From assembly GCA_963422265.1 (NCBI GenBank), contig OY729416.1, forward strand, positions 672,001 to 736,000: a stretch of 64,000 nt of DNA, given 5' to 3'. The position numbers were made by a program, and so were the translations under genes. The notes under the pieces are model-generated. The model had not been told where the DNA came from, searched no databases, and was given only the letters and a program-made list of their open reading frames with translations. This DNA is from Thermodesulfobacteriota bacterium (GTDB lineage Bacteria > Desulfobacterota_D > UBA1144 > Nemesobacterales > UBA2774). Below are positions 1-64,000 of the stretch, piece by piece; within the stretch, counting starts at the first letter, position 1, and every line of letters starts with the position of its first letter.

Positions 1-4
1 CCTT

Positions 5-589
5 ATGAAGGCGCAGACGCTTTTCTCTCTTCTCTTGGGAGTGATATTTTTAGGTGAGAGGCTTAATAGAGGGGAAAGCATGGGAATTATCGTAACCGTA
101 GCAGGGGGAATGATTGTAGCCTACCAAAGCGACACCGTGCTTTTACTCGGCACTTTAGCCTCCCTAGGTGCCGCGTTCTTCTACTCGTGCATGGCGTTTA
201 TAGTCAAAAAAATCGCTCAGGATCTCAATATGCTTATGGTTGCCTCCCTGCGCGCCTTAGGTGTATCCCTTTTCCTCATTACCTATCTCATTATAACGGG
301 CACTTTTGAAATGCCTTCCAGTCCGATAGATATAATTTTTATGGCTCTTGGGGGAATTACTGGCGCATATGTCGCCAAGGCAAGCCAGTTTCAGGCGATA
401 AAGCTTATAGATATCTCTCGCACGACGGCGGTATTGCCTATGGAGTCACTCTTTGTCATTTTACTCTCTTATGCTCTTTTCGAAGAAATCCCATCCAACG
501 CAAAACTCTTGGGAGGTGCTTTGATAATAACAGGCGTAGCTTTCCTTGTAATTTGCCGGGGACAAAAACCTGAAGTTATGGATAAATAA
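5..589 (+). CDS. EamA/DMT family transporter, probably 5'-truncated by the window edge
   Basis: Multiple hydrophobic helices; DMT-type motifs LGVIFLGERL and LFEEIPS..LLGGALIITGV; frame is open at the window start. Confidence 0.8.
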   Translation: MKAQTLFSLLLGVIFLGERLNRGESMGIIVTVAGGMIVAYQSDTVLLLGTLASLGAAFFYSCMAFIVKKIAQDLNMLMVASLRALGVSLFLITYLIITGTFEMPSSPIDIIFMALGGITGAYVAKASQFQAIKLIDISRTTAVLPMESLFVILLSYALFEEIPSNAKLLGGALIITGVAFLVICRGQKPEVMDK

Positions 590-1205
590 ACAGAATACTT
601 AAAAAAGCATAAGCGCAGCAGGCAAGAATCAACTTGACAGATATTCTGTTGACAAGAGAAATACCCCGCCCGCCAATATGCTTGCCCAAACCAGACGTGA
701 AATGACATATAACAAACCATGCGAGAATCGCCCCCGTCAATACACCGAGGATTAGAAGCACCGCTGAGTAATAATGAGAGACTGCGGATTCTAAAATTCC
801 CATTATTGAGTATAAAGCGGTTATTGAAAGGATTACAAGTGGATTTGAAAGAGTAAGCAATAACGCCGAACTGAACGCTCCAAAGTGATTCACGTCTTTA
901 TTAGCTCCTGCAAATTCAATCGGCTTTGACAAGTAAACGCTCAAGCCAAAGAATAGAAGTATCACTCCAGCGGCGACGCGAAACCAGACCTCATACTTAA
1001 CCAACACGTCATATATAAAAGTGAGTCCAAATACTGCGACAACGGCGAACACGGTATCCCCCATCGCAGCCCCTAGCCCCGATGCAACCCCGGAGAGCTT
1101 GCCATAGCTAATAGAACGCTGTATGCAAAGTGCGCCAACTGGACCTATAGGAGCGGAAATTATTATACCTACTAATACTCCTTTGAAGAAAAACAAAACT
1201 GGCAT
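576..1205 (-). CDS. LysE/RhtB family translocator
   Basis: N-terminal APIGPVGALCIQRS..G..SGLGAAMGD and LLTLSNP motifs; 209 aa, hydrophobic. Confidence 0.85.
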   Translation of the reverse strand: MPVLFFFKGVLVGIIISAPIGPVGALCIQRSISYGKLSGVASGLGAAMGDTVFAVVAVFGLTFIYDVLVKYEVWFRVAAGVILLFFGLSVYLSKPIEFAGANKDVNHFGAFSSALLLTLSNPLVILSITALYSIMGILESAVSHYYSAVLLILGVLTGAILAWFVICHFTSGLGKHIGGRGISLVNRISVKLILACCAYAFLSILFIYP

Positions 1206-1277
1206 AGTTAACCTTGATCACGAGGCGTTATGAGAACTATTATTGAATATATGATACCACTTTTCCCCAGTTGAGAT

Positions 1278-2465
1278 CTAGGACTTGCTTTGAGGAGGCA
1301 TTGGAAGACCGGTAAGACCCCATGCTATTATCAGTAGAAGTGATAGGATCAGTGGCAAGTGCTCACTCATTTCATACAGGTAGCCCGCCAATATGCCACC
1401 CAAGGAAGCCCCAAAGAAGGCTAACAGATTATAGAATCCCGTTGTTGCCCCTCTGCTCTCCTGACCGACTCTTTGAGTTAGGAAAGCAGGGAAGAGGGAT
1501 TGCAAAACCGCATGGCTCGCGAAATAGATCATGCCAACTAGATAAAGAACTGAGCTAGTCCACGCATTAGCAGGGTATATAAGAAAGCTCAAGGCTATAA
1601 GTGCCCAAGCGCCGAGCGTGACATTCCTTAACTTACCTAACCTTTCGGCACGCCTAATAAAAGGATATATAAATAGCATCGTCGGTATGAGCGTAACAAG
1701 ATATACGTGCCATAAGTCACCCGCTCCTACCCCGGCACTAGTCCAACTAAGGGGATAAATAAACACAAATAGGTTGACTGTGAACGACAAGATAAGAGCT
1801 GATATGAGGAGCCTTCTGATCTCAAGGCTGTCAAGAAAACCTAATACATTAAATCTCTGTGTTATTATCGAGTCTTTCTGTATGTGAGGGAAAAAGAGCA
1901 GGGTAACCGTGATTGCAAGGGCGCCCAAAGCGGCGAGTATATAAAAAAGCATAGAGAAGCCCATCTGCGCGGCGAGCAGTGGACCGGCGATGATTCCAAT
2001 TATGAAAGCGGCTCCTATGATCAACCCCACAATAGTGAACGACCTAGCCCTCATCTGAGAGCGCGTAAGGTCTCCTAATGAAGCGATAGCAACCGAGCTT
2101 ATCGCTCCTGAGCCTTGTATAATCCTTGTAAAAATAAGTTCCGTAAGGTTATCAACAATTGCGCACAGTATACTTCCAACGGTGAAGAGGATAAGTCCCA
2201 GAACTAGAACTGGCTTCCTGCCTACCCGATCACTTATCCAACCAAAGGGAATTTGAAGAAGGCTTTGAGCGAGGGCGTATATACCAAAAGCCACCCCAGC
2301 CAACGTCAAGCTCGCACCTGGATATCTTTCCACATAAACGCTGAACACAGGAAGAATTAAAAAGACTCCGAGCAGCCTTATAGCCATAATCACGCCTACC
2401 ACTATGACCGCTTCTATTTCTTGCCTTTCAAATCTTAGGTTTTGGCTGCTATTATTCCCTTCCAT
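1278..2465 (-). CDS. MFS transporter (YajR-like)
   Basis: MFS motif A GWISDRVGRKPV; about 12 TM helices; RLLGVFLILPVF and GIYALAQSLLQIPFG resemble YajR. Confidence 0.85.
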   Translation of the reverse strand: MEGNNSSQNLRFERQEIEAVIVVGVIMAIRLLGVFLILPVFSVYVERYPGASLTLAGVAFGIYALAQSLLQIPFGWISDRVGRKPVLVLGLILFTVGSILCAIVDNLTELIFTRIIQGSGAISSVAIASLGDLTRSQMRARSFTIVGLIIGAAFIIGIIAGPLLAAQMGFSMLFYILAALGALAITVTLLFFPHIQKDSIITQRFNVLGFLDSLEIRRLLISALILSFTVNLFVFIYPLSWTSAGVGAGDLWHVYLVTLIPTMLFIYPFIRRAERLGKLRNVTLGAWALIALSFLIYPANAWTSSVLYLVGMIYFASHAVLQSLFPAFLTQRVGQESRGATTGFYNLLAFFGASLGGILAGYLYEMSEHLPLILSLLLIIAWGLTGLPMPPQSKS

Positions 2466-2583
2466 TAACCGAGTTAGTTTCTATAAGATTCTAAGGAGTA
2501 TAGGGAAGTTAATTCTAACACGCCCAACGCGAAATGATATAAACTAAATTGATATGTCCTAAGAGGCGTGTTACTTTCATAGA

Positions 2584-4131
2584 ATGACCTTTGATTTATC
2601 TTCACACGTTATAGAAACTGACTCGTTTGACAGAGAGCTTTTTTCAGAATTGTGCTCTGAGTCAAAAGAGCTTGCCGATTTGATTGAGAACGGCTCGCGC
2701 CTGCTACCTAAATTTGAAGCATTAGCCCTTGACCTATTCGCTTCCTTTTATAAATACAATATAGTCCTCCTTGAACTAGATAAACAGAACCCTACCCTAA
2801 GAAGAAAAATACTCTCTTTGGCGCTTGAGCAAGAGAAACATAAAGAACTAAGAGAAGAAACCGTTCTTGACGGCTTTAAGTCAGCTATGGCTACGGTTGA
2901 CGTGGCAAATCAAATCCTAAACTGGCTTAGATCGGAGGAGGGTCCCGGTGAAAAATCCCTCATAAGAGAATGGGAAATAGATAATGCAAAGCAGAAAACT
3001 AACGAACTTGGGAATGAAATAGATACATTAGAAGAGATAAAAAAGGAAAGGGAGTTCAGTAAGCCTAAGAATGAAGGGGAATCATCAGAGGCTTTTGAAA
3101 ATGTTCTTGCCAATAAGAGATCAGAACTCTCTAATCAGGAGTCTAAGCTGGGTGAGTTTCTAAAAATACAGGAGAGCAATTATGAAAATAAGGATTTTGA
3201 CGTTAAGAACTTGCTAAAGCAATCTCTAAAACAGACTCAGTATCGGGTAGATGAGTTTGAACAGGAAATGGAGATGTGGAACGCCGCGACGGGGAACTCT
3301 AAGGAGAAAAGCGTAGGAGAAAAACTAGACCTAGCCTCAAAGCTTTTCAACAATGATAAGATAAGAAAACTCGCGCGATTGGTCGGCAGCTTAAAAGAGG
3401 AGATGCTAAGCGCAAGAAAGAAATCATGGTCTAGAATGGGTACTGAGGTTTTCAACGTAGCTATGGGAAACGACATAGGAAGGATAATTCCATCCGAGTT
3501 AATAGCTTTAAGACGTCCTCTTCTAAAAATAGACTTCCAAAAGAGGTTTATTGAGAACAGTCTAGCCCAGTATTACCTTAAAGACGACAAAGGAAGGGGT
3601 CCGCTAGTGATCTGTCTTGACGGAAGCTCCTCAATGGAGGGTAAAAAGGAACTTTGGTCTAAAGGCGTGTGCCTTACCCTTCTTGAAATCGCTAAAAGGG
3701 AACGGAGAAAATTTAATGTAGTAGTTTTTTCTTCAGCAGGTTCTCCACTCAAAATCTTTGAATCCTTAGTAGATGAGGGTAGAAGTGGGTGGCAGATGAG
3801 GGAAAATGACGTATTTGAGCTTGCCGAATATTTCCCAGGAGGTGGAACCAACTTTGAGGAACCTATAAACAAAGCCCTTGAGATTCTTCAGGATTCAAAA
3901 TTCAATGGTGGGGATATAGTTTTCATAACCGATGGAGAATCCAACGTAGGCAATTCATGGCTCAAATCATTTAAAGAGCGCAAGAAAAGACTTAAGTTTA
4001 AGGTTTATTCAGTTTTAATTGACTTATCGGAAAGGGAATCGTGGACGATTCTCTCACGATTTAGTGATAAGGTTACCTGCATATCCAAGCTCAATTCCAA
4101 AGAAGGTCGAAGTATATTCATAGAGGTTTAA
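2584..4131 (+). CDS. VWA-domain protein (ViaA/CoxE-like)
   Basis: MIDAS elements CLDGSSSM, GGGTNF, VFITDGE; GNDIGRIIPSEL segment; coiled-coil middle. Confidence 0.8.
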   Translation: MTFDLSSHVIETDSFDRELFSELCSESKELADLIENGSRLLPKFEALALDLFASFYKYNIVLLELDKQNPTLRRKILSLALEQEKHKELREETVLDGFKSAMATVDVANQILNWLRSEEGPGEKSLIREWEIDNAKQKTNELGNEIDTLEEIKKEREFSKPKNEGESSEAFENVLANKRSELSNQESKLGEFLKIQESNYENKDFDVKNLLKQSLKQTQYRVDEFEQEMEMWNAATGNSKEKSVGEKLDLASKLFNNDKIRKLARLVGSLKEEMLSARKKSWSRMGTEVFNVAMGNDIGRIIPSELIALRRPLLKIDFQKRFIENSLAQYYLKDDKGRGPLVICLDGSSSMEGKKELWSKGVCLTLLEIAKRERRKFNVVVFSSAGSPLKIFESLVDEGRSGWQMRENDVFELAEYFPGGGTNFEEPINKALEILQDSKFNGGDIVFITDGESNVGNSWLKSFKERKKRLKFKVYSVLIDLSERESWTILSRFSDKVTCISKLNSKEGRSIFIEV

Positions 4132-4161
4132 CCACCTATACTAATGACGCTCCGCTAATAG

Positions 4162-5829
4162 CTAACGCGATTTAATCTGATCTAGCATCTCGCGTGCGGC
4201 GTCTAGGGTCTTTTGCGTAATATTAAGACCACCCATCATACGTGCTAACTCTCTTATCCTTTCTTCCTGATTTAAACTCTTTATAGTTACTCGCGTTTTA
4301 TTCTTTACTAAGGACTTAGACACCCTTACGTGGGACTCGGCAAATTTAGCAACTTGAGGCAGATGAGTTATACATATTACTTGATGCGTTTTAGAGAGTT
4401 CGCTTATTTTTTGTCCAACCCTTTCCGCAACAGCTCCACCTATTCCCGAATCCGCTTCATCAAATATCACTACTGACCCACCTTCTACATTAGCTATAAT
4501 CCCTTTTAGTATAAGCATAATACGGGACAGCTCACCCCCTGACGCAACCCTTACAAGGGGTTTGGGTTTCTCGTCTGGGTTGGCTGAAAACAAAAATTGA
4601 ACTTTATCAATCCCATCTGAGGAAAGCTCTTTTTCTTTAATCTCTACAACAAAACTTGCTCCCTTAATACCTACCTGCTTAAGCTCATCCTCGACTGAAC
4701 GAGATAGCTCTTGAGCTGTCTCGTCTCTTTTTTTTGAGATATTCTTAGACATATCTACCAGTTCTTCTTTTAATGTGGCGCAATTCTGGGTAAGATCGTC
4801 TATCTTCTCATCGTAGCTCTCTATTTCTCTAAGCTCTTTTTGTAACTCATCTTTTTTGTTCAGAATCTGCTCAATAGTCCCACCGTATTTTCTTTTCAAT
4901 ACACTCATATCCTGTAGCCTAGCCTCTATTTCGTTGAGCCTTTCGTTATCAAAGCTAAGACCGGACGCATAGTCCCTGAGAGCGAAAGCCACGTCCTGTA
5001 TCTGTGCAACGCTGCTCTCTATGATCTCAGATACTCCTTTTAATTCACCATCAATCTCACTCGCTTCCTGAATACTGTCAGATAGGGTTTTAAGCGTCCC
5101 GAGAACGGAGCGCTCATTTTCATAAAGCAGGTCATAAGCCACACTAGCGGATCTAAGCAAGAACTCCCTGTGTACAAGCACCTTTCTCTCTTCTTCAAGA
5201 TCGCTATCTTCGGTAAGACCGAGACCCGCCTGATCAATCTCCTCAAACTGGAATTTTAAGAAGTCCTCTTTTTCAATTTGACTCCTCTGGTTTTGAGACA
5301 TAGAGGTAAGCTCACCACTCAATTCTAAGTACTCACGGTGTAGTTTCCTATATTCGGACAATTCAACTTTACTCCCCCCTACCTTGTCTAACACCCTGAC
5401 GTGGTTTTCCTCCTTCAGGAGGCTCTGATGCTCGTGCTGACTAAATATATCTACGACTCCCTCCGTTATCGTCTCAAGCATCCTAAGAGTAACAAGGCTA
5501 CCATTCAAAAACACCCTACCCCTACCCCTGCGTGGGATAGTGCGTTTTATTAATAGCTCGCCATCAGATACATCAAACCCCAAAGAATCTATTCGGTCCT
5601 TTAGCTTGGTATCCAAGGAAAGATCAAAAAGTGCTTCGACTCTAGCTTCTTCTTCACCTGTCTTAATCTGCTCGGAAGTAACTTTATGCCCCAGCACGGT
5701 ATTTAAGGCGTCAACAATTATAGACTTCCCTGCCCCAGTCTCTCCTGTAACTATATTTAGGCCGTTACTGAAACTGATGGACAGTTCATCTATTACTGTA
5801 AATTGTCTAAGCGTGAGCCCAACTAGCAT
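4162..5829 (-). CDS. recN: DNA repair protein RecN
   Basis: TGETGAGKS Walker A, ASGGELSRIML signature, IFDEADSGIGG, ITHLPQVA; start placed at MLVGL (ATG 5829). Confidence 0.95.
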   Translation of the reverse strand: MLVGLTLRQFTVIDELSISFSNGLNIVTGETGAGKSIIVDALNTVLGHKVTSEQIKTGEEEARVEALFDLSLDTKLKDRIDSLGFDVSDGELLIKRTIPRRGRGRVFLNGSLVTLRMLETITEGVVDIFSQHEHQSLLKEENHVRVLDKVGGSKVELSEYRKLHREYLELSGELTSMSQNQRSQIEKEDFLKFQFEEIDQAGLGLTEDSDLEEERKVLVHREFLLRSASVAYDLLYENERSVLGTLKTLSDSIQEASEIDGELKGVSEIIESSVAQIQDVAFALRDYASGLSFDNERLNEIEARLQDMSVLKRKYGGTIEQILNKKDELQKELREIESYDEKIDDLTQNCATLKEELVDMSKNISKKRDETAQELSRSVEDELKQVGIKGASFVVEIKEKELSSDGIDKVQFLFSANPDEKPKPLVRVASGGELSRIMLILKGIIANVEGGSVVIFDEADSGIGGAVAERVGQKISELSKTHQVICITHLPQVAKFAESHVRVSKSLVKNKTRVTIKSLNQEERIRELARMMGGLNITQKTLDAAREMLDQIKSR

Positions 5830-5869
5830 CAACTCTAAGCCTATCCCCAACCCTGCTTAGGGATAAGGA

Positions 5870-7138
5870 TTATTCTCTTATCTGTCCTTCCCCATAGACA
5901 ATGAATTTGGTAGTAGTCAGTTCCTCAACGCCCATAGGACCAAAAGCGTGGAGCTTAGAAGTGCTTATTCCTATCTCGGCGCCAAGACCTAGCTCAAAAC
6001 CATCACTGAACCTTGTAGAGGCATTCACCATCACGGTTGAAGAGTTAACACCATTAATAAAAGCCTCTGAAGTTGAGTAATCCTGAGTAATAATAGATTC
6101 AGTGTGCATAGAGCCATATTTCTCTATATGTGCTATAGCTTGATTAAGATCATCTACCACCCTTATGCTTAGAATAAAGTCAAGATATTCCTCATACCAA
6201 TCATCCTCAGTAGCTCTGGCAACCCCTGGAACTATATATCTCGTCCGTTCGCAGCCTCGTACTTCGACTCCTTCTTCCCTCAGCTTGTTAATTACACGGG
6301 GCAAGAATTTATCTGCAACGGCTTTATGAACCAGCATAGTCTCCATAGAATTGCACACCCCCGGACGCTGCACCTTGGCGTTTAGGCAAACATCCTGCGC
6401 CACAACCAAGTCAGCACTCTCGTCCACGAAGACGTGGCATACGCCTTTATAGTGTTTAAGCACTGGTATCCTTGAACTCTCTGAAACAAACCTGATAAGA
6501 CCCTCTCCCCCCCTTGGAATAATTAGATCAACAAATTCCTCTAGCTTGAGCATTTCAAGCACTGCCTCCCTATCCGTAACCGGTATTATCTGAACTGCGT
6601 CCTCTGGCATCCCACTTTCCTTCAGCGCAGCCCTAAGCACTTCACCTATAGCCTTGTTAGACCTTATAGTCTCAGAACCACCCCTTAGAATTACGGCGTT
6701 ACCCGACTTGATGCAAAGCCCTGCTGCATCCGCCGTCACATTGGGTCTAGATTCGTAAATTATTCCTATCACCCCAAGAGGAATCCTCATCTTACCTACC
6801 CTAAGACCGTTAGGACGTTTCCATATCCTGACAACTTCACCGACGGGATCAACTAAGGAGCCGACTTCTCTTAAACCTTTAGCCGCCCTCTCAATTCTAT
6901 CCGGCGTAAGGGTAAGACGGTCAACAAGCACCTCAGGTAACTTGTTGGACAAGGCTTGTTTCACGTCTTCCTTATTTTCCTTAATTATAAGCTCCCTTTT
7001 CTCCAGAAGACCTTGAGACATCCTTGCTAATGCCTTGTTCTTTGAGGCAGTCTTAGCCCTTGCTAATGCCGAAGACGCATGTTTAGCCCTTTCAGCTATG
7101 CCACGTAGAAGTTTTGGTATTTGAGAGTTATTAGACAT
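5870..7138 (-). CDS. proA: Gamma-glutamyl phosphate reductase
   Basis: [60 protein letters not shown]. Confidence 0.97.
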
Positions 7139-7298
7139 GTTTTCACATTAGTTTCAGATAGTTGAGTTGGTTTGAATCATCTGCTAAATGGTAGTTATAT
7201 ATAGCTATAAAGTCAAGGTAACATACAGATACTTAAGTTTTTTACATAAATTTTCTAAAAACATTTCAAAAAAATTAAAATCTGATACAGTATTGTTG

Positions 7299-7416
7299 AA
7301 CCGGATGTATCAACCTGAGCCCCGCCAAATTGGCTGTTAATTCTGTTGGCAGGAATTAGTAGTCTGTGGGGCTCATAGCCCTACTAAATATTAAATTATA
7401 TAACGACACCCCGGTT
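7299..7416 (+). ncRNA. Candidate structured small RNA, family unknown
   Basis: Nested helices 7299-7304/7411-7416, 7316-7325/7366-7375, 7332-7343/7353-7364; G-U pairs work only on the + strand; TGaTACAGT extended -10 at 7283-7291. Confidence 0.35.
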
Positions 7417-7486
7417 GAAAGCCAAGTTTGAGAAACCGAGTTTTACCCATATGAAAGAACAAAAAGTTCAAGCCCGGTTGGATGTT

Positions 7487-8140
7487 TTACTTTGTGAAAG
7501 TAAAACGATAGATTGGGACGGCTAACGCGGCACCCATAAAAGGGGCAGTTAGATAAACCCACAGTCCGGAAAAGTTGAGCACAACAGCTGCTGGCGCTAA
7601 CGATCGCGCCGGATTAATAGAAGCCCCCGAAATTGGACCAGCGAATAATACAGCAAGTCCTATGACAGCCCCAATGACGCCTCCTGCTATAATACCTTTC
7701 TCCATACTTCCCGTTGAAACGCTCAATATCACAAACATTAAAAATAGTGTCATTACAAATTCCATAACAAACGATTGATACACCGGCTCGCTCGGCACGG
7801 TTAAAGCTAAACTAGCTTGTTCGGGAAAGAGCAACCTTAAAATAAAACTCGCAAGCAGAGCGCCTAAACACTGGCTTATGATGTAAGGAAACACTTGGCT
7901 TCTGGGAAAGCGCCCAGCAAGCCAAAATCCTATTGTCACCGCGGGATTTATATGCGCGCCTGAAACGTCGCCCACAGAATAGACTACAGTCATAACAACG
8001 AGACCAGTAGCAATAGCTATTCCCATATGAGTTAGGACACCGCCTGAAACATTGTTGACTATTACAACGCCAGTAGCTACGAAAACAAGGAAAAAAGTCC
8101 CTATTAACTCCGTTCCAAACAATCTGATATCATCCCACAT
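7487..8140 (-). CDS. MIP/aquaporin family channel (NIP-like)
   Basis: Two NPA motifs: SGAHINPAVT and SGASINPARS. Confidence 0.92.
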   Translation of the reverse strand: MWDDIRLFGTELIGTFFLVFVATGVVIVNNVSGGVLTHMGIAIATGLVVMTVVYSVGDVSGAHINPAVTIGFWLAGRFPRSQVFPYIISQCLGALLASFILRLLFPEQASLALTVPSEPVYQSFVMEFVMTLFLMFVILSVSTGSMEKGIIAGGVIGAVIGLAVLFAGPISGASINPARSLAPAAVVLNFSGLWVYLTAPFMGAALAVPIYRFTFTK

Positions 8141-8234
8141 AATGGTTTATAGCCTCCTTTTAACTTCATTCATCTTAATACTAAATTCCCCGCGTTGGAA
8201 TCGCCCCCAACCAAAATGAAACAACTGACTTTGC

Positions 8235-8477
8235 TCACCACAAATATTCAGAATTATACACTTGCATTAATATCACAAGAAGAACCATTGCAACTATAAT
8301 GGTATGAGAGATAAAAGAAATTAACACCGCGATTGAATAGTTTCTTCTGTTTACGTTAGATGAATTGCTAAATGCCCAGTAAAGAAGAGTCACAAAACCC
8401 ACCAGCGGGATTGATTGCACAACCAAAATAGTAATCCAGTTCCTCACTGATAAAGGCTTATTGTTATGCTTACCCAT
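8235..8477 (-). CDS. Small two-TM membrane protein of unknown function
   Basis: 80 aa; two hydrophobic segments flanking WAFS..SNVNRRNY. Confidence 0.65.
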   Translation of the reverse strand: MGKHNNKPLSVRNWITILVVQSIPLVGFVTLLYWAFSNSSNVNRRNYSIAVLISFISHTIIVAMVLLVILMQVYNSEYLW

Positions 8478-8637
8478 TGGCTAGTTAAGTTCTCACGCTC
8501 TTACCTTTTGATATTGGAAAGTATATTAAATCTCAAATTCTGTCAATTCAAAACTAGCGCGCCGAGACCCCACAATTTGCGCTCAGGCTAAGCTATAGTT
8601 TACAATATATTAAAAATAAGCTCGGGAAGATTGGAAA

Positions 8638-9288
8638 TTGGCGAACACATCCTCATTTCTCATACCTTCAGAAACAATCGTAGTAGAACAGGAAATAAGC
8701 AAAAGTCGGTTTATCGCCACTGTTGGACACGTCCAAAACAAGGGGAGCGCTAAAAAGTTTATTACAAACGTTGAGGTAAAGCACAATGGCGCAACGCACA
8801 ATGCTTATGGATTTATAGCAGGTAATCCATCAGGCACCGCAGATATAGGTTGTAGTGACGACGGAGAAATACCCGGAACTGCCGGAAAGCCAATACTAAG
8901 CATCCTTCAACACAAGAGCATAGGAGAAATCGCAGCCGTCGTTACAAGATACTTTGGTGGAATTAAGCTCGGAACGGGTGGACTCGTAAGGGCGTATTCG
9001 GGGACTTTGATTTTAGCTCTAGACAAAATTCATCTGATTGAGCGATTTGACGTTGTGAGGATGAAAATCATCATAGACTATAAGCACGAAAACCCCGTCC
9101 GCCGAGCGATCGAAAGAATGGGCGTATCAATCAAGAACGCAACTTATGCGAACAAGGCATCAATAGCAATAGAAGTCCCTGATAACATAATAGATGAGCT
9201 TGTGAACTCGGTTATGAACGTATCCCAAGGGCGAGCTAGGATGTTATCTACAGATTATGCGGATGGTAAGATAAAAAGAAGGAAATAA
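8638..9288 (+). CDS. yigZ: YigZ/IMPACT family protein
   Basis: KSRFIA, ATHNAYG, SDDGEIPGTAGKPIL, VVTRYFGGIKLGTGGLVRAY. Confidence 0.93.
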   Translation: MANTSSFLIPSETIVVEQEISKSRFIATVGHVQNKGSAKKFITNVEVKHNGATHNAYGFIAGNPSGTADIGCSDDGEIPGTAGKPILSILQHKSIGEIAAVVTRYFGGIKLGTGGLVRAYSGTLILALDKIHLIERFDVVRMKIIIDYKHENPVRRAIERMGVSIKNATYANKASIAIEVPDNIIDELVNSVMNVSQGRARMLSTDYADGKIKRRK

Positions 9289-9290
9289 AA

Positions 9291-9656
9291 TTGACTGAAA
9301 TAGATAAGAATAAAGTCATACTGCAATCGGACGACGTTGACTGCTACTATTATTATCTCAATATGATTACTGAGAACGTGCGTAATGGATATAACTACAT
9401 GGTGATAAAGTATTGTGATCTGAGCCTTCCACTTATTCCTAAACTAATTGAGAAAACAAAGAAGCAAGCCAGCGAATTCGACGTGAGTTCTATACCTGCA
9501 ATTGAGCTTGGAGCCAAACTCTGGAGCCATCAGGGAAACAAAGAAAGGGTAAGGGAAATTGAGAAACTTATTGACTCCTACCCAGAACTCGAAAGCTGGC
9601 GCATACACGTTGAACGCGCTTATGAAACGTTATCTAAAACACGCTGCCGCTCTTAA
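9291..9656 (+). CDS. Hypothetical helical protein
   Basis: 121 aa ORF starting 2 nt after yigZ, with a purine-rich AAGGA upstream; no family recognised. Confidence 0.6.
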   Translation: MTEIDKNKVILQSDDVDCYYYYLNMITENVRNGYNYMVIKYCDLSLPLIPKLIEKTKKQASEFDVSSIPAIELGAKLWSHQGNKERVREIEKLIDSYPELESWRIHVERAYETLSKTRCRS

Positions 9657-11095
9657 TTATCTACCAGTTTAACGCCGTCTATCCCTTCTGGCACAGGATA
9701 ACCGAGTAGGTTTACTAAAGTAGGATAGACATCAACCGTTCTTACAAGTCCCTCACTAATTTTTGTATTTATTAGTATCGGGACAATCATATGATCCCTA
9801 AAAAGCGCCCCGTGAGATGAATGATGTTCTGGGTTCTCGTGTCTCGCCCTCAGGTCGTATCCCTTAGAAGCGCTTAGTACCAAATCCCCACTTCTTGGCG
9901 CTTCCATGAGTTGCACAATTTGAAGTGGCGCGTCCGGATATTCCGTGTTATAAGTATGCAAAAGCCCCTCATTCATATCCATACTCTCGGGAATACCCTC
10001 GTAACCAAATGGGTCACCGCTAATCTCCTCGTATCGCAGCTTCCCATAGGCGTCAAGCCACGCAGAAGCCTCACCTCTCACGCTTTTAACCCTTGCCCTA
10101 CCACTGTCGTCAATTCCAGCCACTATATCAACCTCAGGTCTCTCAAGCAAATTATCTACCAAACCCGAAAGCTCATCAAAAGTGGACTTCCTTTGCCAAC
10201 CGTCTTGACTCTTTACGTAAATATTCGCCATAGCATTTCCTGAAACCATCGTAGCAGCGTTGGCATTAGTGAAATGTTTGAAAACATTCGGGTAGGAGAA
10301 TGTCTTATAACCTTGAGCATTCATAAACTTAAGGGAATCAAAATGAGAGTGGCTCTGGGTAAGACCATGATCACTCGCAACTACAATTAGCGTTTCCTCA
10401 AGGCGTCCCTCACCTTCTAAATACCTTGATAGAACCCCAACGGCATCGTCTATCTTAATATAGGATTGAATTACCTTACGGTGAAACGGGTGGTTAAAAT
10501 GAGAATAAGTGTCTATTCCTAAGAAAACTACGTACACAAATTCAGACCGATCTTTCAGACATTTAAGTAACAACCTCTGCGCCACGGTGTCAACTTCATC
10601 GCTTTTGTCCGTAAAATGGCCTTTGACCTTATAGTATAACTTAGAGAAAAAAGTTTTATCCTTTCCAAAACTCACTCCCCGAGAGAGCTCGTTGAATATA
10701 CTGAAACTACTAGAAAATATCTCAAACAGACTTTTGTTATCGGTAGTTACGTCACTATTCATAAGATATGACTCTGGACTTATATAACTTCTAAAACGGT
10801 TGATAGAAAAGAGTCGAGGGTACTGCTTACGGTCAAACCATCTTATGCCTGGCAAGTTGCATCGTCCTGGAAACTTGCCTAACAGATAAGGGGCATAAGC
10901 CGGTCCTGTAGTAGAAGGGAAAGTAGAAACCCCTTTCCTATAGTCACCTTTCTCAACGACGTATTTTGAAATATTCGGAAGGTCTCCCCGTTTCAGAAGT
11001 TCTGAGAAGATGTCATCCCTCGCGCCATCAGCCATTATGAATATACAACTCCTAAACCCCGCTTTCACGCCATCCTTCTTTAACCAAGTTACCAT
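9653..11095 (-). CDS. Alkaline phosphatase superfamily protein (nucleotide pyrophosphatase/phosphodiesterase type)
   Basis: MADGAR, FPSTTGPAY (Thr nucleophile), IDTYSH, ASDHG, SSHG; no signal peptide. Confidence 0.85.
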   Translation of the reverse strand: MVTWLKKDGVKAGFRSCIFIMADGARDDIFSELLKRGDLPNISKYVVEKGDYRKGVSTFPSTTGPAYAPYLLGKFPGRCNLPGIRWFDRKQYPRLFSINRFRSYISPESYLMNSDVTTDNKSLFEIFSSSFSIFNELSRGVSFGKDKTFFSKLYYKVKGHFTDKSDEVDTVAQRLLLKCLKDRSEFVYVVFLGIDTYSHFNHPFHRKVIQSYIKIDDAVGVLSRYLEGEGRLEETLIVVASDHGLTQSHSHFDSLKFMNAQGYKTFSYPNVFKHFTNANAATMVSGNAMANIYVKSQDGWQRKSTFDELSGLVDNLLERPEVDIVAGIDDSGRARVKSVRGEASAWLDAYGKLRYEEISGDPFGYEGIPESMDMNEGLLHTYNTEYPDAPLQIVQLMEAPRSGDLVLSASKGYDLRARHENPEHHSSHGALFRDHMIVPILINTKISEGLVRTVDVYPTLVNLLGYPVPEGIDGVKLVDN

Positions 11096-11147
11096 TAATA
11101 CTCCTTCGTCAATGAAAACGCTTGCTGCGGGCCGCTCCTCTTAATCT

Positions 11148-13967
11148 CTATCGCTTCAGAAAAGCACCATCGCCTGGAGGTGAGAAAAATATACGGTCGT
11201 ATATGTCTCTCACCTCCGCTGTCTTAGAGAGATATTTTTGCTTTAATTTTGCCCCGTCGTAATCCATACCGAGCACGGGGGCGAGTCTTTCAAAATCTCG
11301 TCCGTAGAGATCGTTAATAGACAGGTTATGCAGAAGTCTAAGTTGATTCTCCATCTTCTTAAAAAAATAGAGCCCGTCTTTTAGAGACTTATATTCATTT
11401 TCCAAAATTAGCCCGGCGCCCTTGAGTGCTGCAAGTGCACCCGCTGTATTTTGAACCCTAATCTCCTTATGTTTTTTCCCATACCTGAGTTGGAGCATCT
11501 GGACAATGAACTCAATGTCAACCAACCCCCCCTTTCCCGTTTTAATGTTGAGCTTTTTAGGGGTCTCCTGGGCAATCTCTTTCTCCATACGCTCGCGCAT
11601 ATGCTTAATCTCTTCATGGAAATTTACGGATATGGGATATTCGTAAACAATGCGTTTTATAAGTCTCTTAAGCTTAGCCCCTAGTCTCATGTCACCTGCG
11701 GCTGGAACAGCTCGAATTAGTGATTGTCTCTCCCAAATTTGAGCGCTCTCCTCATGGTATCTCTTAAAGGAATCGTATGAAGTAACAAGCGCACCTGAAC
11801 GCCCAGATGGCCTGAGCCCTAAGTCTATCTTATATGCGAATCCCTCTCCTGTAGAAATTGAAAGAACGGAAATCAACCTCTGTCCAACCCTTGAAAAAAA
11901 CTCGTGATCCTCTCCCTCATAGATGAACATAACGTCAAGATCAGAGCTATAACTCATCTCTCTCCCACCCATTTTACCCATAGCTAGAACAACCATATTA
12001 AGACTTCTTTTCCGTCCATTAGTAGCCTTAGAAACGTGCTTGAACGCTATATCAAGACCTACCTCTAGGACGGCTTCTGCAACCATAGTCAGATACTTGC
12101 ATACGTATAGGGAATCAACTTCATTGTTCAAATCCCTGAGACAGATTCTAAGCGTCTCCATGTGCTTAAACTTTCTTATGGTATCTAGTTGAGCTTCATA
12201 ATCCTTATCCTTGCTAATTGTATTCCTTAAGCCATTTAACATCTCCTCCTTACTGCCATACCCAGTTCTTACATCCTTTAGAATGATTATGTTTAAGTCT
12301 TCGGGATGACTTATAAGGAAATTGGTCAGGTAGCCAGTAGTTGAAAAGAGCTTAGACAATAGCTCAACAATCTCGGGATTCTCTAAAAGTACGGAGTAAA
12401 TGGAGGTCCGCCAGCCTATACCCGCAACAAAACGCTCTAGGTTAAGGAGGGCCGCATCGGGATCCGCACATTTCAGGATACTACTGAGGAAGGCTGGTAT
12501 CACCCTCCTGTTAGTTAACCTTTCGCTTTGCGTAAGTCCAGCCTTTTTCGGATCGAGAAGCTTAGAGAAAATAGTAATAGCATCTTCAGGATACTTAAAC
12601 CCGAGCTTCCTTAAATTTTCAATCTCTTCCTCCTCACTTACGTTCCCTTCGGTCAGGAAGTCCGCAAGCTGCCAGAACTCCTCTCCAATTTCCTCAGTTT
12701 TTTGAGAAGGTTCATAAAAGAGGCTCCTATAAATTTTTGAAACCTCAGACGTCGTCTTCTCAAAAGCTTCCTCAAATCGAGATTGGCTCTCTAACCCAAC
12801 CCTCTTTGCAAGCTTGTCTATATCGTCAGGAGAATCGGGAACTTTATGCGTTTGCCTCTCATCAACGAGTTGTATAGAATGCTCAACCTTTCTAAGAAAA
12901 AGATAAGAAGAGGTGAGTGATTGAAAGATGTCTTCCTCAATAATTTTATAGTCCCTCAATTTTTCAAGCGTTTCAAGGGTATTCCAACCCCTTATCTCCT
13001 CTATCTCCCCTGCGTTCACAAGCTGAAGAGCCTGCACGAAAAACTCAATCTCCCTTATGCCACCCCTACCCAATTTGACGTCTCGCTTCTTGTAGAGTTT
13101 ATCGAGCTTTGTTTTCATATCCTTCAGGTCTTCTATCAGAGTGAAATCAAGGAACTTTTTATATACAAAGGACTCAACGTCATCTATAAACTCTCTACCC
13201 AACTCCATATCCCCAGCCACTGGCCTTGCTTTGATTAGCGCTGCACGCTCCCAAGTATCACCCCAATAATAGTAGTGATCTACAGCGCCTTTTTTAGGAA
13301 CCGCTATTGTGCTTTTGCCCCCGCCCGGCCTCAGAGCCAAATCCACCCTGTATAAAAAACCATCCTCTGAAACGGCGCTCAGAGTTCTTGTTAGCTTCTC
13401 CGAAAGCTTGAAAAACGGATTAGGGTCAGGGGCACTGCTATCATCATAAATATATATAAGGTCAATATCAGAGCTTAAGTTAAGTTCTCTCCCTCCGAGC
13501 TTGCCCATAGCAAGCACGACAAACCGCGTGTCGCCCTCACAGTTAAGCTCTCGACGATAGTAGCGGAGCGTAGCTTCCAGAATTGCCCCAGCAAGGTCTG
13601 AGAGCTCTTCCATAATTTCAGGAAAAGTCCCCAATTCATCTAAGTCACGATAGATAATCCTTGAAAATTCTCTGTACTTATAGTTCCTTAAGTTAGATTC
13701 AAGCTCAGATTGAGAGGACGAGGAATTACGTATTTCTTCTGCCTCCGTTATGTATTCTGCACAGGATTTTTTTTCTAAAGAAGAAGGTTTTGTTAAATAA
13801 TCAAGAATGTAAGGATACTTCAGTGCCATTCTTCCCAAGAAATTGCTGTGCGAGGCGAGCAGACTGAGAATATCCTTTTTCCTAGAGGATATACTCTTAT
13901 TATAATCCGCTTTATAGCGCTCCAAAATTATGCGGGCGTTTTCTGAATCTGGAAAAGTTCTACTCAA
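11148..13967 (-). CDS. glnE: Bifunctional glutamine synthetase adenylyltransferase/adenylyl-removing enzyme
   Basis: Two nucleotidyltransferase domains: MGKLGGRELNLSSDIDL and MGKMGGREMSYSSDLDV; RVDLALRP and KIDLGLRPSGRSG. Confidence 0.95.
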   Translation of the reverse strand: MSRTFPDSENARIILERYKADYNKSISSRKKDILSLLASHSNFLGRMALKYPYILDYLTKPSSLEKKSCAEYITEAEEIRNSSSSQSELESNLRNYKYREFSRIIYRDLDELGTFPEIMEELSDLAGAILEATLRYYRRELNCEGDTRFVVLAMGKLGGRELNLSSDIDLIYIYDDSSAPDPNPFFKLSEKLTRTLSAVSEDGFLYRVDLALRPGGGKSTIAVPKKGAVDHYYYWGDTWERAALIKARPVAGDMELGREFIDDVESFVYKKFLDFTLIEDLKDMKTKLDKLYKKRDVKLGRGGIREIEFFVQALQLVNAGEIEEIRGWNTLETLEKLRDYKIIEEDIFQSLTSSYLFLRKVEHSIQLVDERQTHKVPDSPDDIDKLAKRVGLESQSRFEEAFEKTTSEVSKIYRSLFYEPSQKTEEIGEEFWQLADFLTEGNVSEEEEIENLRKLGFKYPEDAITIFSKLLDPKKAGLTQSERLTNRRVIPAFLSSILKCADPDAALLNLERFVAGIGWRTSIYSVLLENPEIVELLSKLFSTTGYLTNFLISHPEDLNIIILKDVRTGYGSKEEMLNGLRNTISKDKDYEAQLDTIRKFKHMETLRICLRDLNNEVDSLYVCKYLTMVAEAVLEVGLDIAFKHVSKATNGRKRSLNMVVLAMGKMGGREMSYSSDLDVMFIYEGEDHEFFSRVGQRLISVLSISTGEGFAYKIDLGLRPSGRSGALVTSYDSFKRYHEESAQIWERQSLIRAVPAAGDMRLGAKLKRLIKRIVYEYPISVNFHEEIKHMRERMEKEIAQETPKKLNIKTGKGGLVDIEFIVQMLQLRYGKKHKEIRVQNTAGALAALKGAGLILENEYKSLKDGLYFFKKMENQLRLLHNLSINDLYGRDFERLAPVLGMDYDGAKLKQKYLSKTAEVRDIYDRIFFSPPGDGAFLKR

Positions 13968-14271
13968 CGTCTATTCCCCTATTTCTTTTACTGCCATTAT
14001 CACTACTCTCTCTTTTATTTCACTCACATTAAGATCAATAAAACCTTACCATAAAGACAATGCTTTATCCGTAAAAGTTCATAATCAGGCGCTGGATCCC
14101 TATTATGATGAGGATAGGAGAAATGCTTGTTCTAGGGCAACCACTGACGTTATTGTATCTGGTGGCACCGCTGGCCAACCCAAGCTCATAGTTGGTTATG
14201 AAGCTCTTCCTTTTTTTTCGTAGGAGTAACCCTTCCCCAATCAAGTTGGGGACATGTCTTAATACATACAG

Positions 14272-14295
14272 GGATGGATGGATGGATGGATGGAT
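14272..14295. repeat. (GGAT)6 microsatellite
   Basis: Six perfect GGAT units. Confidence 0.95.
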
Positions 14296-14316
14296 TCCTA
14301 CCCCTTCCATCTTTTC

Positions 14317-14383
14317 GTAGGGGTAACACTTGTGGTTACCCATTGCCTTCACACCTTTGGGCGACTACAAGAGTCGCCCCTAC
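14317..14383. repeat. Inverted doublet of GTAG-type REP sequences (REPIN/BIME-like)
   Basis: GTAG-GGGTAACA-CTTGT-GGTTACCC and, in reverse, GTAG-GGGCGACT-CTTGT-AGTCGCCC; both 25 nt with compensatory stem changes. Confidence 0.8.
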
Positions 14384-14601
14384 AGGTAAAGAGGAAATCC
14401 ACCCTGACCCTCCTTTACGAAAGGAGGGGAATATCTTTTACTACTCTCTGAACTCGCCTAATTGCAAAGAGCAACCGAGGAATCTAGTCTTTTCCCCCTC
14501 TCCCTTGGTTGATGAGCCTGTCAAACCAGGTAGAGGGCAGGGGTGAGGTCGTTTTTCCATCATTCCCAACTAGATTGGGAATCCAGAAGGGAGACTAGGG
14601 A

Positions 14602-17106
14602 TCAATTAAAATTATAGGGATCCATGTCTATTGAGACTCTGACGCGTTCAGACCTCTTTGAGGTTAAAGCGAGTATCTTTCTTGACAAGACATGAAGAAC
14701 ATCTGAATTATGAGATTTTAGTAGCATTTGAAAACGGTAGCGGTTTCTGATTTTTCTAATCGGACAAGGGGATGGTCCTAAAACCCGAGCGGTTCCAGAT
14801 GGGAGTTTTGAGATAAGCTCTCGCACTATTTCACCCGTGCTTACGGCGATTTCTGAAGTTTCACTTTCAAATCTTCCTGAAAACCTTACGTTCACAAGCC
14901 TTGAAAATGGAGGGTAATCAAGCTCTCTTCTGAGTTTTATTTCGTTATCTAAAAAACCGATGCTGTCTTGCCTCAACGCATACTTGATACTAGGATGGTC
15001 CGGATCATAAGTCTGGACAATAACATATCCAGGTTCTTCTCCTCTACCAGCTCTTCCCGCTACCTGAGTTACAAGCTGGAAGGTTCTCTCTCCGGAGCGA
15101 AAATCGGACATTCCAAGTGACATATCAGCAGATATGACCCCTACAAGCGTTACTCCAGGAAGATCATGACCTTTTGCAACCATTTGCGTCCCTATAATAA
15201 CATCTATCTCTGCCTTCTGAATCTTATCGTAGAGCTTCAGAAACTTTGTCTTGCCCTGAACAGCATCTCTATCCACCCTTATTACCGAGGCTTTAGGCAC
15301 AAGACGCTTGAGTTCTTTCTCAACCTTTTGCGTTCCTACTCCATAAACCCTGACGCTAGCCCCACAATTTGCACAACCTGCGGTGAGCTTCTCGGAAAGA
15401 CCGCATAGATGACACATACGCATCCCTGACTCCAATCGGGAAACAGAATTTTTCTTAACGTGATACGTGAGTGAAACCGAGCAGTTAGGACACTTCTGCA
15501 CGTCCCCGCAGGCTGGGCAGATAATAAGCGTAGAGAACCCCCTACGATTTAAAAAGAGTATAGTTTGACGTTTATTATTGTAATTATCTTGAATCGCCCG
15601 CTCGAGTTTTGTGGAAAATATATTATCCCTACTCTCCCCCCGCTTAACGTCCACGGGGACGTGCTTCATATCTATGACGCTCACTTGAGGTAAAGACCTG
15701 TTTTCAACCCTCAGAGGAAGCTTGAGATAATGAAACTTGTGCTTGACGGCGTTACAATACGACTCAAGGGAAGGAGTGGCGGAACCGAGAACTACGACGG
15801 ATGAAGTTATTTTCCCTAAAACGAGCGCGAGGTCCCTAGCGTTATAAGCGGGGGATTCATCTTGTTTATAGCTACTATCATGCTCTTCATCCACTACGAT
15901 CATGCCCAGATTCTTAAAGGGGGCGAATATTGCCGATCTTGCACCTATTAATACCTTAACTTCTCCCGTGCTAGCCATTCGCCAAGCGTCAAACCTCTCG
16001 CCGTCTGAAAGGGCACTATGAATTACCGCAACTTGGTTTCCTAATCTACCCTTGGCTCTTCTTACAAGCTGAGGGGTAAGGGAGATTTCAGGAACTAACA
16101 TCACAACCTCTTTACCTTGCTTAATAACCTCTTCCGTTGTGCGGAGATAAACCTCCGTCTTACCGCTACCGGTCACTCCATGAAGGAGAAACGGGGAGTA
16201 CTTACCCGCTTGAACGAACTCTCTTAGCCTACTACAAGCGATTTCTTGATCTACAGTGAGTTCAGGAGGGAAGTCCTTAGGAATCTTCATCTCGGAGAAT
16301 GGATCCCTTGATACTTTCTCAAGTCTGATCTTTATGAGACCCCTTTCCTCAAGCCAGTTGAGATGAATGCCCAAGTTCCCGAATATCTCCTTTAAATCAG
16401 AAAGCGGCATACTTCCATGCGTAAGCACGTATTCCAAAATCTGAGCCTTAGCGGGTTTCCTCTCTAAAAAGCGGCTCTTCAGATTAGCACCATCCCCCGC
16501 AACTATTATCTTTTCCATCTTTACCTTAGGATTGGATTTAAGCTCATAGTTAAACTCAATCAGACTTCTTCGTCTAAGCGAATTAAGTAACTCATTTCCC
16601 TGATGGGACTCAGAGACACGGGTGGCACTTTCAATCAGGGCAAGTAACTTCTTGGAGGTAATGCCTTTCGCGTTATAGACCGTGCGAAGAACCAAAAGCT
16701 CTCGTGCAGATAGCTCCCCATCATCTAACGCCTTGATTCCGTTATCCGTAATCCCGATTAGCCTACGTAGGCGGACGCCAAGCCCCCCTGGGTGCGCCAC
16801 CTTAAGCACTATTCCAAGAGACGACACATAGTAGTTAGCTACCCATTTTAAGAATTCAAGCCTCTTTTGGTCAAACAGAGGCTTCTCGTCAATAACGTCT
16901 AGGATGGAGCGGGGCTTTATATTGGGAGGTGGCTTTTCAAACCCAACGATAAATCCAACGTGCCTACTATTTCTAAAAGGAATAAGGACACGCTTTCCAA
17001 GTTGCACCCCATCCTTTAGATTATCAGGGACTTTGTAAGAATAAAATTCACCCCCATCCCCGACTTTAAGTGGTACAGGAACTGCAACCTGAACAGTTTT
17101 ACACAT
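14602..17106 (-). CDS. priA: Primosomal protein N' (replication restart helicase)
   Basis: LLHGVTGSGKTEVY, VDEEHD, LGSATPS, FLNRRGFS, four CxxC pairs, GTQMVAKGHD, QVAGRAGR. Confidence 0.97.
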   Translation of the reverse strand: MCKTVQVAVPVPLKVGDGGEFYSYKVPDNLKDGVQLGKRVLIPFRNSRHVGFIVGFEKPPPNIKPRSILDVIDEKPLFDQKRLEFLKWVANYYVSSLGIVLKVAHPGGLGVRLRRLIGITDNGIKALDDGELSARELLVLRTVYNAKGITSKKLLALIESATRVSESHQGNELLNSLRRRSLIEFNYELKSNPKVKMEKIIVAGDGANLKSRFLERKPAKAQILEYVLTHGSMPLSDLKEIFGNLGIHLNWLEERGLIKIRLEKVSRDPFSEMKIPKDFPPELTVDQEIACSRLREFVQAGKYSPFLLHGVTGSGKTEVYLRTTEEVIKQGKEVVMLVPEISLTPQLVRRAKGRLGNQVAVIHSALSDGERFDAWRMASTGEVKVLIGARSAIFAPFKNLGMIVVDEEHDSSYKQDESPAYNARDLALVLGKITSSVVVLGSATPSLESYCNAVKHKFHYLKLPLRVENRSLPQVSVIDMKHVPVDVKRGESRDNIFSTKLERAIQDNYNNKRQTILFLNRRGFSTLIICPACGDVQKCPNCSVSLTYHVKKNSVSRLESGMRMCHLCGLSEKLTAGCANCGASVRVYGVGTQKVEKELKRLVPKASVIRVDRDAVQGKTKFLKLYDKIQKAEIDVIIGTQMVAKGHDLPGVTLVGVISADMSLGMSDFRSGERTFQLVTQVAGRAGRGEEPGYVIVQTYDPDHPSIKYALRQDSIGFLDNEIKLRRELDYPPFSRLVNVRFSGRFESETSEIAVSTGEIVRELISKLPSGTARVLGPSPCPIRKIRNRYRFQMLLKSHNSDVLHVLSRKILALTSKRSERVRVSIDMDPYNFN

Positions 17107-17334
17107 ATTTAGTTGGAGATTCTAATCATTTTAGAAATATGGCGCAATAGACCGCTTCATAGGAACTGAATTTTATTATAGGAGCTGCAAAAATAGATGA
17201 GGTTCGTAGCACTTAGGCAAGTATTTCACAAATACCCCTTCTGCTAGTGTGGAAGAACGACTGCAAAGGGTCGCCCCTTACCTATTCGTAAAACTGGAGA
17301 CCAACCACGTGGATAATTTTATCTCGTCTCAAAG

Positions 17335-17363
17335 TTGACAACCACCTAATAGGCACATATTAT
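17335..17363 (+). promoter_or_regulatory. Sigma70-type promoter of the TPR gene
   Basis: TTGACA-N17-TATTAT. Confidence 0.7.
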
Positions 17364-17405
17364 TTGTTGAATTCAGACCATACGCCTGAATGGCGCAAAA
17401 ACTAT

Positions 17406-18266
17406 ATGGGCAGACTCGACAGACTCCTAAATAAAGCGGATGACTTCAAAGAAGCGGGACGTTTTGAAGAGGCGATAAAAGAACTCAGCCAGGCAATAGA
17501 GATAGCGCCTGATGATCCAGATGTTTATTTATCGTTTGCTCTGACCTATGACGCCATGGAAAATTTTCAAACGTCGGTTTATTACTTCAAAAAAGCAGTT
17601 GACTTAAACCCGGAGGATCCATATACATGGAGCCAGCTTGGCATTACCCTTTCAAGAATGGGAAGGCACTCAGAATCCATACAGGCTTTCGATGAGGCTT
17701 TGACCATAGACCCCGAATGTATAACCGCTAAATGGCACACAGCTCTTATCCTCAGATCTCTCGGACTTTACGAAGACGCCCTCAGGAACTTCAAAGAATG
17801 TACTGAACTCAGTTCAGATTTTGACTACGTAAAGGACGAAATATATTATCAGATCGGATTGTGCTACTTTGACATGGGATGGACTAGAGAAGCGCTTAGG
17901 GAATTCAGGAAACACATAACGTTATATCCTAAAGACGCTTGGGCGCTCCTATCAATAGGCAATTGCTACTTTGATCTTGGCTGGATAGATGAATCAGCAG
18001 CACAGTTCAAAGAAGTAATAAGAAACGATCCCGAATTTATACCCGCTTATAATGCTTTAGCCATATCGCTAGCGGAAAAAGGATGGTACGACGAAGCGCT
18101 TGACGTATTAAGAACGGCGCTTCTAATCTCTCCCGAAGATGAATCTATAAAGGGTAGCATCGATTATGTCGAGTCCCTAAAAGATGACGACGGAGCTAAA
18201 GGAATAATACTAAGCCTAATACTAAAACTAATTAAGCATAGAAAAGATTCTTGCGGGTCTTCTTAA
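17406..18266 (+). CDS. Tetratricopeptide repeat protein
   Basis: About 7 TPR units (A..LDP, W..LG, YY.IG.CY); ATG 17406 preferred because the TTG at 17364 directly abuts the -10 box. Confidence 0.88.
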   Translation: MGRLDRLLNKADDFKEAGRFEEAIKELSQAIEIAPDDPDVYLSFALTYDAMENFQTSVYYFKKAVDLNPEDPYTWSQLGITLSRMGRHSESIQAFDEALTIDPECITAKWHTALILRSLGLYEDALRNFKECTELSSDFDYVKDEIYYQIGLCYFDMGWTREALREFRKHITLYPKDAWALLSIGNCYFDLGWIDESAAQFKEVIRNDPEFIPAYNALAISLAEKGWYDEALDVLRTALLISPEDESIKGSIDYVESLKDDDGAKGIILSLILKLIKHRKDSCGSS

Positions 18267-18273
18267 CTAATAT

Positions 18274-19395
18274 CTAAGCCGTTCCGTTGTCAATTACTGA
18301 CTTCTTAGCATACTCCCGTCCCTGATCAGTCAGTTTTAATCTTCCGCGTCTTAAGAGAAGGAGTCCCCTAGCCGACGCACGTTTTACCGCTTCGTTGGCA
18401 AACTTGTCTTTCCATCTTAGGTTCTTCTCCAAGTGTCTTAGTCGGGATTCTTCCTCTTCTTCAGGGCTTCCTTCATGATTTAATAGATGTATTGCAAGCA
18501 CCTTCCCCGCAAATTCCCATCTCTGCCGTGAACGCCTTCTGGCAATAGAGATCAAACCTCTCTCAGGCGCTAATAGGAAAACAACAAAAAACACAAGACC
18601 CGACATAGTTGCCATTGAGCCGGCGATATTGGAGTCAAGTAAAATAGCTATCCAGAAACCCCCTAGGGAGCTGAGTACCCCGATAAAAGAACTTATAACT
18701 AACATATGCGAGAGCTTATCCGTAAGTAGGTAAGCCGCTGCTGGAGGAGCTATCATTAAAGCTACTACCAATATTGAACCAACTGCGTCGAACGCACCCA
18801 CCGCCGTAACTGATACTAATCCCATAAGCCCATAATGGATAAGACCTGGGGAAAATCCTAACACCGCGGCAAGTCCGGCGTCAAAGGTTGCTATTTTGAG
18901 TTCTTTATAGAGAGACAATATGAAAATAAGGTTAAGGATTAATATAGCAACTATTACGTATAGCGATTTAGGACCTATATCTACCCCTCTAAAAACTAGC
19001 CTATCAAAAGGAGCGAAGGCAATCTCTCCCAATAATACGGCGTGCACGTCTAGATGTATATTCCACGCGTAACGCGCTATTAGTATTACGCCTATACTGA
19101 ATAGAACGGGAAAAACTAACCCTATTGCCGCGTCTTCCCTCAAAAGCTTGGTTTTGTAAAGAACCTCTACCAGACTCACCACCAGAACGCCGCTTAGGGA
19201 AGCCCCAATAATAAGAAAAGGCGACGTAACGTCTTTAACTACAAAAAAAGCCAAGACTATGCCAAGCAATATAGCATGACTTATAGCGTCGCTCATCATA
19301 GCCATCCTGCGCAATACTAGGAATACACCAGGTATAGCACAGGCTACAGCAACCAACGATGCTATTAGCTGAATCTCTATATATTCTATGCTCAC
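18274..19395 (-). CDS. troD: Mn/Zn/Fe ABC transporter permease with C-terminal winged-helix-like extension
   Basis: LVLRRMAMMSDAISHAILLG, YKELKIATFD, AFDAVGSILVVALMIAPP. Confidence 0.9.
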   Translation of the reverse strand: MSIEYIEIQLIASLVAVACAIPGVFLVLRRMAMMSDAISHAILLGIVLAFFVVKDVTSPFLIIGASLSGVLVVSLVEVLYKTKLLREDAAIGLVFPVLFSIGVILIARYAWNIHLDVHAVLLGEIAFAPFDRLVFRGVDIGPKSLYVIVAILILNLIFILSLYKELKIATFDAGLAAVLGFSPGLIHYGLMGLVSVTAVGAFDAVGSILVVALMIAPPAAAYLLTDKLSHMLVISSFIGVLSSLGGFWIAILLDSNIAGSMATMSGLVFFVVFLLAPERGLISIARRRSRQRWEFAGKVLAIHLLNHEGSPEEEEESRLRHLEKNLRWKDKFANEAVKRASARGLLLLRRGRLKLTDQGREYAKKSVIDNGTA

Positions 19396-20525
19396 CTGAC
19401 GTTCCTTATACTAGACAGCCTCTTGGCTTCTAAAACGCCTTTCCTCGTAAGAGCCCATTCATCTGAATTTACACGACTAACCAAACCCCGCTCTTCAAGC
19501 TTCTTGAGCCCGCTTTCTACTCCCCCTCGTCCAGCATTCATTATCTTTAGAACCGACGTTGAATGGGGACGTTCAGGATCGTAATGCCTAACCGCTAATG
19601 AATAAAGGTCATCTAATATGCCTTCAAGACGAAGATTTCCCCTATTTTTCCGCTCATCCCACCACTTCCAGAAGAGCCCCCTCGCTGGGGCTAGGAGAAT
19701 TGAAACAATAACTATAGAGCTTATACAAAGCACTATGGTCGGGCCGGTTGGCATCCTTGCAATCAAACTGCTTAGCAGCGCCCCCACAATCCCCGCTACA
19801 GCCCCGAACAGCGATGATAACATAATCATCAAACCAAGCCGGTCAGTCCACTGTCTGGCTGCTGCGGCTGGGGCAACTATCATAGCACTCATAAGTATGA
19901 CGCCAACCGTCTGGAGACCTAAAACTATTGCAACTACTATCAAAGTAGTCAATAAAACGTCAAGAACACGGATAGGATACCCTATTGTCGCACCAAACTC
20001 GGGATCAAAACTGAGAAGCTTAAACTCCTTCCAGAAGAGAAATACTGCAAAAATTGCGATTCCTCCCAGAATAGACATTGTTATTACGTCACGTTCAAGT
20101 AGCGCCGCTGCCTGACCGAAAAGAAATTTATCAAGCCCTGCCTGCGTTGCGTCAGGTCTTTTTTGGATTATGGTTAAAAGCACAAGACCAACTCCGAAAA
20201 AAACGGATAGCGTCATTCCCAGGGCGGTATCATATTTTATCCTAGTTGATCTGACGATAACGATGATAAAAATCGTCGCTATCCACCCCGTAGCCATCGC
20301 CCCCAGAATTAGCACCAAAGTAAATTTGCTTCCGGTAAGGAGAAACGCTAAGGCAATACCGGGCAAAGCCGCATGGGAAATAGCGTCTCCCAAAAGGCTC
20401 TGCTTCCTAAGTAAAGCATAAGCGCCTAATGCTCCGCTAACCATGCCCAATACAGCGGAGCCTAAAGCTACCGTGCGTAGCGTATAGTCAAAAAGAAGGT
20501 CGCTAAAAAGATTTAGTATATACAA
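19392..20525 (-). CDS. troC: Mn/Zn/Fe ABC transporter permease with C-terminal winged-helix-like extension
   Basis: LRKQSLLGDAISHAALPG, WKEFKLLSFD, GLQTVGVILMSAM. Confidence 0.9.
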   Translation of the reverse strand: MYILNLFSDLLFDYTLRTVALGSAVLGMVSGALGAYALLRKQSLLGDAISHAALPGIALAFLLTGSKFTLVLILGAMATGWIATIFIIVIVRSTRIKYDTALGMTLSVFFGVGLVLLTIIQKRPDATQAGLDKFLFGQAAALLERDVITMSILGGIAIFAVFLFWKEFKLLSFDPEFGATIGYPIRVLDVLLTTLIVVAIVLGLQTVGVILMSAMIVAPAAAARQWTDRLGLMIMLSSLFGAVAGIVGALLSSLIARMPTGPTIVLCISSIVIVSILLAPARGLFWKWWDERKNRGNLRLEGILDDLYSLAVRHYDPERPHSTSVLKIMNAGRGGVESGLKKLEERGLVSRVNSDEWALTRKGVLEAKRLSSIRNVR

Positions 20526-20526
20526 A

Positions 20527-21318
20527 TTAGACTCTCCCGATTTCAGAGCCTTTTGTTAAACTAGAGCCTTTGATTTGGTTACTATCTTTTAAGAAAGACA
20601 CGCGTCCACCGTAGGTAAGGCGCAGGTTATCCTCGGTAAAAACGTCGCTAACGGCGCCGCTCGCCATGAGGCACACGTTTAGAAGCGTCACCCAATCAAA
20701 ATACTCGGGAACCGTTTGGAGATCGTGATGAACGACAACAACGGTTTTTCCGCCCGAGCGTAATTCTTGAAGTAAAGATATTATGGCGCGTTCTGTAGTC
20801 GCGTCTACCCCTTGAAAAGGCTCGTCCATAAGATATATCTGGGCATCCTGCACGAGTGCACGTGCAAGGAAAACACGTTGCTGCTGCCCACCCGAAAGCT
20901 GGCTTATCTGACGCCCCGCATAATCAGACATCCCCACTTTTTCAAGGGCTTCAAGAGCCATTTTAAGCTCCTTTGTCCCAGGCCTTTTTATCCACCCTAA
21001 AGCCCCATAACGACCCATCATAACCACGTCCCTCACGCTAGTCGGAAAATCCCAGTCAACGCTACCCCTCTGCGGAACGTAACCTACAAGCCGACGGTTC
21101 TTAGAATATGACTCGCCGTATATAAGCACCCTACCCGCAGCGGCGTTAACCAGATTAAGGATCGATTTTATTAAGGTAGTCTTGCCAGCCCCGTTGGGAC
21201 CTACGATTGACATAAGCACGCCTTCTGGCACGTGAAGGTCAACATCCCAAAGAACGGGTTTTTCTTTATACGCCACCGTTAAATCTTCAATTTCAATTGC
21301 TCCGCGCTTCATTTTCAT
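20527..21318 (-). CDS. troB: Metal ABC transporter ATP-binding protein
   Basis: [42 protein letters not shown]. Confidence 0.93.
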
Positions 21319-21445
21319 CTTTTGCCTTTGTCTTTCATTCTTCTCATTTTTTCATTTGCAAACTAACGCAGACGAAAATAGGTGTAAATACGAGGGTTCA
21401 TCCCTCTACCCTACAGGCCTTGTTTCAGCATCTACCGGGCGGTTT

Positions 21446-22408
21446 TCAAAACCGCTCCTTGCTCTTAAGGGCATTCACAATCGTACCGACGTTGTAGCGA
21501 ACCATACCGATATAATTACCCTCGGGCTTACCCGGATTACCCATCGCGTCTGAGAAAAGCTTTCCACCAATCTCTACACTAAATCCTTTTGCCTTTACCG
21601 ATGCCTGCACCGCCTCTATGTACTTAGGCTGCACGGAAGACTCAATGAAAATCGCAGGGATTTGCCTCTCCACAATAAAATAGGCGAGCGATTGGACGTC
21701 TGCAGTGCCTGCCTCAGATTCCGTGCTTATTCCCTGAAGTCCCCTCACTTCAAATCCATAGCCTTTACCAAAATAATTAAAGGCGTCATGGGCAGTTACA
21801 AGAACCCTTCTCTCTTTAGGAAGGGTTTCAATCATGGCTTTTACATGCTCGTTAAGTCTTGAAAGCTCAGCCAGATAAGCTAGCGCATTTCGGCTATAAA
21901 TAGCTGCGTTGTCCCTATCTTCTTTACTTAGATTATCTCTTACCGATCCTACAACGTCCATCCATAAAGCTACGTCAAACCATACGTGGGGATCGTAGTT
22001 GCCCTTAAACTCAGGCGGGGCTAAAAGTCTACCTCGGGAAATTCCGTCCGTAACCGCAACGGTATCTATCCGGCGTTTTTCCATCCGCTCGAATACTTCC
22101 GACATCTTACCCTCTAAATGAAGTCCGTTATAGAAAATTATATCCGCCTTAGATAATAGAGCGACGTCTCCTGCACTCGCCTTGTAAAGATGAGGATCAA
22201 CCCCCGGGCCCATAAGACATTTAACTTCTACTCTATCCCCACCAACTATCCGGACCACATCGGCTATCATCCCAGTGGTAGCAACTACGTTAAGGACATT
22301 TCCGTCAGCTTCATTGCTTTTAGATCGTCCACCATTATTATCTGCAAAACAGGATGAAAGTGTCACTGCTAACAAGAGTAATAACGGTATAAAAATATTG
22401 TGGTTCAT
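21446..22408 (-). CDS. troA: Metal ABC transporter substrate-binding lipoprotein (cluster A-I)
   Basis: Lipobox LSSC; GVDPHLY, DPHVWFD, TAHDAF, LFSDA (His-His-His-Asp ligand set). Confidence 0.93.
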   Translation of the reverse strand: MNHNIFIPLLLLLAVTLSSCFADNNGGRSKSNEADGNVLNVVATTGMIADVVRIVGGDRVEVKCLMGPGVDPHLYKASAGDVALLSKADIIFYNGLHLEGKMSEVFERMEKRRIDTVAVTDGISRGRLLAPPEFKGNYDPHVWFDVALWMDVVGSVRDNLSKEDRDNAAIYSRNALAYLAELSRLNEHVKAMIETLPKERRVLVTAHDAFNYFGKGYGFEVRGLQGISTESEAGTADVQSLAYFIVERQIPAIFIESSVQPKYIEAVQASVKAKGFSVEIGGKLFSDAMGNPGKPEGNYIGMVRYNVGTIVNALKSKERF

Positions 22409-22409
22409 C

Positions 22410-23087
22410 TTATATCACCTCGTCAGGCACTCCAGTAGCACCGGTAACAAATACGTGCCGCGCCGCTTCTATCCCTAGTATGTGGCTAATATCTTCAACC
22501 TTTATCGTTATGGGCCCTCCAAAAGGCTCTATTGAGATAACCTCTACCTCGGTTTTCGGATAAAGACCCATTTGGGCTATGTATCTAAGAAGGTTTGGAT
22601 CATGGTCACTCACCTCAACCACGACTCCTGACTGACCTGGATTAAGATCGGCAAGCGGTATGGAATCAATCTCTATTATGGTGCCGTCCCTACTAGGAAT
22701 GGGTGAGCCATGAGGATCCCTAGTCGGGTGACCGAGAACGGCGTCCATACGGTTTTCCAAGTCTTCGGACAACACGTGCTCCCACGTTTCTGCCTCCTGA
22801 TGAACTCGATCCCAAGGCACCCCCAAGGCTTCCGCTAGGTAAAGCTCAATCAATCTATGATGTCTTATTATCTCAAGGGCTATTTTTCGACCTGCCTTCG
22901 TAAGTTTAACTCCCTGATAAAGTTTATGAGTAATTAGCTTTTTCTCAGATAATTTTTTAATCATACTAGTAACGGACGCAGGCGCTACTCCTAACTTTCT
23001 AGACAGAGAGCTAGTGCTTACATGTTTCTCTTCTTTCTGAATCTCGTATATGGCTTTTAAGTAATCCTCAATTGATTCCGTGTACAT
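22410..23087 (-). CDS. mntR: DtxR/MntR family metal-dependent repressor with FeoA-like C-terminal domain
   Basis: EDYLKAIY, HHRLIELYL, EAETWEH, DPHGSPIP; ATG 23087 has a GGAG RBS. Confidence 0.93.
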   Translation of the reverse strand: MYTESIEDYLKAIYEIQKEEKHVSTSSLSRKLGVAPASVTSMIKKLSEKKLITHKLYQGVKLTKAGRKIALEIIRHHRLIELYLAEALGVPWDRVHQEAETWEHVLSEDLENRMDAVLGHPTRDPHGSPIPSRDGTIIEIDSIPLADLNPGQSGVVVEVSDHDPNLLRYIAQMGLYPKTEVEVISIEPFGGPITIKVEDISHILGIEAARHVFVTGATGVPDEVI

Positions 23088-23204
23088 TAATAATCTCCAA
23101 GACGCTTTCTCAACGGATTGGGGGTTTCCTCCAACGTTATTCACCTCTACTAAAATTAACTGCTACCAAAGGATCTCCCTTGAAAAAATATTTTAGTACA
23201 TAAA

Positions 23205-23238
23205 AACATAGATTTTAGACATGCCTAAAAACTATGTT
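23205..23238. promoter_or_regulatory. DtxR/MntR-type operator palindrome overlapping the -10 box of the metal operon promoter
   Basis: AACATAG-A-TTTTAG-ACATGC-CTAAAA-A-CTATGTT; minus-strand TTGACA (23257-23252)-N17-TAGTTT (23234-23229). Confidence 0.75.
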
Positions 23239-23381
23239 AAAAAAAGAAATTTGTCAAGCTAGAACACAGGCCATATTATATTATAAAAGTAAGGTAAATT
23301 TCCTTTTCTGTTGACGATTTGCAGGACACTCAGGACACTATGGTTACGTCCGTAAAAGCAAACCATAGAGAGGCGCCACCA

Positions 23382-24182
23382 ATGAGTAGAGTTCTGTTAC
23401 TAGTCTTTATAGCTTTTGGGGTTATTGGGGGTTGTGGAGTAGGTAATATCCGCTCGGATAAAGAAAAAGTTAGAACTCCGATATACAGTTACAGAATTAT
23501 CAACGCCTATAACCACGATGACAGGGCTTTCACTCAGGGATTAGCCTTTGATAACGGCACTTTTTATGAAAGCACCGGACTACACGGTAAATCAACCATA
23601 AGGAAGGTTGACTTTAGAACGGGAAAAGTGCTTAAATCCTACAAACTGCCCAACAAGTATTTCGGTGAGGGAATAGCAATTGTGGGTAACGAGATAATAC
23701 AAATTACCTGGAAGTCAAAAATCGGATTTGTATATGACAAAAATACGTTTAACCACCTAAAAACCTTTCACTATAACTCTCAGGGGTGGGGTCTCACCTA
23801 TGACGGCAATTACTTAATTATGAGCGACGGGAGCGAGACTCTGCGCTTCTTGCACCCTAAGACTTTCAATTTAGTCAGGAAACTAAACGTGCATGACGAC
23901 AACGGAACCGTTAAAAAATTAAACGAGCTTGAATACGTCCCACGCGCCAATGGAGGAGAAATTTTAGCCAATATTTGGCAATCTGACAGTATAGCTAGAA
24001 TAGACCCCGTGAACGGACGCGTTAAGGGATGGATAGACATTAGTAACCTGCTAAACGAAGATGATGTTAAAAAACCGGCGGACGGACCAAACGGAATAGC
24101 TTATGACTCTGGAAATAAGCGGCTATTTGTTACCGGAAAATTCTGGCCTAAAGTCTTTGAGATTGAGTTGGTTTTAGATTAG
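23382..24182 (+). CDS. Glutaminyl-peptide cyclotransferase (plant/bacterial beta-propeller type), probable lipoprotein
   Basis: HDDRAFTQGL, ESTGLHG, FGEGI, GWGLT, MSDGS, LNELE, NGIAYD, VTGKFW; lipobox IGGC. Confidence 0.92.
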   Translation: MSRVLLLVFIAFGVIGGCGVGNIRSDKEKVRTPIYSYRIINAYNHDDRAFTQGLAFDNGTFYESTGLHGKSTIRKVDFRTGKVLKSYKLPNKYFGEGIAIVGNEIIQITWKSKIGFVYDKNTFNHLKTFHYNSQGWGLTYDGNYLIMSDGSETLRFLHPKTFNLVRKLNVHDDNGTVKKLNELEYVPRANGGEILANIWQSDSIARIDPVNGRVKGWIDISNLLNEDDVKKPADGPNGIAYDSGNKRLFVTGKFWPKVFEIELVLD

Positions 24183-25068
24183 ATATTCTCTCAAGCGCGA
24201 GTAGCAAAGCCTGAGTGCCCTTACGCCCATGTCCCTGAGCTTTTGTAGCGATGTAAAGTTGATGCACTAATGACAGTCCGGGTAGGACAATACCCATCCT
24301 TTGGGACTCTTTAAGGGCAATTCCCATATCCTTAATAAAATGCTCAACGTAAAAACCCGGTCTGAAGTCCCTACTTACGATTCTAGGCGCCAGATTATCC
24401 AGCATCCAGCAGGCGGCAGCCCCTTTGCTAATGGAGCTAAGCATAGTGTTCACGTCTAGTCCTGCTCTATAAGCGTAAAGCAAGGTCTCACACGTGCCTA
24501 TCATAATCCCGGTTGCCATTATCTGATTGCACATTTTGGCGTGTTGTCCCTTCCCAGCTTTTCCTTGATGCACTATATTCTTTCCCATAAGCCTAAGCAA
24601 AGGCATAATTTCTCGAATCGCTCCCTTATCACCCCCGATCATTATAGAGAGCGTCCCTGCCCTAGCACCAATATCGCCACCCGAAACGGGCGCGTCAATG
24701 GCGGCTACCCTAAGATTTTTAGCGTAATTGTAAATCTCCTCGGCAAGAGATGGTTCAGTCGTCGTCATATCAACCAATGTGCTTCCCTCTTTAACGCCTT
24801 CAAACAAACCATTCTTTTCAAAATAGACCTCTCGGACATCTTTCGGGAAACCAATTATTGTAAATATAACGTTAGACCTTTCAGCTACCTGCTTCGGAGA
24901 CTTTGCCCATTCAGCCCCTTTGTCAAGCAACTGCTTCGCCTTTTTTTTCGTACGATTATAAACAACCACTTTATAACCCTTGTCAGTTAAATGCACACAC
25001 ATGGCGTTTCCCATAACGCCCGTTCCAATCCAGCCTATATTCGTTCTTGACGTGCTCACCCTAATCAT
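24148..25068 (-). CDS. NAD(P)-dependent beta-hydroxyacid dehydrogenase (3-hydroxyisobutyrate/tartronate semialdehyde reductase family)
   Basis: GWIGTGVMG, DAPVSGGDIGA, AKMCNQI, FIKDMGIA. Confidence 0.9.
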   Translation of the reverse strand: MIRVSTSRTNIGWIGTGVMGNAMCVHLTDKGYKVVVYNRTKKKAKQLLDKGAEWAKSPKQVAERSNVIFTIIGFPKDVREVYFEKNGLFEGVKEGSTLVDMTTTEPSLAEEIYNYAKNLRVAAIDAPVSGGDIGARAGTLSIMIGGDKGAIREIMPLLRLMGKNIVHQGKAGKGQHAKMCNQIMATGIMIGTCETLLYAYRAGLDVNTMLSSISKGAAACWMLDNLAPRIVSRDFRPGFYVEHFIKDMGIALKESQRMGIVLPGLSLVHQLYIATKAQGHGRKGTQALLLALERISNLKPTQSQRL

Positions 25069-25233
25069 ACCTTCCTCCCTTTAATAGAGATAATATCAAT
25101 TGAGAGCGGTGATGTAAATAATCAAACTACGCACAATTGTCTTTGCCCAAAATCTATGTAAAACTTAAATAAGTCAAGAATCAAAGAATGTTAGGCGCTA
25201 ACACTTTATCTGCGTAATCCGCGAATTGATAAT

Positions 25234-27894
25234 ATGCCCGAGCTCACCGCTAAACAGAAAGAAATAATTCAAGGCAAGGAGAATATACTGGTAATGGCAA
25301 ATCCGGGCACTGGTAAAACATTTATTCTCTCAAGTAAATTCTTATCCGCCATCCAGAATGGAGTCCGTCCGGAACAAATCCTCTGCCTTACGTTTACCGA
25401 TAAAGCAAGGCAAGAAATGGAGAGCCGCATTGTCCGATTGCTTTTGGAGAACCAGATAAGGATCGATTCCTCTAAACTACAGATAAAAACGTTTCATTCC
25501 TACGCTATGGAAAAACTGGAACAGCCGCCTATTATACCGTCTAACTTCCTAAGGTTCACCATATTTGAATACATAAAAGAAAACCACTTATTTGACTACG
25601 AACCATCCTACCTGATCTCGGAGATAGCATCTAAAATTGAGAGACTAATCCTTTTCTTAAAATCATTCGGTATAACCCCTGATAAGATAGATTTGGAGAA
25701 AACCAAATCCCTCCTTCAAAACGCGGATGAAACTAAGCTTGACGAAAAACACAAATTCGCAGAGGAGTTTGTAACTATATTTAATGATTACGAAAAGACT
25801 AAATCAGAGAAGGGTGTGGACTACACAGACTTGTTGATTAAATTCCTAGCACTTAAAAACATACCTAAGCATAAACTCGTTCTTGTTGACGAACTTCAAG
25901 ACCTAAACAGAATGGAAGCTGATATTGCCCTAAAGTCATCAAAAGAATTTTTCGCTGTCGGGGATAAAAAGCAAGCTATATTTGGATTTCAAGGAGGCTC
26001 AATCACAAATTTCGACCTCTTTCAGAGTAACTCAAGACAGTTCGTCCTATCAGACAATTTTAGGAGCACGGATGCAATTTTAAACTACGCAAAAGACTAT
26101 TTCCTTTCTAAAACTAAAGACCCTTCTCATAAAAAAGAGCTTGAAGATTTGAAAAGTGCCGATGGAAGAAGAGGCGATCCGCCAATTATCTACAAGGCTA
26201 AAAAAGAATTTATTCCAGATATAGCTAGTGAGCTATTAAAAAGATACGCGCAAGAACAAGGCCACATTGCCGTTATTACAAGAACCAATCGTCAGATTAC
26301 GGAAATATCAAAGCGCTTGACTAACAATGGAATAAACCATTCATCAACCTGTCTGGTAGCCTCAGGAGACGCCAAATTAAACGTTATACGGTTTCTAAAG
26401 GGTATCCTCAGCAACGATTTACTTGACGTTAGAAATGCCCTCTTTACGACTTTCGCGCCAGTGCCTTTGCGCACTGCTTTTGAGATCACCCAAATTACGG
26501 ATTTAACGCTCGAGAAACTTGAGAGGCTCACTCCAGAGTTCGCCAACCTTAGGCAATTCGTTAAGTCGCTTGAGCACGTCAACGAGCTTTTTAAGAATAA
26601 TATAATCCCCATAGCCGTATCACACGGGAGAGAATACTTTCTAGCGTCAACAAAAATCCAAGACGCCTTTCGAGAGTCGGTGGAATTTTTAAGCGACATA
26701 AAACTTGAAAACCTCATTGCTTATCTTGAGTCCACAAACTTAAATTACGAAGCGCCTGATACAGAGAGCAAAATTACTGTAACTACAATACATAAAGCTA
26801 AAGGAAGGGAGTTCGATACGGTTATCTACTTTCCAGGACAGACGAGCAATAAATCAAACTATCAGGATGAGGTTGTAGAATCCATACTTAAAACTCATGG
26901 CATTGATGCTGGACAACAAATTTATGAAGAAGGGTTGCGGACTGACTTCGTAGCGTTCACCCGCGCCAAAAACAAGCTGGTAATTTTGAGCGACTCGTCA
27001 CATAAGTTTATGAATCAATACGCCGTTGAAGGTAACTTATCATACAGGAATGAGGAGGGGATTCAGTTTAACGAATCTCAAAAAAAAGCCTACTCATTCT
27101 TCGTGGCGCGCGAGTTTGACAAAGCAAGAGAACTATTAGATAAAAAAGAGAAATGGATAACTGACTATGTGTTTAATTATTTTAACGATCTAAATAACAT
27201 TTCATTTTCATTTTTGATGGATAAGGCCTATGAATATCTTGTCACCTCTATACTCAGAATACGAGAGCAATCGGAGGCAATCACGATTGGACTGGAAGTT
27301 CACAGAATTGCAGAAAAGATAGTTAACGAAGGTAACTGTGACTGCACCGACGACTTTAAGCCGCTCAAAGATAATATCAACGCCCTAATTAGCTTAATAA
27401 AAAAGGAATATCCCGATAACTACGCCGCTGAGAAATTTATAAAGATTCCTCTGAATGAATTTATCGATACTGAAAAAGGCGGGGACATGTATTTCACAGG
27501 ACATATAGACGCAATTTTTCAAAATGGAGATAACTATTTTATCATAGATTGGAAAACCGACCGCAACCAAAACAGGGGAAGCACTCATCGCCAACAGTTA
27601 GCGGCTTATAAGAGGGCTTTTTGCATTGCGCATAAGATAGATACAGATAAGGTCCGCGTTGGAATCTGCTTTGTTAGACTAAGATCGGCTTTGAATACAG
27701 GAGAGCTAAGTTATCTGCTTGATAATAAACAACCAAATAAGCGTGCTTTCGAAACGTTCTCAAAGCGATTAAATAAAGTGCTTAAATGGAAAAGAGACCC
27801 TGAATCTTTTCTTAGCGAATTAAGCGAGACGGAAAGGGGTGAAGCACTGTGGAGAAGCATTGTAGAGCAATATCTCAAGGAAAAAGCGGTATAG
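25234..27894 (+). CDS. UvrD/SF1A helicase fused to a C-terminal PD-(D/E)XK nuclease
   Basis: ANPGTGKT, LTFT, VDELQD, VGDKKQAIFGFQG, NFRS, TIHKAKGREFD, FVAFTRAK; nuclease GHIDAIF..IIDWKT..QQLAAY. Confidence 0.88.
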   Translation: MPELTAKQKEIIQGKENILVMANPGTGKTFILSSKFLSAIQNGVRPEQILCLTFTDKARQEMESRIVRLLLENQIRIDSSKLQIKTFHSYAMEKLEQPPIIPSNFLRFTIFEYIKENHLFDYEPSYLISEIASKIERLILFLKSFGITPDKIDLEKTKSLLQNADETKLDEKHKFAEEFVTIFNDYEKTKSEKGVDYTDLLIKFLALKNIPKHKLVLVDELQDLNRMEADIALKSSKEFFAVGDKKQAIFGFQGGSITNFDLFQSNSRQFVLSDNFRSTDAILNYAKDYFLSKTKDPSHKKELEDLKSADGRRGDPPIIYKAKKEFIPDIASELLKRYAQEQGHIAVITRTNRQITEISKRLTNNGINHSSTCLVASGDAKLNVIRFLKGILSNDLLDVRNALFTTFAPVPLRTAFEITQITDLTLEKLERLTPEFANLRQFVKSLEHVNELFKNNIIPIAVSHGREYFLASTKIQDAFRESVEFLSDIKLENLIAYLESTNLNYEAPDTESKITVTTIHKAKGREFDTVIYFPGQTSNKSNYQDEVVESILKTHGIDAGQQIYEEGLRTDFVAFTRAKNKLVILSDSSHKFMNQYAVEGNLSYRNEEGIQFNESQKKAYSFFVAREFDKARELLDKKEKWITDYVFNYFNDLNNISFSFLMDKAYEYLVTSILRIREQSEAITIGLEVHRIAEKIVNEGNCDCTDDFKPLKDNINALISLIKKEYPDNYAAEKFIKIPLNEFIDTEKGGDMYFTGHIDAIFQNGDNYFIIDWKTDRNQNRGSTHRQQLAAYKRAFCIAHKIDTDKVRVGICFVRLRSALNTGELSYLLDNKQPNKRAFETFSKRLNKVLKWKRDPESFLSELSETERGEALWRSIVEQYLKEKAV

Positions 27895-27981
27895 TTGGGT
27901 TTGACATAATTACCAGTATAGGTTCAATATACGTTCGTATAGATGAAGCACACGTTATGAATTGCACACAATCACTGAACC

Positions 27982-28055
27982 GTCCCCGTAGCTCAGCAGG
28001 ATAGAGCACAGGATTCCTAATCCTGGGGTCAGAGGTTCGAATCCTCTCGGGGACG
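27982..28055 (+). tRNA. tRNA-Arg (anticodon CCT), CCA not encoded
   Basis: Acceptor GTCCCCG/CGGGGAC, D-arm GCTC/GAGC, anticodon arm CAGGA-TTCCTAA-TCCTG, T-arm AGAGG-TTCGAAT-CCTCT. Confidence 0.97.
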
Positions 28056-28065
28056 CAGTTTCTTT

Positions 28066-28983
28066 ATGGATCAGATACATATAATTTTATTTTACAAATT
28101 CACCGACATAGCCAACCCTGAGGAGTTTGCCAAGTCGCACTTGAGTTTCTGTAAGGGAGAAGAGCTAGTAGGCAAAGTGCTAGTAGCAAACGAGGGCATC
28201 AACGGCTCGCTCTCAGGTTCTAAAGAGCAGGTTGGCAAATATAAAAGATACCTGACGGGAATAGAACAATTCTCGGACGTAGTTTTTAGAGAGGAGACTT
28301 GCTCGTTTCATCCATTTAAGAAAATGGTAGTCCGCGTTAAAAATGAAATAATAAGAATGGAGCAAGAACTAGATTTAACTAAAAGAGGAAAATACATAAC
28401 TCCTGAAGAATTACTTGAGCTTTATGAGACCGATGAAGACTTCATAATCCTAGATGCGCGAAATAGATATGAATCGGAGGTAGGAAGGTTCAAGAACGCT
28501 ATTACCCCTGACATAGAAACCTTTAGAGAATTTCCGGAAGCACTTAAATCGTTTAGCAAAGTAAAGGACAAAAAAATTGTCACCTACTGCACAGGTGGAA
28601 TAAGGTGTGAAAAAGCTACCGCATACATGTTAAAAGAAGGTTTTACAAATGTTTATCAGCTTAAAGGCGGTATTATAAACTTTTGCCAGAAACATCATAA
28701 CACAGTTTGGAATGGAAAATGCTTTGTATTTGATCAAAGACTAATCTCAGACGTCGATCCAGAAAGTGGCTCAATCACAACATGCGTTTCTTGCAACGAG
28801 AGTTGCGACAAGTATCGGAACTGTAAACACGTTGCCTGCGACAATCTGATAATACTATGTGATCTTTGCACTCACAGACTGAATGGATGCTGTTCTCAGG
28901 CTTGCGCTGAAGAATACAGCTCTCATGTAACTAAAAAATCACAAGAAAGACAAGCCCATCATCTTTTAAGAGAAGTTAAGTAG
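28066..28983 (+). CDS. trhO: Rhodanese-domain tRNA U34 hydroxylase (UPF0176/YceA family)
   Basis: LFYKF, EGINGSLSG, LDARNRYE..VGRF, YCTGGIRCEKA, QLKGGI, GKCFVFDQR, Cys-rich C-terminus. Confidence 0.9.
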   Translation: MDQIHIILFYKFTDIANPEEFAKSHLSFCKGEELVGKVLVANEGINGSLSGSKEQVGKYKRYLTGIEQFSDVVFREETCSFHPFKKMVVRVKNEIIRMEQELDLTKRGKYITPEELLELYETDEDFIILDARNRYESEVGRFKNAITPDIETFREFPEALKSFSKVKDKKIVTYCTGGIRCEKATAYMLKEGFTNVYQLKGGIINFCQKHHNTVWNGKCFVFDQRLISDVDPESGSITTCVSCNESCDKYRNCKHVACDNLIILCDLCTHRLNGCCSQACAEEYSSHVTKKSQERQAHHLLREVK

Positions 28984-29065
28984 AACCAAGAAGAGCGCTA
29001 GATTCCTCGGCTATGCGCAAGTAATGATAATAAGCAGTGGCATACCCTTAGGTTAGATGTCATAA

Positions 29066-32000
29066 TCACTCTACCGTTAGTTTTGCCTTCTTGGCTTTGG
29101 ACTTCTTAGCAATAAACTTTTTAAGTTCCCTTCCATCCGTTTTAAGAAGCTGCTTGAGGCGTGACGCGTTTACCTCAGCAACAATAATATCGCCTACTTC
29201 CATGTGAACGTTCCCATAAATTTGAAGAGCCTGCATACCCTTGGTCTGTTTCTGGTTGTCCTCAGTGGGGCTTACGTAATGGACTGAGATAGCCTTATAC
29301 CTATGAATCAGGAACAAATGTATCAAAGCCATCAATCTCTTCTGGCGATATTTAGCGTCAAACGTATTTTGATCCCTTACGGAAATTGTGGGTTTACCCG
29401 TGCGGTCATGGATCGTAGTGAAGACAACATCCGCTATCTTTTTCTCTTCTTCGTCATAAACCCCTAGTTCAAGGATATCCGAACCAGCGGTATGAGGCCT
29501 TAGCCGAACGTGGAAATATCCAGGGAAATTATTATGAGCCGTCCATAACTCTAGCCACTGCTCTAAAAGTTTAGGTGGCACCTCAGTCTCCACCAAGTGC
29601 TGGACCTGAGTAGAACCCTTACCCATAGCCTTAGTGGTAGCGGTGCGACCCGAAGAAGCAGAAAGGGCGCTATCCAGACGTGGACCACCAACCAAGGTCT
29701 GCGGCGTTTTGTAAGGCGAATCAAGCAGTCTGAACTTCCTCTGCAACCTAGCCAGCGCCAGCATACCATCTTGTCTAAGCGCAGTGGCGAACTCTTCGGT
29801 GGCAAGTCCGTCAATCTGGTGACCTCCGTAAGTAATAAAATCAAAAACGTAACCGAGCTTGCCGATCTCCTCGGGGAAAACTCTCATCTCATCCTCGGTC
29901 ATACCCGTAGTATCCCAGTTGAAGGATGGCGACAAATTGTAAGCAAGCATCTTATCAGGATAGACAGCGTGAATAGCATTGGCGAACTGCCTTGCTTCTT
30001 CTAAATTAGCGGTCTTAGTCTCCATCCATATAAGATCGGCGTAGGGTGCTACTGCTAAGGACTTAGCAATCGCATATTCAATACCGCCTTTCACTTGATA
30101 GTAGCCCTCAGGGGTTCGGGCAAGTTCACAATCCCACGAAGCCTCAACCCCCATTGACCTAGCTTGTTCACGTGCATTGTGAAACGAAGTGTGAGCCGCC
30201 AGCTCAAACCATTCATCAATACTCATACTCAGCTTCCTGCCCTCTTCTATCTGAAATTCCATCTTGTCGGCAACCGCCTGCGCGAACGTCATAAGACCGG
30301 ACTCCACTTCCCATACCTCAACAAACTTTGACACCGCATTGTCAAGCGGCTTGGTAATACTCCTTTCCTGTCCATCTTTAAGTGCCTGAATACTTTCATC
30401 AATAATTAAAGTCAAGCCCACTTGATCAAACCATTTATAAGTCTCTCCATATTCAGAATCAGAAAGTTGATACAAGAGATGACCGTTGACGTCGGTTACA
30501 CCTTTATCAAAGAATCTTTTAAGTATCGCCAGATAACAATTCTTATAGCCAGGTATGTTAATATTTGTAGCTCCAAGGATGAATGGGTGGTCACGCTCGT
30601 CACCCCTTCCGTCAAGAAGGGTCGCCGCCTCGGCATCAGTTCTGGCAACGATAATCCCCGGGACCTTCATAATATCAAGCTGGAATCTAGCGGCGTTTAA
30701 TCTCTTTATTTGCTCGTCAACTGGGACAAGCACTTTACCCCCTTGGTGTCCACACTTTTTTGTGCCGGGCTTTTGATCCTCAATGTGATATCCAGTAACC
30801 CCAACTTCAACAAACCTTCGTATGAGATTCCTCACATGGGCATCTCCGCCATGTCCCGTATCAGCGTCAGCAATAATAAAAGGCCTGTAGTCATAGTGTG
30901 GGGTAGATTTTCTCTCCTTATCAGACATTCTTGACCTTAGAAACGTCTGGTTTTTATCAGCAGTAAGTAGAGCGCGCACTAAAACCGCCGCTTCATCGGG
31001 CACTTGGCTAAGCGGATAGCTCGCCAGATCTGAACCAGGGTCCTCCTGAACGGATCCCTTCGCCGATGTTGCCCATCCCCCCAGGTAGATAGCCTCAACC
31101 CCGATCCTTTTCATGACAACCGCCTGACCCGGAGAGTAAGGACCAAAACTAGTAACCTGCTTGCCCTGTGAAAAGAGAACTCTAAGACGTCTATAAAACT
31201 CCTCAGAATATCTTCTCGCTATAGGATAGTCGTTCTCAAGAGTGCCCCTCTGCTGCACAACTTGGCGGGCGGAGTAAAGACGTCTAATACCCTTAAACCG
31301 AGGCCTCGCAAACCATTCTTTTGTTGCTTGCACTTCTCTTTCAAATGAATCAAGCTCATCCTCATAAAAAGTATCAAAACCACCTTCAGGCATAAAGTCT
31401 AAATTCTCGGTAATTCTACTTCCATCCTTCTTAAACGCGTCCATATATTGCTTTATTCTTATTTTAGCAGTAGGCAGATCGTGGTTGTTTAAGTTAATAT
31501 TCAACAGGTCAATATACCAAGGCGTTTTAACATCATCCTGAACGTAAGTCTCTACTATTTCCCTCGCAATCGGCAACGTAGTAGGCTTGGAGTTATCATG
31601 AACATCTTTGTCCTTTGCTTTAAGAAGCTTGTCGTATTCCTCGGCTAAGAGCTTTTTGAAGAGTCCAACCGTGAACACGTCTTCCTTATTCACTTTCGTT
31701 TCTTTGTCAGCTTCTGTAAGCTTTGCGCCCTTATGTACCCACTCCCAGAGTATGCTCAGGCGAATCTCCCCTGTGGCAGCGTCTTCCATAAGATAGAGTA
31801 TATTATCGTCACCAAAGAAATCCGCTGGCTTAAGAGCCGCTGCCTGAAAGCCCTGGCCAAAGGCGTTACCATATTGAAGCGCCACGCTAATCAAATTCCT
31901 CGCTCCCCTAATTGTTCTTGGCGCCGTTTCGAGAAGCCTAAGTCCATCGGCGTCCTGATCAGTATAAGTGAGAATAGGGAAACTTCTTCCAAGCTGATTG

Positions 32001-33316
32001 TCGTCCCCAACCCTTTGCCACACAGGTCTTATGATGTGAACCATCTTCCAATGCGCTACCCACTTTCCACTGGCGCCCTCTTTCTGTTCCCTAACCGCCC
32101 CGGCGAGCGCTTTCTCCATACTACTCTTAACACCCTCTTCTGCACCTACTGGAATATTGGGCTCCATCCCACCCTGCCATAAAGCAAAGTTGCCGTTCAC
32201 GTCAGGGATATTCACAGCCCGTCTTGCGCGGTCCTCGTAATTCCTCATATAACCATAAGTCATGGTGATTGATTCTATATTGGGATTAACGAAATCTATA
32301 TCCCAAGCCATAGCGTCTGAGACACTGTTTATATAGTCCCACCTTCCCGTGTTGAATCCCACGAAATGCCTGCCTAAAGCCGCTCTGATCTCCATTAGTT
32401 GGAACGTCGCCTCAATCTGTTCTATCAACACATAAACCTTAATGGTGCCGACTGGAATATCGAGATGATCTTCTAAAGCGGAAATGAGCTGATTCCAGAA
32501 AGAGGCTTCCTCGGCCGTTTGAATCTTAGGCAGATACAACACTATAGAAGAACCCGTTTTATCAAGCGTCTGGTAGTTGTTCACTACGTAAAGTGCCAAG
32601 TCCGCTATTGAAGCCGAAAGCGCTAGACCATTCTCGTCCCGTATATGCCTATCGTCTAGGTGTAAACCGCGGGTGCGGAAAATTTTAGTGGTAAAATCAA
32701 GCTGTTTACGCCAGTCGCTTATTATCTCTTTATTGAAAAAACCCGTAGCCCATTTGTTCATCCCTTTAGATACCTGCTCGGCAATGTTCAAAAAAACAGG
32801 GTCTTTACTAATGGCTAGTTTTAGATTTCTCTGGTTATCAAGGGACATAGACGTAATTTGTCCCAGAGCGTCCTCACCATCAAACATCCATCCATCTGCG
32901 CCGGATAACAAAGCGTAGGCTACGTTACGTATGCTCTTTTCAACCGGCGAATTAGGCTTAGCAGCTGGTCCAGTTCCCTGCACCCATTGTCTCTGTAAAT
33001 CATGAGGAATTTCAGAACCGACAAACTTTCCATCCCTTGCATCTTGAACCACTATATTTGTACTCGGTATAAAGTCGTTAGGATCAAGGAATCTAATTCT
33101 CTCCCTGTTCCTAAACCTCTGCACCCTTCTGGCGTATCGTTTTTCCATAAGCACCTTCTGATCCTTATTAAAAACGGACAGTGCCTTGAGGGCATCAACA
33201 ACCTCGGGGGTATATATATCGGTATATTCACTTTCCAGACCATCTCTTATCTGTAAACCTCTTGGGACTGAAATAGTTTTTGATGCTTCATTAGATAATC
33301 TGCGAACGGTACTCAT
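29066..33316 (-). CDS. Bifunctional malate synthase / ICL2-type isocitrate lyase fusion
   Basis: aa 1-~640 malate synthase motifs ([48 protein letters not shown]); from ~aa 650 ICL motifs ([52 protein letters not shown]); ICL2-like C-terminal domain ([23 protein letters not shown]). Confidence 0.92.
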
Positions 33317-33397
33317 ATTCCCCTGCTCTCCTTAAAATATTGGGTTATTAATTTAATCGGCTTCTTACTTCGTAAAACTATAGAGAAATGACGCAAG

Positions 33398-33425
33398 ATT
33401 ATAATACAAGTTCTGGTTAAAGCAA
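33398..33425 (-). promoter_or_regulatory. Sigma70-type promoter of the MS-ICL fusion
   Basis: Minus-strand TTGCTT-N16-TATAAT, about 80 nt upstream of the ATG. Confidence 0.55.
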
Positions 33426-33482
33426 ATAAAATCTTAACATTACTCTGATTAAATATGGAAACTCGTTCCCCGGACCCCTTTT

Positions 33483-33510
33483 TAGATTCCTGTTCGGAAG
33501 TGGGAACGAC
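33483..33510 (+). repeat. Degenerate short palindromic repeat (GATTCC..GGAAYG type)
   Basis: TAGATTCCTGTTCGGAAGTGGGAACGAC, similar to 55793-55820 and the reverse of 14560-14588. Confidence 0.55.
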
Positions 33511-33705
33511 GATCTCCTCATATCATCCACCTTATAACTCCCACCCATTCAATCGTTTTGATGAAAGAGAGAAACTTGTATATCTACTTATAGGGGTCCA
33601 GAAACTCTGAAAAGCTATCCTCGAGAAGGTGAAAAATAAAGAGAATCTGAAACAAATTCAGGGTGGTTTAAGGGTATATTTAAATAGCTTTTACACAAGA
33701 AATGG

Positions 33706-35106
33706 CTAGCTTAGGTCTTCTTTTAGACTCTTAACTATTCCTTCCACCATTTTCTTTCCATCCCCGAAAAGCATAAGGGTATTGTCCGCAGCGAATAGAG
33801 GATTAGGAATACCAGCGAATCCTGGACTTAGACTTCGCTTGATCACGACAACCGTCTTTGAGTAATCTACATCTAAAATTGGCATCCCCGCTATTGGGCT
33901 CTGAGGATCCGTCCTTGCAACTGGGTTAACCACATCGTTCGCTCCAATAATAATAGTAACATCAACCTGCCTAAAGCCAGGGTTAATATCATCCATATCT
34001 TTAAGCCTGTCATAAGGAATATCAGCTTCTGCAAGAAGAACATTCATATGTCCAGGCATACGTCCCGCCACGGGATGCACACCGAACTCAACAATAGCGC
34101 CATGACCCTCTAGCAAGTCGAAAAGCTCTCTTACCGCGTGCTGCGCCTGAGCAACCGCCATTCCATAACCGGGGACTACGCATACCTTTTTAGCTCCCTC
34201 AAGAAGCATCGCAACCTCTTCGGGGGAAGTCGCTTTCACCTTGCCCTTATAAACGTCATCTGCTGAAGGTCCCCCTTCAACGGCGCCAAAAGTGCCGAAT
34301 AGGACATCAGTCAAAGAACGGTTCATCGCTTTACACATTATTATCGTTAATATGATTCCCGATGCTCCCACCAAAGTTCCCGCCACGATAAGCACAGTGT
34401 TATGAAAGACAAACCCCGTTGCGGCAGCGGCTAATCCAGAGAATGAATTTAAGAGAGCTATAACGACCGGCATATCCGCCCCGCCTATTGGAATCACAAA
34501 TAGAATTCCCAGTACGGAAGCAGCTATAACCATCAGCCAATACAATGTTGAAGATCCAGGATAAACCACCATAAAGTAGGCAAAAACCAGCGTTAAAAGT
34601 GCTAGAATGATTTTGACTATTTGATCTCCGGGATAGCGGACTGATCCCTCATCCGCGAGACCCTGAAGCTTGCCGAATGCGACAAGACTTCCCCAGAACG
34701 TAACCGCACCTATGAGCCCAGAAACAAACGTAGCAATAGAAGACTGAGGGTTCACCGATTCAGGACCTATTAGGATGGACGTTTCAAGTAATGCAGCCCC
34801 TGCAACTAAGACGGATGCTATTCCACCGAACCCGTTATACAAGGCGACTAGCTGAGGCATTGCGGTCATTTGAATCCTGATAGCCAAAGCGGATCCTATT
34901 CCACCCCCAACTATGATCCCAGCGAATATTATCCAGTAACTGACGATATTCTTATGAAGCAAAGTTACCAAGACGGCTAAGAGCATTCCCAGAGCGCCGA
35001 GCAGGTTTCCCCTGACTGCCGTTCTAGGATGGGAAAGCCCCTTGAGGCCAAATATAAACAAAGCCGCAGCTATTAAATAGATGATGTTGACGAGCTCAGA
35101 AGACAT
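33706..35106 (-). CDS. pntB: NAD(P) transhydrogenase subunit beta
   Basis: MTAMPQLVA, PIGGADMPVVI, VPGYGMAVAQAQH, HPVAGRMPGHMNVLLAEA, GANDVVNP. Confidence 0.97.
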   Translation of the reverse strand: MSSELVNIIYLIAAALFIFGLKGLSHPRTAVRGNLLGALGMLLAVLVTLLHKNIVSYWIIFAGIIVGGGIGSALAIRIQMTAMPQLVALYNGFGGIASVLVAGAALLETSILIGPESVNPQSSIATFVSGLIGAVTFWGSLVAFGKLQGLADEGSVRYPGDQIVKIILALLTLVFAYFMVVYPGSSTLYWLMVIAASVLGILFVIPIGGADMPVVIALLNSFSGLAAAATGFVFHNTVLIVAGTLVGASGIILTIIMCKAMNRSLTDVLFGTFGAVEGGPSADDVYKGKVKATSPEEVAMLLEGAKKVCVVPGYGMAVAQAQHAVRELFDLLEGHGAIVEFGVHPVAGRMPGHMNVLLAEADIPYDRLKDMDDINPGFRQVDVTIIIGANDVVNPVARTDPQSPIAGMPILDVDYSKTVVVIKRSLSPGFAGIPNPLFAADNTLMLFGDGKKMVEGIVKSLKEDLS

Positions 35107-35108
35107 AT

Positions 35109-35390
35109 TTAATCCTTCCTTTTGAACATCTCTAACATTCGGTTGGTCACCATAAATCCACCCACAACATTAATTGTCGCAAGAGCAACTGCAAGAAATC
35201 CAAGCACGGTAGTAAGCAACGTGACCTGAGTCCCCGCTGATAGTATTGCCCCTATTAGAATAATTCCTGATATAGCGTTTGAGCCCGACATTAAAGGGGT
35301 ATGGAGCGTAGGAGGAACCTTAGTTATTACCTCAAAACCCACAAAAGCAGCTAGAACAAATATGGTAAACGCCATTGCAAAGCTATCCAT
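35109..35390 (-). CDS. pntAb: NAD(P) transhydrogenase subunit alpha, membrane part
   Basis: KVPPTLHTPLMSGSNAISG, INVVGGFMVTNRMLEMF. Confidence 0.95.
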   Translation of the reverse strand: MDSFAMAFTIFVLAAFVGFEVITKVPPTLHTPLMSGSNAISGIILIGAILSAGTQVTLLTTVLGFLAVALATINVVGGFMVTNRMLEMFKRKD

Positions 35391-35420
35391 TTTGTAGCCC
35401 TCCCGAATTTAGTCCTCTTC

Positions 35421-36569
35421 CTATAATCGCAAACTTTCCCTTACCCGATCGTTGACTACTTTGCCGTCGTCAGTAATAAGAGTTTCCCTTAGTATTTCAT
35501 CCTCTAAATCTATGTAGAGCTTTTCATCTTTAACCATTAAAAGAAGAAGATTTGCAATATTCTTGGAATACATCTGACTCGCATGATAAGGAACGCTTGA
35601 CGGAACGTTTTGCGGACCTATGACAGTTACTCCGTCTTTCCTAATAGTCTTACCCGCTTCCGTAAATTCACAATTACCGCCGCTCTCAGCCGCAAGATCT
35701 ACTATTACGGATCCCTGACCCATACCTGCAACCATCTCCTTAGTAACCAGAATCGGCGCTTTCCTGCCTGGAATTGCCGCTGTAGTTATAACGGCATCGC
35801 TTTCAGCAATAACCTTAGCCATGAGATCCTGCTGCTTTTTGTAAAACTCTTCATCCATCTCTTTTGCGTAACCACCCTCGTCTTCAGAGTCCCCTGCTTC
35901 AAGCTCAAGCTCTACGAATTTCGCCCCCAAGCTCTGCACCTGCTCTTTGACGGCAGGACGAACGTCATAAGCCGAGACTACGGCTCCTAGACGATTGCAT
36001 GTAGCTATCGCCTGCAGTCCCGCCACCCCAGCACCAACAACAAAAACACGAGCTGGTGTGATCGTTCCGGCGGCGGTCATCATCATCGGAAACATTCTTG
36101 CAAGGGATTGCGCCGCTATCAGAGCAGCTTTGTAGCCTGCAATGTTAGCCTGTGAAGAAAGAACATCCATGCTCTGGGCTCGCGTGATACGCGGAACAAG
36201 CTCCAGCGCAAATGCCTTAACCCCTTTTAATGCTAGGGCATTTACCGCCTGCTTATTAGTCAAAGCATCTAAAAGTCCTATTAATATCTTACCTTTCCCA
36301 AGCTTCTTTAGATCCTCAGCGTCACTATCGGGATTGCAACCTACTACCCTTACTTGCAAGAGCACGTCCGCCTTCGCAAATACTTCATCGCGGTCGGAAA
36401 TAACCGCTCCTTGCTCTTTATACATCTCATCAGTAAAGCCCGCTTCTAATCCTGCACCCGACTCTACGCGCACGGTGAAGCCCGCATTACTAAGCGCAGG
36501 TAGTCCACTAGGAATTAATGCCACCCGTCTTTCCCCGGCAAACGTTTCTTTTAAGATTCCAACGATCAT
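35421..36569 (-). CDS. pntAa: NAD(P) transhydrogenase subunit alpha, domain I
   Basis: GERRVA, PRITRAQSMDVLSSQ, GAGVAGLQA, TTAAIPGRKAP, DLAAESGGNC; start placed at MIVGILKE (upstream TTG at 36596 is possible). Confidence 0.95.
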   Translation of the reverse strand: MIVGILKETFAGERRVALIPSGLPALSNAGFTVRVESGAGLEAGFTDEMYKEQGAVISDRDEVFAKADVLLQVRVVGCNPDSDAEDLKKLGKGKILIGLLDALTNKQAVNALALKGVKAFALELVPRITRAQSMDVLSSQANIAGYKAALIAAQSLARMFPMMMTAAGTITPARVFVVGAGVAGLQAIATCNRLGAVVSAYDVRPAVKEQVQSLGAKFVELELEAGDSEDEGGYAKEMDEEFYKKQQDLMAKVIAESDAVITTAAIPGRKAPILVTKEMVAGMGQGSVIVDLAAESGGNCEFTEAGKTIRKDGVTVIGPQNVPSSVPYHASQMYSKNIANLLLLMVKDEKLYIDLEDEILRETLITDDGKVVNDRVRESLRL

Positions 36570-36886
36570 ATTATTGCTTCGACCACCATTCTCCAATTTT
36601 TACATTCCATCTTTACCCTCTTTACATTCCCTTCTTCCCCTTCTTCCCTTTTTCTGTTACCAACAAATAGTTATATCAGTATCTATACCTGTTAGCTTTT
36701 AATAATTCAAGACTATATATCAAATTTGCTTACACATTATATGAAAAGCTATCAAAGATTAGAAATTTTATTCATTAATGAAAACTAGTCAAGTTAAAGC
36801 AAATAAGATTTGCTAAACACTTCCAATGCAAAATTTTTATGATATGATACCCACCTCTAAAAATAGATTTCAATAGGGTTTATATT

Positions 36887-38191
36887 ATGAACATCGCCGT
36901 AATAGGAACAGGATACGTCGGATTAGTCACCGGGGCATGTTTGGCGGAAAGTGGAAATAACGTCATTTGCGTTGATATTGATGAAGAAAAAATAAGGAGT
37001 CTTGAAAAAGCTAAGGTTCCGTTCTATGAACCTGGACTTGAAGATATAGTAAAAAAGAATCTAAGTGAAAAAAGGCTTTGTTTTACCACTGATATTAAGA
37101 AGGCGGTAGAAAATTCTTTAATAATTTTCATTGCCGTGGGCACCCCACCAGGAAAAGATGGCTCGGCGGATACGAGTGCGGTACTTAACGTCGCTAAAAG
37201 TATAGGTGAAAACCTCAATTCTTATAAAATTGTAGCTACAAAGAGCACAGTCCCGGTAGGCACTACAGAGATGATCCAAAATGAAATAAAGAGCACAACG
37301 GACGTTGCATTTGACGTAGCTTCCAATCCAGAGTTTCTGAAAGAAGGGGCTGCAGTTGAGGATTTTATGAAGCCCGACAGGGTAATAATTGGGGTCGAAA
37401 GCAAAGAGGCGGGACAAACCTTAAAAGAGCTTTACGCTCCTTTTATGAGGTCGAGTGAAAGGGCGCTTATAATATCTATAAGGTCATCAGAGCTTGCCAA
37501 ATATACAGCGAACGCCATGCTCGCAACCCGAATCTCCTTTATGAATGAAATAGCTAATCTGTGCGAAATTGTAGGGGCGGACGTCTCTGACGTCAGACAC
37601 GCGGTTGGTGCGGACGAAAGGATCGGTCATCACTTCCTATTTCCTGGAATAGGGTATGGTGGTTCGTGTTTCCCAAAAGACGTGAAGGCGCTGATTAGCA
37701 CAGCCAAAAATTTGGACTATGAACTTAAGATATGTGCAGCTACGGATAAAGTAAATAATAGACAAAGAGAGTTGTTTTGGAATAAGATAGAGAGGTTTCA
37801 TAGCGGTAGCCTGCGCGGAAAAAAGTTTGGAGTTTGGGGCCTGTCTTTTAAGCCCAAGACGGACGATATAAGAGAAGCGCCGGCTATTTTTATAGTTGAA
37901 AAACTTATTGCAGAGGGTGCTAATATAATCGTTCATGATCCGGCTGCCACGAAAAACACAAGAGCGCATTTTGGGAATAGTATCTCCTATGCAAAATCTA
38001 ATTATGGTGCTTGTGAGGGCGCCGACGCGCTTATCATCAACACTGAATGGAATGAGTATCGTCAACCTGATTTCTCGAGGATGAAAAACATTATGGAAAA
38101 ACTCGTGATCTTTGATGGAAGAAACCTCTACGATCCTCAAAAACTTGCAAATATGGGTTTTAAGTATATTGGTGTGGGCATAAGAAACTGA
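36887..38191 (+). CDS. ugd: UDP-glucose 6-dehydrogenase
   Basis: GTGYVG, KSTVPVGT, SNPEFLKEG, GYGGSCFPKD, FKPKTDDIRE, FDGRN. Confidence 0.95.
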   Translation: MNIAVIGTGYVGLVTGACLAESGNNVICVDIDEEKIRSLEKAKVPFYEPGLEDIVKKNLSEKRLCFTTDIKKAVENSLIIFIAVGTPPGKDGSADTSAVLNVAKSIGENLNSYKIVATKSTVPVGTTEMIQNEIKSTTDVAFDVASNPEFLKEGAAVEDFMKPDRVIIGVESKEAGQTLKELYAPFMRSSERALIISIRSSELAKYTANAMLATRISFMNEIANLCEIVGADVSDVRHAVGADERIGHHFLFPGIGYGGSCFPKDVKALISTAKNLDYELKICAATDKVNNRQRELFWNKIERFHSGSLRGKKFGVWGLSFKPKTDDIREAPAIFIVEKLIAEGANIIVHDPAATKNTRAHFGNSISYAKSNYGACEGADALIINTEWNEYRQPDFSRMKNIMEKLVIFDGRNLYDPQKLANMGFKYIGVGIRN

Positions 38192-38198
38192 AGACATA

Positions 38199-40550
38199 AT
38201 GACCAAATCGCTTGTAATCGTAGAATCTCCCGCGAAAGCTAGGACTATAAAAAAATACCTTGGCGAAGGTTTTAACGTAGAAGCTTCATCAGGGCATCTA
38301 ATAGATCTCCCTGTCAGCGAGCTCGGCGTTGATATTGAAAACGACTTCGCTCCCCAATACGTAGTTATAAAGGGAAAGAACAAATTCCTAAATCAACTCA
38401 AAAAAGCCGCTAAGAACGCACATAAAGTCTATTTAGCGTCTGACCCCGACAGAGAAGGCGAGGCGATTGCATGGCACATTGCGGAGAGACTGAACATAAG
38501 AGACAGGTCTGAGAGGATTCTTATTCGCGAAATTACGGAACAGGCGGTAAAAGATTCTATAAATAACCCTACGACGCTTAGCCAAGACCGGTTTGAAGCA
38601 CAGCAAGCCAGAAGAATCCTCGATCGTCTTGTGGGCTATCAAGTAAGTCCGATACTGTGGAGGAAACTCAAGAAGGGCCTCAGCGCCGGAAGGGTGCAGA
38701 GCGTAGCTTTAAGACTCATAGTTGAAAGGGAACGAGAAATCAAGGCTTTCAAACCACTGGAATATTGGACGATAGAATCTAAATTAAAGCGTCCTCAGGA
38801 TAATGAAAATGAGGCTTTCAAGGCTACTCTTACTAAATTTGACAGTAGAAAAACATCTATGTCAAGCGAAGAGCAGGCGAACTCAATACTGAATTCAATA
38901 AAGCACGAGAAATTTACAGTTTCAAAAGTTGAAAGAAAGGATAAGAAAAGAAACGCCCAGCCCCCTTTTATAACCAGCACGCTACAGCGTGAGTCATCAC
39001 TAAAGCTTAGGTTCTCGGCAAAGAGAACTATGGCTCTTGCCCAAAAGCTCTATGAAGGAGTAGAGCTTGGCAAAGAAGGTCCCGTTGGCTTAATTACCTA
39101 TATGAGGACGGATTCCGTGAGGACTTCGGACTTAGCCTTGAGCGAGGTGAGGGCTCACATTAAAGAGTTCTATGGAGAGTCCTATCTTCCTCAAAAGCCC
39201 AATTCATTTAAGATTAAGAAATCCGCTCAGGATGCACACGAATGTATAAGACCTACTTTCGTAAATAAGACCCCTGATTCGGTAAAAGAATTCCTACAAA
39301 AGGATGAACACAATCTTTACAAACTCGTATGGCAAAGATTCGTAGCCTCCCAGATGAGACCAATGATATACGATCAGACAACCCTTGACACTGAGGCAGG
39401 TAGAGGCATTTTCCGCTCCACTGGCTCTATTGTTAAATTTCCCGGTTTTTCCACCATCTACCTTGAAGGTAAGGAAGAGGAGGAAAAACAGGAAAGCGAT
39501 GAAACTAGAAAACTTCCAGAGGTAAAGAAAGGAGATGTCTTAGACCTCCTTGGTATTGAAGGGAAGCAGCACTTTACCCAGCCACCCCCACGATTCACCG
39601 AAAGCTCTCTTGTGAAAGAACTTGAAGACAAGGGAATAGGACGACCTTCAACTTACGCCTCTATTCTTTCTACGATTCAGGATCGGGAATACGTTATAAA
39701 AGAAAAGAACAAGCTTCAGCCAACAACCTTGGGAATATCGGCAAATGATCTCTTAATACAGGGATTTCCTCAAATCATGGACGTAAAGTTCACCGCCAAT
39801 ATGGAAAGCAACCTAGATGACATTGAGGATGGAAACGTCAATTGGATAGAGCTTTTGAAAAGCTTCTATGAAGATTTATCAAGCCGTTTGGAGCAAATCC
39901 AAAAAGGGATTCAAACCGATGTCAAGTGTGATAAATGCGGCGCGCCGATGATAATAAAATTGAGTAGAAACGGGGAATTCTTATCATGTTCAACATATCC
40001 CGAATGTAAGAATGCAAAGCCATTCGAATATGATCCAGACGGCAACGTTAAACTCATAGAAAAGGTAGAGCCAAAGTTAATTGATAGTATCTTGTGCGAT
40101 AAATGCAACTCTCCTATGGCTATTAAAAACAGCAGGAGAGGCGAGTTCCTCGGATGCTCGGCTTATCCTAAATGCAAGAATGCAAAGCCATTCGAATATG
40201 ATCCAGACGGCAACGTTAAACTCATAGAAAAGGTAGAGCCAAAGTTAATTGATAGTATCTTGTGCGATAAATGCAACTCTCCTATGGCTATTAAAAACAG
40301 CAGGAGAGGCGAGTTCCTCGGATGCTCGGCTTATCCTAAATGTAAGAACGCAAAGCCATTCGAATATGATTCTCAAGGTAGGATCAAGGTTCTCGAAAAA
40401 GAGGAGCCACAAATAAGAGAAGATATAAAATGTGAAAAATGTGGAAAGCCCATGGCTTTAAGAAAAGGGAGGTTCGGGAACTTTCTTGGGTGCACCGGCT
40501 ATCCTAAATGTAGAAACGTCATTAAAACCGAGGATGAGATTAGTCACTAA
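38199..40550 (+). CDS. topA: DNA topoisomerase I with four C-terminal zinc ribbons
   Basis: IVESPAKA, ASDPDREGE, SAGRVQS, ITYMRTDS (catalytic Tyr), GIGRPSTY. Confidence 0.97.
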   Translation: MTKSLVIVESPAKARTIKKYLGEGFNVEASSGHLIDLPVSELGVDIENDFAPQYVVIKGKNKFLNQLKKAAKNAHKVYLASDPDREGEAIAWHIAERLNIRDRSERILIREITEQAVKDSINNPTTLSQDRFEAQQARRILDRLVGYQVSPILWRKLKKGLSAGRVQSVALRLIVEREREIKAFKPLEYWTIESKLKRPQDNENEAFKATLTKFDSRKTSMSSEEQANSILNSIKHEKFTVSKVERKDKKRNAQPPFITSTLQRESSLKLRFSAKRTMALAQKLYEGVELGKEGPVGLITYMRTDSVRTSDLALSEVRAHIKEFYGESYLPQKPNSFKIKKSAQDAHECIRPTFVNKTPDSVKEFLQKDEHNLYKLVWQRFVASQMRPMIYDQTTLDTEAGRGIFRSTGSIVKFPGFSTIYLEGKEEEEKQESDETRKLPEVKKGDVLDLLGIEGKQHFTQPPPRFTESSLVKELEDKGIGRPSTYASILSTIQDREYVIKEKNKLQPTTLGISANDLLIQGFPQIMDVKFTANMESNLDDIEDGNVNWIELLKSFYEDLSSRLEQIQKGIQTDVKCDKCGAPMIIKLSRNGEFLSCSTYPECKNAKPFEYDPDGNVKLIEKVEPKLIDSILCDKCNSPMAIKNSRRGEFLGCSAYPKCKNAKPFEYDPDGNVKLIEKVEPKLIDSILCDKCNSPMAIKNSRRGEFLGCSAYPKCKNAKPFEYDSQGRIKVLEKEEPQIREDIKCEKCGKPMALRKGRFGNFLGCTGYPKCRNVIKTEDEISH
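40008..40370 (+). repeat. 168-bp in-frame tandem duplication in topA (two copies plus a partial third)
   Basis: 40008-40175 and 40176-40343 differ only at the last base; 40344-40370 is a partial copy with one mismatch. Confidence 0.95.
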
Positions 40551-40651
40551 ATTCATTCTAAAACCCTTGTCGGTTGACTTAGCTGATCCTTTACCTTACA
40601 GTTTTAGTTTTACTATAGATAATCTAACTGACTAACCAAGACCATTTAGAA

Positions 40652-41710
40652 ATGGAAAGGCATTCTAGGCAAATAGATCTGGGTGGCGTCAAAGTAGGTG
40701 GGGGCTCTCCCGTTACTGTCCAGTCTATGACAAAGACGGACACAAGGGATATCCCCACCACCGTAGCTGAAATAAAACGTTTGGAGCAAGCTGGCTGCGA
40801 TATAATCCGACTTGCGGTGCCTGACATGGATTCTGCTAAATCACTTGGAGCAATTATTGAACAAACCAGCATACCTATTGTTTCAGATATACATTTTGAT
40901 TACCGATTAGCACTCGAAGCGGTCAAGCAAGGCGTCCACGGCATGAGGCTTAATCCGGGCAACATAGGCGCCAAATACAGAATTAAGGCAGTGGTAGATG
41001 CCGTTAGAGAAAGAGGAATACCAATCAGAATCGGTGTCAACTCTGGTTCACTTGAAAAAGACATTTTAAGAAAACATGGTTCTCCCACGCCTCAGTCTCT
41101 AGCGGAAAGTGCCTTAAGGCATGCCCAGATATTAGAGGACATGGATTTTAGGGACATTAAAATCTCAGTCAAGTCAACTGATGTAAAAAAGATGATAGAG
41201 TCCTATAGGATTTTAGCTGAAAAGTGTGATTATCCTCTCCACCTAGGCGTAACCGAGGCTGGCACCTATGAGCTAGGCGCTATCAAATCCTCAATCGGCA
41301 TTGGAACCCTTCTCGCTGAAGGGATAGGAGATACAATTAGGGTTTCCATAACGGGCGACCCTGTAGATGAAATCTTAGTAGGACTCAACATACTTCGCTC
41401 ATTAGGACTAAGAAGAAATGGAATTGAACTCATATCATGTCCTGGGTGCGGCAGACTTGAGATTGATTTAGTAAAGCTCGTGCGAGACGTAGAAAGAAGA
41501 ATCTTAAACTTGGAACTCCCGAGACCAATCAAGGTCGCTATCTTGGGATGCGTCGTGAACGGCCCTGGCGAGGCATCGGAAGCCGACATAGGAATTGCAG
41601 GTGGCAGAGGAAAGGGAATGCTATACAAAGATGGGAAACTCGTGCGCTCCTTCAAAGAACACCGAATAGTAGATGAACTAGTTAAAGAACTAGAGAATTT
41701 TGCCGTTTAG
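40652..41710 (+). CDS. ispG: 4-hydroxy-3-methylbut-2-enyl diphosphate synthase
   Basis: VQSMT, DIHFD, RLNPGNIG, RIGVNSGSL, HLGVTEAG, SCPGCGR, GCVVNGPGEA. Confidence 0.97.
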   Translation: MERHSRQIDLGGVKVGGGSPVTVQSMTKTDTRDIPTTVAEIKRLEQAGCDIIRLAVPDMDSAKSLGAIIEQTSIPIVSDIHFDYRLALEAVKQGVHGMRLNPGNIGAKYRIKAVVDAVRERGIPIRIGVNSGSLEKDILRKHGSPTPQSLAESALRHAQILEDMDFRDIKISVKSTDVKKMIESYRILAEKCDYPLHLGVTEAGTYELGAIKSSIGIGTLLAEGIGDTIRVSITGDPVDEILVGLNILRSLGLRRNGIELISCPGCGRLEIDLVKLVRDVERRILNLELPRPIKVAILGCVVNGPGEASEADIGIAGGRGKGMLYKDGKLVRSFKEHRIVDELVKELENFAV

Positions 41711-41818
41711 GCGCTGACTGCTCTCACAATAATCCTGTGTAATCCCGTTCAGAAAAAAAACTTGCTCATAATGTTGCGGCATATTATTATTAAGATGGTT
41801 TTATGTTACTTTTAGAAT

Positions 41819-42874
41819 GTGAACCAGTTTATTGCAAGTATCAAAGGCCGTAGCTCCGCGGAAAATCCGGCTAATAGGTTTGAAAAGATTGAATACGAAC
41901 CTTCCGAAGAAGAAGTCGCGCAAGGAATCTCTCCTAAGACCATATTCTATAAAGACACCGCCAAATCAATAATTACCCGCAATGATAGCCCTGACGTCGG
42001 TTTTAACGCGGGAATCAATCCCTATAGAGGCTGTGAACACGGTTGTATATATTGCTATGCAAGACCAACTCACGAGTTTCTAGGTCTTTCTCTTGGACTG
42101 GATTTTGAGACTAAAATATTTATAAAAGGAGACGCCCCAAAACTGCTTAGAAAAGAGCTTTCCTCAAAAAAATATGAGAGCGAAGCCATAGTAATCAGCG
42201 GCAATACGGACTGCTATCAGCCCGTTGAGAAACATTTTAAGTTGACACGCTCCTGCCTCGAAGTCCTCCTAGAGTTTAATAACCCTACTGCAGTAATTAC
42301 AAAAAACTACCTGGTAACACGTGACCTAGACCTGCTAAAAAAATTTACCGAATGGGACGGCGTGATCGTTGCCATTTCCATCACTACTTTGGATTCAGAA
42401 CTTAGATCCCGTATGGAGCCTAGAACCTCTTCGCCCAGTCTGAGATTAAAAGCCATAGAAGAGCTTTCCAAAAATGGAATTCCGGTGATAGTAATGGTTG
42501 CACCTGTAATACCAGGACTTACCGACCATGAAATCCCTAATATTATAAGTAGCGCCGCTAGCGTCGGGGCGGTAGGAGCAGGCTATATAATGCTTAGACT
42601 GCCATACGGGGTATCGGACATCTTTTCAAGTTGGCTTGAGAGACACTATCCAGATAGAAAGGACAAAGTGCTTAACCGAATAAAATCGGTGCGAGGAGGA
42701 AAACTTAACGACGCTCAGTTCTACGACAGAATGAAGGGACGGGGTATATACGCAGAACAAATAAAGAATTTGTTTGATATATCTTATAGAAAAGCAGGAT
42801 TTGATAAAAATGAAATAAACCTCTCAACCGATCATTTTAATACATCTAGTGAGACGCAGATGAAACTACTATAA
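41819..42874 (+). CDS. Radical SAM protein, PA0069/Rv2578c (spore photoproduct lyase-like) family
   Basis: NPYRGCEHGCIYCYARPTHE, NTDCYQP, APVIPGLTD, terminal QMKLL; upstream TTGCTC-N17-TATTAT at 41762-41790. Confidence 0.9.
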   Translation: MNQFIASIKGRSSAENPANRFEKIEYEPSEEEVAQGISPKTIFYKDTAKSIITRNDSPDVGFNAGINPYRGCEHGCIYCYARPTHEFLGLSLGLDFETKIFIKGDAPKLLRKELSSKKYESEAIVISGNTDCYQPVEKHFKLTRSCLEVLLEFNNPTAVITKNYLVTRDLDLLKKFTEWDGVIVAISITTLDSELRSRMEPRTSSPSLRLKAIEELSKNGIPVIVMVAPVIPGLTDHEIPNIISSAASVGAVGAGYIMLRLPYGVSDIFSSWLERHYPDRKDKVLNRIKSVRGGKLNDAQFYDRMKGRGIYAEQIKNLFDISYRKAGFDKNEINLSTDHFNTSSETQMKLL

Positions 42875-42936
42875 AAGCTAAGCTGATTATCACTCAGTAG
42901 GATTTCCAATCTTTTTGTACTCAAAAGCATTATAAG

Positions 42937-44331
42937 CTACCGAGCAAAAGGAACAGCATCAATAACTTCAATACGGACTTCTTCTGGCGCTGCATTTAGA
43001 AATCCAGCTTCGATATCTCTAAAAGTCCTTCTACTATGCGCAGGCAGCACGTCGTAAATTATCGCTCGATTTGAAGACGTTGGAGATCCTCCCCTAAACG
43101 AGAAGAACTTAACCTTAAACTCAATTTTGGCGTAATCAATGCCACTCTTGTTACTAAGCGTGATCTCTGATATCTTGCCTATAGTTTGCGCGACGCCTCC
43201 CCCCCATACAAAATCTTCAACTATAATGTCATGACGAGGAAGTGGGACCTCTTCAACTTCATACTGGTCTTGGGCTAGCGTAGTTTGCTTGTCCGGCAAT
43301 TGTTCTTTGTCTTGCAGGGGCTTTTGCTCGGACCCTATTGCCGGTTCTTTAAGTGCTACACTATCCTCAAGTCCAACTGACGCTCCTTCCCGCTCTTGCT
43401 CTAACCTTTTCTTGTATCTTTCAGATAGAGAAAGCCTTTTGCTTCCCTGGGATTCATAATCTTGCTGTAAAGACTTGTCCAAGTTAGCGTCACTTTCTAA
43501 CCTCTTTACGGATTTGCCTTCCTTTTGAGCAATCCTGTAACGTAGCTCCTTTTCAGATATGAGCTTTGCACTTACCACGCTTACCATGTCTCTGCTCGCG
43601 CCCGGATGCCTGAAGCCAACGTTCACGTCCTTAAACGTCACCTCACCTTTAGCTGGAATAACGTCGTGGATAACCGCTCTGCCAGCAAATCCTTTGCTCC
43701 CAACCTTAACGTTGCTCGCACCTGAAAAGTCAACCCTTATCTTAACGTCTTTCCAATTCTCATTGCTCTTGTTTACCAAGGTTAGTTCTTTCAGAATTCC
43801 TTCCGTTCCATATTGCCCTCCTATCCATTCCCAATCCTTTACTAATATAATATCCTTTACCTGAGTAGAATCTTCATCTTCAATTAACTCCGCCCCTACT
43901 ACTCTCGCAACGGTGTTTTGAAGTTCCGAGTGCATCATGCCAAATTCAATATTATAAAACGTTTTCTCGCTCCCAGACCGTAAGACGTCACTTATCATTG
44001 ATCTCAAAGAACCAATCGAAATACCGTTACCAGAATATAAATCAACTTCAATCGCAATATTTTCGTAGTCTTCCTCGCCACGATTCTCAAGGGTAATCTC
44101 TCCCAAAATGGCAGCCCTGCCCATCCCACCGGAAGCCCATTTATAGTCCTTAACCACTATGACACTCTTTGGAGACTCCGTTTTTTTTCTTATAGCGTTC
44201 ACGTCTTGGACAACGAGGTTAAGAAAACAAAACGAAAATATGGCTACTGTCATAAGGTTTAATATCTGATTAGCGAATCCGTAGCTATTAAGTCTGAATT
44301 TTGTAAGTCTCAATTTTGTCATGTAAGGCAT
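42937..44331 (-). CDS. Exported protein with three repeated beta-rich (FxLYD/Ig-like) domains
   Basis: Signal-like hydrophobic stretch; three repeats I.V.D..W.GG...G...E.TL.N.....Y/W..I...V.F; charged linker. Confidence 0.7.
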   Translation of the reverse strand: MPYMTKLRLTKFRLNSYGFANQILNLMTVAIFSFCFLNLVVQDVNAIRKKTESPKSVIVVKDYKWASGGMGRAAILGEITLENRGEEDYENIAIEVDLYSGNGISIGSLRSMISDVLRSGSEKTFYNIEFGMMHSELQNTVARVVGAELIEDEDSTQVKDIILVKDWEWIGGQYGTEGILKELTLVNKSNENWKDVKIRVDFSGASNVKVGSKGFAGRAVIHDVIPAKGEVTFKDVNVGFRHPGASRDMVSVVSAKLISEKELRYRIAQKEGKSVKRLESDANLDKSLQQDYESQGSKRLSLSERYKKRLEQEREGASVGLEDSVALKEPAIGSEQKPLQDKEQLPDKQTTLAQDQYEVEEVPLPRHDIIVEDFVWGGGVAQTIGKISEITLSNKSGIDYAKIEFKVKFFSFRGGSPTSSNRAIIYDVLPAHSRRTFRDIEAGFLNAAPEEVRIEVIDAVPFAR

Positions 44332-44501
44332 TTTAGCTCCTCAAATAGTTTTGACGTTTATGTTATAGATCAGTAATATATACTTATGTATAAGAAAGCC
44401 AATATACCTTATATTGACGACATATTGACGACGGATGTATGAAAACTGACTCATATAAAAAAGTAACCACTAAATTAACAACTATAGAGTAACCGATAAA
44501 A

Positions 44502-44822
44502 ATGGGCGTTTACGTTCTACTAAGCAAGCTTACCCCTGAAGGTAGGAGGACAATCAAGGAGAGGCCTCATAGGATAAAGGAAGTAGTTAAGGAATTGAAA
44601 GAATCGGGCGTGAAGGTATTTCAGCAATACGCGACGCTAGGTCAATATGATTTTATCAACATAGTTGAGGCGCCCGACAACGAGACAATAAGCAGGATTT
44701 CCGTTGACTTGTGCTCACGGGGGACAGTCGAGATTGTTACCTTGGCAGCAGTTCCAATAAACTCTTACGTGTCCACTCTTAAGAACGCCCAAATAGTTTC
44801 TTCACAGAGGAAGAAAGGCTAA
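44502..44822 (+). CDS. GYD domain protein
   Basis: YVLLSKLTPEG, YATLGQYDF..IVEAPD. Confidence 0.85.
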   Translation: MGVYVLLSKLTPEGRRTIKERPHRIKEVVKELKESGVKVFQQYATLGQYDFINIVEAPDNETISRISVDLCSRGTVEIVTLAAVPINSYVSTLKNAQIVSSQRKKG

Positions 44823-44912
44823 TTCTAATACTAACAAACTTGCGGATAGGGATTTTCACAACCCATATCTAAAAACTAAATATCACAATTATTTCCTAAG
44901 CGTTCACGTAAC

Positions 44913-45083
44913 TTGATAAGAAAAATTTTCAAAGAGTTTAAGAGAATTTTGAAAGACCACTCTGAAGACGTTTATGGAGTAGGATCCCGCATTACACTTT
45001 CCCTTTATATTATTCTATCCATAGCGTGCCTTGTCGTGCCGCTACTCTTTCTTCTTATACTGATTTTGTTAAAGGTTATTTAA
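44913..45083 (+). CDS. Small membrane protein (56 aa, below the ORF-track cutoff)
   Basis: TTG start; MIRKIFKEFKRILKDHSEDVYGVGSRITLSLYIILSIACLVVPLLFLLILILLKVI. Confidence 0.5.
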   Translation: MIRKIFKEFKRILKDHSEDVYGVGSRITLSLYIILSIACLVVPLLFLLILILLKVI

Positions 45084-45191
45084 CAAATACGAAAACACAC
45101 CCCCTGTCGCTACTTACTTGTTATCCTTAACTGCTTGTCTCGCCAGTCTTTTGACCGAACTATTAATCCTATGTAACATAGCTTTTTATAG

Positions 45192-47003
45192 ATGGGTAAA
45201 ATAAGGATTCTTTCCGACAATTTAGTCTCCAAAATTGCAGCAGGGGAAATAGTCGAAAGACCCGCTTCTGTAGTCAAAGAACTAATTGAAAACTCAATCG
45301 ACGCTAGCAGCACAATGATTGAAGTTGAGATTGAGAACGGCGGGAAAAGGCTAATCAGGGTATCGGATAACGGTGAGGGAATGACAAGAGATGAGTCCCT
45401 TATGTCATTAGAAAGGCACGCGACTAGTAAAATTAAAGATATTAAAGACTTGTTCTCTGTTAGCACGTTGGGGTTCCGAGGCGAAGCAATACCAAGCATA
45501 GCTAGCGTGTCGAGATTCAAGGTAACGACCATATCTCAAGGCGAAGAGATCGGCACTGTAATCAACGTTGAGGGTGGAAAGATAAGAAGCGTTGAGGAAA
45601 TTGGCGCTCCACAAGGCACTACTACAGAAGTTAAGAACTTATTTTATAATACGCCCGCAAGGCTTAAATTTATGAGAAAGATTGAAACCGAAGTTACTAA
45701 CGTTTTAAGCATCGTAGAGCGAGAAGCTATTTCACATCCCGAAATTGGTTTTAGGTTAAACAGCGACGGAAAAACACTGCTCCATTTCCTTGCGAGAAAA
45801 AGTATTGATAAAAGGGTCCAAGAAATATACCCAAACACCAACCTCTTTCCGATCGTCGCAAGCGTAGAAGAAGTAGGCGTGTCGGGTCTTATGTCAAGCC
45901 CGCTTGATCACCGGTCATCCGCTCAAAAGATTTTTATATACGTCAACCTAAGGAGCGTAAAAGATAGACTCTTAACACGCATGATAATCAACTCCTATGG
46001 AAAAATGCTTGAGAAGGGCAAATTTCCACAGGGTGCGCTTTTCGTAGAAATACCACCTGAGCAGGTAGACGTCAACGTCCACCCTAGCAAAAACGAAGTC
46101 AGATTTAAGAACACAAGACTTATTGACGGCTTGATAAAGTCATCAATAACAAGAATGCTTGAAAATGCTCCCTGGATTAAGGATTACCATAAAAGAGTTG
46201 AGGGCGCCGTTAGTAATTTTGAACAAAGACGCTACGACGTTACAATTCCTCATATAAGTCACCTACGTGAACCTAAACGGGCAGTCTATAAAAATTGGAC
46301 TGATACGAACGCCGCCTACGAACGTTTAAGCCAAGAAGGCGCAAACAAGCAAAACGAAACCAAGCCACAAATAACGATCAATAAACCCAAAGGACAAGAT
46401 TTATTCAAGAACAAGGGCTTTTATTCAAGCCTTAAAGTAATTGGTCAACTGGGCGAGCTATACATAGTCTGCGCCTCTCAAAATGGAATGGTTCTCGTAG
46501 ATCAGCACGCCGCCCATGAAAGGATAAATTATGAAAAGGTTAAAAAGGCTTACGCTAAATCAGGCGCCCTCGACGCGCAGGAGATGCTCGTTCCGGAGAC
46601 CGTTGAATTCTCTCCTTATGAAGCAGGTTTGATTGAAAGGCATGGAGAAGAAATTAAACGATTGGGATTAAGGGTAGAGAATTTTGGCGACAACGCCTTC
46701 ATAATTAGATCAACTCCCGCTATATTAAATAATATAGACTGCGCGAGCCTATTAAAAGACATAGCTTCCGAGATTGCCGACGTTGGCATGGAGAAAAGTA
46801 TTAGCGAAAGAATAGACCGCGCAATATCAACAATAGCATGTCACTCATCTATAAGAGCTAACCAAGGGCTTGACGCTCAAAAAATGGAAGCCCTTCTTCA
46901 AGGGCTTGATCATTCAGACTTTCCACACTCGTGTCCCCACGGTAGACCAGTAGCTCGTGAAGTTACGTTTTACGAGATAGAGAAGATGTTTAAAAGAACG
47001 TAG
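45192..47003 (+). CDS. mutL: DNA mismatch repair protein MutL
   Basis: IAAGEIVERPASVVKELIENSIDA, GFRGEA, DVNVHP; endonuclease motifs DQHAAHER, ACH, CPHGRP. Confidence 0.97.
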   Translation: MGKIRILSDNLVSKIAAGEIVERPASVVKELIENSIDASSTMIEVEIENGGKRLIRVSDNGEGMTRDESLMSLERHATSKIKDIKDLFSVSTLGFRGEAIPSIASVSRFKVTTISQGEEIGTVINVEGGKIRSVEEIGAPQGTTTEVKNLFYNTPARLKFMRKIETEVTNVLSIVEREAISHPEIGFRLNSDGKTLLHFLARKSIDKRVQEIYPNTNLFPIVASVEEVGVSGLMSSPLDHRSSAQKIFIYVNLRSVKDRLLTRMIINSYGKMLEKGKFPQGALFVEIPPEQVDVNVHPSKNEVRFKNTRLIDGLIKSSITRMLENAPWIKDYHKRVEGAVSNFEQRRYDVTIPHISHLREPKRAVYKNWTDTNAAYERLSQEGANKQNETKPQITINKPKGQDLFKNKGFYSSLKVIGQLGELYIVCASQNGMVLVDQHAAHERINYEKVKKAYAKSGALDAQEMLVPETVEFSPYEAGLIERHGEEIKRLGLRVENFGDNAFIIRSTPAILNNIDCASLLKDIASEIADVGMEKSISERIDRAISTIACHSSIRANQGLDAQKMEALLQGLDHSDFPHSCPHGRPVAREVTFYEIEKMFKRT

Positions 47004-47062
47004 ATACTTAGTCACTTTAAAACACTACGAATTTATTATGATGATTAATGGAGGTTCACAAC

Positions 47063-47635
47063 ATGGGCGTCGTTGAAACAAATCAATTTCACAAAGGGCT
47101 CAAAATTGAGTTTGAAGGAAATATATGGGAGATAATTGAATATCGTCACTCTAAAGTCGCTCAACGAAGCGCCGTGATGAAAACCAAGCTAAGAAACGTA
47201 GTCACCGGAGCCGTTCAGGAAAAGAATTTCCGCTCAGGCGATAGCTTTAAGGTTCCGGACGTGGACAGAAAAACTATGCAGTTTCTCTATAAAGATGACA
47301 TAGGCTATCACTTTATGGATTTAGATACCTACGAGCAGCACAGCCTTACCCCAAATCAAGTCGGTGAAGCAGCTAGGTTTCTAAAAGAACAGCAGGAGTT
47401 AAACGTTCTTTACTTTAATAATGAGCCCATGGGGCTGGAGCTGCCAACGGCTGTTGAGGTTGACGTAGTGGAAACCAATCCCGGCGTAAAAGGAGACACC
47501 GTATCAGGTAGCACTAAGCCCGCTAAGCTAGAGACCGGCGCTACCATCCAGGTGCCTCTTTTTATTGACGTAGGCAACTGTATAAGGGTTGATACAAGAA
47601 CTGGCGAATACTTAGATAGGATTAAAAAGAAGTAA
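47063..47635 (+). CDS. efp: Elongation factor P with a non-canonical tip loop
   Basis: KTKLRNV.TG, QFLY.D, FMD..TYEQ, PGVKGDT...KPAKLETG...VPLFI, VDTRTGEY; GGAGG RBS before ATG 47063. Confidence 0.93.
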   Translation: MGVVETNQFHKGLKIEFEGNIWEIIEYRHSKVAQRSAVMKTKLRNVVTGAVQEKNFRSGDSFKVPDVDRKTMQFLYKDDIGYHFMDLDTYEQHSLTPNQVGEAARFLKEQQELNVLYFNNEPMGLELPTAVEVDVVETNPGVKGDTVSGSTKPAKLETGATIQVPLFIDVGNCIRVDTRTGEYLDRIKKK

Positions 47636-47804
47636 GAGCGCGGAGAAAAAAGTCTATAGAAACTCTAAATTGTTGATTTACTTGCATTTTACCATCTACC
47701 CAATAGAATAAAAGTATGTATGAGAAGTAAGAGCACACGCTTCTTAGAACGCGATCAATTGACCTATAATCACCATCAAAACTTAGTAGCCATGGGGAGA
47801 TGAT

Positions 47805-48650
47805 ATGAAAGAATACGCGCATCCTGAAGTCTTGGTAAATACAGATTGGGCAGCAGCCCACGTTGACGATCCTAAGGTAAGGATTATAGAATCGGATGAG
47901 GACGTGCTTTTATACGACGTGGGACACATAGAAGGCGCCGTTAAAGTTGACTGGCAAACAGACCTTCAAGATCAGTTGATTAGGGATTACGTAAATAGAG
48001 ACAAATTTGAGAAGCTCATGTCTGAAAAGGGGATATCTAACGATACCACGGCCGTTTTTTATGGAGATAGAAACAATTGGTGGGCTTGTTACGCCTTTTG
48101 GGTATTTAAGTTGTTTGGACACGAGAAATGCCTTATAATAAACGGCGGAAGACAGAAATGGGTTGAAGAGGGACGCCCGCTCACAAAAGAGGTAAAAGAA
48201 TATCCCAAGACTGATTACCAAGTCTCGGGAACAGATGAATCCATACGCGCATTCAGGGATGACGTTACGGTGCATATGGGGTCTGGCAAACCATTGATAG
48301 ACGTTCGCTCTCCAAAAGAATACAGCGGAGAACTCCTACACATGGAGGCGTACCCACAGGAAGGCGCCCTCCGAGGCGGCCACATTCCCGGGGCTGCGAA
48401 CGTTCCATGGGCTACGGCTGCTAATGAGAACGGCACGTTTAAATCCGCTGACGAGCTTCGATCTATATATATGGAAAGTAAGGGGCTTAAAACTGACGAC
48501 GAAGTTATAGCTTATTGCAGGATTGGGGAGAGGTCATCTCACACCTGGTTTGTGCTGACGTATCTCTTGGGCTTTGAGAGAACAAGAAACTACGACGGTT
48601 CTTGGACGGAGTGGGGTAATCTTGTCAGGGTGCCTATAGAAAGACCTTAA
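47805..48650 (+). CDS. sseA: Tandem-rhodanese sulfurtransferase (SseA/CysA type)
   Basis: [48 protein letters not shown]. Confidence 0.9.
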
Positions 48651-48671
48651 TTCACTAAAAACCAGCAACTA

Positions 48672-48702
48672 AAGGATGCGGCTCTCCCAAAGCGGCATCC
48701 TT
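48672..48702 (+). other. Intergenic stem-loop between sseA and sufE
   Basis: AAGGATGC...GCATCCTT inverted repeat; no clean U-tract. Confidence 0.45.
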
Positions 48703-48735
48703 CTAGGCTTTTAGCTAACCCCAATTACCACGTTA

Positions 48736-49161
48736 ATGAGTAGGATAAAAGATATAATAGAGGCGTTTCAGGAAGCCGATTATCAGGAGACGCTTGCAAT
48801 GCTTCTTGATTATTCAGAGGTACTACCTGAGATTCCGGATGAATACGTAGAGGCGCGGAACGCCGGTTATAACAGGGTGACAGAGTGCGAAACCCCTGTT
48901 TTTATATGGGTCGACGTGAAAGAGGGTAAAGTCAAAATTTATGCGGACGCCCCCGCGGAATCCCCAACGGTAAGGGGGTTCGTATCCCTCTTGGTTGACG
49001 CATTTGACGGCGCCACCCCAAAAGAGATAGAAGACGCCCCGTCATATCTCATAAATAGTCTCGGCTTGGACCGCAAGCTAGGCACAAGACGCATGTTTGG
49101 ATTGAGCGCTGTGTATAATCGTATTAAAAACGACGTGAAGCACGCAACGCAAATGAGCTAA
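48736..49161 (+). CDS. sufE: SufE family sulfur acceptor
   Basis: RVTECETPVF (conserved Cys), ADAPAESPTVRGF, LGL...L..RR..G. Confidence 0.88.
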   Translation: MSRIKDIIEAFQEADYQETLAMLLDYSEVLPEIPDEYVEARNAGYNRVTECETPVFIWVDVKEGKVKIYADAPAESPTVRGFVSLLVDAFDGATPKEIEDAPSYLINSLGLDRKLGTRRMFGLSAVYNRIKNDVKHATQMS

Positions 49162-49170
49162 ATAACCTGA

Positions 49171-49641
49171 TCACTCATCGGTCTTTACTACGTACATCTT
49201 TGGGTTCTGGAGTCTTACCGCTTGCAGTCTTTGCTGTATAATGTGAGCGAATCGTTTTAATAATTCGTAGCCCAGATCGTGATCCTCTTCGCATTTTGCG
49301 CGGATAAAAACCCCATCTAATGAAATCGCTTTTATAGGTGCTACGGCTCTAGCATCAAAATGCCACGTGTAAGGTGGGAATAACCATGACCATCCAAGCG
49401 TGTCATCTTCACCTATCATTTGGATTGTTATAGGATCCCTATCTGGATCAAGCCTCGCTTGTAGGGCTACTATGCCTTCCTGAATAATATAAAAATTTTC
49501 AGCCTTATCGCTCTCTTGAAAAATCACATCTCCCTGGTTAAAACTCACGTTTGACGCCTTTTTAGCTATCATGTCTATATACCTTTGCTCAAGCCCTTTG
49601 AAGCAGTGGTGACATGCGAGAATTGACACTAGCGCATTCAT
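49171..49641 (-). CDS. Stand-alone cyclic-nucleotide-binding domain protein
   Basis: IFQE.D.A..FYII..G.V, LGWSWLFPPY.WHFDARA; no HTH. Confidence 0.85.
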   Translation of the reverse strand: MNALVSILACHHCFKGLEQRYIDMIAKKASNVSFNQGDVIFQESDKAENFYIIQEGIVALQARLDPDRDPITIQMIGEDDTLGWSWLFPPYTWHFDARAVAPIKAISLDGVFIRAKCEEDHDLGYELLKRFAHIIQQRLQAVRLQNPKMYVVKTDE

Positions 49642-49643
49642 TA

Positions 49644-49715
49644 TTATTGTCTCCTCATCATTATTGTCTCCTCATCATTGTCTCTCATTTATTATCTATC
49701 AATCATTGTCTGCTC
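49644..49715. repeat. 17-bp tandem repeat plus degenerate copies, covering the RBS of the cNMP gene
   Basis: TTATTGTCTCCTCATCA at 49644-49660 and 49661-49677; partial copies near 49678 and 49704. Confidence 0.85.
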
Positions 49716-49772
49716 AGCCACGTGGTTACTTATGAACATATTATATCATCTCCCTCATCTTATGTTCACTAT

Positions 49773-50876
49773 TCAATTCCTTATCTGAAAAAGCATGCCT
49801 GGTAGCTTTCTAATATAACCATTTAACTCAAGGGATAGTAGGGTTGAAAGCACGATTGAAGAATCAGTTCCAGAGAGCTTTATAATATTATCAACGTGCA
49901 AGGGTTCTGCTTTTAATACGGAATATATCGCTTTTTCTCTACCTGAAAGCAAAGAAATCGTATCTTCCCTTGCTTCAGGTTTGCTCTTACGGTGCAGGGC
50001 ATTCAACTGCTCGACTTCACCTAAAACGTCGTCGACTGTCTCAACTAACTTAGCGCCCTTTTTTATAAGCCAGTTAGTTCCTCTACTTAGGTGTTTACCT
50101 ATGTTTCCCGGCACCGCAAACACCTCTTTGTTCTGATCAAGAGCAAAGGACGCGCTTATAAGTGAGCCGCTCTTTGCCGAAGCCTGAACAACTATGACGC
50201 CTAACGAAAGACCGCTTATAATCCTGTTTCTCTGTGGAAAGTTGTGCGCATGAGGTTCTGTGCCTAATGAAAACTCCGAAATGATAGCGCCGTTTTCTGA
50301 AATAGCCTTATAAAGCCTTCTATTTTCTGGAGGGTAGACAACGTCAATACCCGACCCCATTACGCCTATTGTGCGCCCTCCCCTTTTAATTGTTTCTGAA
50401 TGAGCAATGGAATCAACCCCGCGTGCCATACCACTAACTATAGTAATGCCCAAAGCCCCAAGCTCACCTGCTAGAGTTTCCGTGACCTGCCTTCCATATC
50501 TATCAGGAGTTCTTGTCCCCACTATGGCTATAGATATTTCATCCCTTGGGATTATAACCCCTTTCTCATACAGAAAAGGGGGGGGATTATATATACGTTT
50601 AAGGCTTCTAGGATATTCCGGATCATTAAGAGTGAGTAGCTTAAACCCATATCTGTCAATTTTACTTATTTCCCTCTCTACCCTACTCCACCCCTTAAAA
50701 TTCTTAATCGCTTGGACATTCCTCTCTCCTATTCCCTCTACCTTTATCAGCTCTTTGGGCTCGGCTTCGAATATATCTTTAGCATTGTTAAATTTTGAGT
50801 ATAAGTTCTTAGTAAGTACCTCTCCTATCCCATTTACCATGCTAAGAGCTATCCAATACTTCATCTCGCTTCTCAT
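49773..50876 (-). CDS. dprA: DNA-processing protein DprA
   Basis: IAIVGTR, IVSGMARGVDSIAH, NFPQRNRIISGLS, KSGSLISA, FAVPG. Confidence 0.96.
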   Translation of the reverse strand: MRSEMKYWIALSMVNGIGEVLTKNLYSKFNNAKDIFEAEPKELIKVEGIGERNVQAIKNFKGWSRVEREISKIDRYGFKLLTLNDPEYPRSLKRIYNPPPFLYEKGVIIPRDEISIAIVGTRTPDRYGRQVTETLAGELGALGITIVSGMARGVDSIAHSETIKRGGRTIGVMGSGIDVVYPPENRRLYKAISENGAIISEFSLGTEPHAHNFPQRNRIISGLSLGVIVVQASAKSGSLISASFALDQNKEVFAVPGNIGKHLSRGTNWLIKKGAKLVETVDDVLGEVEQLNALHRKSKPEAREDTISLLSGREKAIYSVLKAEPLHVDNIIKLSGTDSSIVLSTLLSLELNGYIRKLPGMLFQIRN

Positions 50877-50954
50877 TCTAATTTTTAGCGCTTTAATTTA
50901 ATACTCTCAGACAAACCTGACGCCCTAGACGCACCAGTTATAATCTAACCTAAT

Positions 50955-51401
50955 ATGAATGAAAAAGAACACTTACAACCTAGCTTCTTTATAGATAAAA
51001 ATGGGAATTGGTTTCAGAACGGCGTCAAGATTCGGCATAGGCTGACTTACCTTTACAATAACAGGCTCCTTAGGCGCGACGGGGAAACGAGGTACTTCAT
51101 TCAAGAAGGGGCGTTAAAGCTCTACGTAGAAGTAGAGGACACACCATTTGTCGTGAAGATGGTATATAAAAAGGACGAGGACTACTTACTAATTCTAAAT
51201 GATGAAACGGAGGAAAAACTCGACTTTAGCACCCTCAAGATAGACAGCAAAAACGTTCCCCACGTTCGAGTTAAAAATTATGAATTTCCCGCAAGGTTTT
51301 CAAGACCTGCTTACTATGAGCTTATGAAACACGCAAAGAAAGAGAGAAATGATTATTATATTGAATCAAAAGGAGTAAGACACGTCTTAAAAAAGTCTTA
51401 G
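50955..51401 (+). CDS. DUF1285-like protein
   Basis: IDKNGNWF..G..I.H, VEVEDTPFVV, ARFSRPAYY. Confidence 0.7.
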   Translation: MNEKEHLQPSFFIDKNGNWFQNGVKIRHRLTYLYNNRLLRRDGETRYFIQEGALKLYVEVEDTPFVVKMVYKKDEDYLLILNDETEEKLDFSTLKIDSKNVPHVRVKNYEFPARFSRPAYYELMKHAKKERNDYYIESKGVRHVLKKS

Positions 51402-52555
51402 TTAAATGCGTCCACCAGCCTCAATATAATTTCATCCGCTAGTAGGTTTCCTTTTTTTGTTAGCCTGAGTTTGTTTCTGGAAGATTCAATAAAACCACCG
51501 TCTAGCAAATCCTCAAGAATATCTACTTGAGGAGACGCTCTATACCTTGAACAGAGTTCTAAAGCATCTAAACCCTCTTTTAGTCTGAGACCCATTAACA
51601 AGCGATCTTCAAACGAGTGACCTCTACTAAGAGCTTCGGTAAATTCTATAGGCTTTTGAGAATTCCTGACAGACTTCATATAAAGCGAGGGATTTTTCAG
51701 GTCTGCCCATCTGCTGCCCCATTCGGAATCACGAGTTTGAGAAAAATGCGAATGCGCACCCGCGCCAATTCCAAGATAGTCGCCGCACCTCCAATAAAGC
51801 AGGTTATGCTCACACTCATAGCCTGCTCTGGCATAGTTCGAGATTTCATACTGTTCGTAACCCTTACCACCTAGAAATTCCATCGTAAAAGCTATCAATT
51901 CTGATAATGCATCCTCATCAGGAAGGTTCAGTTTGCCGAGCTTGCGCAGCGTGCCAAACGCTGTTCCATTCTCTACCGTAAGGCAGTACGCGGAGACGTG
52001 TTGAGCGCCAAAGCCTACGGCGTGAGTTAGGTCTTCTTTTAACTCGGATAAGGTCTCACCCTTAACCCCATACATAATATCGAGACTAAAGTTATCAAAA
52101 CCCGCCCTAACTAAGTCTTTTAGCATTCTCCTACTATCTTCCGGGCTATTTATTCTTTCTAAAAAAGAAAGTTTTCTTTGTGAAAAAGATTGTACCCCAA
52201 CGCTTATTCTATTTATCCCTACATCACGGAGCGCCTTGAGTTTGCTTAAATCCGCCGTCTTAGGATTCGCTTCTAAAGTAACCTCCACGTCCCTATGGGG
52301 TAACGTTATTTCGTAAATTCCAGAAAGGATTTTTTCTATACTCTCAGGGTTAAAGAGCGACGGCGTGCCTCCTCCAAAAAACACCGAAGTCAACTTTGAA
52401 CCCTTTAACTCCTCGCTATAAAATCTGAGTTCCTTAAGTAAAGCATTCGTGTATTCTCTCTCTGGAAAACGGTCACCCACCGCATAAGAGTTAAAATCAC
52501 AGTAGGGACATTTGGTCACGCAATAAGGAATATGCACGTACACACCTAAAGCCAC
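51398..52555 (-). CDS. hemW: Radical SAM family heme chaperone HemW
   Basis: YVHIPYCVTKCPYCDFNS, FFGGGTPS, YEISNY, HNLLYW. Confidence 0.9.
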   Translation of the reverse strand: MALGVYVHIPYCVTKCPYCDFNSYAVGDRFPEREYTNALLKELRFYSEELKGSKLTSVFFGGGTPSLFNPESIEKILSGIYEITLPHRDVEVTLEANPKTADLSKLKALRDVGINRISVGVQSFSQRKLSFLERINSPEDSRRMLKDLVRAGFDNFSLDIMYGVKGETLSELKEDLTHAVGFGAQHVSAYCLTVENGTAFGTLRKLGKLNLPDEDALSELIAFTMEFLGGKGYEQYEISNYARAGYECEHNLLYWRCGDYLGIGAGAHSHFSQTRDSEWGSRWADLKNPSLYMKSVRNSQKPIEFTEALSRGHSFEDRLLMGLRLKEGLDALELCSRYRASPQVDILEDLLDGGFIESSRNKLRLTKKGNLLADEIILRLVDAFN

Positions 52556-52640
52556 ACCACTATACTACGGTGATTATATAAGTGTTGCAACGGATTTGTT
52601 TTAGAGTGATACTTATTACTTAACTATTACACGCTTAAGC

Positions 52641-53882
52641 ATGAAAATCATACGCACAATTTTGCCCATAGTCCTATGTTTTCTCACAGCAGTAAGTTTC
52701 GCTTCAGCCAACGGGAAAACTGTGCTTACGATTGATGAAGCCGTTAGAATCGCACTAGATAACAATCCAAAAATCACAGTATCGGATAACGAGATCGAGA
52801 TACGCAAAGCCGACTTGAAAAGCGCAAGATCGCAGTATTACCCCCAGATTAGCTCGAGGGTCGTAGTCCCATTCATTGAAAGCGAGTCGGGCTTTTTTCT
52901 CGACCAAATCATATGGGACTTTGGCCAGACGTCCAGCAGAGTAAAATCGAGCAAGGCAATGTTGGAATCCTCTAAATACGATAAAAAAACAACGGAAGAC
53001 GACTTAATTCTCGAGGTTAAAACAAACTACTACGCAGTTCTCGCGCATCAGCACTTAGTCGAAGCTTGCAGAAAAAAGGTAAAAGAATATGAGAAACGCA
53101 CCGAGCGAGCTCAGGAGTTTTTCAAATACGGCAAAATATCCCAAAACGACCTTACTAAAGCCGAAGTAAGCTTAGAGAATACAAAACTAGAACTGATTAG
53201 CACCCAAAACAATCTTGAGATATCTAAGATAAATCTGCTAACGGTTATGGGAGTAAAAAGCGACTTTAATTACAGACTCACGGATAGCGAAAGCATTACT
53301 CCTATACTAATTGAAATTGACGATGCAATGGAGCAAGCTATAAGCAACCATCCTGAAATAAAAAGCCTCAAAGCGAAAGAAGCATCTATGAGGGCTAATT
53401 TGAAAGCGGCAAAAAGAGAATTCTATCCCCTTATCGTAGGGAGAGCGGCTTATAGATTTGAAGGAGAAGGAGCCGAAACCCCGGGGCTCATAGCAGGCGT
53501 AGGAATTAAGTTTCCTTTATTCAAGGGCTTTTCCCGATTTGCCGAGCTTGAGAAGGCAAAAGGCAATATAGGAAGGGTTAAAGCGGAGCTTGAATCCGCC
53601 AAAGCGGACATTACGGCGGAAATAAAGAAAATACACCTTGATCTCAAATTTGCAGAACAAAAAATTATATCTACAAAAAAAGCTAAAATTTCGGCTGAGA
53701 CAAGCCTCCTTCTTGCAAAAGAGAGATATAGGCTCAAGAGAGCTTCGGAAGTTGAACTCGCCGAGGCGGAGCAGCTCTACGCGTCAACCAACGCATCATA
53801 CAAGCAGTCAATTTATAATTATAACGTTATAGGTGCTAGACTAAGCCTCTCTTTGGGAGAACCGAATGAATCTTACAAATAA
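52641..53882 (+). CDS. TolC family outer membrane efflux protein
   Basis: Signal peptide; LTIDEAVRIALDNNP; two OEP repeats. Confidence 0.88.
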   Translation: MKIIRTILPIVLCFLTAVSFASANGKTVLTIDEAVRIALDNNPKITVSDNEIEIRKADLKSARSQYYPQISSRVVVPFIESESGFFLDQIIWDFGQTSSRVKSSKAMLESSKYDKKTTEDDLILEVKTNYYAVLAHQHLVEACRKKVKEYEKRTERAQEFFKYGKISQNDLTKAEVSLENTKLELISTQNNLEISKINLLTVMGVKSDFNYRLTDSESITPILIEIDDAMEQAISNHPEIKSLKAKEASMRANLKAAKREFYPLIVGRAAYRFEGEGAETPGLIAGVGIKFPLFKGFSRFAELEKAKGNIGRVKAELESAKADITAEIKKIHLDLKFAEQKIISTKKAKISAETSLLLAKERYRLKRASEVELAEAEQLYASTNASYKQSIYNYNVIGARLSLSLGEPNESYK

Positions 53883-55014
53883 AAAAATAATCGGGGTCGT
53901 TGCGCTAGGCGTCATCATAATACTTTCCCTTACTACTTCTGGGGTGTTTAACAATGATAGCTCGGCGCTGATCTATAAAACCGCAAAGGTAGATAGAAAC
54001 GATATAATTTCACATATTGCAGCTACGGGAACACTATCTCCAACAATTACCATGGAGATTAACGCCCACGCAACTGGGACCATTAGCAATATTTACGTGG
54101 ACTACAACTCACACGTCAAAAAAAATGACCCCTTGGCTGAAATAGATACCATTTCCCTAAAAACAGAGCTAAAACGCGCCCGAGCGGACCATAGAAAATC
54201 CAAAGCGGAGCTAAACATTGCAAGCTCGGTATTGAAAGCAAATCAGGAGCTTTACAATAAGAGATTGATATCCAAAGAAGAGTTAGATGATTCCAAGGGG
54301 AAGTACTCATCGTCGCTCGCAGCCCTTGAGCAATCGGAAGTCGTTCTTGAAATAGCGAAGGCTAATCTTGATAATTCTGTAATTCGTTCGCCGATTGATG
54401 GATTTGTGCTTTCTAAAAACGTGAATTTGGGAGAAAGGGTTATTACAAACTCAAAAACGCTTTTTCTTATTGTGGGAGACATGGCGACAATGAAAGTGAA
54501 CGCAAAAGTGAACGAGTCGGATATAGGAAAGGTTGAAAAAGGACAAAAGGCATTCTTTACCGTTGATGCTTACCCAAACCAAACCTTTGAAAGCGCCATC
54601 TCTCAGATAATGAACGAGCCCATAGTTAATGATAACGTTGTAGGTTATGAAGTAACAGCGCTTGCCAACAACGAAAATTTTAAGCTCAAGTCAGGTATGA
54701 CTGCTGAAGTAAGAATAGTCGTGGCTAACAAACAAGCCGTACTCAGAGTTCCTACCGCTTCTATAAGATTCATTCCTCCACCTTCCGCAAACGTAAAAGA
54801 CAAGCTCAAAGACACGTCTTCCTGGGTGGTTTGGATTCCCTCTGGAAATGAACAGATCTCGGCAATCCCCGTTAAGATCGGCGTAAGCGACGACCGTCAC
54901 ACCGAGATTATAGAAGGAAACATTAAAGAAGGGCAGGAGGTAATCGTGGAAGCATTGTCTAAAAATAACCCCAGTAATGACTCATCCTACCTCCCACAAC
55001 CCAGGAGATTTTAG
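53866..55014 (+). CDS. Periplasmic adaptor (MFP, MacA-like)
   Basis: N-terminal TM, ATGTL, VDYNSHVKK, IRSPIDG, VNESDIG, FTVDAYP, LKSGMTA. Confidence 0.9.
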   Translation: MNLTNKKIIGVVALGVIIILSLTTSGVFNNDSSALIYKTAKVDRNDIISHIAATGTLSPTITMEINAHATGTISNIYVDYNSHVKKNDPLAEIDTISLKTELKRARADHRKSKAELNIASSVLKANQELYNKRLISKEELDDSKGKYSSSLAALEQSEVVLEIAKANLDNSVIRSPIDGFVLSKNVNLGERVITNSKTLFLIVGDMATMKVNAKVNESDIGKVEKGQKAFFTVDAYPNQTFESAISQIMNEPIVNDNVVGYEVTALANNENFKLKSGMTAEVRIVVANKQAVLRVPTASIRFIPPPSANVKDKLKDTSSWVVWIPSGNEQISAIPVKIGVSDDRHTEIIEGNIKEGQEVIVEALSKNNPSNDSSYLPQPRRF

Positions 55015-55017
55015 CGA

Positions 55018-55707
55018 TTGAGCACCAACAAAGTTATATCAGTCAAAAATATTCATAAGACATATAAACTGGGAGACGTTGAAGTGCACGCCCTAAGGGG
55101 CGTCTCGCTTGACGTTAAGGAGGGAGAGTTTTTATCAATTATGGGTGCGTCAGGATCAGGCAAAAGCACGCTGATGAATATCATAGGATGCCTAGACAAA
55201 CCGACCAGCGGCGCCTACGTTCTTGACGGGAGTGAAACTTCTAAGTTAAGCAAAAACGAACTAGCATCAATCAGGAATAAGAAAATAGGCTTTGTATTTC
55301 AAAGCTTTAATCTCTTGGCTAGGACCAGTGCAGTGGCTAACGTAGAGCTGCCGCTGATTTATAATAATAAAAAAGGTCAGGACAGGGCGAAGCTGGCAAA
55401 CGAAGCCTTAACAAGGCTCGGACTTAAAGGACGCGAGAACCATTTTCCATCCCAGCTATCTGGGGGACAACAGCAGCGGGTTGCTATAGCGAGAGCTATC
55501 GTCAATAATCCAAGCATAATATTGGCTGACGAGCCTACGGGTAATCTTGACACGGCTACGAGTAAAGAAATAATAGAAGTCTTTAAGGGCTTAAATAAGC
55601 GAGGTAAAACAATTATCATGATCACTCACGAGCAGGATATTGCTGAAAACGCAGAGAGAGTAATAGTATTCAAAGACGGTCGGATAATAGAGGAAAGAGC
55701 GTCTTAG
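55018..55707 (+). CDS. ABC transporter ATP-binding protein (MacB/LolD type)
   Basis: [44 protein letters not shown]; 229 aa with no TM part. Confidence 0.93.
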
Positions 55708-55792
55708 TAAGTCTGGAATTGTATAGCGCGTCTCTATTTATTATTGTTGGCTTTTCTGGTGTCTCGTTGCGGTTGGTGAGTTCCCTCCGCTT

Positions 55793-55820
55793 TCTGGATT
55801 CCTGCTCGGAGGCAGGAATG
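55793..55820 (+). repeat. Short palindromic repeat
   Basis: TCTGG-ATTCCTGC-TCGGAG-GCAGGAAT-G, perfect 8-bp stem. Confidence 0.75.
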
Positions 55821-55976
55821 GGAAATACACCCCTTCTTGCGCTTCCATATTGAGCTATATTTCTCACAAGCAAATGAGGATTGAGAAATAACATCTTTCC
55901 CTATTCCACACCATTACTTCACCATTACCTGCTTAAAACTCTCGACACCAAATGGCATGGTTTAACAAGTAATCCT

Positions 55977-57776
55977 CTAATAAAATATATGGACGGAACC
56001 ATTGCTAACTACTCCAAAATCATCAACCCAATCCCCATTGACGTCGCCCAGATTCCGGACGGTTTTTCCAAAACCATTCCCAACAACACCGTTACCTTCA
56101 ACAACCATCCCAAATTCTTTACCGTTTTTCTTAATCAATCCGTCTGTCACCTTAGCGTCAACGTTCTTGGGTAAATCTTTCTGACCGAAGAACAAGAATA
56201 CTTTTTTACTGCCGGGGGCACCCACGGCGAAACCGGCGTTGGTAGCCATATGCCTTGTATTCAACGACCTCGCAGTCATATCATCTTTATTAGGGGCGAG
56301 GTAAGGAATGACGCTCACGGAACTCCCAAACCTACTGCCGGTCTCGGGATCGACAAACTTAGATTTGTGACTGAGATTGGAAAGTCTATCTCCCTCCAAG
56401 GCAGATTTGATATCCCACCCAGAGTATAGAAATACAGCCCCAGCCCCTGGAGCACCTACTATTACGTCAGGAGCTCCCTGGTCATCTCTATCTATATCAG
56501 CATCAACGCCTCCTGATATGCTAAAACCAAATTCTCCCACTTGATCGCCGCTCAATACGACAACTCCCAATTCCTTATTAGAAATGTCAGGCATGTCTTT
56601 TCCTTCAAGAGAACCATCTCCGAATATTACGTAAGCCTTGTTGGATCCGGGCGCTCCTACGCCAAGCTCATTGTTACCATCTCGGTCAATATCCCCTAGA
56701 AGCGCTATGCTATGTCCAAAACGGCTATCCACCGCCGCATTGTCGTCGCTAAAACTGGCTTTAGGCTGGCCAGATGTGCCCTCAAACACGTAAACCTTGC
56801 TAACACCAGGAGCTCCTACAACAAACACGCCCGATCCACCTATTACACCTCTACCGCTACTTAAAGAAGAGCCAAAGCTGCCTCCTTCCTCTTCTATTTC
56901 AATCTTCTCGGTTTCTTGATCCTTCACATCGATTGTTATCGTATCTTTGCTTTCATCACTCGACCAAGATCTGTTTCCAAACACAACGAACACTTTACCT
57001 TTACCATCATCAAACCCTGGCGCCCCTATAATAAGCTCATCGGCTGAGTCTCCGCTAAAACTCGGGAGACCCTGAAGTGAAGCCCCAAACTGAATACCCT
57101 TCTCTCCACTGATAGTTACGTCAGCCTTAGATAAATCAATATTCGTTTCTTCTCTCCCGAAAAATATATACACTTTCCCCAAGCACGGATCACCTATCGC
57201 AACGTCGTTTAAGTTGTCCCCGTTAAAATTGCCAGCCGCAACGGATTTGGATTTATCAGGACAATCAGCTTGCTGTTCACTTTGGTATTTCACCGAAAGC
57301 AAAGGAGTCTCAACTTTTTTTATTCTAGCAGGGTTGGAGCGGTTGCCCACTTCATCCATAGCTGCGACGCCGAAGAAGAAACCTTTCTTACCTGTAACGT
57401 CTAGCCTCGGAATCAAAAAGCTCTCTTCCTCTCCCGCTGGCTTGGGGCTCTGCAGGTTAGGCATTAAAGTCGCTTTTGAGAAATTATCCCGCAAAATGTC
57501 TTGCGTATTAGTATTTTCTACATCAACTGCATCATCAGAAGACGAGATTTCCCTCGCCTTTTCATCAACGAAGAACCTCACAAAATATTCAGTAGCCCTA
57601 CCCTTAGATCCATCGTCTCCAGGAGCCGTCCATTTAAGACTTCTGGTAGAGCTGTCCCACTCGGGGTCTATAGCCCCAGGGTCATCGGCGTCGCCTACCG
57701 CACACGAGGCAATTGACAATGATAACAATATAATAATAAAACGATACAAGCACTTAAAACTCAGAACTGAATTCAT
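55977..57776 (-). CDS. Lipoprotein with FN3-like domain and FG-GAP (integrin-alpha-like) beta-propeller
   Basis: Lipobox IASC; LKWTAPGDDG..G.A..Y..R and DEVGNRS; repeated FG.S...GD.DGD...IGAP. Confidence 0.85.
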   Translation of the reverse strand: MNSVLSFKCLYRFIIILLSLSIASCAVGDADDPGAIDPEWDSSTRSLKWTAPGDDGSKGRATEYFVRFFVDEKAREISSSDDAVDVENTNTQDILRDNFSKATLMPNLQSPKPAGEEESFLIPRLDVTGKKGFFFGVAAMDEVGNRSNPARIKKVETPLLSVKYQSEQQADCPDKSKSVAAGNFNGDNLNDVAIGDPCLGKVYIFFGREETNIDLSKADVTISGEKGIQFGASLQGLPSFSGDSADELIIGAPGFDDGKGKVFVVFGNRSWSSDESKDTITIDVKDQETEKIEIEEEGGSFGSSLSSGRGVIGGSGVFVVGAPGVSKVYVFEGTSGQPKASFSDDNAAVDSRFGHSIALLGDIDRDGNNELGVGAPGSNKAYVIFGDGSLEGKDMPDISNKELGVVVLSGDQVGEFGFSISGGVDADIDRDDQGAPDVIVGAPGAGAVFLYSGWDIKSALEGDRLSNLSHKSKFVDPETGSRFGSSVSVIPYLAPNKDDMTARSLNTRHMATNAGFAVGAPGSKKVFLFFGQKDLPKNVDAKVTDGLIKKNGKEFGMVVEGNGVVGNGFGKTVRNLGDVNGDWVDDFGVVSNGSVHIFY

Positions 57777-58013
57777 ATAAGTTGTCCTTTATTGTTTGAG
57801 AATGTTGATACTTTACCGAACAAGAACCAGTTTTCCAACAAAGAGAATTTAATAATTAAAGAGTAGCTCTGTTCTATTCACCAACAACTTGCCGAAAGGA
57901 TGGGAAAGATAAGGAAGGGTTCTCCTCATTCCCCAATACTACTCATTTGATAGACTTCAACCGATATGGTAATTTCTCTAAGTTGATGAAGATACTTTAG
58001 GGAGAAAATCTAG

Positions 58014-59288
<1,275 letters not shown>

Positions 59289-59366
59289 TTGAGAGGGAAT
59301 GACGTGTATTCTCTATGAGTGTAGATACTCAGATTATAGAGATATTCAAATTTAAGGACAAAAGCT

Positions 59367-60791
59367 ATGTCAGCTAAGACGTTATTCGATAAAATTTGGG
59401 AAGCGCATATAGTGCACGAGGAACCGGGGCAGCCTACCCTTTTATATATAGACCTACATCTGGTGCACGAGGTTACCTCCCCGCAGGCATTTGAAGGGCT
59501 TCGCCTTTCAGGCATAGGGGTTAGAAGACCCGATCTTACGTTTGCGACAATGGATCACAACGTTCCTACTAGCGACAGATCAAAACCTATAAATGATCCC
59601 ATATCAGCCCAGCAAATTGAGACGCTTAGGGAAAACTGCGAGGAGTTTGGGATCACGCTGTTCGGTCTTACTATAAACAGCGATATGCAGGGTATAGTCC
59701 ACGTAATAGGTCCTGAGCTTGGCCTTACAAAACCGGGTATGACCATTGTCTGTGGAGACAGCCACACGTCAACCCACGGGGCTTTTGGCTCTCTTGCCTT
59801 TGGTATAGGAACAAGCGAGGTAGAACACGTGCTCGCCACCCAATGTTTAAGGCAAACTCGCCCCAAGCAATTTGAAATTAGGGTAGAAGGTGAAAGGGGA
59901 TTAGGCATAACAGCAAAAGACGTCATTCTAAAAATTATAGGTCTTATCGGAACGGCGGGGGCTACCGGAACCGTAGTTGAATATAGAGGTTGCACAATAG
60001 AGACGCTTACGATGGAAGAAAGAATGACGGTGTGCAATATGTCGATTGAAGCTGGGGCAAGGGCTGGCATGATAGCACCTGATGAGAAGACGTTTGAATA
60101 CGTAGAGAACAGAGCTTACGCGCCTAAAGGCGAGAGTTTTGAGAAAGCGTCAAAAGACTGGCGCTTTCTCAAAACGGATGAAGGGGCTTATTTTGATAAG
60201 TCTATAACAATTGACGCAGCTACTATTGCTCCCCAGGTTAGCTGGGGAACGAACCCAGGAATGGTAACGGACGTTACAGGAAAAGTATCCGACCCTGACG
60301 AAATCCAAGATGAGAACGGTAGTAAGGCAGTGAGAAATGCCCTTGATTATATGGGACTCGGCGCCGGAACCCCCATCCAAGACATTAAACTTGATAGAGT
60401 TTTCATAGGTTCTTGCACTAATTCCCGCATAGAGGATTTAACAAGAGCGGCAAGAATAGTCAAGGGAAAAAGGGTTGCGTCCAACGTGAGGGCTATGGTA
60501 GTTCCCGGATCTCAGATGGTTAAATCGAAGGCGGAGAATCTAGGGCTGGATAAAATCTTTAGGGAAGCAGGATTTGAGTGGAGAGAGTCCGGATGCAGTA
60601 TGTGCCTTGGAATGAATCCGGATATTTTGCAGCCCGGGGAAAGATGCGCTAGCACTTCTAACAGAAACTTCGAAGGTCGTCAGGGAAAGGACGGAAGAAC
60701 CCACCTGGTAAGCCCAGAAATGGCAGCAGCAGCAGCCATTAAGGGACATTTTGTGGACGTAAGGGATTGGGATCTAGAAAAAGAAATATGA
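59367..60791 (+). CDS. leuC: 3-isopropylmalate dehydratase large subunit
   Basis: [49 protein letters not shown]. Confidence 0.97.
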
Positions 60792-60806
60792 TAATGAGGC
60801 AGTAGA

Positions 60807-61427
60807 ATGGAACCACTTGAGAGAATTTCAGGAATCGTAGCCCCGCTTGACCGTATGAACGTGGATACGGATCAGATTATCCCTAAGCAGTTTCTAAAAA
60901 GAATAGAAAGAACTGGCTTTGGGGAGTTTCTATTCTTTGATTGGCGCTATAAAGAAGACGGCGCCCTTAACCCGAGTTTTGAGCTTAACCATGATCGCTA
61001 TCAGAACGCCAAGGTGCTTCTGACAGGCCACAATTTTGGAAGTGGAAGTTCAAGAGAACACGCCCCCTGGTCCCTGAAGGAATACGGCTTTAGGGTGATA
61101 ATCGCCCCATCTTTCGCAGACATCTTTTACAACAATTGCTTCAAAAACTCTATATTGCCAATTACCCTGCCTGAGGAAACGATTAGAGAGCTTTTTAACA
61201 AGATAGCTTCTAAAAAGGGCTATAAGCTAACTATTGACCTTAGGTCGCAGACGATTGAAGATCGGGACGGTTGGACTATCACCTTTGAAGTCGATTCTTT
61301 TAAGAAGAAAAGCCTTCTTGAGGGTCTTGATGACATATTCCACACGCTTCAACGCGAAGACAAAATAACTGCTTATGAACACAAGATACCTATAACTAGG
61401 GAATGGAGCATCCCTTGTAGAAGATAA
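60807..61427 (+). CDS. leuD: 3-isopropylmalate dehydratase small subunit
   Basis: [35 protein letters not shown]. Confidence 0.97.
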
Positions 61428-62936
61428 ATGAGCGCTAGCTTAAGTCAAAACACTTACCAAAAACAAGTTCAGCAACCGCGCCTTATTCTAACTCAGGAGC
61501 TTCAGCTCTTCCTCAGACTAATACAAATGACCACGATGGAGTTAAGGGAGTATTTAGAGGAACAACTAATTGAGAACCCAGTGCTAGAGGAAATAGAAGA
61601 GCAGGCTGATAAAGACGACGGGAACGTCAAAGAAGAATTTGATCTTGGTGATCTGGCTGAAAGCCGCGTGCTTAAAGACGGCAATGGCGATTTACCTCAT
61701 TATTCACCCATGGAGTCCTTTGACAACGGTGAAGAAGAAACACCGTGGGAAAATAGAATAAGCAATGCTGAATCTCTTATAGACCACCTAGAATGGCAAG
61801 TTAAAGTTTCAGATTTTTCACTAGAAGAGAAACAGATAGCCACTATTATCATAGGAAACACCAATGACGACGGTTATCTGGAGCTAAGTGCTCAAGAAAT
61901 AGCATCAACTTTTTTAAGAGAGGGGAATGGCAAATCACCTAAGCGTGTAGTAGCGCACGACAAAAAACTCCTAGAGAAAATCAATAGCGTGCTTAAGCGA
62001 ATACAGTCTTCCTTTAATCCAACTGGCGTATGCGCTAGAGATTTGAAGGAAAGCCTTGAGATTCAAGTCCTCGAATTAGGTTATTCAAAGGACGATTTGA
62101 TATTTAAGCTCATTGACAACCACCTAGAAGTTCTTGATAAAAAAGACGTATTCCAAATTGCAGAAGAGTTCCGCGCGACGGCTGAAGAAGTTCAAAACGC
62201 GCTTTTGACTATTTCTACCTTGGAGCCAAAGCCCGGAAGGCCCTTTTATAAAAAAGATTCGGAAAGCCACATAGTCCCCGACTTCTACGTTCATAAGGTA
62301 GGAGAGGACCTCCAAATCCAGCTTAACCGTGACTTTCCGAAGGTCAGGATAAGTAATTACTACAGAAACCTTGTAAAAAACCAACAAAACCTGCCTCCTG
62401 ATACGAAACAGTTTGTTAAGGAAAAGCTCGAAGCTGCACAGAGAATTATGAAGTGCCTTGATGAGCGCGAGGTTACTGTAAGAAAAATCATTACTAAAAT
62501 AGCTGAAACTCAAAGAGACTTTTTTGAGAACGGCAAAGATCATATAAAACCGCTCATACTCAAGGACGTCGCTCGGTCAGTAGGGGTGCATGAATCTACC
62601 GTCAGTCGAATAACCAGCCGAAGATACATACAAACGCCTCAAGGCACAATAAAGCTCAAATCTCTCTTCTCAAGAAAAATAGAGACAGCGCAAGGTAGAG
62701 AAGTCTCTTTTGAAAAAGTAAAATCTTTAATACGTAATATTATATCAAACGAGCTGCAGCACAGCCCGTATTCAGACGAGGATATTTCAAAAATGCTTAG
62801 AAGAAGGGACGTCAAGGTTGCTAGGCGCACAGTTGCGAAATATAGAAAGGTGCTTAGAATACCAGCCTCTTCGGTGAGAGCAAATAAAAACGGGAAGGCA
62901 CAGAATGAAAACAACGGTAACGACAAGACATATTAG
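61428..62936 (+). CDS. rpoN: RNA polymerase sigma-54 factor
   Basis: Gln/Leu-rich region I, ENPVLE, HESTVSR, RpoN box VARRTVAKYR. Confidence 0.96.
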   Translation: MSASLSQNTYQKQVQQPRLILTQELQLFLRLIQMTTMELREYLEEQLIENPVLEEIEEQADKDDGNVKEEFDLGDLAESRVLKDGNGDLPHYSPMESFDNGEEETPWENRISNAESLIDHLEWQVKVSDFSLEEKQIATIIIGNTNDDGYLELSAQEIASTFLREGNGKSPKRVVAHDKKLLEKINSVLKRIQSSFNPTGVCARDLKESLEIQVLELGYSKDDLIFKLIDNHLEVLDKKDVFQIAEEFRATAEEVQNALLTISTLEPKPGRPFYKKDSESHIVPDFYVHKVGEDLQIQLNRDFPKVRISNYYRNLVKNQQNLPPDTKQFVKEKLEAAQRIMKCLDEREVTVRKIITKIAETQRDFFENGKDHIKPLILKDVARSVGVHESTVSRITSRRYIQTPQGTIKLKSLFSRKIETAQGREVSFEKVKSLIRNIISNELQHSPYSDEDISKMLRRRDVKVARRTVAKYRKVLRIPASSVRANKNGKAQNENNGNDKTY

Positions 62937-63456
62937 CGAGAATCAAAATTCAGAAGAGCTCAAAACCTACGCTCTGAAAAAAGCAAAGAGAATAGAAAAA
63001 TATTTGAAATCTGAGAGAGAGCCTTCAGAGCTGCGATTCGTGCTATCGTCGGAGAAATTCAGAGATGCTGCGGAAATTACGGTCAACAGTGCAAACGTTA
63101 AAGCTGCAAGCTCAGTCGAAATGGACGACATGCACGCAGCAATAGATGGCGCGGTTGATAGCATAGTCAGACAGATAAAAAAGCAAACCGACAAGAAAAT
63201 AAAAAGCAAAAGGAGGGTTAGCGCTAGACCAAAAGAAGATACTGACGAGATTGTGAACGAAACCGATTCACCCTCAATCCAACTCGCAGACGTCAAAGTT
63301 CACAAGCTTCCCTCAAAGCCTATGTCAATAGAAGAAGCGTCTTTACAATTAAGAGTATCAGACGCTAATTTCATAGCCTTTAAAAATAGCGAAAATGATA
63401 AAATGAACGTTCTATACCTGAACCGTAGAGGTCAGGCAATACTGATTGAACCATAG
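62905..63456 (+). CDS. hpf: Long ribosome hibernation promoting factor
   Basis: DMHAAIDGAVD...RQI.K and C-terminal KPMSIEEA.LQL..; position after rpoN. Confidence 0.88.
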   Translation: MKTTVTTRHISENQNSEELKTYALKKAKRIEKYLKSEREPSELRFVLSSEKFRDAAEITVNSANVKAASSVEMDDMHAAIDGAVDSIVRQIKKQTDKKIKSKRRVSARPKEDTDEIVNETDSPSIQLADVKVHKLPSKPMSIEEASLQLRVSDANFIAFKNSENDKMNVLYLNRRGQAILIEP

Positions 63457-63471
63457 CTATAACAAAGCAAT

Positions 63472-63933
63472 ATGAGAATATCCGACGTTCTAGAACAAAA
63501 AGCGATAATACCTAATTTACTCTCAAGAACCAAGCCTGACGTAATAAAAGAACTTGCGGAACATCTATCCTCCGTTCACCAGAACGTTAATACAGAGCGA
63601 TTGATAGAGCTTGTAACAGAGCGCGAAGCGCTCTGCAGCACCGCAATTGATTCAGGAGTAGCTATTCCTCATGCTAAGCTCAACGGAATACATAATATAA
63701 TCGCATGGTGCGGAAGGACCAGAGAAGGGGTTGACTTTGGTTCCCTTGACAATGGGGCTACGCACTTTTTCTTCCTAATAGTTGCTCCTGAGAACTCTAC
63801 GGCGCTTCACATTCAACTGCTAGTAAGGGTTTCAAAGGCGTTCCGAAGTGCAGAACTCCGCTCAAAACTAATGAAATCAGATTCTGCGGACGAAATACTC
63901 GAGGCTATAATATCAGAAGACGAAAAATACTAA
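63472..63933 (+). CDS. ptsN: PTS EIIA (Ntr-type)
   Basis: REALCSTAIDSGVAIPHA, GVDFGSLD; rpoN operon context. Confidence 0.9.
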   Translation: MRISDVLEQKAIIPNLLSRTKPDVIKELAEHLSSVHQNVNTERLIELVTEREALCSTAIDSGVAIPHAKLNGIHNIIAWCGRTREGVDFGSLDNGATHFFFLIVAPENSTALHIQLLVRVSKAFRSAELRSKLMKSDSADEILEAIISEDEKY

Positions 63934-64000
63934 ATGAAAGATGTGGTTGTCATCAGTGGACTCTCAGGATCTGGCAAAAGCACGGCGGTAAACGTGTTAG
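63934..64000 (+). CDS. rapZ: RNase adapter RapZ/YvcJ, 5' fragment running off the window
   Basis: MKDVVVISGLSGSGKSTAVNVL directly after ptsN. Confidence 0.85.
   Translation, partial: MKDVVVISGLSGSGKSTAVNVL

Follow-up and report, generated by a model that had tools for sequence, protein, structure and literature searches.

In-frame insertions in the priA gene of a Dadabacteria-like bacterium and their likeness to intragenic REP sequences

Results

The priA gene, which encodes the replication-restart helicase PriA (primosomal protein N′), occupies positions 14602-17106 on the minus strand of a 64-kb stretch of DNA (the window) from a Dadabacteria-like bacterium, and is an intact open reading frame of 834 aa. 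Its product matched the NCBIfam family for primosomal protein N′ with E = 2e-243 and E. coli PriA structures with E = 3e-114, and the Pfam domains PriA_3primeBD, DEAD, Helicase_C, Zn_ribbon_PriA and PriA_C were all found in it. The architecture is complete: besides the 3′-DNA-binding domain, the winged helix and the C-terminal domain, the protein has a pair of helicase lobes in which the four-CxxC zinc module is embedded. Comparisons were made with 119 PriA homologues, the best of which is about 65% identical to the protein; in an alignment with 23 relatives, no variation was seen at Walker A, DEEH or the eight Cys positions.

Four short inserts interrupt this conserved framework. Insert A (15418-15441, plus strand, 24 nt, GC 58%; equivalent to the segment 15419-15442 of the original prediction) encodes S556-R563 (SRLESGMR) in the Cys-rich zinc module, and insert B (16597-16620, minus strand, 24 nt, GC 58%) encodes R163-G170 (RVSESHQG) in the winged-helix region. 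Insert C (15637-15663, minus strand, 27 nt, GC 70%) encodes H482-G490 (HVPVDVKRG), between a helicase strand at 474-479 and a helix at 499-510. Insert D (17056-17070, plus strand, 15 nt) encodes L13-D17 (LKVGD) in the 3′-DNA-binding domain; this fourth insert, of 5 aa, was absent from the original prediction. Together the inserts are 60% GC, compared with 45% for priA. They lie in poorly conserved surface loops of PriA, that in the zinc module included, and the low-confidence segments of an AlphaFold model (13-18, 162-168, 486-493 and 548-564) coincide with the four of them. The encoded peptides are short and hydrophilic and are modelled with low confidence. Each unit is open in 4-5 of its six reading frames, so translatable insertions are easily obtained.

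In the 23-relative alignment, clean gaps of 8, 9 and 8 residues lie opposite inserts B, C and A, exactly at the three sites where gaps of 8, 8 and 9 residues had been predicted, and a 5-residue gap lies opposite D. None of the 119 homologues has residues in the RVSESHQG columns, and the 8-residue SRLESGMR is missing from all 119. The HVPVDVKRG columns are likewise empty (0/119), which bears out the earlier proposal of 15637-15663 as a third, 9-aa insert. The N-terminal site D is covered by 115 homologues and not by the other 4; of the 115, 112 have a short loop and three (P0031, P0056 and P0063) have an 8-aa insert of their own. The lengths of sites A and B are constant across the 119 relatives, and the short His-to-Cys spacing of the zinc module is kept in 8/8 distant PriAs and in E. 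coli PriA. In our protein, the Pfam Zn-ribbon match spans 34 residues across 26 profile positions and, because insert A is present, scores 20.9 bits against a cut-off of 26. Removal of 15419-15442 had been expected to restore the zinc-module spacing, and the deletion does give ...NSVMCH..., as in all relatives.

In a tree, the PriA with inserts is nested within a clade of short-loop relatives, and the inserts are therefore gains. All four are in-frame insertions unique to this sequence and specific to its lineage. The relatives used at the DNA level were L001 (64% identity) and L002 (47%), the other 78 of 80 loci carrying distant PriAs; since the closest relative is only 65% identical, an empty site cannot be demonstrated in DNA. 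We also compared six other genes, encoding GlnE, a 480-aa phosphatase-like protein, a TPR protein, MntR, glutaminyl cyclase and TopA, with their close relatives, and found no private internal insertions of 5-9 aa in about 3,030 aa. A genome-wide tendency to short insertions was rejected for these six genes, and priA is exceptional among the genes compared.

Inserts A and B are related as DNA. As first noted, 15419-15442 on the plus strand and the reverse complement of 16597-16620 agree at 17/24 positions, in opposite orientation. This identity was reached by 10 of 19,946 GC-matched segment pairs (p = 5e-4), and the gapped score gave p = 2e-4. Against hairpin-containing segments, p was 3.8e-3, or about 0.02 after correction for the six insert pairs tested, of which A/B was the a-priori pair. 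The similarity begins and ends ≤1 nt from the insert edges defined by alignment. A repeat search with an 8-nt seed (13900-17200) omits the A/B pair because the two share no exact word as long as the seed. Among the remaining pairs, D agrees with A at 16/24 over 17053-17076 (gapped p = 0.025) and C resembles D with a 3-nt gap (gapped p = 0.011), while gapped pair scores gave no significant match of C to A or B; inserts C and D are only weakly linked to the A/B set (p 0.01-0.03). Fisher's method applied to the six pair p-values, which are not independent, gave about 3e-4 with the random null or about 0.01 with the hairpin null.

A single 24-nt consensus accommodates all four inserts, with C as the unit plus 3 nt and D possibly a truncated unit. 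The consensus reads on the plus strand in A, antisense to priA, and on the minus strand in B, sense to priA; C has the orientation and codon phase of B, and D the orientation of A in a different codon phase. Because the four inserts occupy three different combinations of orientation and phase, the likeness lies in the DNA, and protein-level convergence is ruled out. At least A and B are copies of one 24-nt GC-rich sequence in opposite orientation. A GGGGAT/GGGGGT pair directly after insert D resembles a 6-nt tandem duplication. Two further segments that agree with insert A at 17/24, one in an ABC ATPase gene (21025-21048) and one in pntA (35708-35731), were dismissed as chance look-alikes: both align without gaps to solved homologues and represent ordinary conserved codons.

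Three of the four inserts are only weakly palindromic. On DNA folding, A and B reached -2.6 kcal/mol (p about 0.07, marginal), with a 7-bp stem including one G-T pair in B and a bulged 6-bp stem in A. Insert C folded best, into a perfect 6-bp stem of -6.2 kcal/mol (p 0.002-0.006), and D formed no hairpin (p = 1.0). RNA hairpin z-scores were -1.1 for A, -1.95 for B (-9.6 kcal/mol), -0.9 for C and +0.2 for D. Of the four, only the 27-nt C folds clearly better than control segments, and the hairpin stability of A, B and D is unremarkable.

Hairpins also occur outside the gene. A perfect 8-bp hairpin (14562-14582) lies 20 nt 3′ of the priA stop codon and a perfect, GC-rich 7-bp hairpin (14234-14252) in the priA-glnE spacer; each is a possible relative of the inserts. 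When the latter was omitted from the profile described below it was the top non-training match, yet with E = 0.72. Another perfect 8-bp hairpin (55798-55819) is located between convergent genes. It had been put forward, as the palindrome at 55798-55820, as a match to insert A, and the match is real (18/24), but it was found by a window-wide scan and fails the correction for scanning; in all-against-all comparison, hairpin-to-hairpin scores as high as this are common. The hairpins at 14562-14582 and 55798 have a 9-mer and a 6-mer flank in common, but pair scores with p of about 5e-4 lose their significance when about 100 hairpins are compared all against all. Links of the inserts to intergenic hairpins likewise do not reach significance when scanning is taken into account.

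Hairpins and local direct repeats abound in the priA-glnE spacer. GC-rich, GTAG-tagged hairpins number only two in the window (14317-14341 and 14359-14383) and differ in sequence. These REP-like hairpins lie just 3′ of priA, and we counted them in favour of a REP-like reading. For a broader class of TCCC...GGGA hairpins, enrichment was not clear (16 observed versus 9 ± 4.4 in Markov shuffles), and the window has 0.25 of them per kb, compared with 0.18 per kb across 78 unrelated loci. GC-rich hairpins within the genes for enolase (58240) and leuC (60230) were rejected as insertions, since both proteins fit their family profiles end to end and show no excess of length.

We searched for further copies with a consensus pattern, which in the 64-kb window matched only inserts A and B, and with an HMM trained on seven sequences (inserts A-D and the hairpins at 14562, 14234 and 55798). 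The HMM found nothing in the window beyond its own training set, the next match having E = 2.4, and in 1.36 Mb of other genomes it gave one match (E = 7.7), with none new in L001 or L002. When each training sequence was left out in turn, 3/7 were recovered (A, D and the hairpin at 14233); the four missed were inserts B and C together with two hairpins (55799 and 14562). At most seven look-alikes are thus present in 64 kb, four of them in priA; six are confined to 2.9 kb (14.2-17.1 kb), and none lies in the other roughly 50 genes.

Features of a mobile element were sought in the same region. Neither a transposase nor a nuclease gene, IS200/IS605-type (RAYT) transposases included, was found among all 49 ORFs of ≥100 aa and 5 shorter ones in the window. 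Target-site duplications were sought as direct repeats beside the inserts, and none was seen in the codon alignment with L001 and L002 or in the repeat search of 13900-17200; no insert was found to be an inverted or direct copy of its own flanks. The units have no conserved GTAG or CGTC tag, their heads being CGCA (A), CGTG (B), CCCA (D) and CACG followed by TC (C). The head of C, read through into TC, does include CGTC. Both tags occur in the window at chance levels (GTAG, 3 versus 2.8; CGTC, 4 versus 2.0), and an Rfam scan of the window returned only a tRNA-Arg. The original prediction had gone further, to a mobile repeat family of which a profile of the 24-mers would reveal extra copies and whose repeats might flank a nuclease or transposase gene. 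Within 64 kb this was not borne out: the profile yields no copies above chance, no such gene was found among the ORFs scanned, and no target-site duplication is visible.

Discussion

Intragenic REPs offer the closest precedent for the priA inserts. In the sections of Di Nocera, De Gregorio & Rocco (2013, BMC Genomics 14:522, PMC3733652) on which we draw, REP units are 20-40 bp stem-loops, with stems mostly of 6-9 bp and an unpaired GTAG or CGTC tag at one end, and single intragenic REPs encode 7-8 aa, sometimes with several per gene. Replication and repair genes are over-represented among their hosts and are often the sole REP-tagged ORFs of a species, and two units occur in the HrpA helicase of O. 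terrae. Those authors speculate that REP tags in replication/repair genes are not fortuitous, and they equate RPE-4 and RPE-6 with CGTC REPs. The text and supplements contain neither "priA" nor "primosom", and priA is not among the tagged genes given there (PMC3733652). The analogy to in-frame palindromic elements drawn in the original prediction was apt.

At 24, 24, 27 and 15 nt, the priA inserts compare with the 20-40 bp REP class, and in the respects covered by those sections they are also alike in lying in frame, several per gene and in both orientations, with G-T pairs in stems. The 8, 8, 9 and 5 aa that they add to a replication gene match the 7-8 aa and the replication/repair bias of REPs. 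Unlike REPs, they have no conserved GTAG/CGTC head, their stems are weaker, and dispersal in multiple copies was not seen within the 64-kb window. The Dadabacteria-like host also differs in phylum from the hosts of the REPs reported in the sections cited.

Other small repeats are less similar. Rickettsia palindromic elements (RPE), reportedly first described by Ogata et al. in 2000, are likewise palindromic repeats that lie in frame in coding genes, are missing from orthologues and are translated as extra surface segments. Classical RPE-1 elements are roughly 100-150 bp, with a long hairpin, and form a clear multi-copy family, whereas the inserts in priA are 15-27 nt. MITEs are typically >50 bp with target-site duplications; the priA inserts are far smaller and show no such duplication. 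Cyanobacterial very small dispersed repeats, described by Elhai et al. in 2008, are reported to be mobile-looking units of about 21-27 nt, similar in size to the inserts. The portion of a MITE review drawn on here (PMC10969869) gives traits shared with the inserts, in that MITEs are non-autonomous, have inverted-repeat ends and can sit in frame. A candidate mechanism is offered by REPIN/RAYT systems, in which an IS200/IS605-type tyrosine transposase acts in trans to move short hairpin repeats (Bertels & Rainey 2011, PMC3116915, in the part cited here, where the term "small dispersed repeats" also occurs). REPINs as described there are inverted REP doublets, whereas in priA the units occur singly, at distances of 200-1,200 nt, and the window has no RAYT.

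The reading that we favour, at roughly even confidence, is that a REP-like short imperfect palindrome was inserted repeatedly into priA and is now translated as loops. A GC-rich unit of about 24 nt would have entered the gene at at least two sites, and probably four, after the lineage had diverged from its closest sequenced relatives, to which its PriA is about 65% identical. Only insertions that were in frame (24, 24, 27 and 15 nt), stop-free and located in surface loops would have survived. The outcome would be an otherwise intact PriA with hydrophilic loop extensions of 5-9 residues in the 3′-DNA-binding domain, the winged-helix region, the start of helicase lobe 2 and the zinc-binding Cys-rich region. 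By analogy with REP/REPIN families and their RAYT transposases, the unit may have been mobilised in trans as a repeat family. The inserts would be old, since A and B differ at 7/24 positions, and they are most likely passengers with little functional effect, a neutrality that we infer.

The most serious alternative, possible but rather doubtful, is local copying without transposition, by templated repair or template switching between hairpin-prone sites near priA, with no dispersed mobile family. The concentration of six of seven look-alikes in 2.9 kb (14.2-17.1 kb), with none in roughly 50 other genes, fits such copying, as do the inverted arrangement of A and B 1.2 kb apart in one gene, the 6-nt tandem near-duplicate next to D, the hairpins and direct repeats of the priA-glnE spacer, and the lack of a transposase in the window and of target-site duplications. 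However, no insert copies its own flanks, inverted or direct, whereas template switching usually leaves such copies; the 7/24 differences mean that neither A nor B is a fresh copy of the other; and the clustering of REPs in repair genes, as given in the cited sections of PMC3733652, better fits a family. We consider it unlikely that the inserts are ordinary, independent loop indels, four unrelated insertions on a long isolated branch (65% identity to the nearest relative) that resemble each other by chance. Site C is tolerant, with longer loops in distant PriAs, as is site D, where three relatives have their own 8-aa insert; moreover, chance 17/24 matches do arise in window scans and C does not significantly match A or B. 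Against this, the A-B likeness (p = 2e-4 to 4e-3) concerns an a-priori pair and is bounded by the insert edges, the Fisher combination of the non-independent pairs gives about 3e-4 or about 0.01, sites A and B do not vary in length in 119 relatives, and the inserts are 60% GC in a 45% GC gene. Six other genes gained none on the same branch, and with insertions spread uniformly across the 3,867 residues compared, the probability of all four lying in PriA would be about 0.002.

Whatever their origin, the loops or the mRNA/DNA hairpins could have been kept for changing PriA, through partner binding, evasion of a phage inhibitor or regulation of its own mRNA. The presence of four inserts in one essential gene, one of them in a zinc module with spacing invariant in 119 relatives, could be taken to suggest such a function, as could the speculation on REP tags in the sections of PMC3733652 cited above. 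We regard it as improbable, however, as the insert set comes from one sequence only, the short hydrophilic peptides are modelled with low confidence, the hairpins are weak, and nothing in the data demands a function. An assembly or sequencing artefact is highly improbable. Although the inserts are seen in a single genome, without a second confirming sequence, all four are multiples of three, stop-free and confined to loops, in an 834-aa ORF that is perfectly conserved elsewhere, a pattern that is the product of selection and not of sequencing errors.

The addition of loops to DNA-repair proteins by tiny in-frame repeats is rarely seen but already described, and on present evidence the priA inserts do not reveal a new kind of element. 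Our searches of the literature found no publication joining priA, palindromic, in-frame and Rickettsia elements and, among the papers listed, judged by title and start of abstract, nothing relevant on palindromic repeats in Dadabacteria. We give little credence to the bolder proposal of an ultra-small mobile element (24 nt, one hairpin, a multiple of the codon) that is without GTAG/CGTC tags and prefers priA and its flank. Were it true, the repeated hits would reflect real targeting or selection linking such elements to replication/repair proteins, and would address the unexplained bias noted in the cited sections of Di Nocera et al. 2013 (PMC3733652). Under the REP-like reading, priA would be an independent case, from a deep-branching and little-studied phylum, of tiny palindromic repeats translated inside replication/repair proteins, and with the full genome it would bear on whether the bias of repeats to these genes represents targeting or selection. 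The lengthened zinc-module loop, at a site of invariant length in 119 relatives, also provides a natural test of the tolerance of the PriA Cys-rich region.

Private in-frame insertions in PriA

The priA gene (14602-17106, - strand) is an intact open reading frame encoding 834 residues. Its product carries the Pfam 3′-DNA-binding domain, DEAD and Helicase_C lobes, PriA zinc ribbon and PriA C-terminal domain, is recognized by NCBIfam as primosomal protein N′ (E = 2e-243), and matches the solved E. coli and Klebsiella PriA structures at about 1e-114. The closest relatives, at most 65% identical, come from MAGs labelled Candidatus Dadabacteria, Thermodesulfobacteriota or 'Deltaproteobacteria', and nearly all of the 119 best homologues are 802-818 residues long. 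Protein alignment with 23 homologues, in which all catalytic and zinc-binding residues of the window PriA are conserved, revealed four segments private to this protein: insert D (L13-D17, LKVGD; 17056-17070), insert B (R163-G170, RVSESHQG; 16597-16620), insert C (H482-G490, HVPVDVKRG; 15637-15663) and, in the zinc module, insert A (S556-R563, SRLESGMR; 15418-15441, equivalent to 15419-15442 in the original prediction). Their lengths (5 + 8 + 9 + 8 = 30 residues) equal the difference between 834 and 804.

In an alignment of all 119 best homologues, the columns of inserts B and C contained residues in none of them, and the eight residues of insert A were missing from 119 of 119. Of the homologues, 115 extend over the site of insert D, where 112 are short and 3 have an 8-residue insert of their own; the other 4 do not reach it. 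The short His-to-Cys spacing of the zinc module also occurs in 8 more distant PriAs and in E. coli PriA. At the insert C site the loops of distant PriAs are somewhat longer than those of close relatives, so loop length is variable there. With Firmicutes PriAs as the root, the tree nests the window protein within a short-loop clade, and the four segments therefore represent gains on its branch. The clean gaps of 8, 8 and 9 residues anticipated by the original prediction appeared at the exact positions in both alignments, and the 24-mers that it quoted lie at the coordinates it gave; it had named three of the sites and overlooked insert D.

Other relatives carry insertions of their own. P0031, P0056 and P0063 have an 8-residue insert (e.g. 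NVVRAGSL) in the N-terminal loop that holds insert D here, and relatives of 816-818 residues, such as P0033 and P0044, have a 12-residue insert near alignment column 134. At the protein level, sister lineages thus seem to have gained insertions in PriA loops independently.

An AlphaFold2 model of the window PriA (mean pLDDT 72) has 13 segments below pLDDT 50, and those at 13-18, 162-168, 486-493 and 548-564 coincide with the four inserts, all of which lie within or adjoining coil. Since the alignment is empty at these positions low pLDDT is expected, and the model simply does not contradict a location in surface loops. Insert A accounts for a Pfam zinc-ribbon score of 20.9 bits, below the cut-off of 26.

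priA is an insertion hot spot. When five neighboring genes were aligned with their orthologues at two loci of PriA relatives (L001 and L002), GlnE, a 480-residue phosphatase-like protein, a TPR protein, MntR and glutaminyl cyclase showed private internal insertions of only 1-4 residues. TopA has no private insertion relative to its relatives except a duplicated 56-residue zinc ribbon, and RecN, MutL and DprA have no excess length over their NCBIfam profiles; PriA covers 826 residues against 784 profile positions. By simple arithmetic, were insertions spread uniformly across the 3,867 compared residues, all four would lie in PriA with a probability of about 0.002.

Likeness among the inserts

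The insert edges were set by protein alignment, independently of DNA likeness, which allowed a direct test of all six insert pairs. Inserts A and B are identical at 17 of 24 positions in opposite orientations. Pairing random window segments of matched GC content gave this level in 10 of 19,946 cases (p = 5e-4; p = 2e-4 for the gapped local score), and against a stricter null of hairpin-containing segments p was 3.8e-3. Their similarity starts and stops within 1 base of the insert edges. We consider it very probable that the two were copied from a single sequence. By gapped local score, C resembles D once a single 3-nt gap is allowed (p = 0.011), and D resembles A (p = 0.025); the remaining three pairs are at chance level. 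In a MAFFT alignment the four inserts share a single 24-nt consensus, to which C adds 3 nt; C and D may plausibly be related units that have diverged or been truncated. The unit lies on the + strand in A and D, in differing codon phases, and on the - strand in B and C, in a common phase, so the DNA likeness does not stem from similar peptides. GC content is 60% in the inserts, compared with 45% in priA, and is 43% in the window; each unit has 4-5 of six frames free of stops.

There is good support for the in-frame insertion of related DNA, short and GC-rich, into PriA loops. The earlier observation holds and now includes a fourth insert. Its interpretation is supported in part: "palindromic" is a weak description, and "mobile" is inferred from precedent. 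Insert C folds clearly as DNA (-6.2 kcal/mol, p 0.002-0.006), A and B do so marginally (-2.6 kcal/mol, with p about 0.07 relative to segments of the window), and D forms no hairpin. As mRNA, B folds best (z = -1.95), and A and C are unremarkable.

Search for a wider repeat family

With up to 3 mismatches, the A/B consensus matched only A and B in the 64-kb window. Scanning with insert A recovered, at 18/24 (55799-55822), the intergenic hairpin to which the original prediction had likened it, along with 17/24 matches in pntA and an ABC ATPase gene. The latter two were rejected as copies: both genes align gap-free to solved homologues, and the matches are attributable to chance. Three perfect intergenic hairpins (14234-14252, 14562-14582 and 55798-55819) resemble the inserts and one another, but unrelated window hairpins reach equal scores in an all-against-all comparison, making the three only candidate members. 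An HMM of these hairpins and the four inserts found no further copy in the window (next match, E = 2.4) and gave one match (E = 7.7) in 1.36 Mb of other genomes, including L001 and L002. Leave-one-out HMMs recovered only A, D and the hairpin at 14233 of the seven.

A loose TCCC...GGGA hairpin class showed no clear enrichment in the window, the inserts have no conserved GTAG or CGTC tag, and no target-site duplication was found at them. No transposase or nuclease, a gene the original prediction had proposed to look for, was found among the window ORFs scanned (all 49 of at least 100 residues and 5 shorter ones), and the window's only Rfam family is one tRNA. Outside priA, the window thus yields no convincing family of such repeats.

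Around 14574-14586 and 55794-55806, two of these hairpins (14562-14582 and 55798-55819) have sequence in common: an exact 9-mer to one side, which occurs nowhere else in the window, and to the other side a 6-mer, both words lying outside or at the stem foot. They might form a small family of their own; their likeness is not significant in the all-against-all hairpin comparison.

Origin of the inserts

Di Nocera, De Gregorio and Rocco (PMC3733652, 2013) divided repetitive extragenic palindromes (REPs) into GTAG- and CGTC-tagged superfamilies and reported intragenic cases in which a single unit encodes 7-8 residues, some genes having two inserts. The window inserts behave like the intragenic REPs described there and, more remotely, like the palindromic elements of Rickettsia. 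They are missing the REP-defining terminal tag and are not multi-copy within the 64-kb window; a third defining feature is an associated RAYT transposase, and the ORFs scanned in the window include none. We therefore call them REP-like rather than REPs. The text and supplements of PMC3733652 do not mention priA, and the literature searched contained no account of such inserts for priA or Dadabacteria.

We give roughly even chances to a history in which a REP-like unit, presumably mobile, inserted into priA long ago, selection would have kept those insertions that left the frame intact and lay in loops, and the survivors would now be translated as passenger loops. The resemblance to published intragenic REPs is consistent with this reading. 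The main rival is local templated copying with no dispersed family, which seems to us distinctly less probable than old insertion of a REP-like unit.

Other features of the window

Perfect, GC-rich hairpins crowd the 635-bp priA-glnE spacer (13968-14601), at 14234-14252, 14321-14341, 14359-14379, 14408-14428 and 14562-14582. Two of them carry GTAG tags and stand head to head (14317-14341, +; 14359-14383, -). The spacer also contains a 90% direct repeat of 20 nt (14215-14234 and 14312-14331) and a (GGAT)6 microsatellite (14272-14295). At L001 the 430-bp spacer instead has, judged by eye, an apparent small lysine/arginine-rich ORF, and at L002 priA and glnE are 7 bp apart.

In topA (38199-40550, +), a tandem duplication at 39996-40370 (2.2 copies of 168 nt at 97% identity) gives topoisomerase I a further zinc-ribbon module of 56 residues (673-728). 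This extra ribbon is missing from all 40 aligned relatives (40 of 120 returned), and the window's own TopA had no 100% match in the protein collection searched. A 1,416-residue ORF (29066-33316, -) joins a malate synthase A region (residues 47-576) to an isocitrate lyase region (residue 661 onwards) and apparently encodes a fused enzyme of the glyoxylate shunt. Finally, the transhydrogenase genes (35109-36596, - and 33706-35106, -) encode a PntA split into a 391-residue soluble and a 93-residue membrane part ahead of pntB, an ordinary arrangement found in Rhodospirillum-type enzymes, its best matches.

Follow-up and report, generated by a model that had tools for sequence, protein, structure and literature searches.

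The closest described counterpart of the lyase considered here is isocitrate lyase 2 (ICL2) of Mycobacterium tuberculosis. According to the accessible portion of PMC13102942, ICL2 or Group III isocitrate lyases (ICLs) are defined by a helical insert (residues 278-428 in M. tuberculosis) and a linked C-terminal GNAT-like domain (583-766); the insert is latched to that domain by E385, E387, R608 and R699, and the loops QRAGSEVL (635-642) and NQEV (731-734) are mechanistically important. Acetyl-CoA lifts the catalytic efficiency of M. tuberculosis ICL2 about 50-fold via the C-terminal domain, and when activated the enzyme also cleaves methylisocitrate (PMC6788997, accessible portion). The same portion of that source confirms for M. 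tuberculosis what the original prediction had taken as established for this “domain IV”, namely that it is a GNAT-like activator that binds acetyl-CoA or propionyl-CoA. Recent papers on ICL2 still limit such ICLs to mycobacteria.

Proteins that join malate synthase to ICL have been described from several sources. The bifunctional enzyme of nematodes places ICL before malate synthase and has an ICL of proteobacterial type (PMC1630690), and the mitochondrial enzymes of Euglena gracilis and Acanthamoeba castellanii place malate synthase first (PMC1630690, PMC8219788, PMC13632647), each as given in the accessible parts of these sources; the orders given in the original prediction for nematodes and Euglena agree with the first of them. 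Among bacteria, a fusion in Anaeromyxobacter dehalogenans was noted by Kondrashov et al. in 2006 (PMC1630690, in the part available) and appeared again in a 2016 survey of SEED fusions as fig|404589.10.peg.3099 (PMC4921024), so that the original prediction was right to mention a few bacterial fused genes. An Anaeromyxobacter ICL has also been placed in the clade of mycobacterial ICL2 and eukaryote-type enzymes (PMC1630690, same part). Within their available text, neither PMC1630690 nor PMC4921024 describes an acyl-CoA domain or any biochemistry for this fusion, and a 2021 paper (PMC8219788, in the part available) has the fusion “reported only from” Euglena and Acanthamoeba. Our literature search, with open-access coverage that could miss a study, turned up just these mentions of 2006 and 2016 for a bacterial malate synthase-ICL fusion, with no biochemical work on one and no activity, binding or oligomer data for any bacterial member.

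Here, we describe a gene in the window (the whole 64,000-nucleotide stretch of DNA that was analysed, with a G+C content of 43%) that, by its sequence, is predicted to encode both enzymes of the glyoxylate shunt together with an acyl-CoA-binding regulatory domain of the mycobacterial ICL2 type. We consider it probable that the product is a single-chain glyoxylate shunt enzyme that arose when adjacent malate synthase and ICL2 genes, in that order, were joined in frame across the spacer between them. Like the Anaeromyxobacter dehalogenans gene, it unites both shunt enzymes of a bacterium in one gene, and the Anaeromyxobacter fusion likely belongs to the same family with the same order and C-terminal domain. 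Both domains stand in one chain with malate synthase first, as in the Euglena and Acanthamoeba enzymes, which are eukaryotic and mitochondrial whereas the window protein is bacterial; the nematode order is reversed. From aa 657 to 1405 the window protein is colinear with the whole chain of M. tuberculosis ICL2, but it bears a 640-aa malate synthase at its N-terminus where the M. tuberculosis enzyme stands alone, and its host is an uncultured environmental bacterium rather than an actinobacterium.

The reading frame and its two predicted catalytic halves

The open reading frame lies on the minus strand at 29066..33316 and encodes 1416 aa plus a stop; malate synthase comes first, then the linker, the ICL2 catalytic domain with KKCGH and the C-terminal acyl-CoA-binding domain. 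Translation gives one frame with no internal stop, as the original prediction had stated; it starts at ATG, and Pfam, TIGRFAM and structure alignments support the domain order that it had read from the letters. The ATG is preceded, at a distance of about 8 nt, by an AGGAG-like ribosome-binding site. Since stop codons make up about 6% of random triplets, an open frame of 1416 codons is far beyond chance (probability below 1e-30 by our own arithmetic). We also considered an internal translation start at Met642, and disfavour it: no ribosome-binding site could be recognised in front of this codon in the window sequence, so that nothing suggests an ICL2 half translated on its own.

Upstream, 389 bp on the minus strand (33317..33705) separate the fused gene from pntB and presumably hold the promoter. 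Scans of 28900-33800 gave 7 promoter-like sites against a shuffle mean of 7.7 and 2 terminator-like sites against a shuffle mean of 4.2, none of them above chance. An Rfam scan of the whole window found one tRNA only, and no riboswitch before the fused gene. By eye, a TATAAT can be seen at 33403-33398, where the promoter scan made no call.

The N-terminal half (aa 1-640; 31397..33316, minus strand) matches two Pfam models, MS_TIM-barrel with 157.5 bits and MS_C with 35.8 bits, and could be aligned to the isoform A malate synthases of Bacillus anthracis (3cux) and Escherichia coli (AceB, 3cuz). Its AF2 model (pLDDT 85.7, pTM 0.88) has 3cuz as best Foldseek match (E 4.2e-33, TM 0.88 by target length). 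Sequence and model together point to a divergent A-type malate synthase with the fold of a TIM barrel and C-terminal plug. It scores 236.4 bits against the malate synthase A equivalog TIGR01344 (NCBIfam), below the cutoff of 594.5, and we accordingly class it with a divergent A-like clade and not as a strict equivalog. In keeping with this placement, it has the fold of isoform A, both of its metal ligands and its catalytic residues Asp and Arg, but is only 27-28% identical to 3cuz and 3cux and falls in a clade of its own, whose members may be joined to ICL2, lie next to it or occur by themselves. On the minus strand, R214 (32675-32677), E299 (32420-32422), D327 (32336-32338) and D512 (31781-31783) align with R166, E250, D278 and D447 of E. 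coli malate synthase A (MSA), and all four are identical in 81 of 81 malate synthase family rows. We take R166 of the E. coli enzyme to be the enolate-stabilising arginine, and E250 and D278 to be the Mg ligands. Asp447 is its catalytic base (PMC3112382). The window half exceeds E. coli AceB by about 110 aa, isoform A enzymes being about 530 aa long (PMC3112382), and its unfused relatives have a median length of 641 aa (stop to stop).

The ICL2 catalytic domain (aa 657-1222; 29651..31348, minus strand) scores 444 bits against TIGR01346, above the cutoff of 275.9, and 417 bits against PF00463. The alignment of the whole ICL2 half to M. tuberculosis ICL2 (6edw) runs without a gap for 749 residues (aa 657-1405, 1139.8 bits) and takes in four elements, all on the minus strand. 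The catalytic loop motif KKCGH (aa 853-857) lies at 30746-30760, just where it had been predicted, and recurs in every one of the related ICL2 loci (36 of 36). The helical insert (aa 918-1068, 151 aa; 30113-30565) is gap-free against M. tuberculosis residues 278-428. An interdomain segment of 18 aa (aa 1223-1240; 29597..29650) corresponds to residues 583-600 and has a mean pairwise identity of 0.93 among 19 fused proteins. The C-terminal domain (aa 1241-1405; 29102..29596) is homologous to the GNAT-like domain, residues 601-765, and its further match to 8g8k (173.1 bits over aa 1245-1405) agrees with the resemblance to domain IV originally seen in the last ~170 aa. A Lys-rich tail (aa 1406-1416; 29069..29101, minus strand) follows, and in the alignment is found only in close relatives of the window protein.

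Fused and separate genes among relatives

How unusual is this arrangement? The same four Pfam domains occur in 119 other clusters at 90% identity, with lengths of 1366-1428 aa, and the malate synthase-ICL2 (MS-ICL2) architecture is found in over 100 database clusters, which between them carry at least seven different phylum labels. With the Anaeromyxobacter fusion in print since 2006, the novelty that the original prediction implied for the three-part architecture was overstated. The window gene by itself is an ordinary member of the MS-ICL2 family, and sequence comparison indicates a fusion that is inherited and common in uncultured bacteria, not rare.

Among the best 80 species genomes with this malate synthase subfamily, 19 loci are fused, 17 have malate synthase and ICL2 as separate, adjacent genes on the same strand, and 44 have malate synthase alone. 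Both halves occur at 36 loci, 17 of them without fusion, and the fusion is therefore dispensable for the pathway. Loci with separate genes have a real stop and an ATG exactly at the linker position, with an AGGAG-like site before the ATG in several. Four of them (L018, L019, L021 and L022) are one in-frame TAG short of the fused frame; an alternative code or readthrough was rejected for these, since beyond the stop they have a ribosome-binding site and an ATG.

In the window protein, the position occupied in such relatives by stop codon, spacer and start codon is taken by the linker (aa 641-656, 16 aa; 31349..31396, minus strand), an acidic, variable and predicted disordered stretch that had been placed at about 31340-31395 and is matched by the 15-aa segment aa 642-656 (31349-31393). 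The linker is the former intergenic spacer, now translated, and the fusion arose from neighbouring malate synthase and ICL2 genes. It is the least conserved part of the fused proteins (mean pairwise identity 0.30, with 0 of 16 columns invariant), and AF2 gives pLDDT below 50 at aa 644-656. Such poor conservation favours a flexible tether over a built channel, and with the linker unconserved nothing in the sequences would support a structured channel. An AF2 run on aa 1-1200 with an 18-row alignment, made for the orientation of malate synthase and ICL, was unusable (mean pLDDT 56.6, pTM 0.38).

We built separate trees for each half, from sets without the mycobacterial ICL2, Anaeromyxobacter, Euglena, Acanthamoeba and chrysophyte sequences. 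In both, the window falls with 99% support in an all-fused clade of seven rows, and the nearest relatives of its protein, which bear the label Candidatus Dadabacteria, are fused without exception. A Holophagae/Thermoanaerobaculia clade is also all fused (three rows, or four with L020 in the ICL tree). The state changes between fused and separate at least twice on well-supported branches, with a minimum of five changes over the whole ICL tree, and the trees thus call for two or more events of fusion or fission.

Might the fusion then be only a neutral or stoichiometry-fixing join, whose product acts as the two unjoined enzymes of related bacteria do, without channelling glyoxylate? We regard this as a serious contender, with a chance somewhat short of even. 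It fits the near-equal numbers of fused (19) and separate-adjacent (17) loci, the repeated changes of state in the trees, the four loci that a single TAG keeps apart and the weakly conserved linker, but it accounts less well for a fusion that is kept through whole clades, both that of the window and that of the Holophagae/Thermoanaerobaculia. In addition, eukaryotes acquired malate synthase/ICL fusions independently, nematodes on the one hand and Euglena and Acanthamoeba on the other (PMC1630690 and PMC8219788, in their accessible parts), which hints at a recurring advantage. Whichever way this falls, the domain identities, the intact catalytic motifs, the family-wide conservation and the origin from neighbouring genes form the established part of our account, as judged by sequence comparison.

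Proposed regulation and role of the joined enzyme

If the window protein is a single-chain shunt enzyme, what might its C-terminal domain do? One alternative is that it is a mere dimerisation element or scaffold that senses no acyl-CoA, or that the lyase works mainly on methylisocitrate, and that there is no self-regulating shunt; we think this improbable. In our hand mapping on the 6edw alignment, two of the four latch residues are kept (E385 as E, R699 as R) and two differ from M. tuberculosis ICL2 (E387 is replaced by R, R608 by P), so that control of the resting state may differ from that of the M. tuberculosis enzyme. These changes would suit a domain that does not sense acyl-CoA, as would its lower mean pairwise identity among the fused proteins (0.61, vs 0.75-0.80 for the catalytic parts), and the methylisocitrate lyase activity of activated M. 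tuberculosis ICL2 (PMC6788997, accessible portion) would suit the second variant. Against both, every assessable locus (35 of 35) at which this malate synthase is fused or adjacent to ICL has the domain, and the two loops singled out in M. tuberculosis are largely kept: by the same hand mapping QRAGSEVL (635-642) is HTAGSDIL and NQEV (731-734) is HMEV in the window protein, and the alignment has the AGS(E/D)(L/I)L loop and E(V/I)G hairpin kept across the family. Moreover, the tie to malate synthase makes sense only for a lyase that produces glyoxylate.

Least credible by far is that two real genes were joined in assembly or sequencing through loss of a stop codon or through a frameshift, an artefact that a single error could produce because the spacers of relatives with separate genes are so short (from a few bases to some tens). 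It faces the six nearest relatives (L001-L006), all fused in independent assemblies with linkers equal in length and similar in sequence to that of the window, and a window junction that has neither a remnant of a stop codon nor an in-frame start behind a ribosome-binding site. The fused frame recurs in 19 of the 80 species genomes and in the 119 further clusters, which makes a local sequencing error very unlikely.

For a single-chain enzyme descended from adjacent genes, we envisage the following working. The ICL2-type C-terminal part would form a tetrameric core, as in M. tuberculosis ICL2, and its lyase would cleave isocitrate to succinate and glyoxylate. The C-terminal domain, on binding acetyl-CoA or propionyl-CoA, would, by analogy, switch the lyase to its active state. 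The N-terminal malate synthase of 640 aa, held on an acidic, presumably disordered linker of about 16 aa, would convert glyoxylate and acetyl-CoA to malate. Fusion would fix the two enzymes in a 1:1 ratio and keep the consumer of glyoxylate beside its producer. From the sequence and its likeness to described enzymes we infer both activities, activation by acyl-CoA, a tetrameric state and whatever kinetic gain the fusion may bring. The suggestion in the original prediction that acetyl-CoA would serve both as substrate of malate synthase and as activator of ICL, with channelling a possibility, is reasonable and agrees with the catalytic and regulatory elements that are conserved.

A further-reaching reading, which we hold to be unlikely, is that of a self-contained, feed-forward-gated shunt machine whose fused form outperforms the separate enzymes. 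If it were true, the protein would be a tetramer of about 630 kDa with four tethered malate synthase sites, in which acetyl-CoA bound at the C-terminus turns on the output of glyoxylate beside sites that use the same acetyl-CoA, and free glyoxylate would never build up. The environmental MS-ICL2 module, and not mycobacteria, would then be the evolutionary home of the “Group III” ICLs, and mycobacterial ICL2, as well as the eukaryotic malate synthase-ICL fusions, may derive from this module.

Apart from that reading, the survey corrects two statements in print, that ICL2 is confined to mycobacteria and that the fusion is confined to Euglena and Acanthamoeba (the latter in the accessible part of PMC8219788). 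The ICL2 architecture with its acyl-CoA domain is present in many bacterial phyla, and is typically fused to, or found just after, a special malate synthase. The MS-ICL2 family offers enzymes from non-pathogens for work on ICL2 allostery, and its fused and unfused close relatives form a natural experiment on gene fusion in a two-step pathway with a toxic intermediate.

Anatomy and surroundings of the fused gene

Here, we describe an open reading frame of 1416 codons (window 29066-33316, reverse strand) that has the same G+C content as the window and an AGGAG-like site immediately 5' of its ATG. As predicted, it is a single ORF with three parts: malate synthase (aa 1-640), joined by a linker (aa 641-656) to an ICL2-type isocitrate lyase (ICL; aa 657-1405) that includes a C-terminal domain. 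This is based on Pfam, where the HMM scan suggested by the original prediction found both enzymes (the N-terminal half carries MS_TIM-barrel at aa 212-441, 157.5 bits, together with MS_C at aa 506-598, and the other half carries ICL at 417 bits), on NCBIfam (isocitrate lyase TIGR01346, 444 bits against a cutoff of 275.9), and on PDB matches to Mycobacterium tuberculosis (Mtb) ICL2 (6edw; aa 656-1405, 1138.6 bits), the isolated ICL2 C-terminal domain (8g8k; last 161 residues) and the malate synthase A (MSA) structures 3cux and 3cuz (aa 30-542, ~155 bits). The KKCGH motif lies exactly where predicted (30746-30760), and the predicted 15-residue linker peptide is placed exactly at 31349-31393.

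Directly upstream on the same strand are the pyridine nucleotide transhydrogenase genes pntAA, pntAB and pntB (33706-36596), with a 389-bp gap between pntB and the fused gene. Downstream, a rhodanese-family gene and a UvrD-like helicase-nuclease gene occupy the opposite strand, with a tRNA between them (27982-28055, forward strand; Rfam RF00005, 69.5 bits). Among the best 80 related species-genome loci carrying the same malate synthase subfamily (L001 to L080), the rhodanese neighbour is shared with L001-L006 and the pnt genes with L002. Housekeeping genes (recN, proA, glnE, priA, mutL, dprA, eno, leuCD, rpoN) make up the remainder of the window, whose scanned ORFs of at least 200 aa include no second ICL or malate synthase. 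On the same strand, 4 kb away, a beta-hydroxyacid dehydrogenase ORF (24148-25068) matches best, within NCBIfam, the model TIGR01505 for tartronate semialdehyde reductase, at 246.6 bits against a cutoff of 340.75; that family is part of glyoxylate catabolism. Elsewhere, an ORF at 17364-18266 (forward strand) matches the magnetosome protein MamA model at 107.3 bits, short of the cutoff of 200, and most likely encodes a generic TPR-repeat protein.

The two halves and their characterised counterparts

The malate synthase half scores 236.4 bits against malate synthase A (TIGR01344), far under the cutoff of 594.5, and is a divergent clade and not the canonical equivalog. Its residues R214, E299, D327 and D512 align (HMMER) with E. 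coli MSA R166, E250, D278 and D447, respectively; in E. coli MSA, R166 is the enolate-stabilising Arg and E250 and D278 are Mg ligands, roles reportedly assigned in the 2008 MSA structure paper. In the fused protein's family, the four aligned residues and R216 are invariant in 81 of 81 sequences. Asp447 is the catalytic base of E. coli MSA (PMC3112382). Given a 47-row alignment, AF2 models aa 1-656 with confidence (mean pLDDT 85.7, pTM 0.88); pLDDT drops below 50 in three places, namely the N-terminal 18 residues, the D512-containing loop (492-513) and the linker (644-656). Its top Foldseek match is E. coli MSA (E 4.2e-33, 28% identity; TM 0.88 by target length, 0.72 by query length). Model and match together show a complete A-type fold with ~110 extra residues.

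The ICL2 half alone aligns with 6edw over 749 residues with zero gaps (1139.8 bits) at a numbering offset of +640, and therefore all the named parts of published Mtb ICL2 are covered: the catalytic loop (213-217), the 151-residue helical insert (278-428), the interdomain segment (583-600) and the C-terminal domain (601-766). PMC6788997 and PMC13102942 show this C-terminal domain to be a GNAT-like module to which acetyl-CoA or propionyl-CoA binds, and acyl-CoA binding raises catalytic efficiency ~50-fold via a large domain movement. When the residues named in those papers are placed by hand from the 6edw alignment, the loop contacting the catalytic domain reads HTAGSDIL in the fused protein and QRAGSEVL in Mtb, the hairpin reads HMEV and NQEV, respectively, and two of the four latch residues are conserved (E385, R699), with E387 replaced by R and R608 by P.

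The interdomain segment (aa 1223-1240; 29597-29650), termed a flexible linker in the Mtb ICL2 papers, shows the highest conservation in the fused family, with 12 of its 18 columns invariant. Its mean identity of 0.93, and its near-identity to the Mtb sequence, suggest that it may have a role beyond tethering. After the ICL2 domain comes a Lys-rich tail of 11 residues (aa 1406-1416; 29069-29101); in an alignment of fused proteins, L001-L007 and L030 have comparable basic tails, which the others lack.

Fused and separate states among relatives

A word-indexed protein search (lengths 778-2478 aa, E < 1e-10) returned 191 clusters. The best 120, query included, are all of 1366-1428 aa with 67-83% identity, and Pfam domains of ICL and of malate synthase are present in every one, so that the suggested search for homologues spanning the linker yields 119 further fused clusters among the matches listed. 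Among the sources named are Thermodesulfobacteriota, Deltaproteobacteria, "bacterium HR37", Acidobacteriota and Holophagae, along with Planctomycetes isolates (Bythopirellula, Aeoliella).

A scan of one genome per species with a malate-synthase-only alignment (A1) gave at least 600 pattern matches, at least 566 of them encoding a relative. Among the best 80 loci, the fused state alternates with the unfused state in close relatives: 19 have one fused ORF (L001-L008, L012, L020, L024, L026, L027, L030, L031, L034, L038, L046, L048), 17 have a separate ICL2 gene directly downstream on the same strand (L009, L010, L013-L019, L021, L022, L039, L045, L053, L059, L064, L075), and in 44 the fetched flanks contain no ICL-like ORF on either strand, the downstream flank being too short to judge (less than 2.5 kb) in 7 of them. 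The C-terminal domain is present in 35 of 35 assessable loci with a fused or adjacent ICL (L008, cut by a contig end, is left out). The malate-synthase-only loci are mostly Bacteroidota, including cultured species (Spirosoma arboris, Daejeonella rubra, and also Cyclobacterium). In L029, L032, L033, L035-L037, L040-L044, L047 and further loci from Bacteroidota/Balneolota, a malate synthase of the same subfamily (~640 aa) stands by itself, and the fetched flanks, up to 6 kb each side, show no ICL-like ORF in either orientation.

Separate trees of each half, both unrooted and built from related loci, recover the same clades. In the malate synthase tree (81 rows, quick IQ-TREE, SH-aLRT support only), the window falls in an all-fused seven-row clade with Dadabacteria-labelled genomes (99% support), and the fused label needs at least 7 changes, 1 forced by well-supported branches; the ICL catalytic-domain tree (37 rows) needs 5, 2 of them forced by supported branches. 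The matching clades and forced changes mean that the two halves travel together and that fusion or fission occurred at least twice.

In the separate-gene loci, malate synthase ends a few residues past a conserved ...ITENLD with TAA, TAG or TGA, several have an AGGAG-like site before or after this stop, and ICL2 starts at the ATG of M(D/S)xF.xEV; this stop/start site corresponds exactly to the 28-residue junction of the window. In L018, L019, L021 and L022, both genes share a frame with a single TAG between them and an ATG 3' of it (preceded by a ribosome-binding site in L018, L019 and L022), placing these loci, as read, one substitution short of a fused frame. Mean pairwise identity across 19 fused proteins (L008 omitted) is 0.75 for malate synthase, 0.30 for the linker (0 of 16 columns invariant), 0.80 for the ICL core, 0.51 for the helical insert, 0.93 for the interdomain segment and 0.61 for the C-terminal domain. 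The variability of the linker, with 33-39 residues between the flanking NLD and RLY (14 rows), points to a flexible tether derived from a former intergenic spacer.

As a separate observation, nine database proteins outside the window (P0244, P0245, P0247-P0250, P0256, P0265, P0362) are giants of 1950-4828 aa that combine a malate synthase of the same subfamily (29-50% identity) with ICL-family domains, in either order and without the ICL2 C-terminal domain. In some, PEPCK, a class-V aminotransferase, TPI and GAPDH, or HEAT repeats are present as well, and most start with a signal-peptide-like hydrophobic stretch.

Prior record and significance

The novelty implied by the original prediction is overstated, the family being already in databases and briefly mentioned in the literature; the fused protein is, judged by its matches, one member of a large databased family. 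In Kondrashov et al. (2006; PMC1630690), Anaeromyxobacter dehalogenans is among three independent MS/ICL fusions, and an Anaeromyxobacter ICL groups with mycobacterial and eukaryote-type ICLs. An ICL/MS fusion in the SEED database also appears in the tables of a 2016 survey of fusions (PMC4921024). MS-ICL fusions of Euglena and Acanthamoeba are described in PMC8219788, PMC13632647 and PMC13632651, the first stating that the fusion is "reported only from" these two. No characterised bacterial MS/ICL fusion was found in the literature searched, with most subscription journals outside its scope.

Group III ICLs have been described in print as confined to mycobacteria. Counting against this, aa 1200-1416 match 7700 clusters of shorter proteins at E < 1e-5 (of 8000 scored); each of the best 120 spans 79% or more of the region with an identity of 62-76%, and 59 of them are 739-776 aa long by hand count. 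Among the source names listed are Acidobacteria, Dadabacteria, Gammaproteobacteria ("isocitrate lyase ICL2"), Saccharimonadales and Ignavibacteria.

As regulatory logic, it is fair to infer that acetyl-CoA would be both the malate synthase substrate and the ICL activator. Two research communities seem unaware of this fused MS-ICL2 family.
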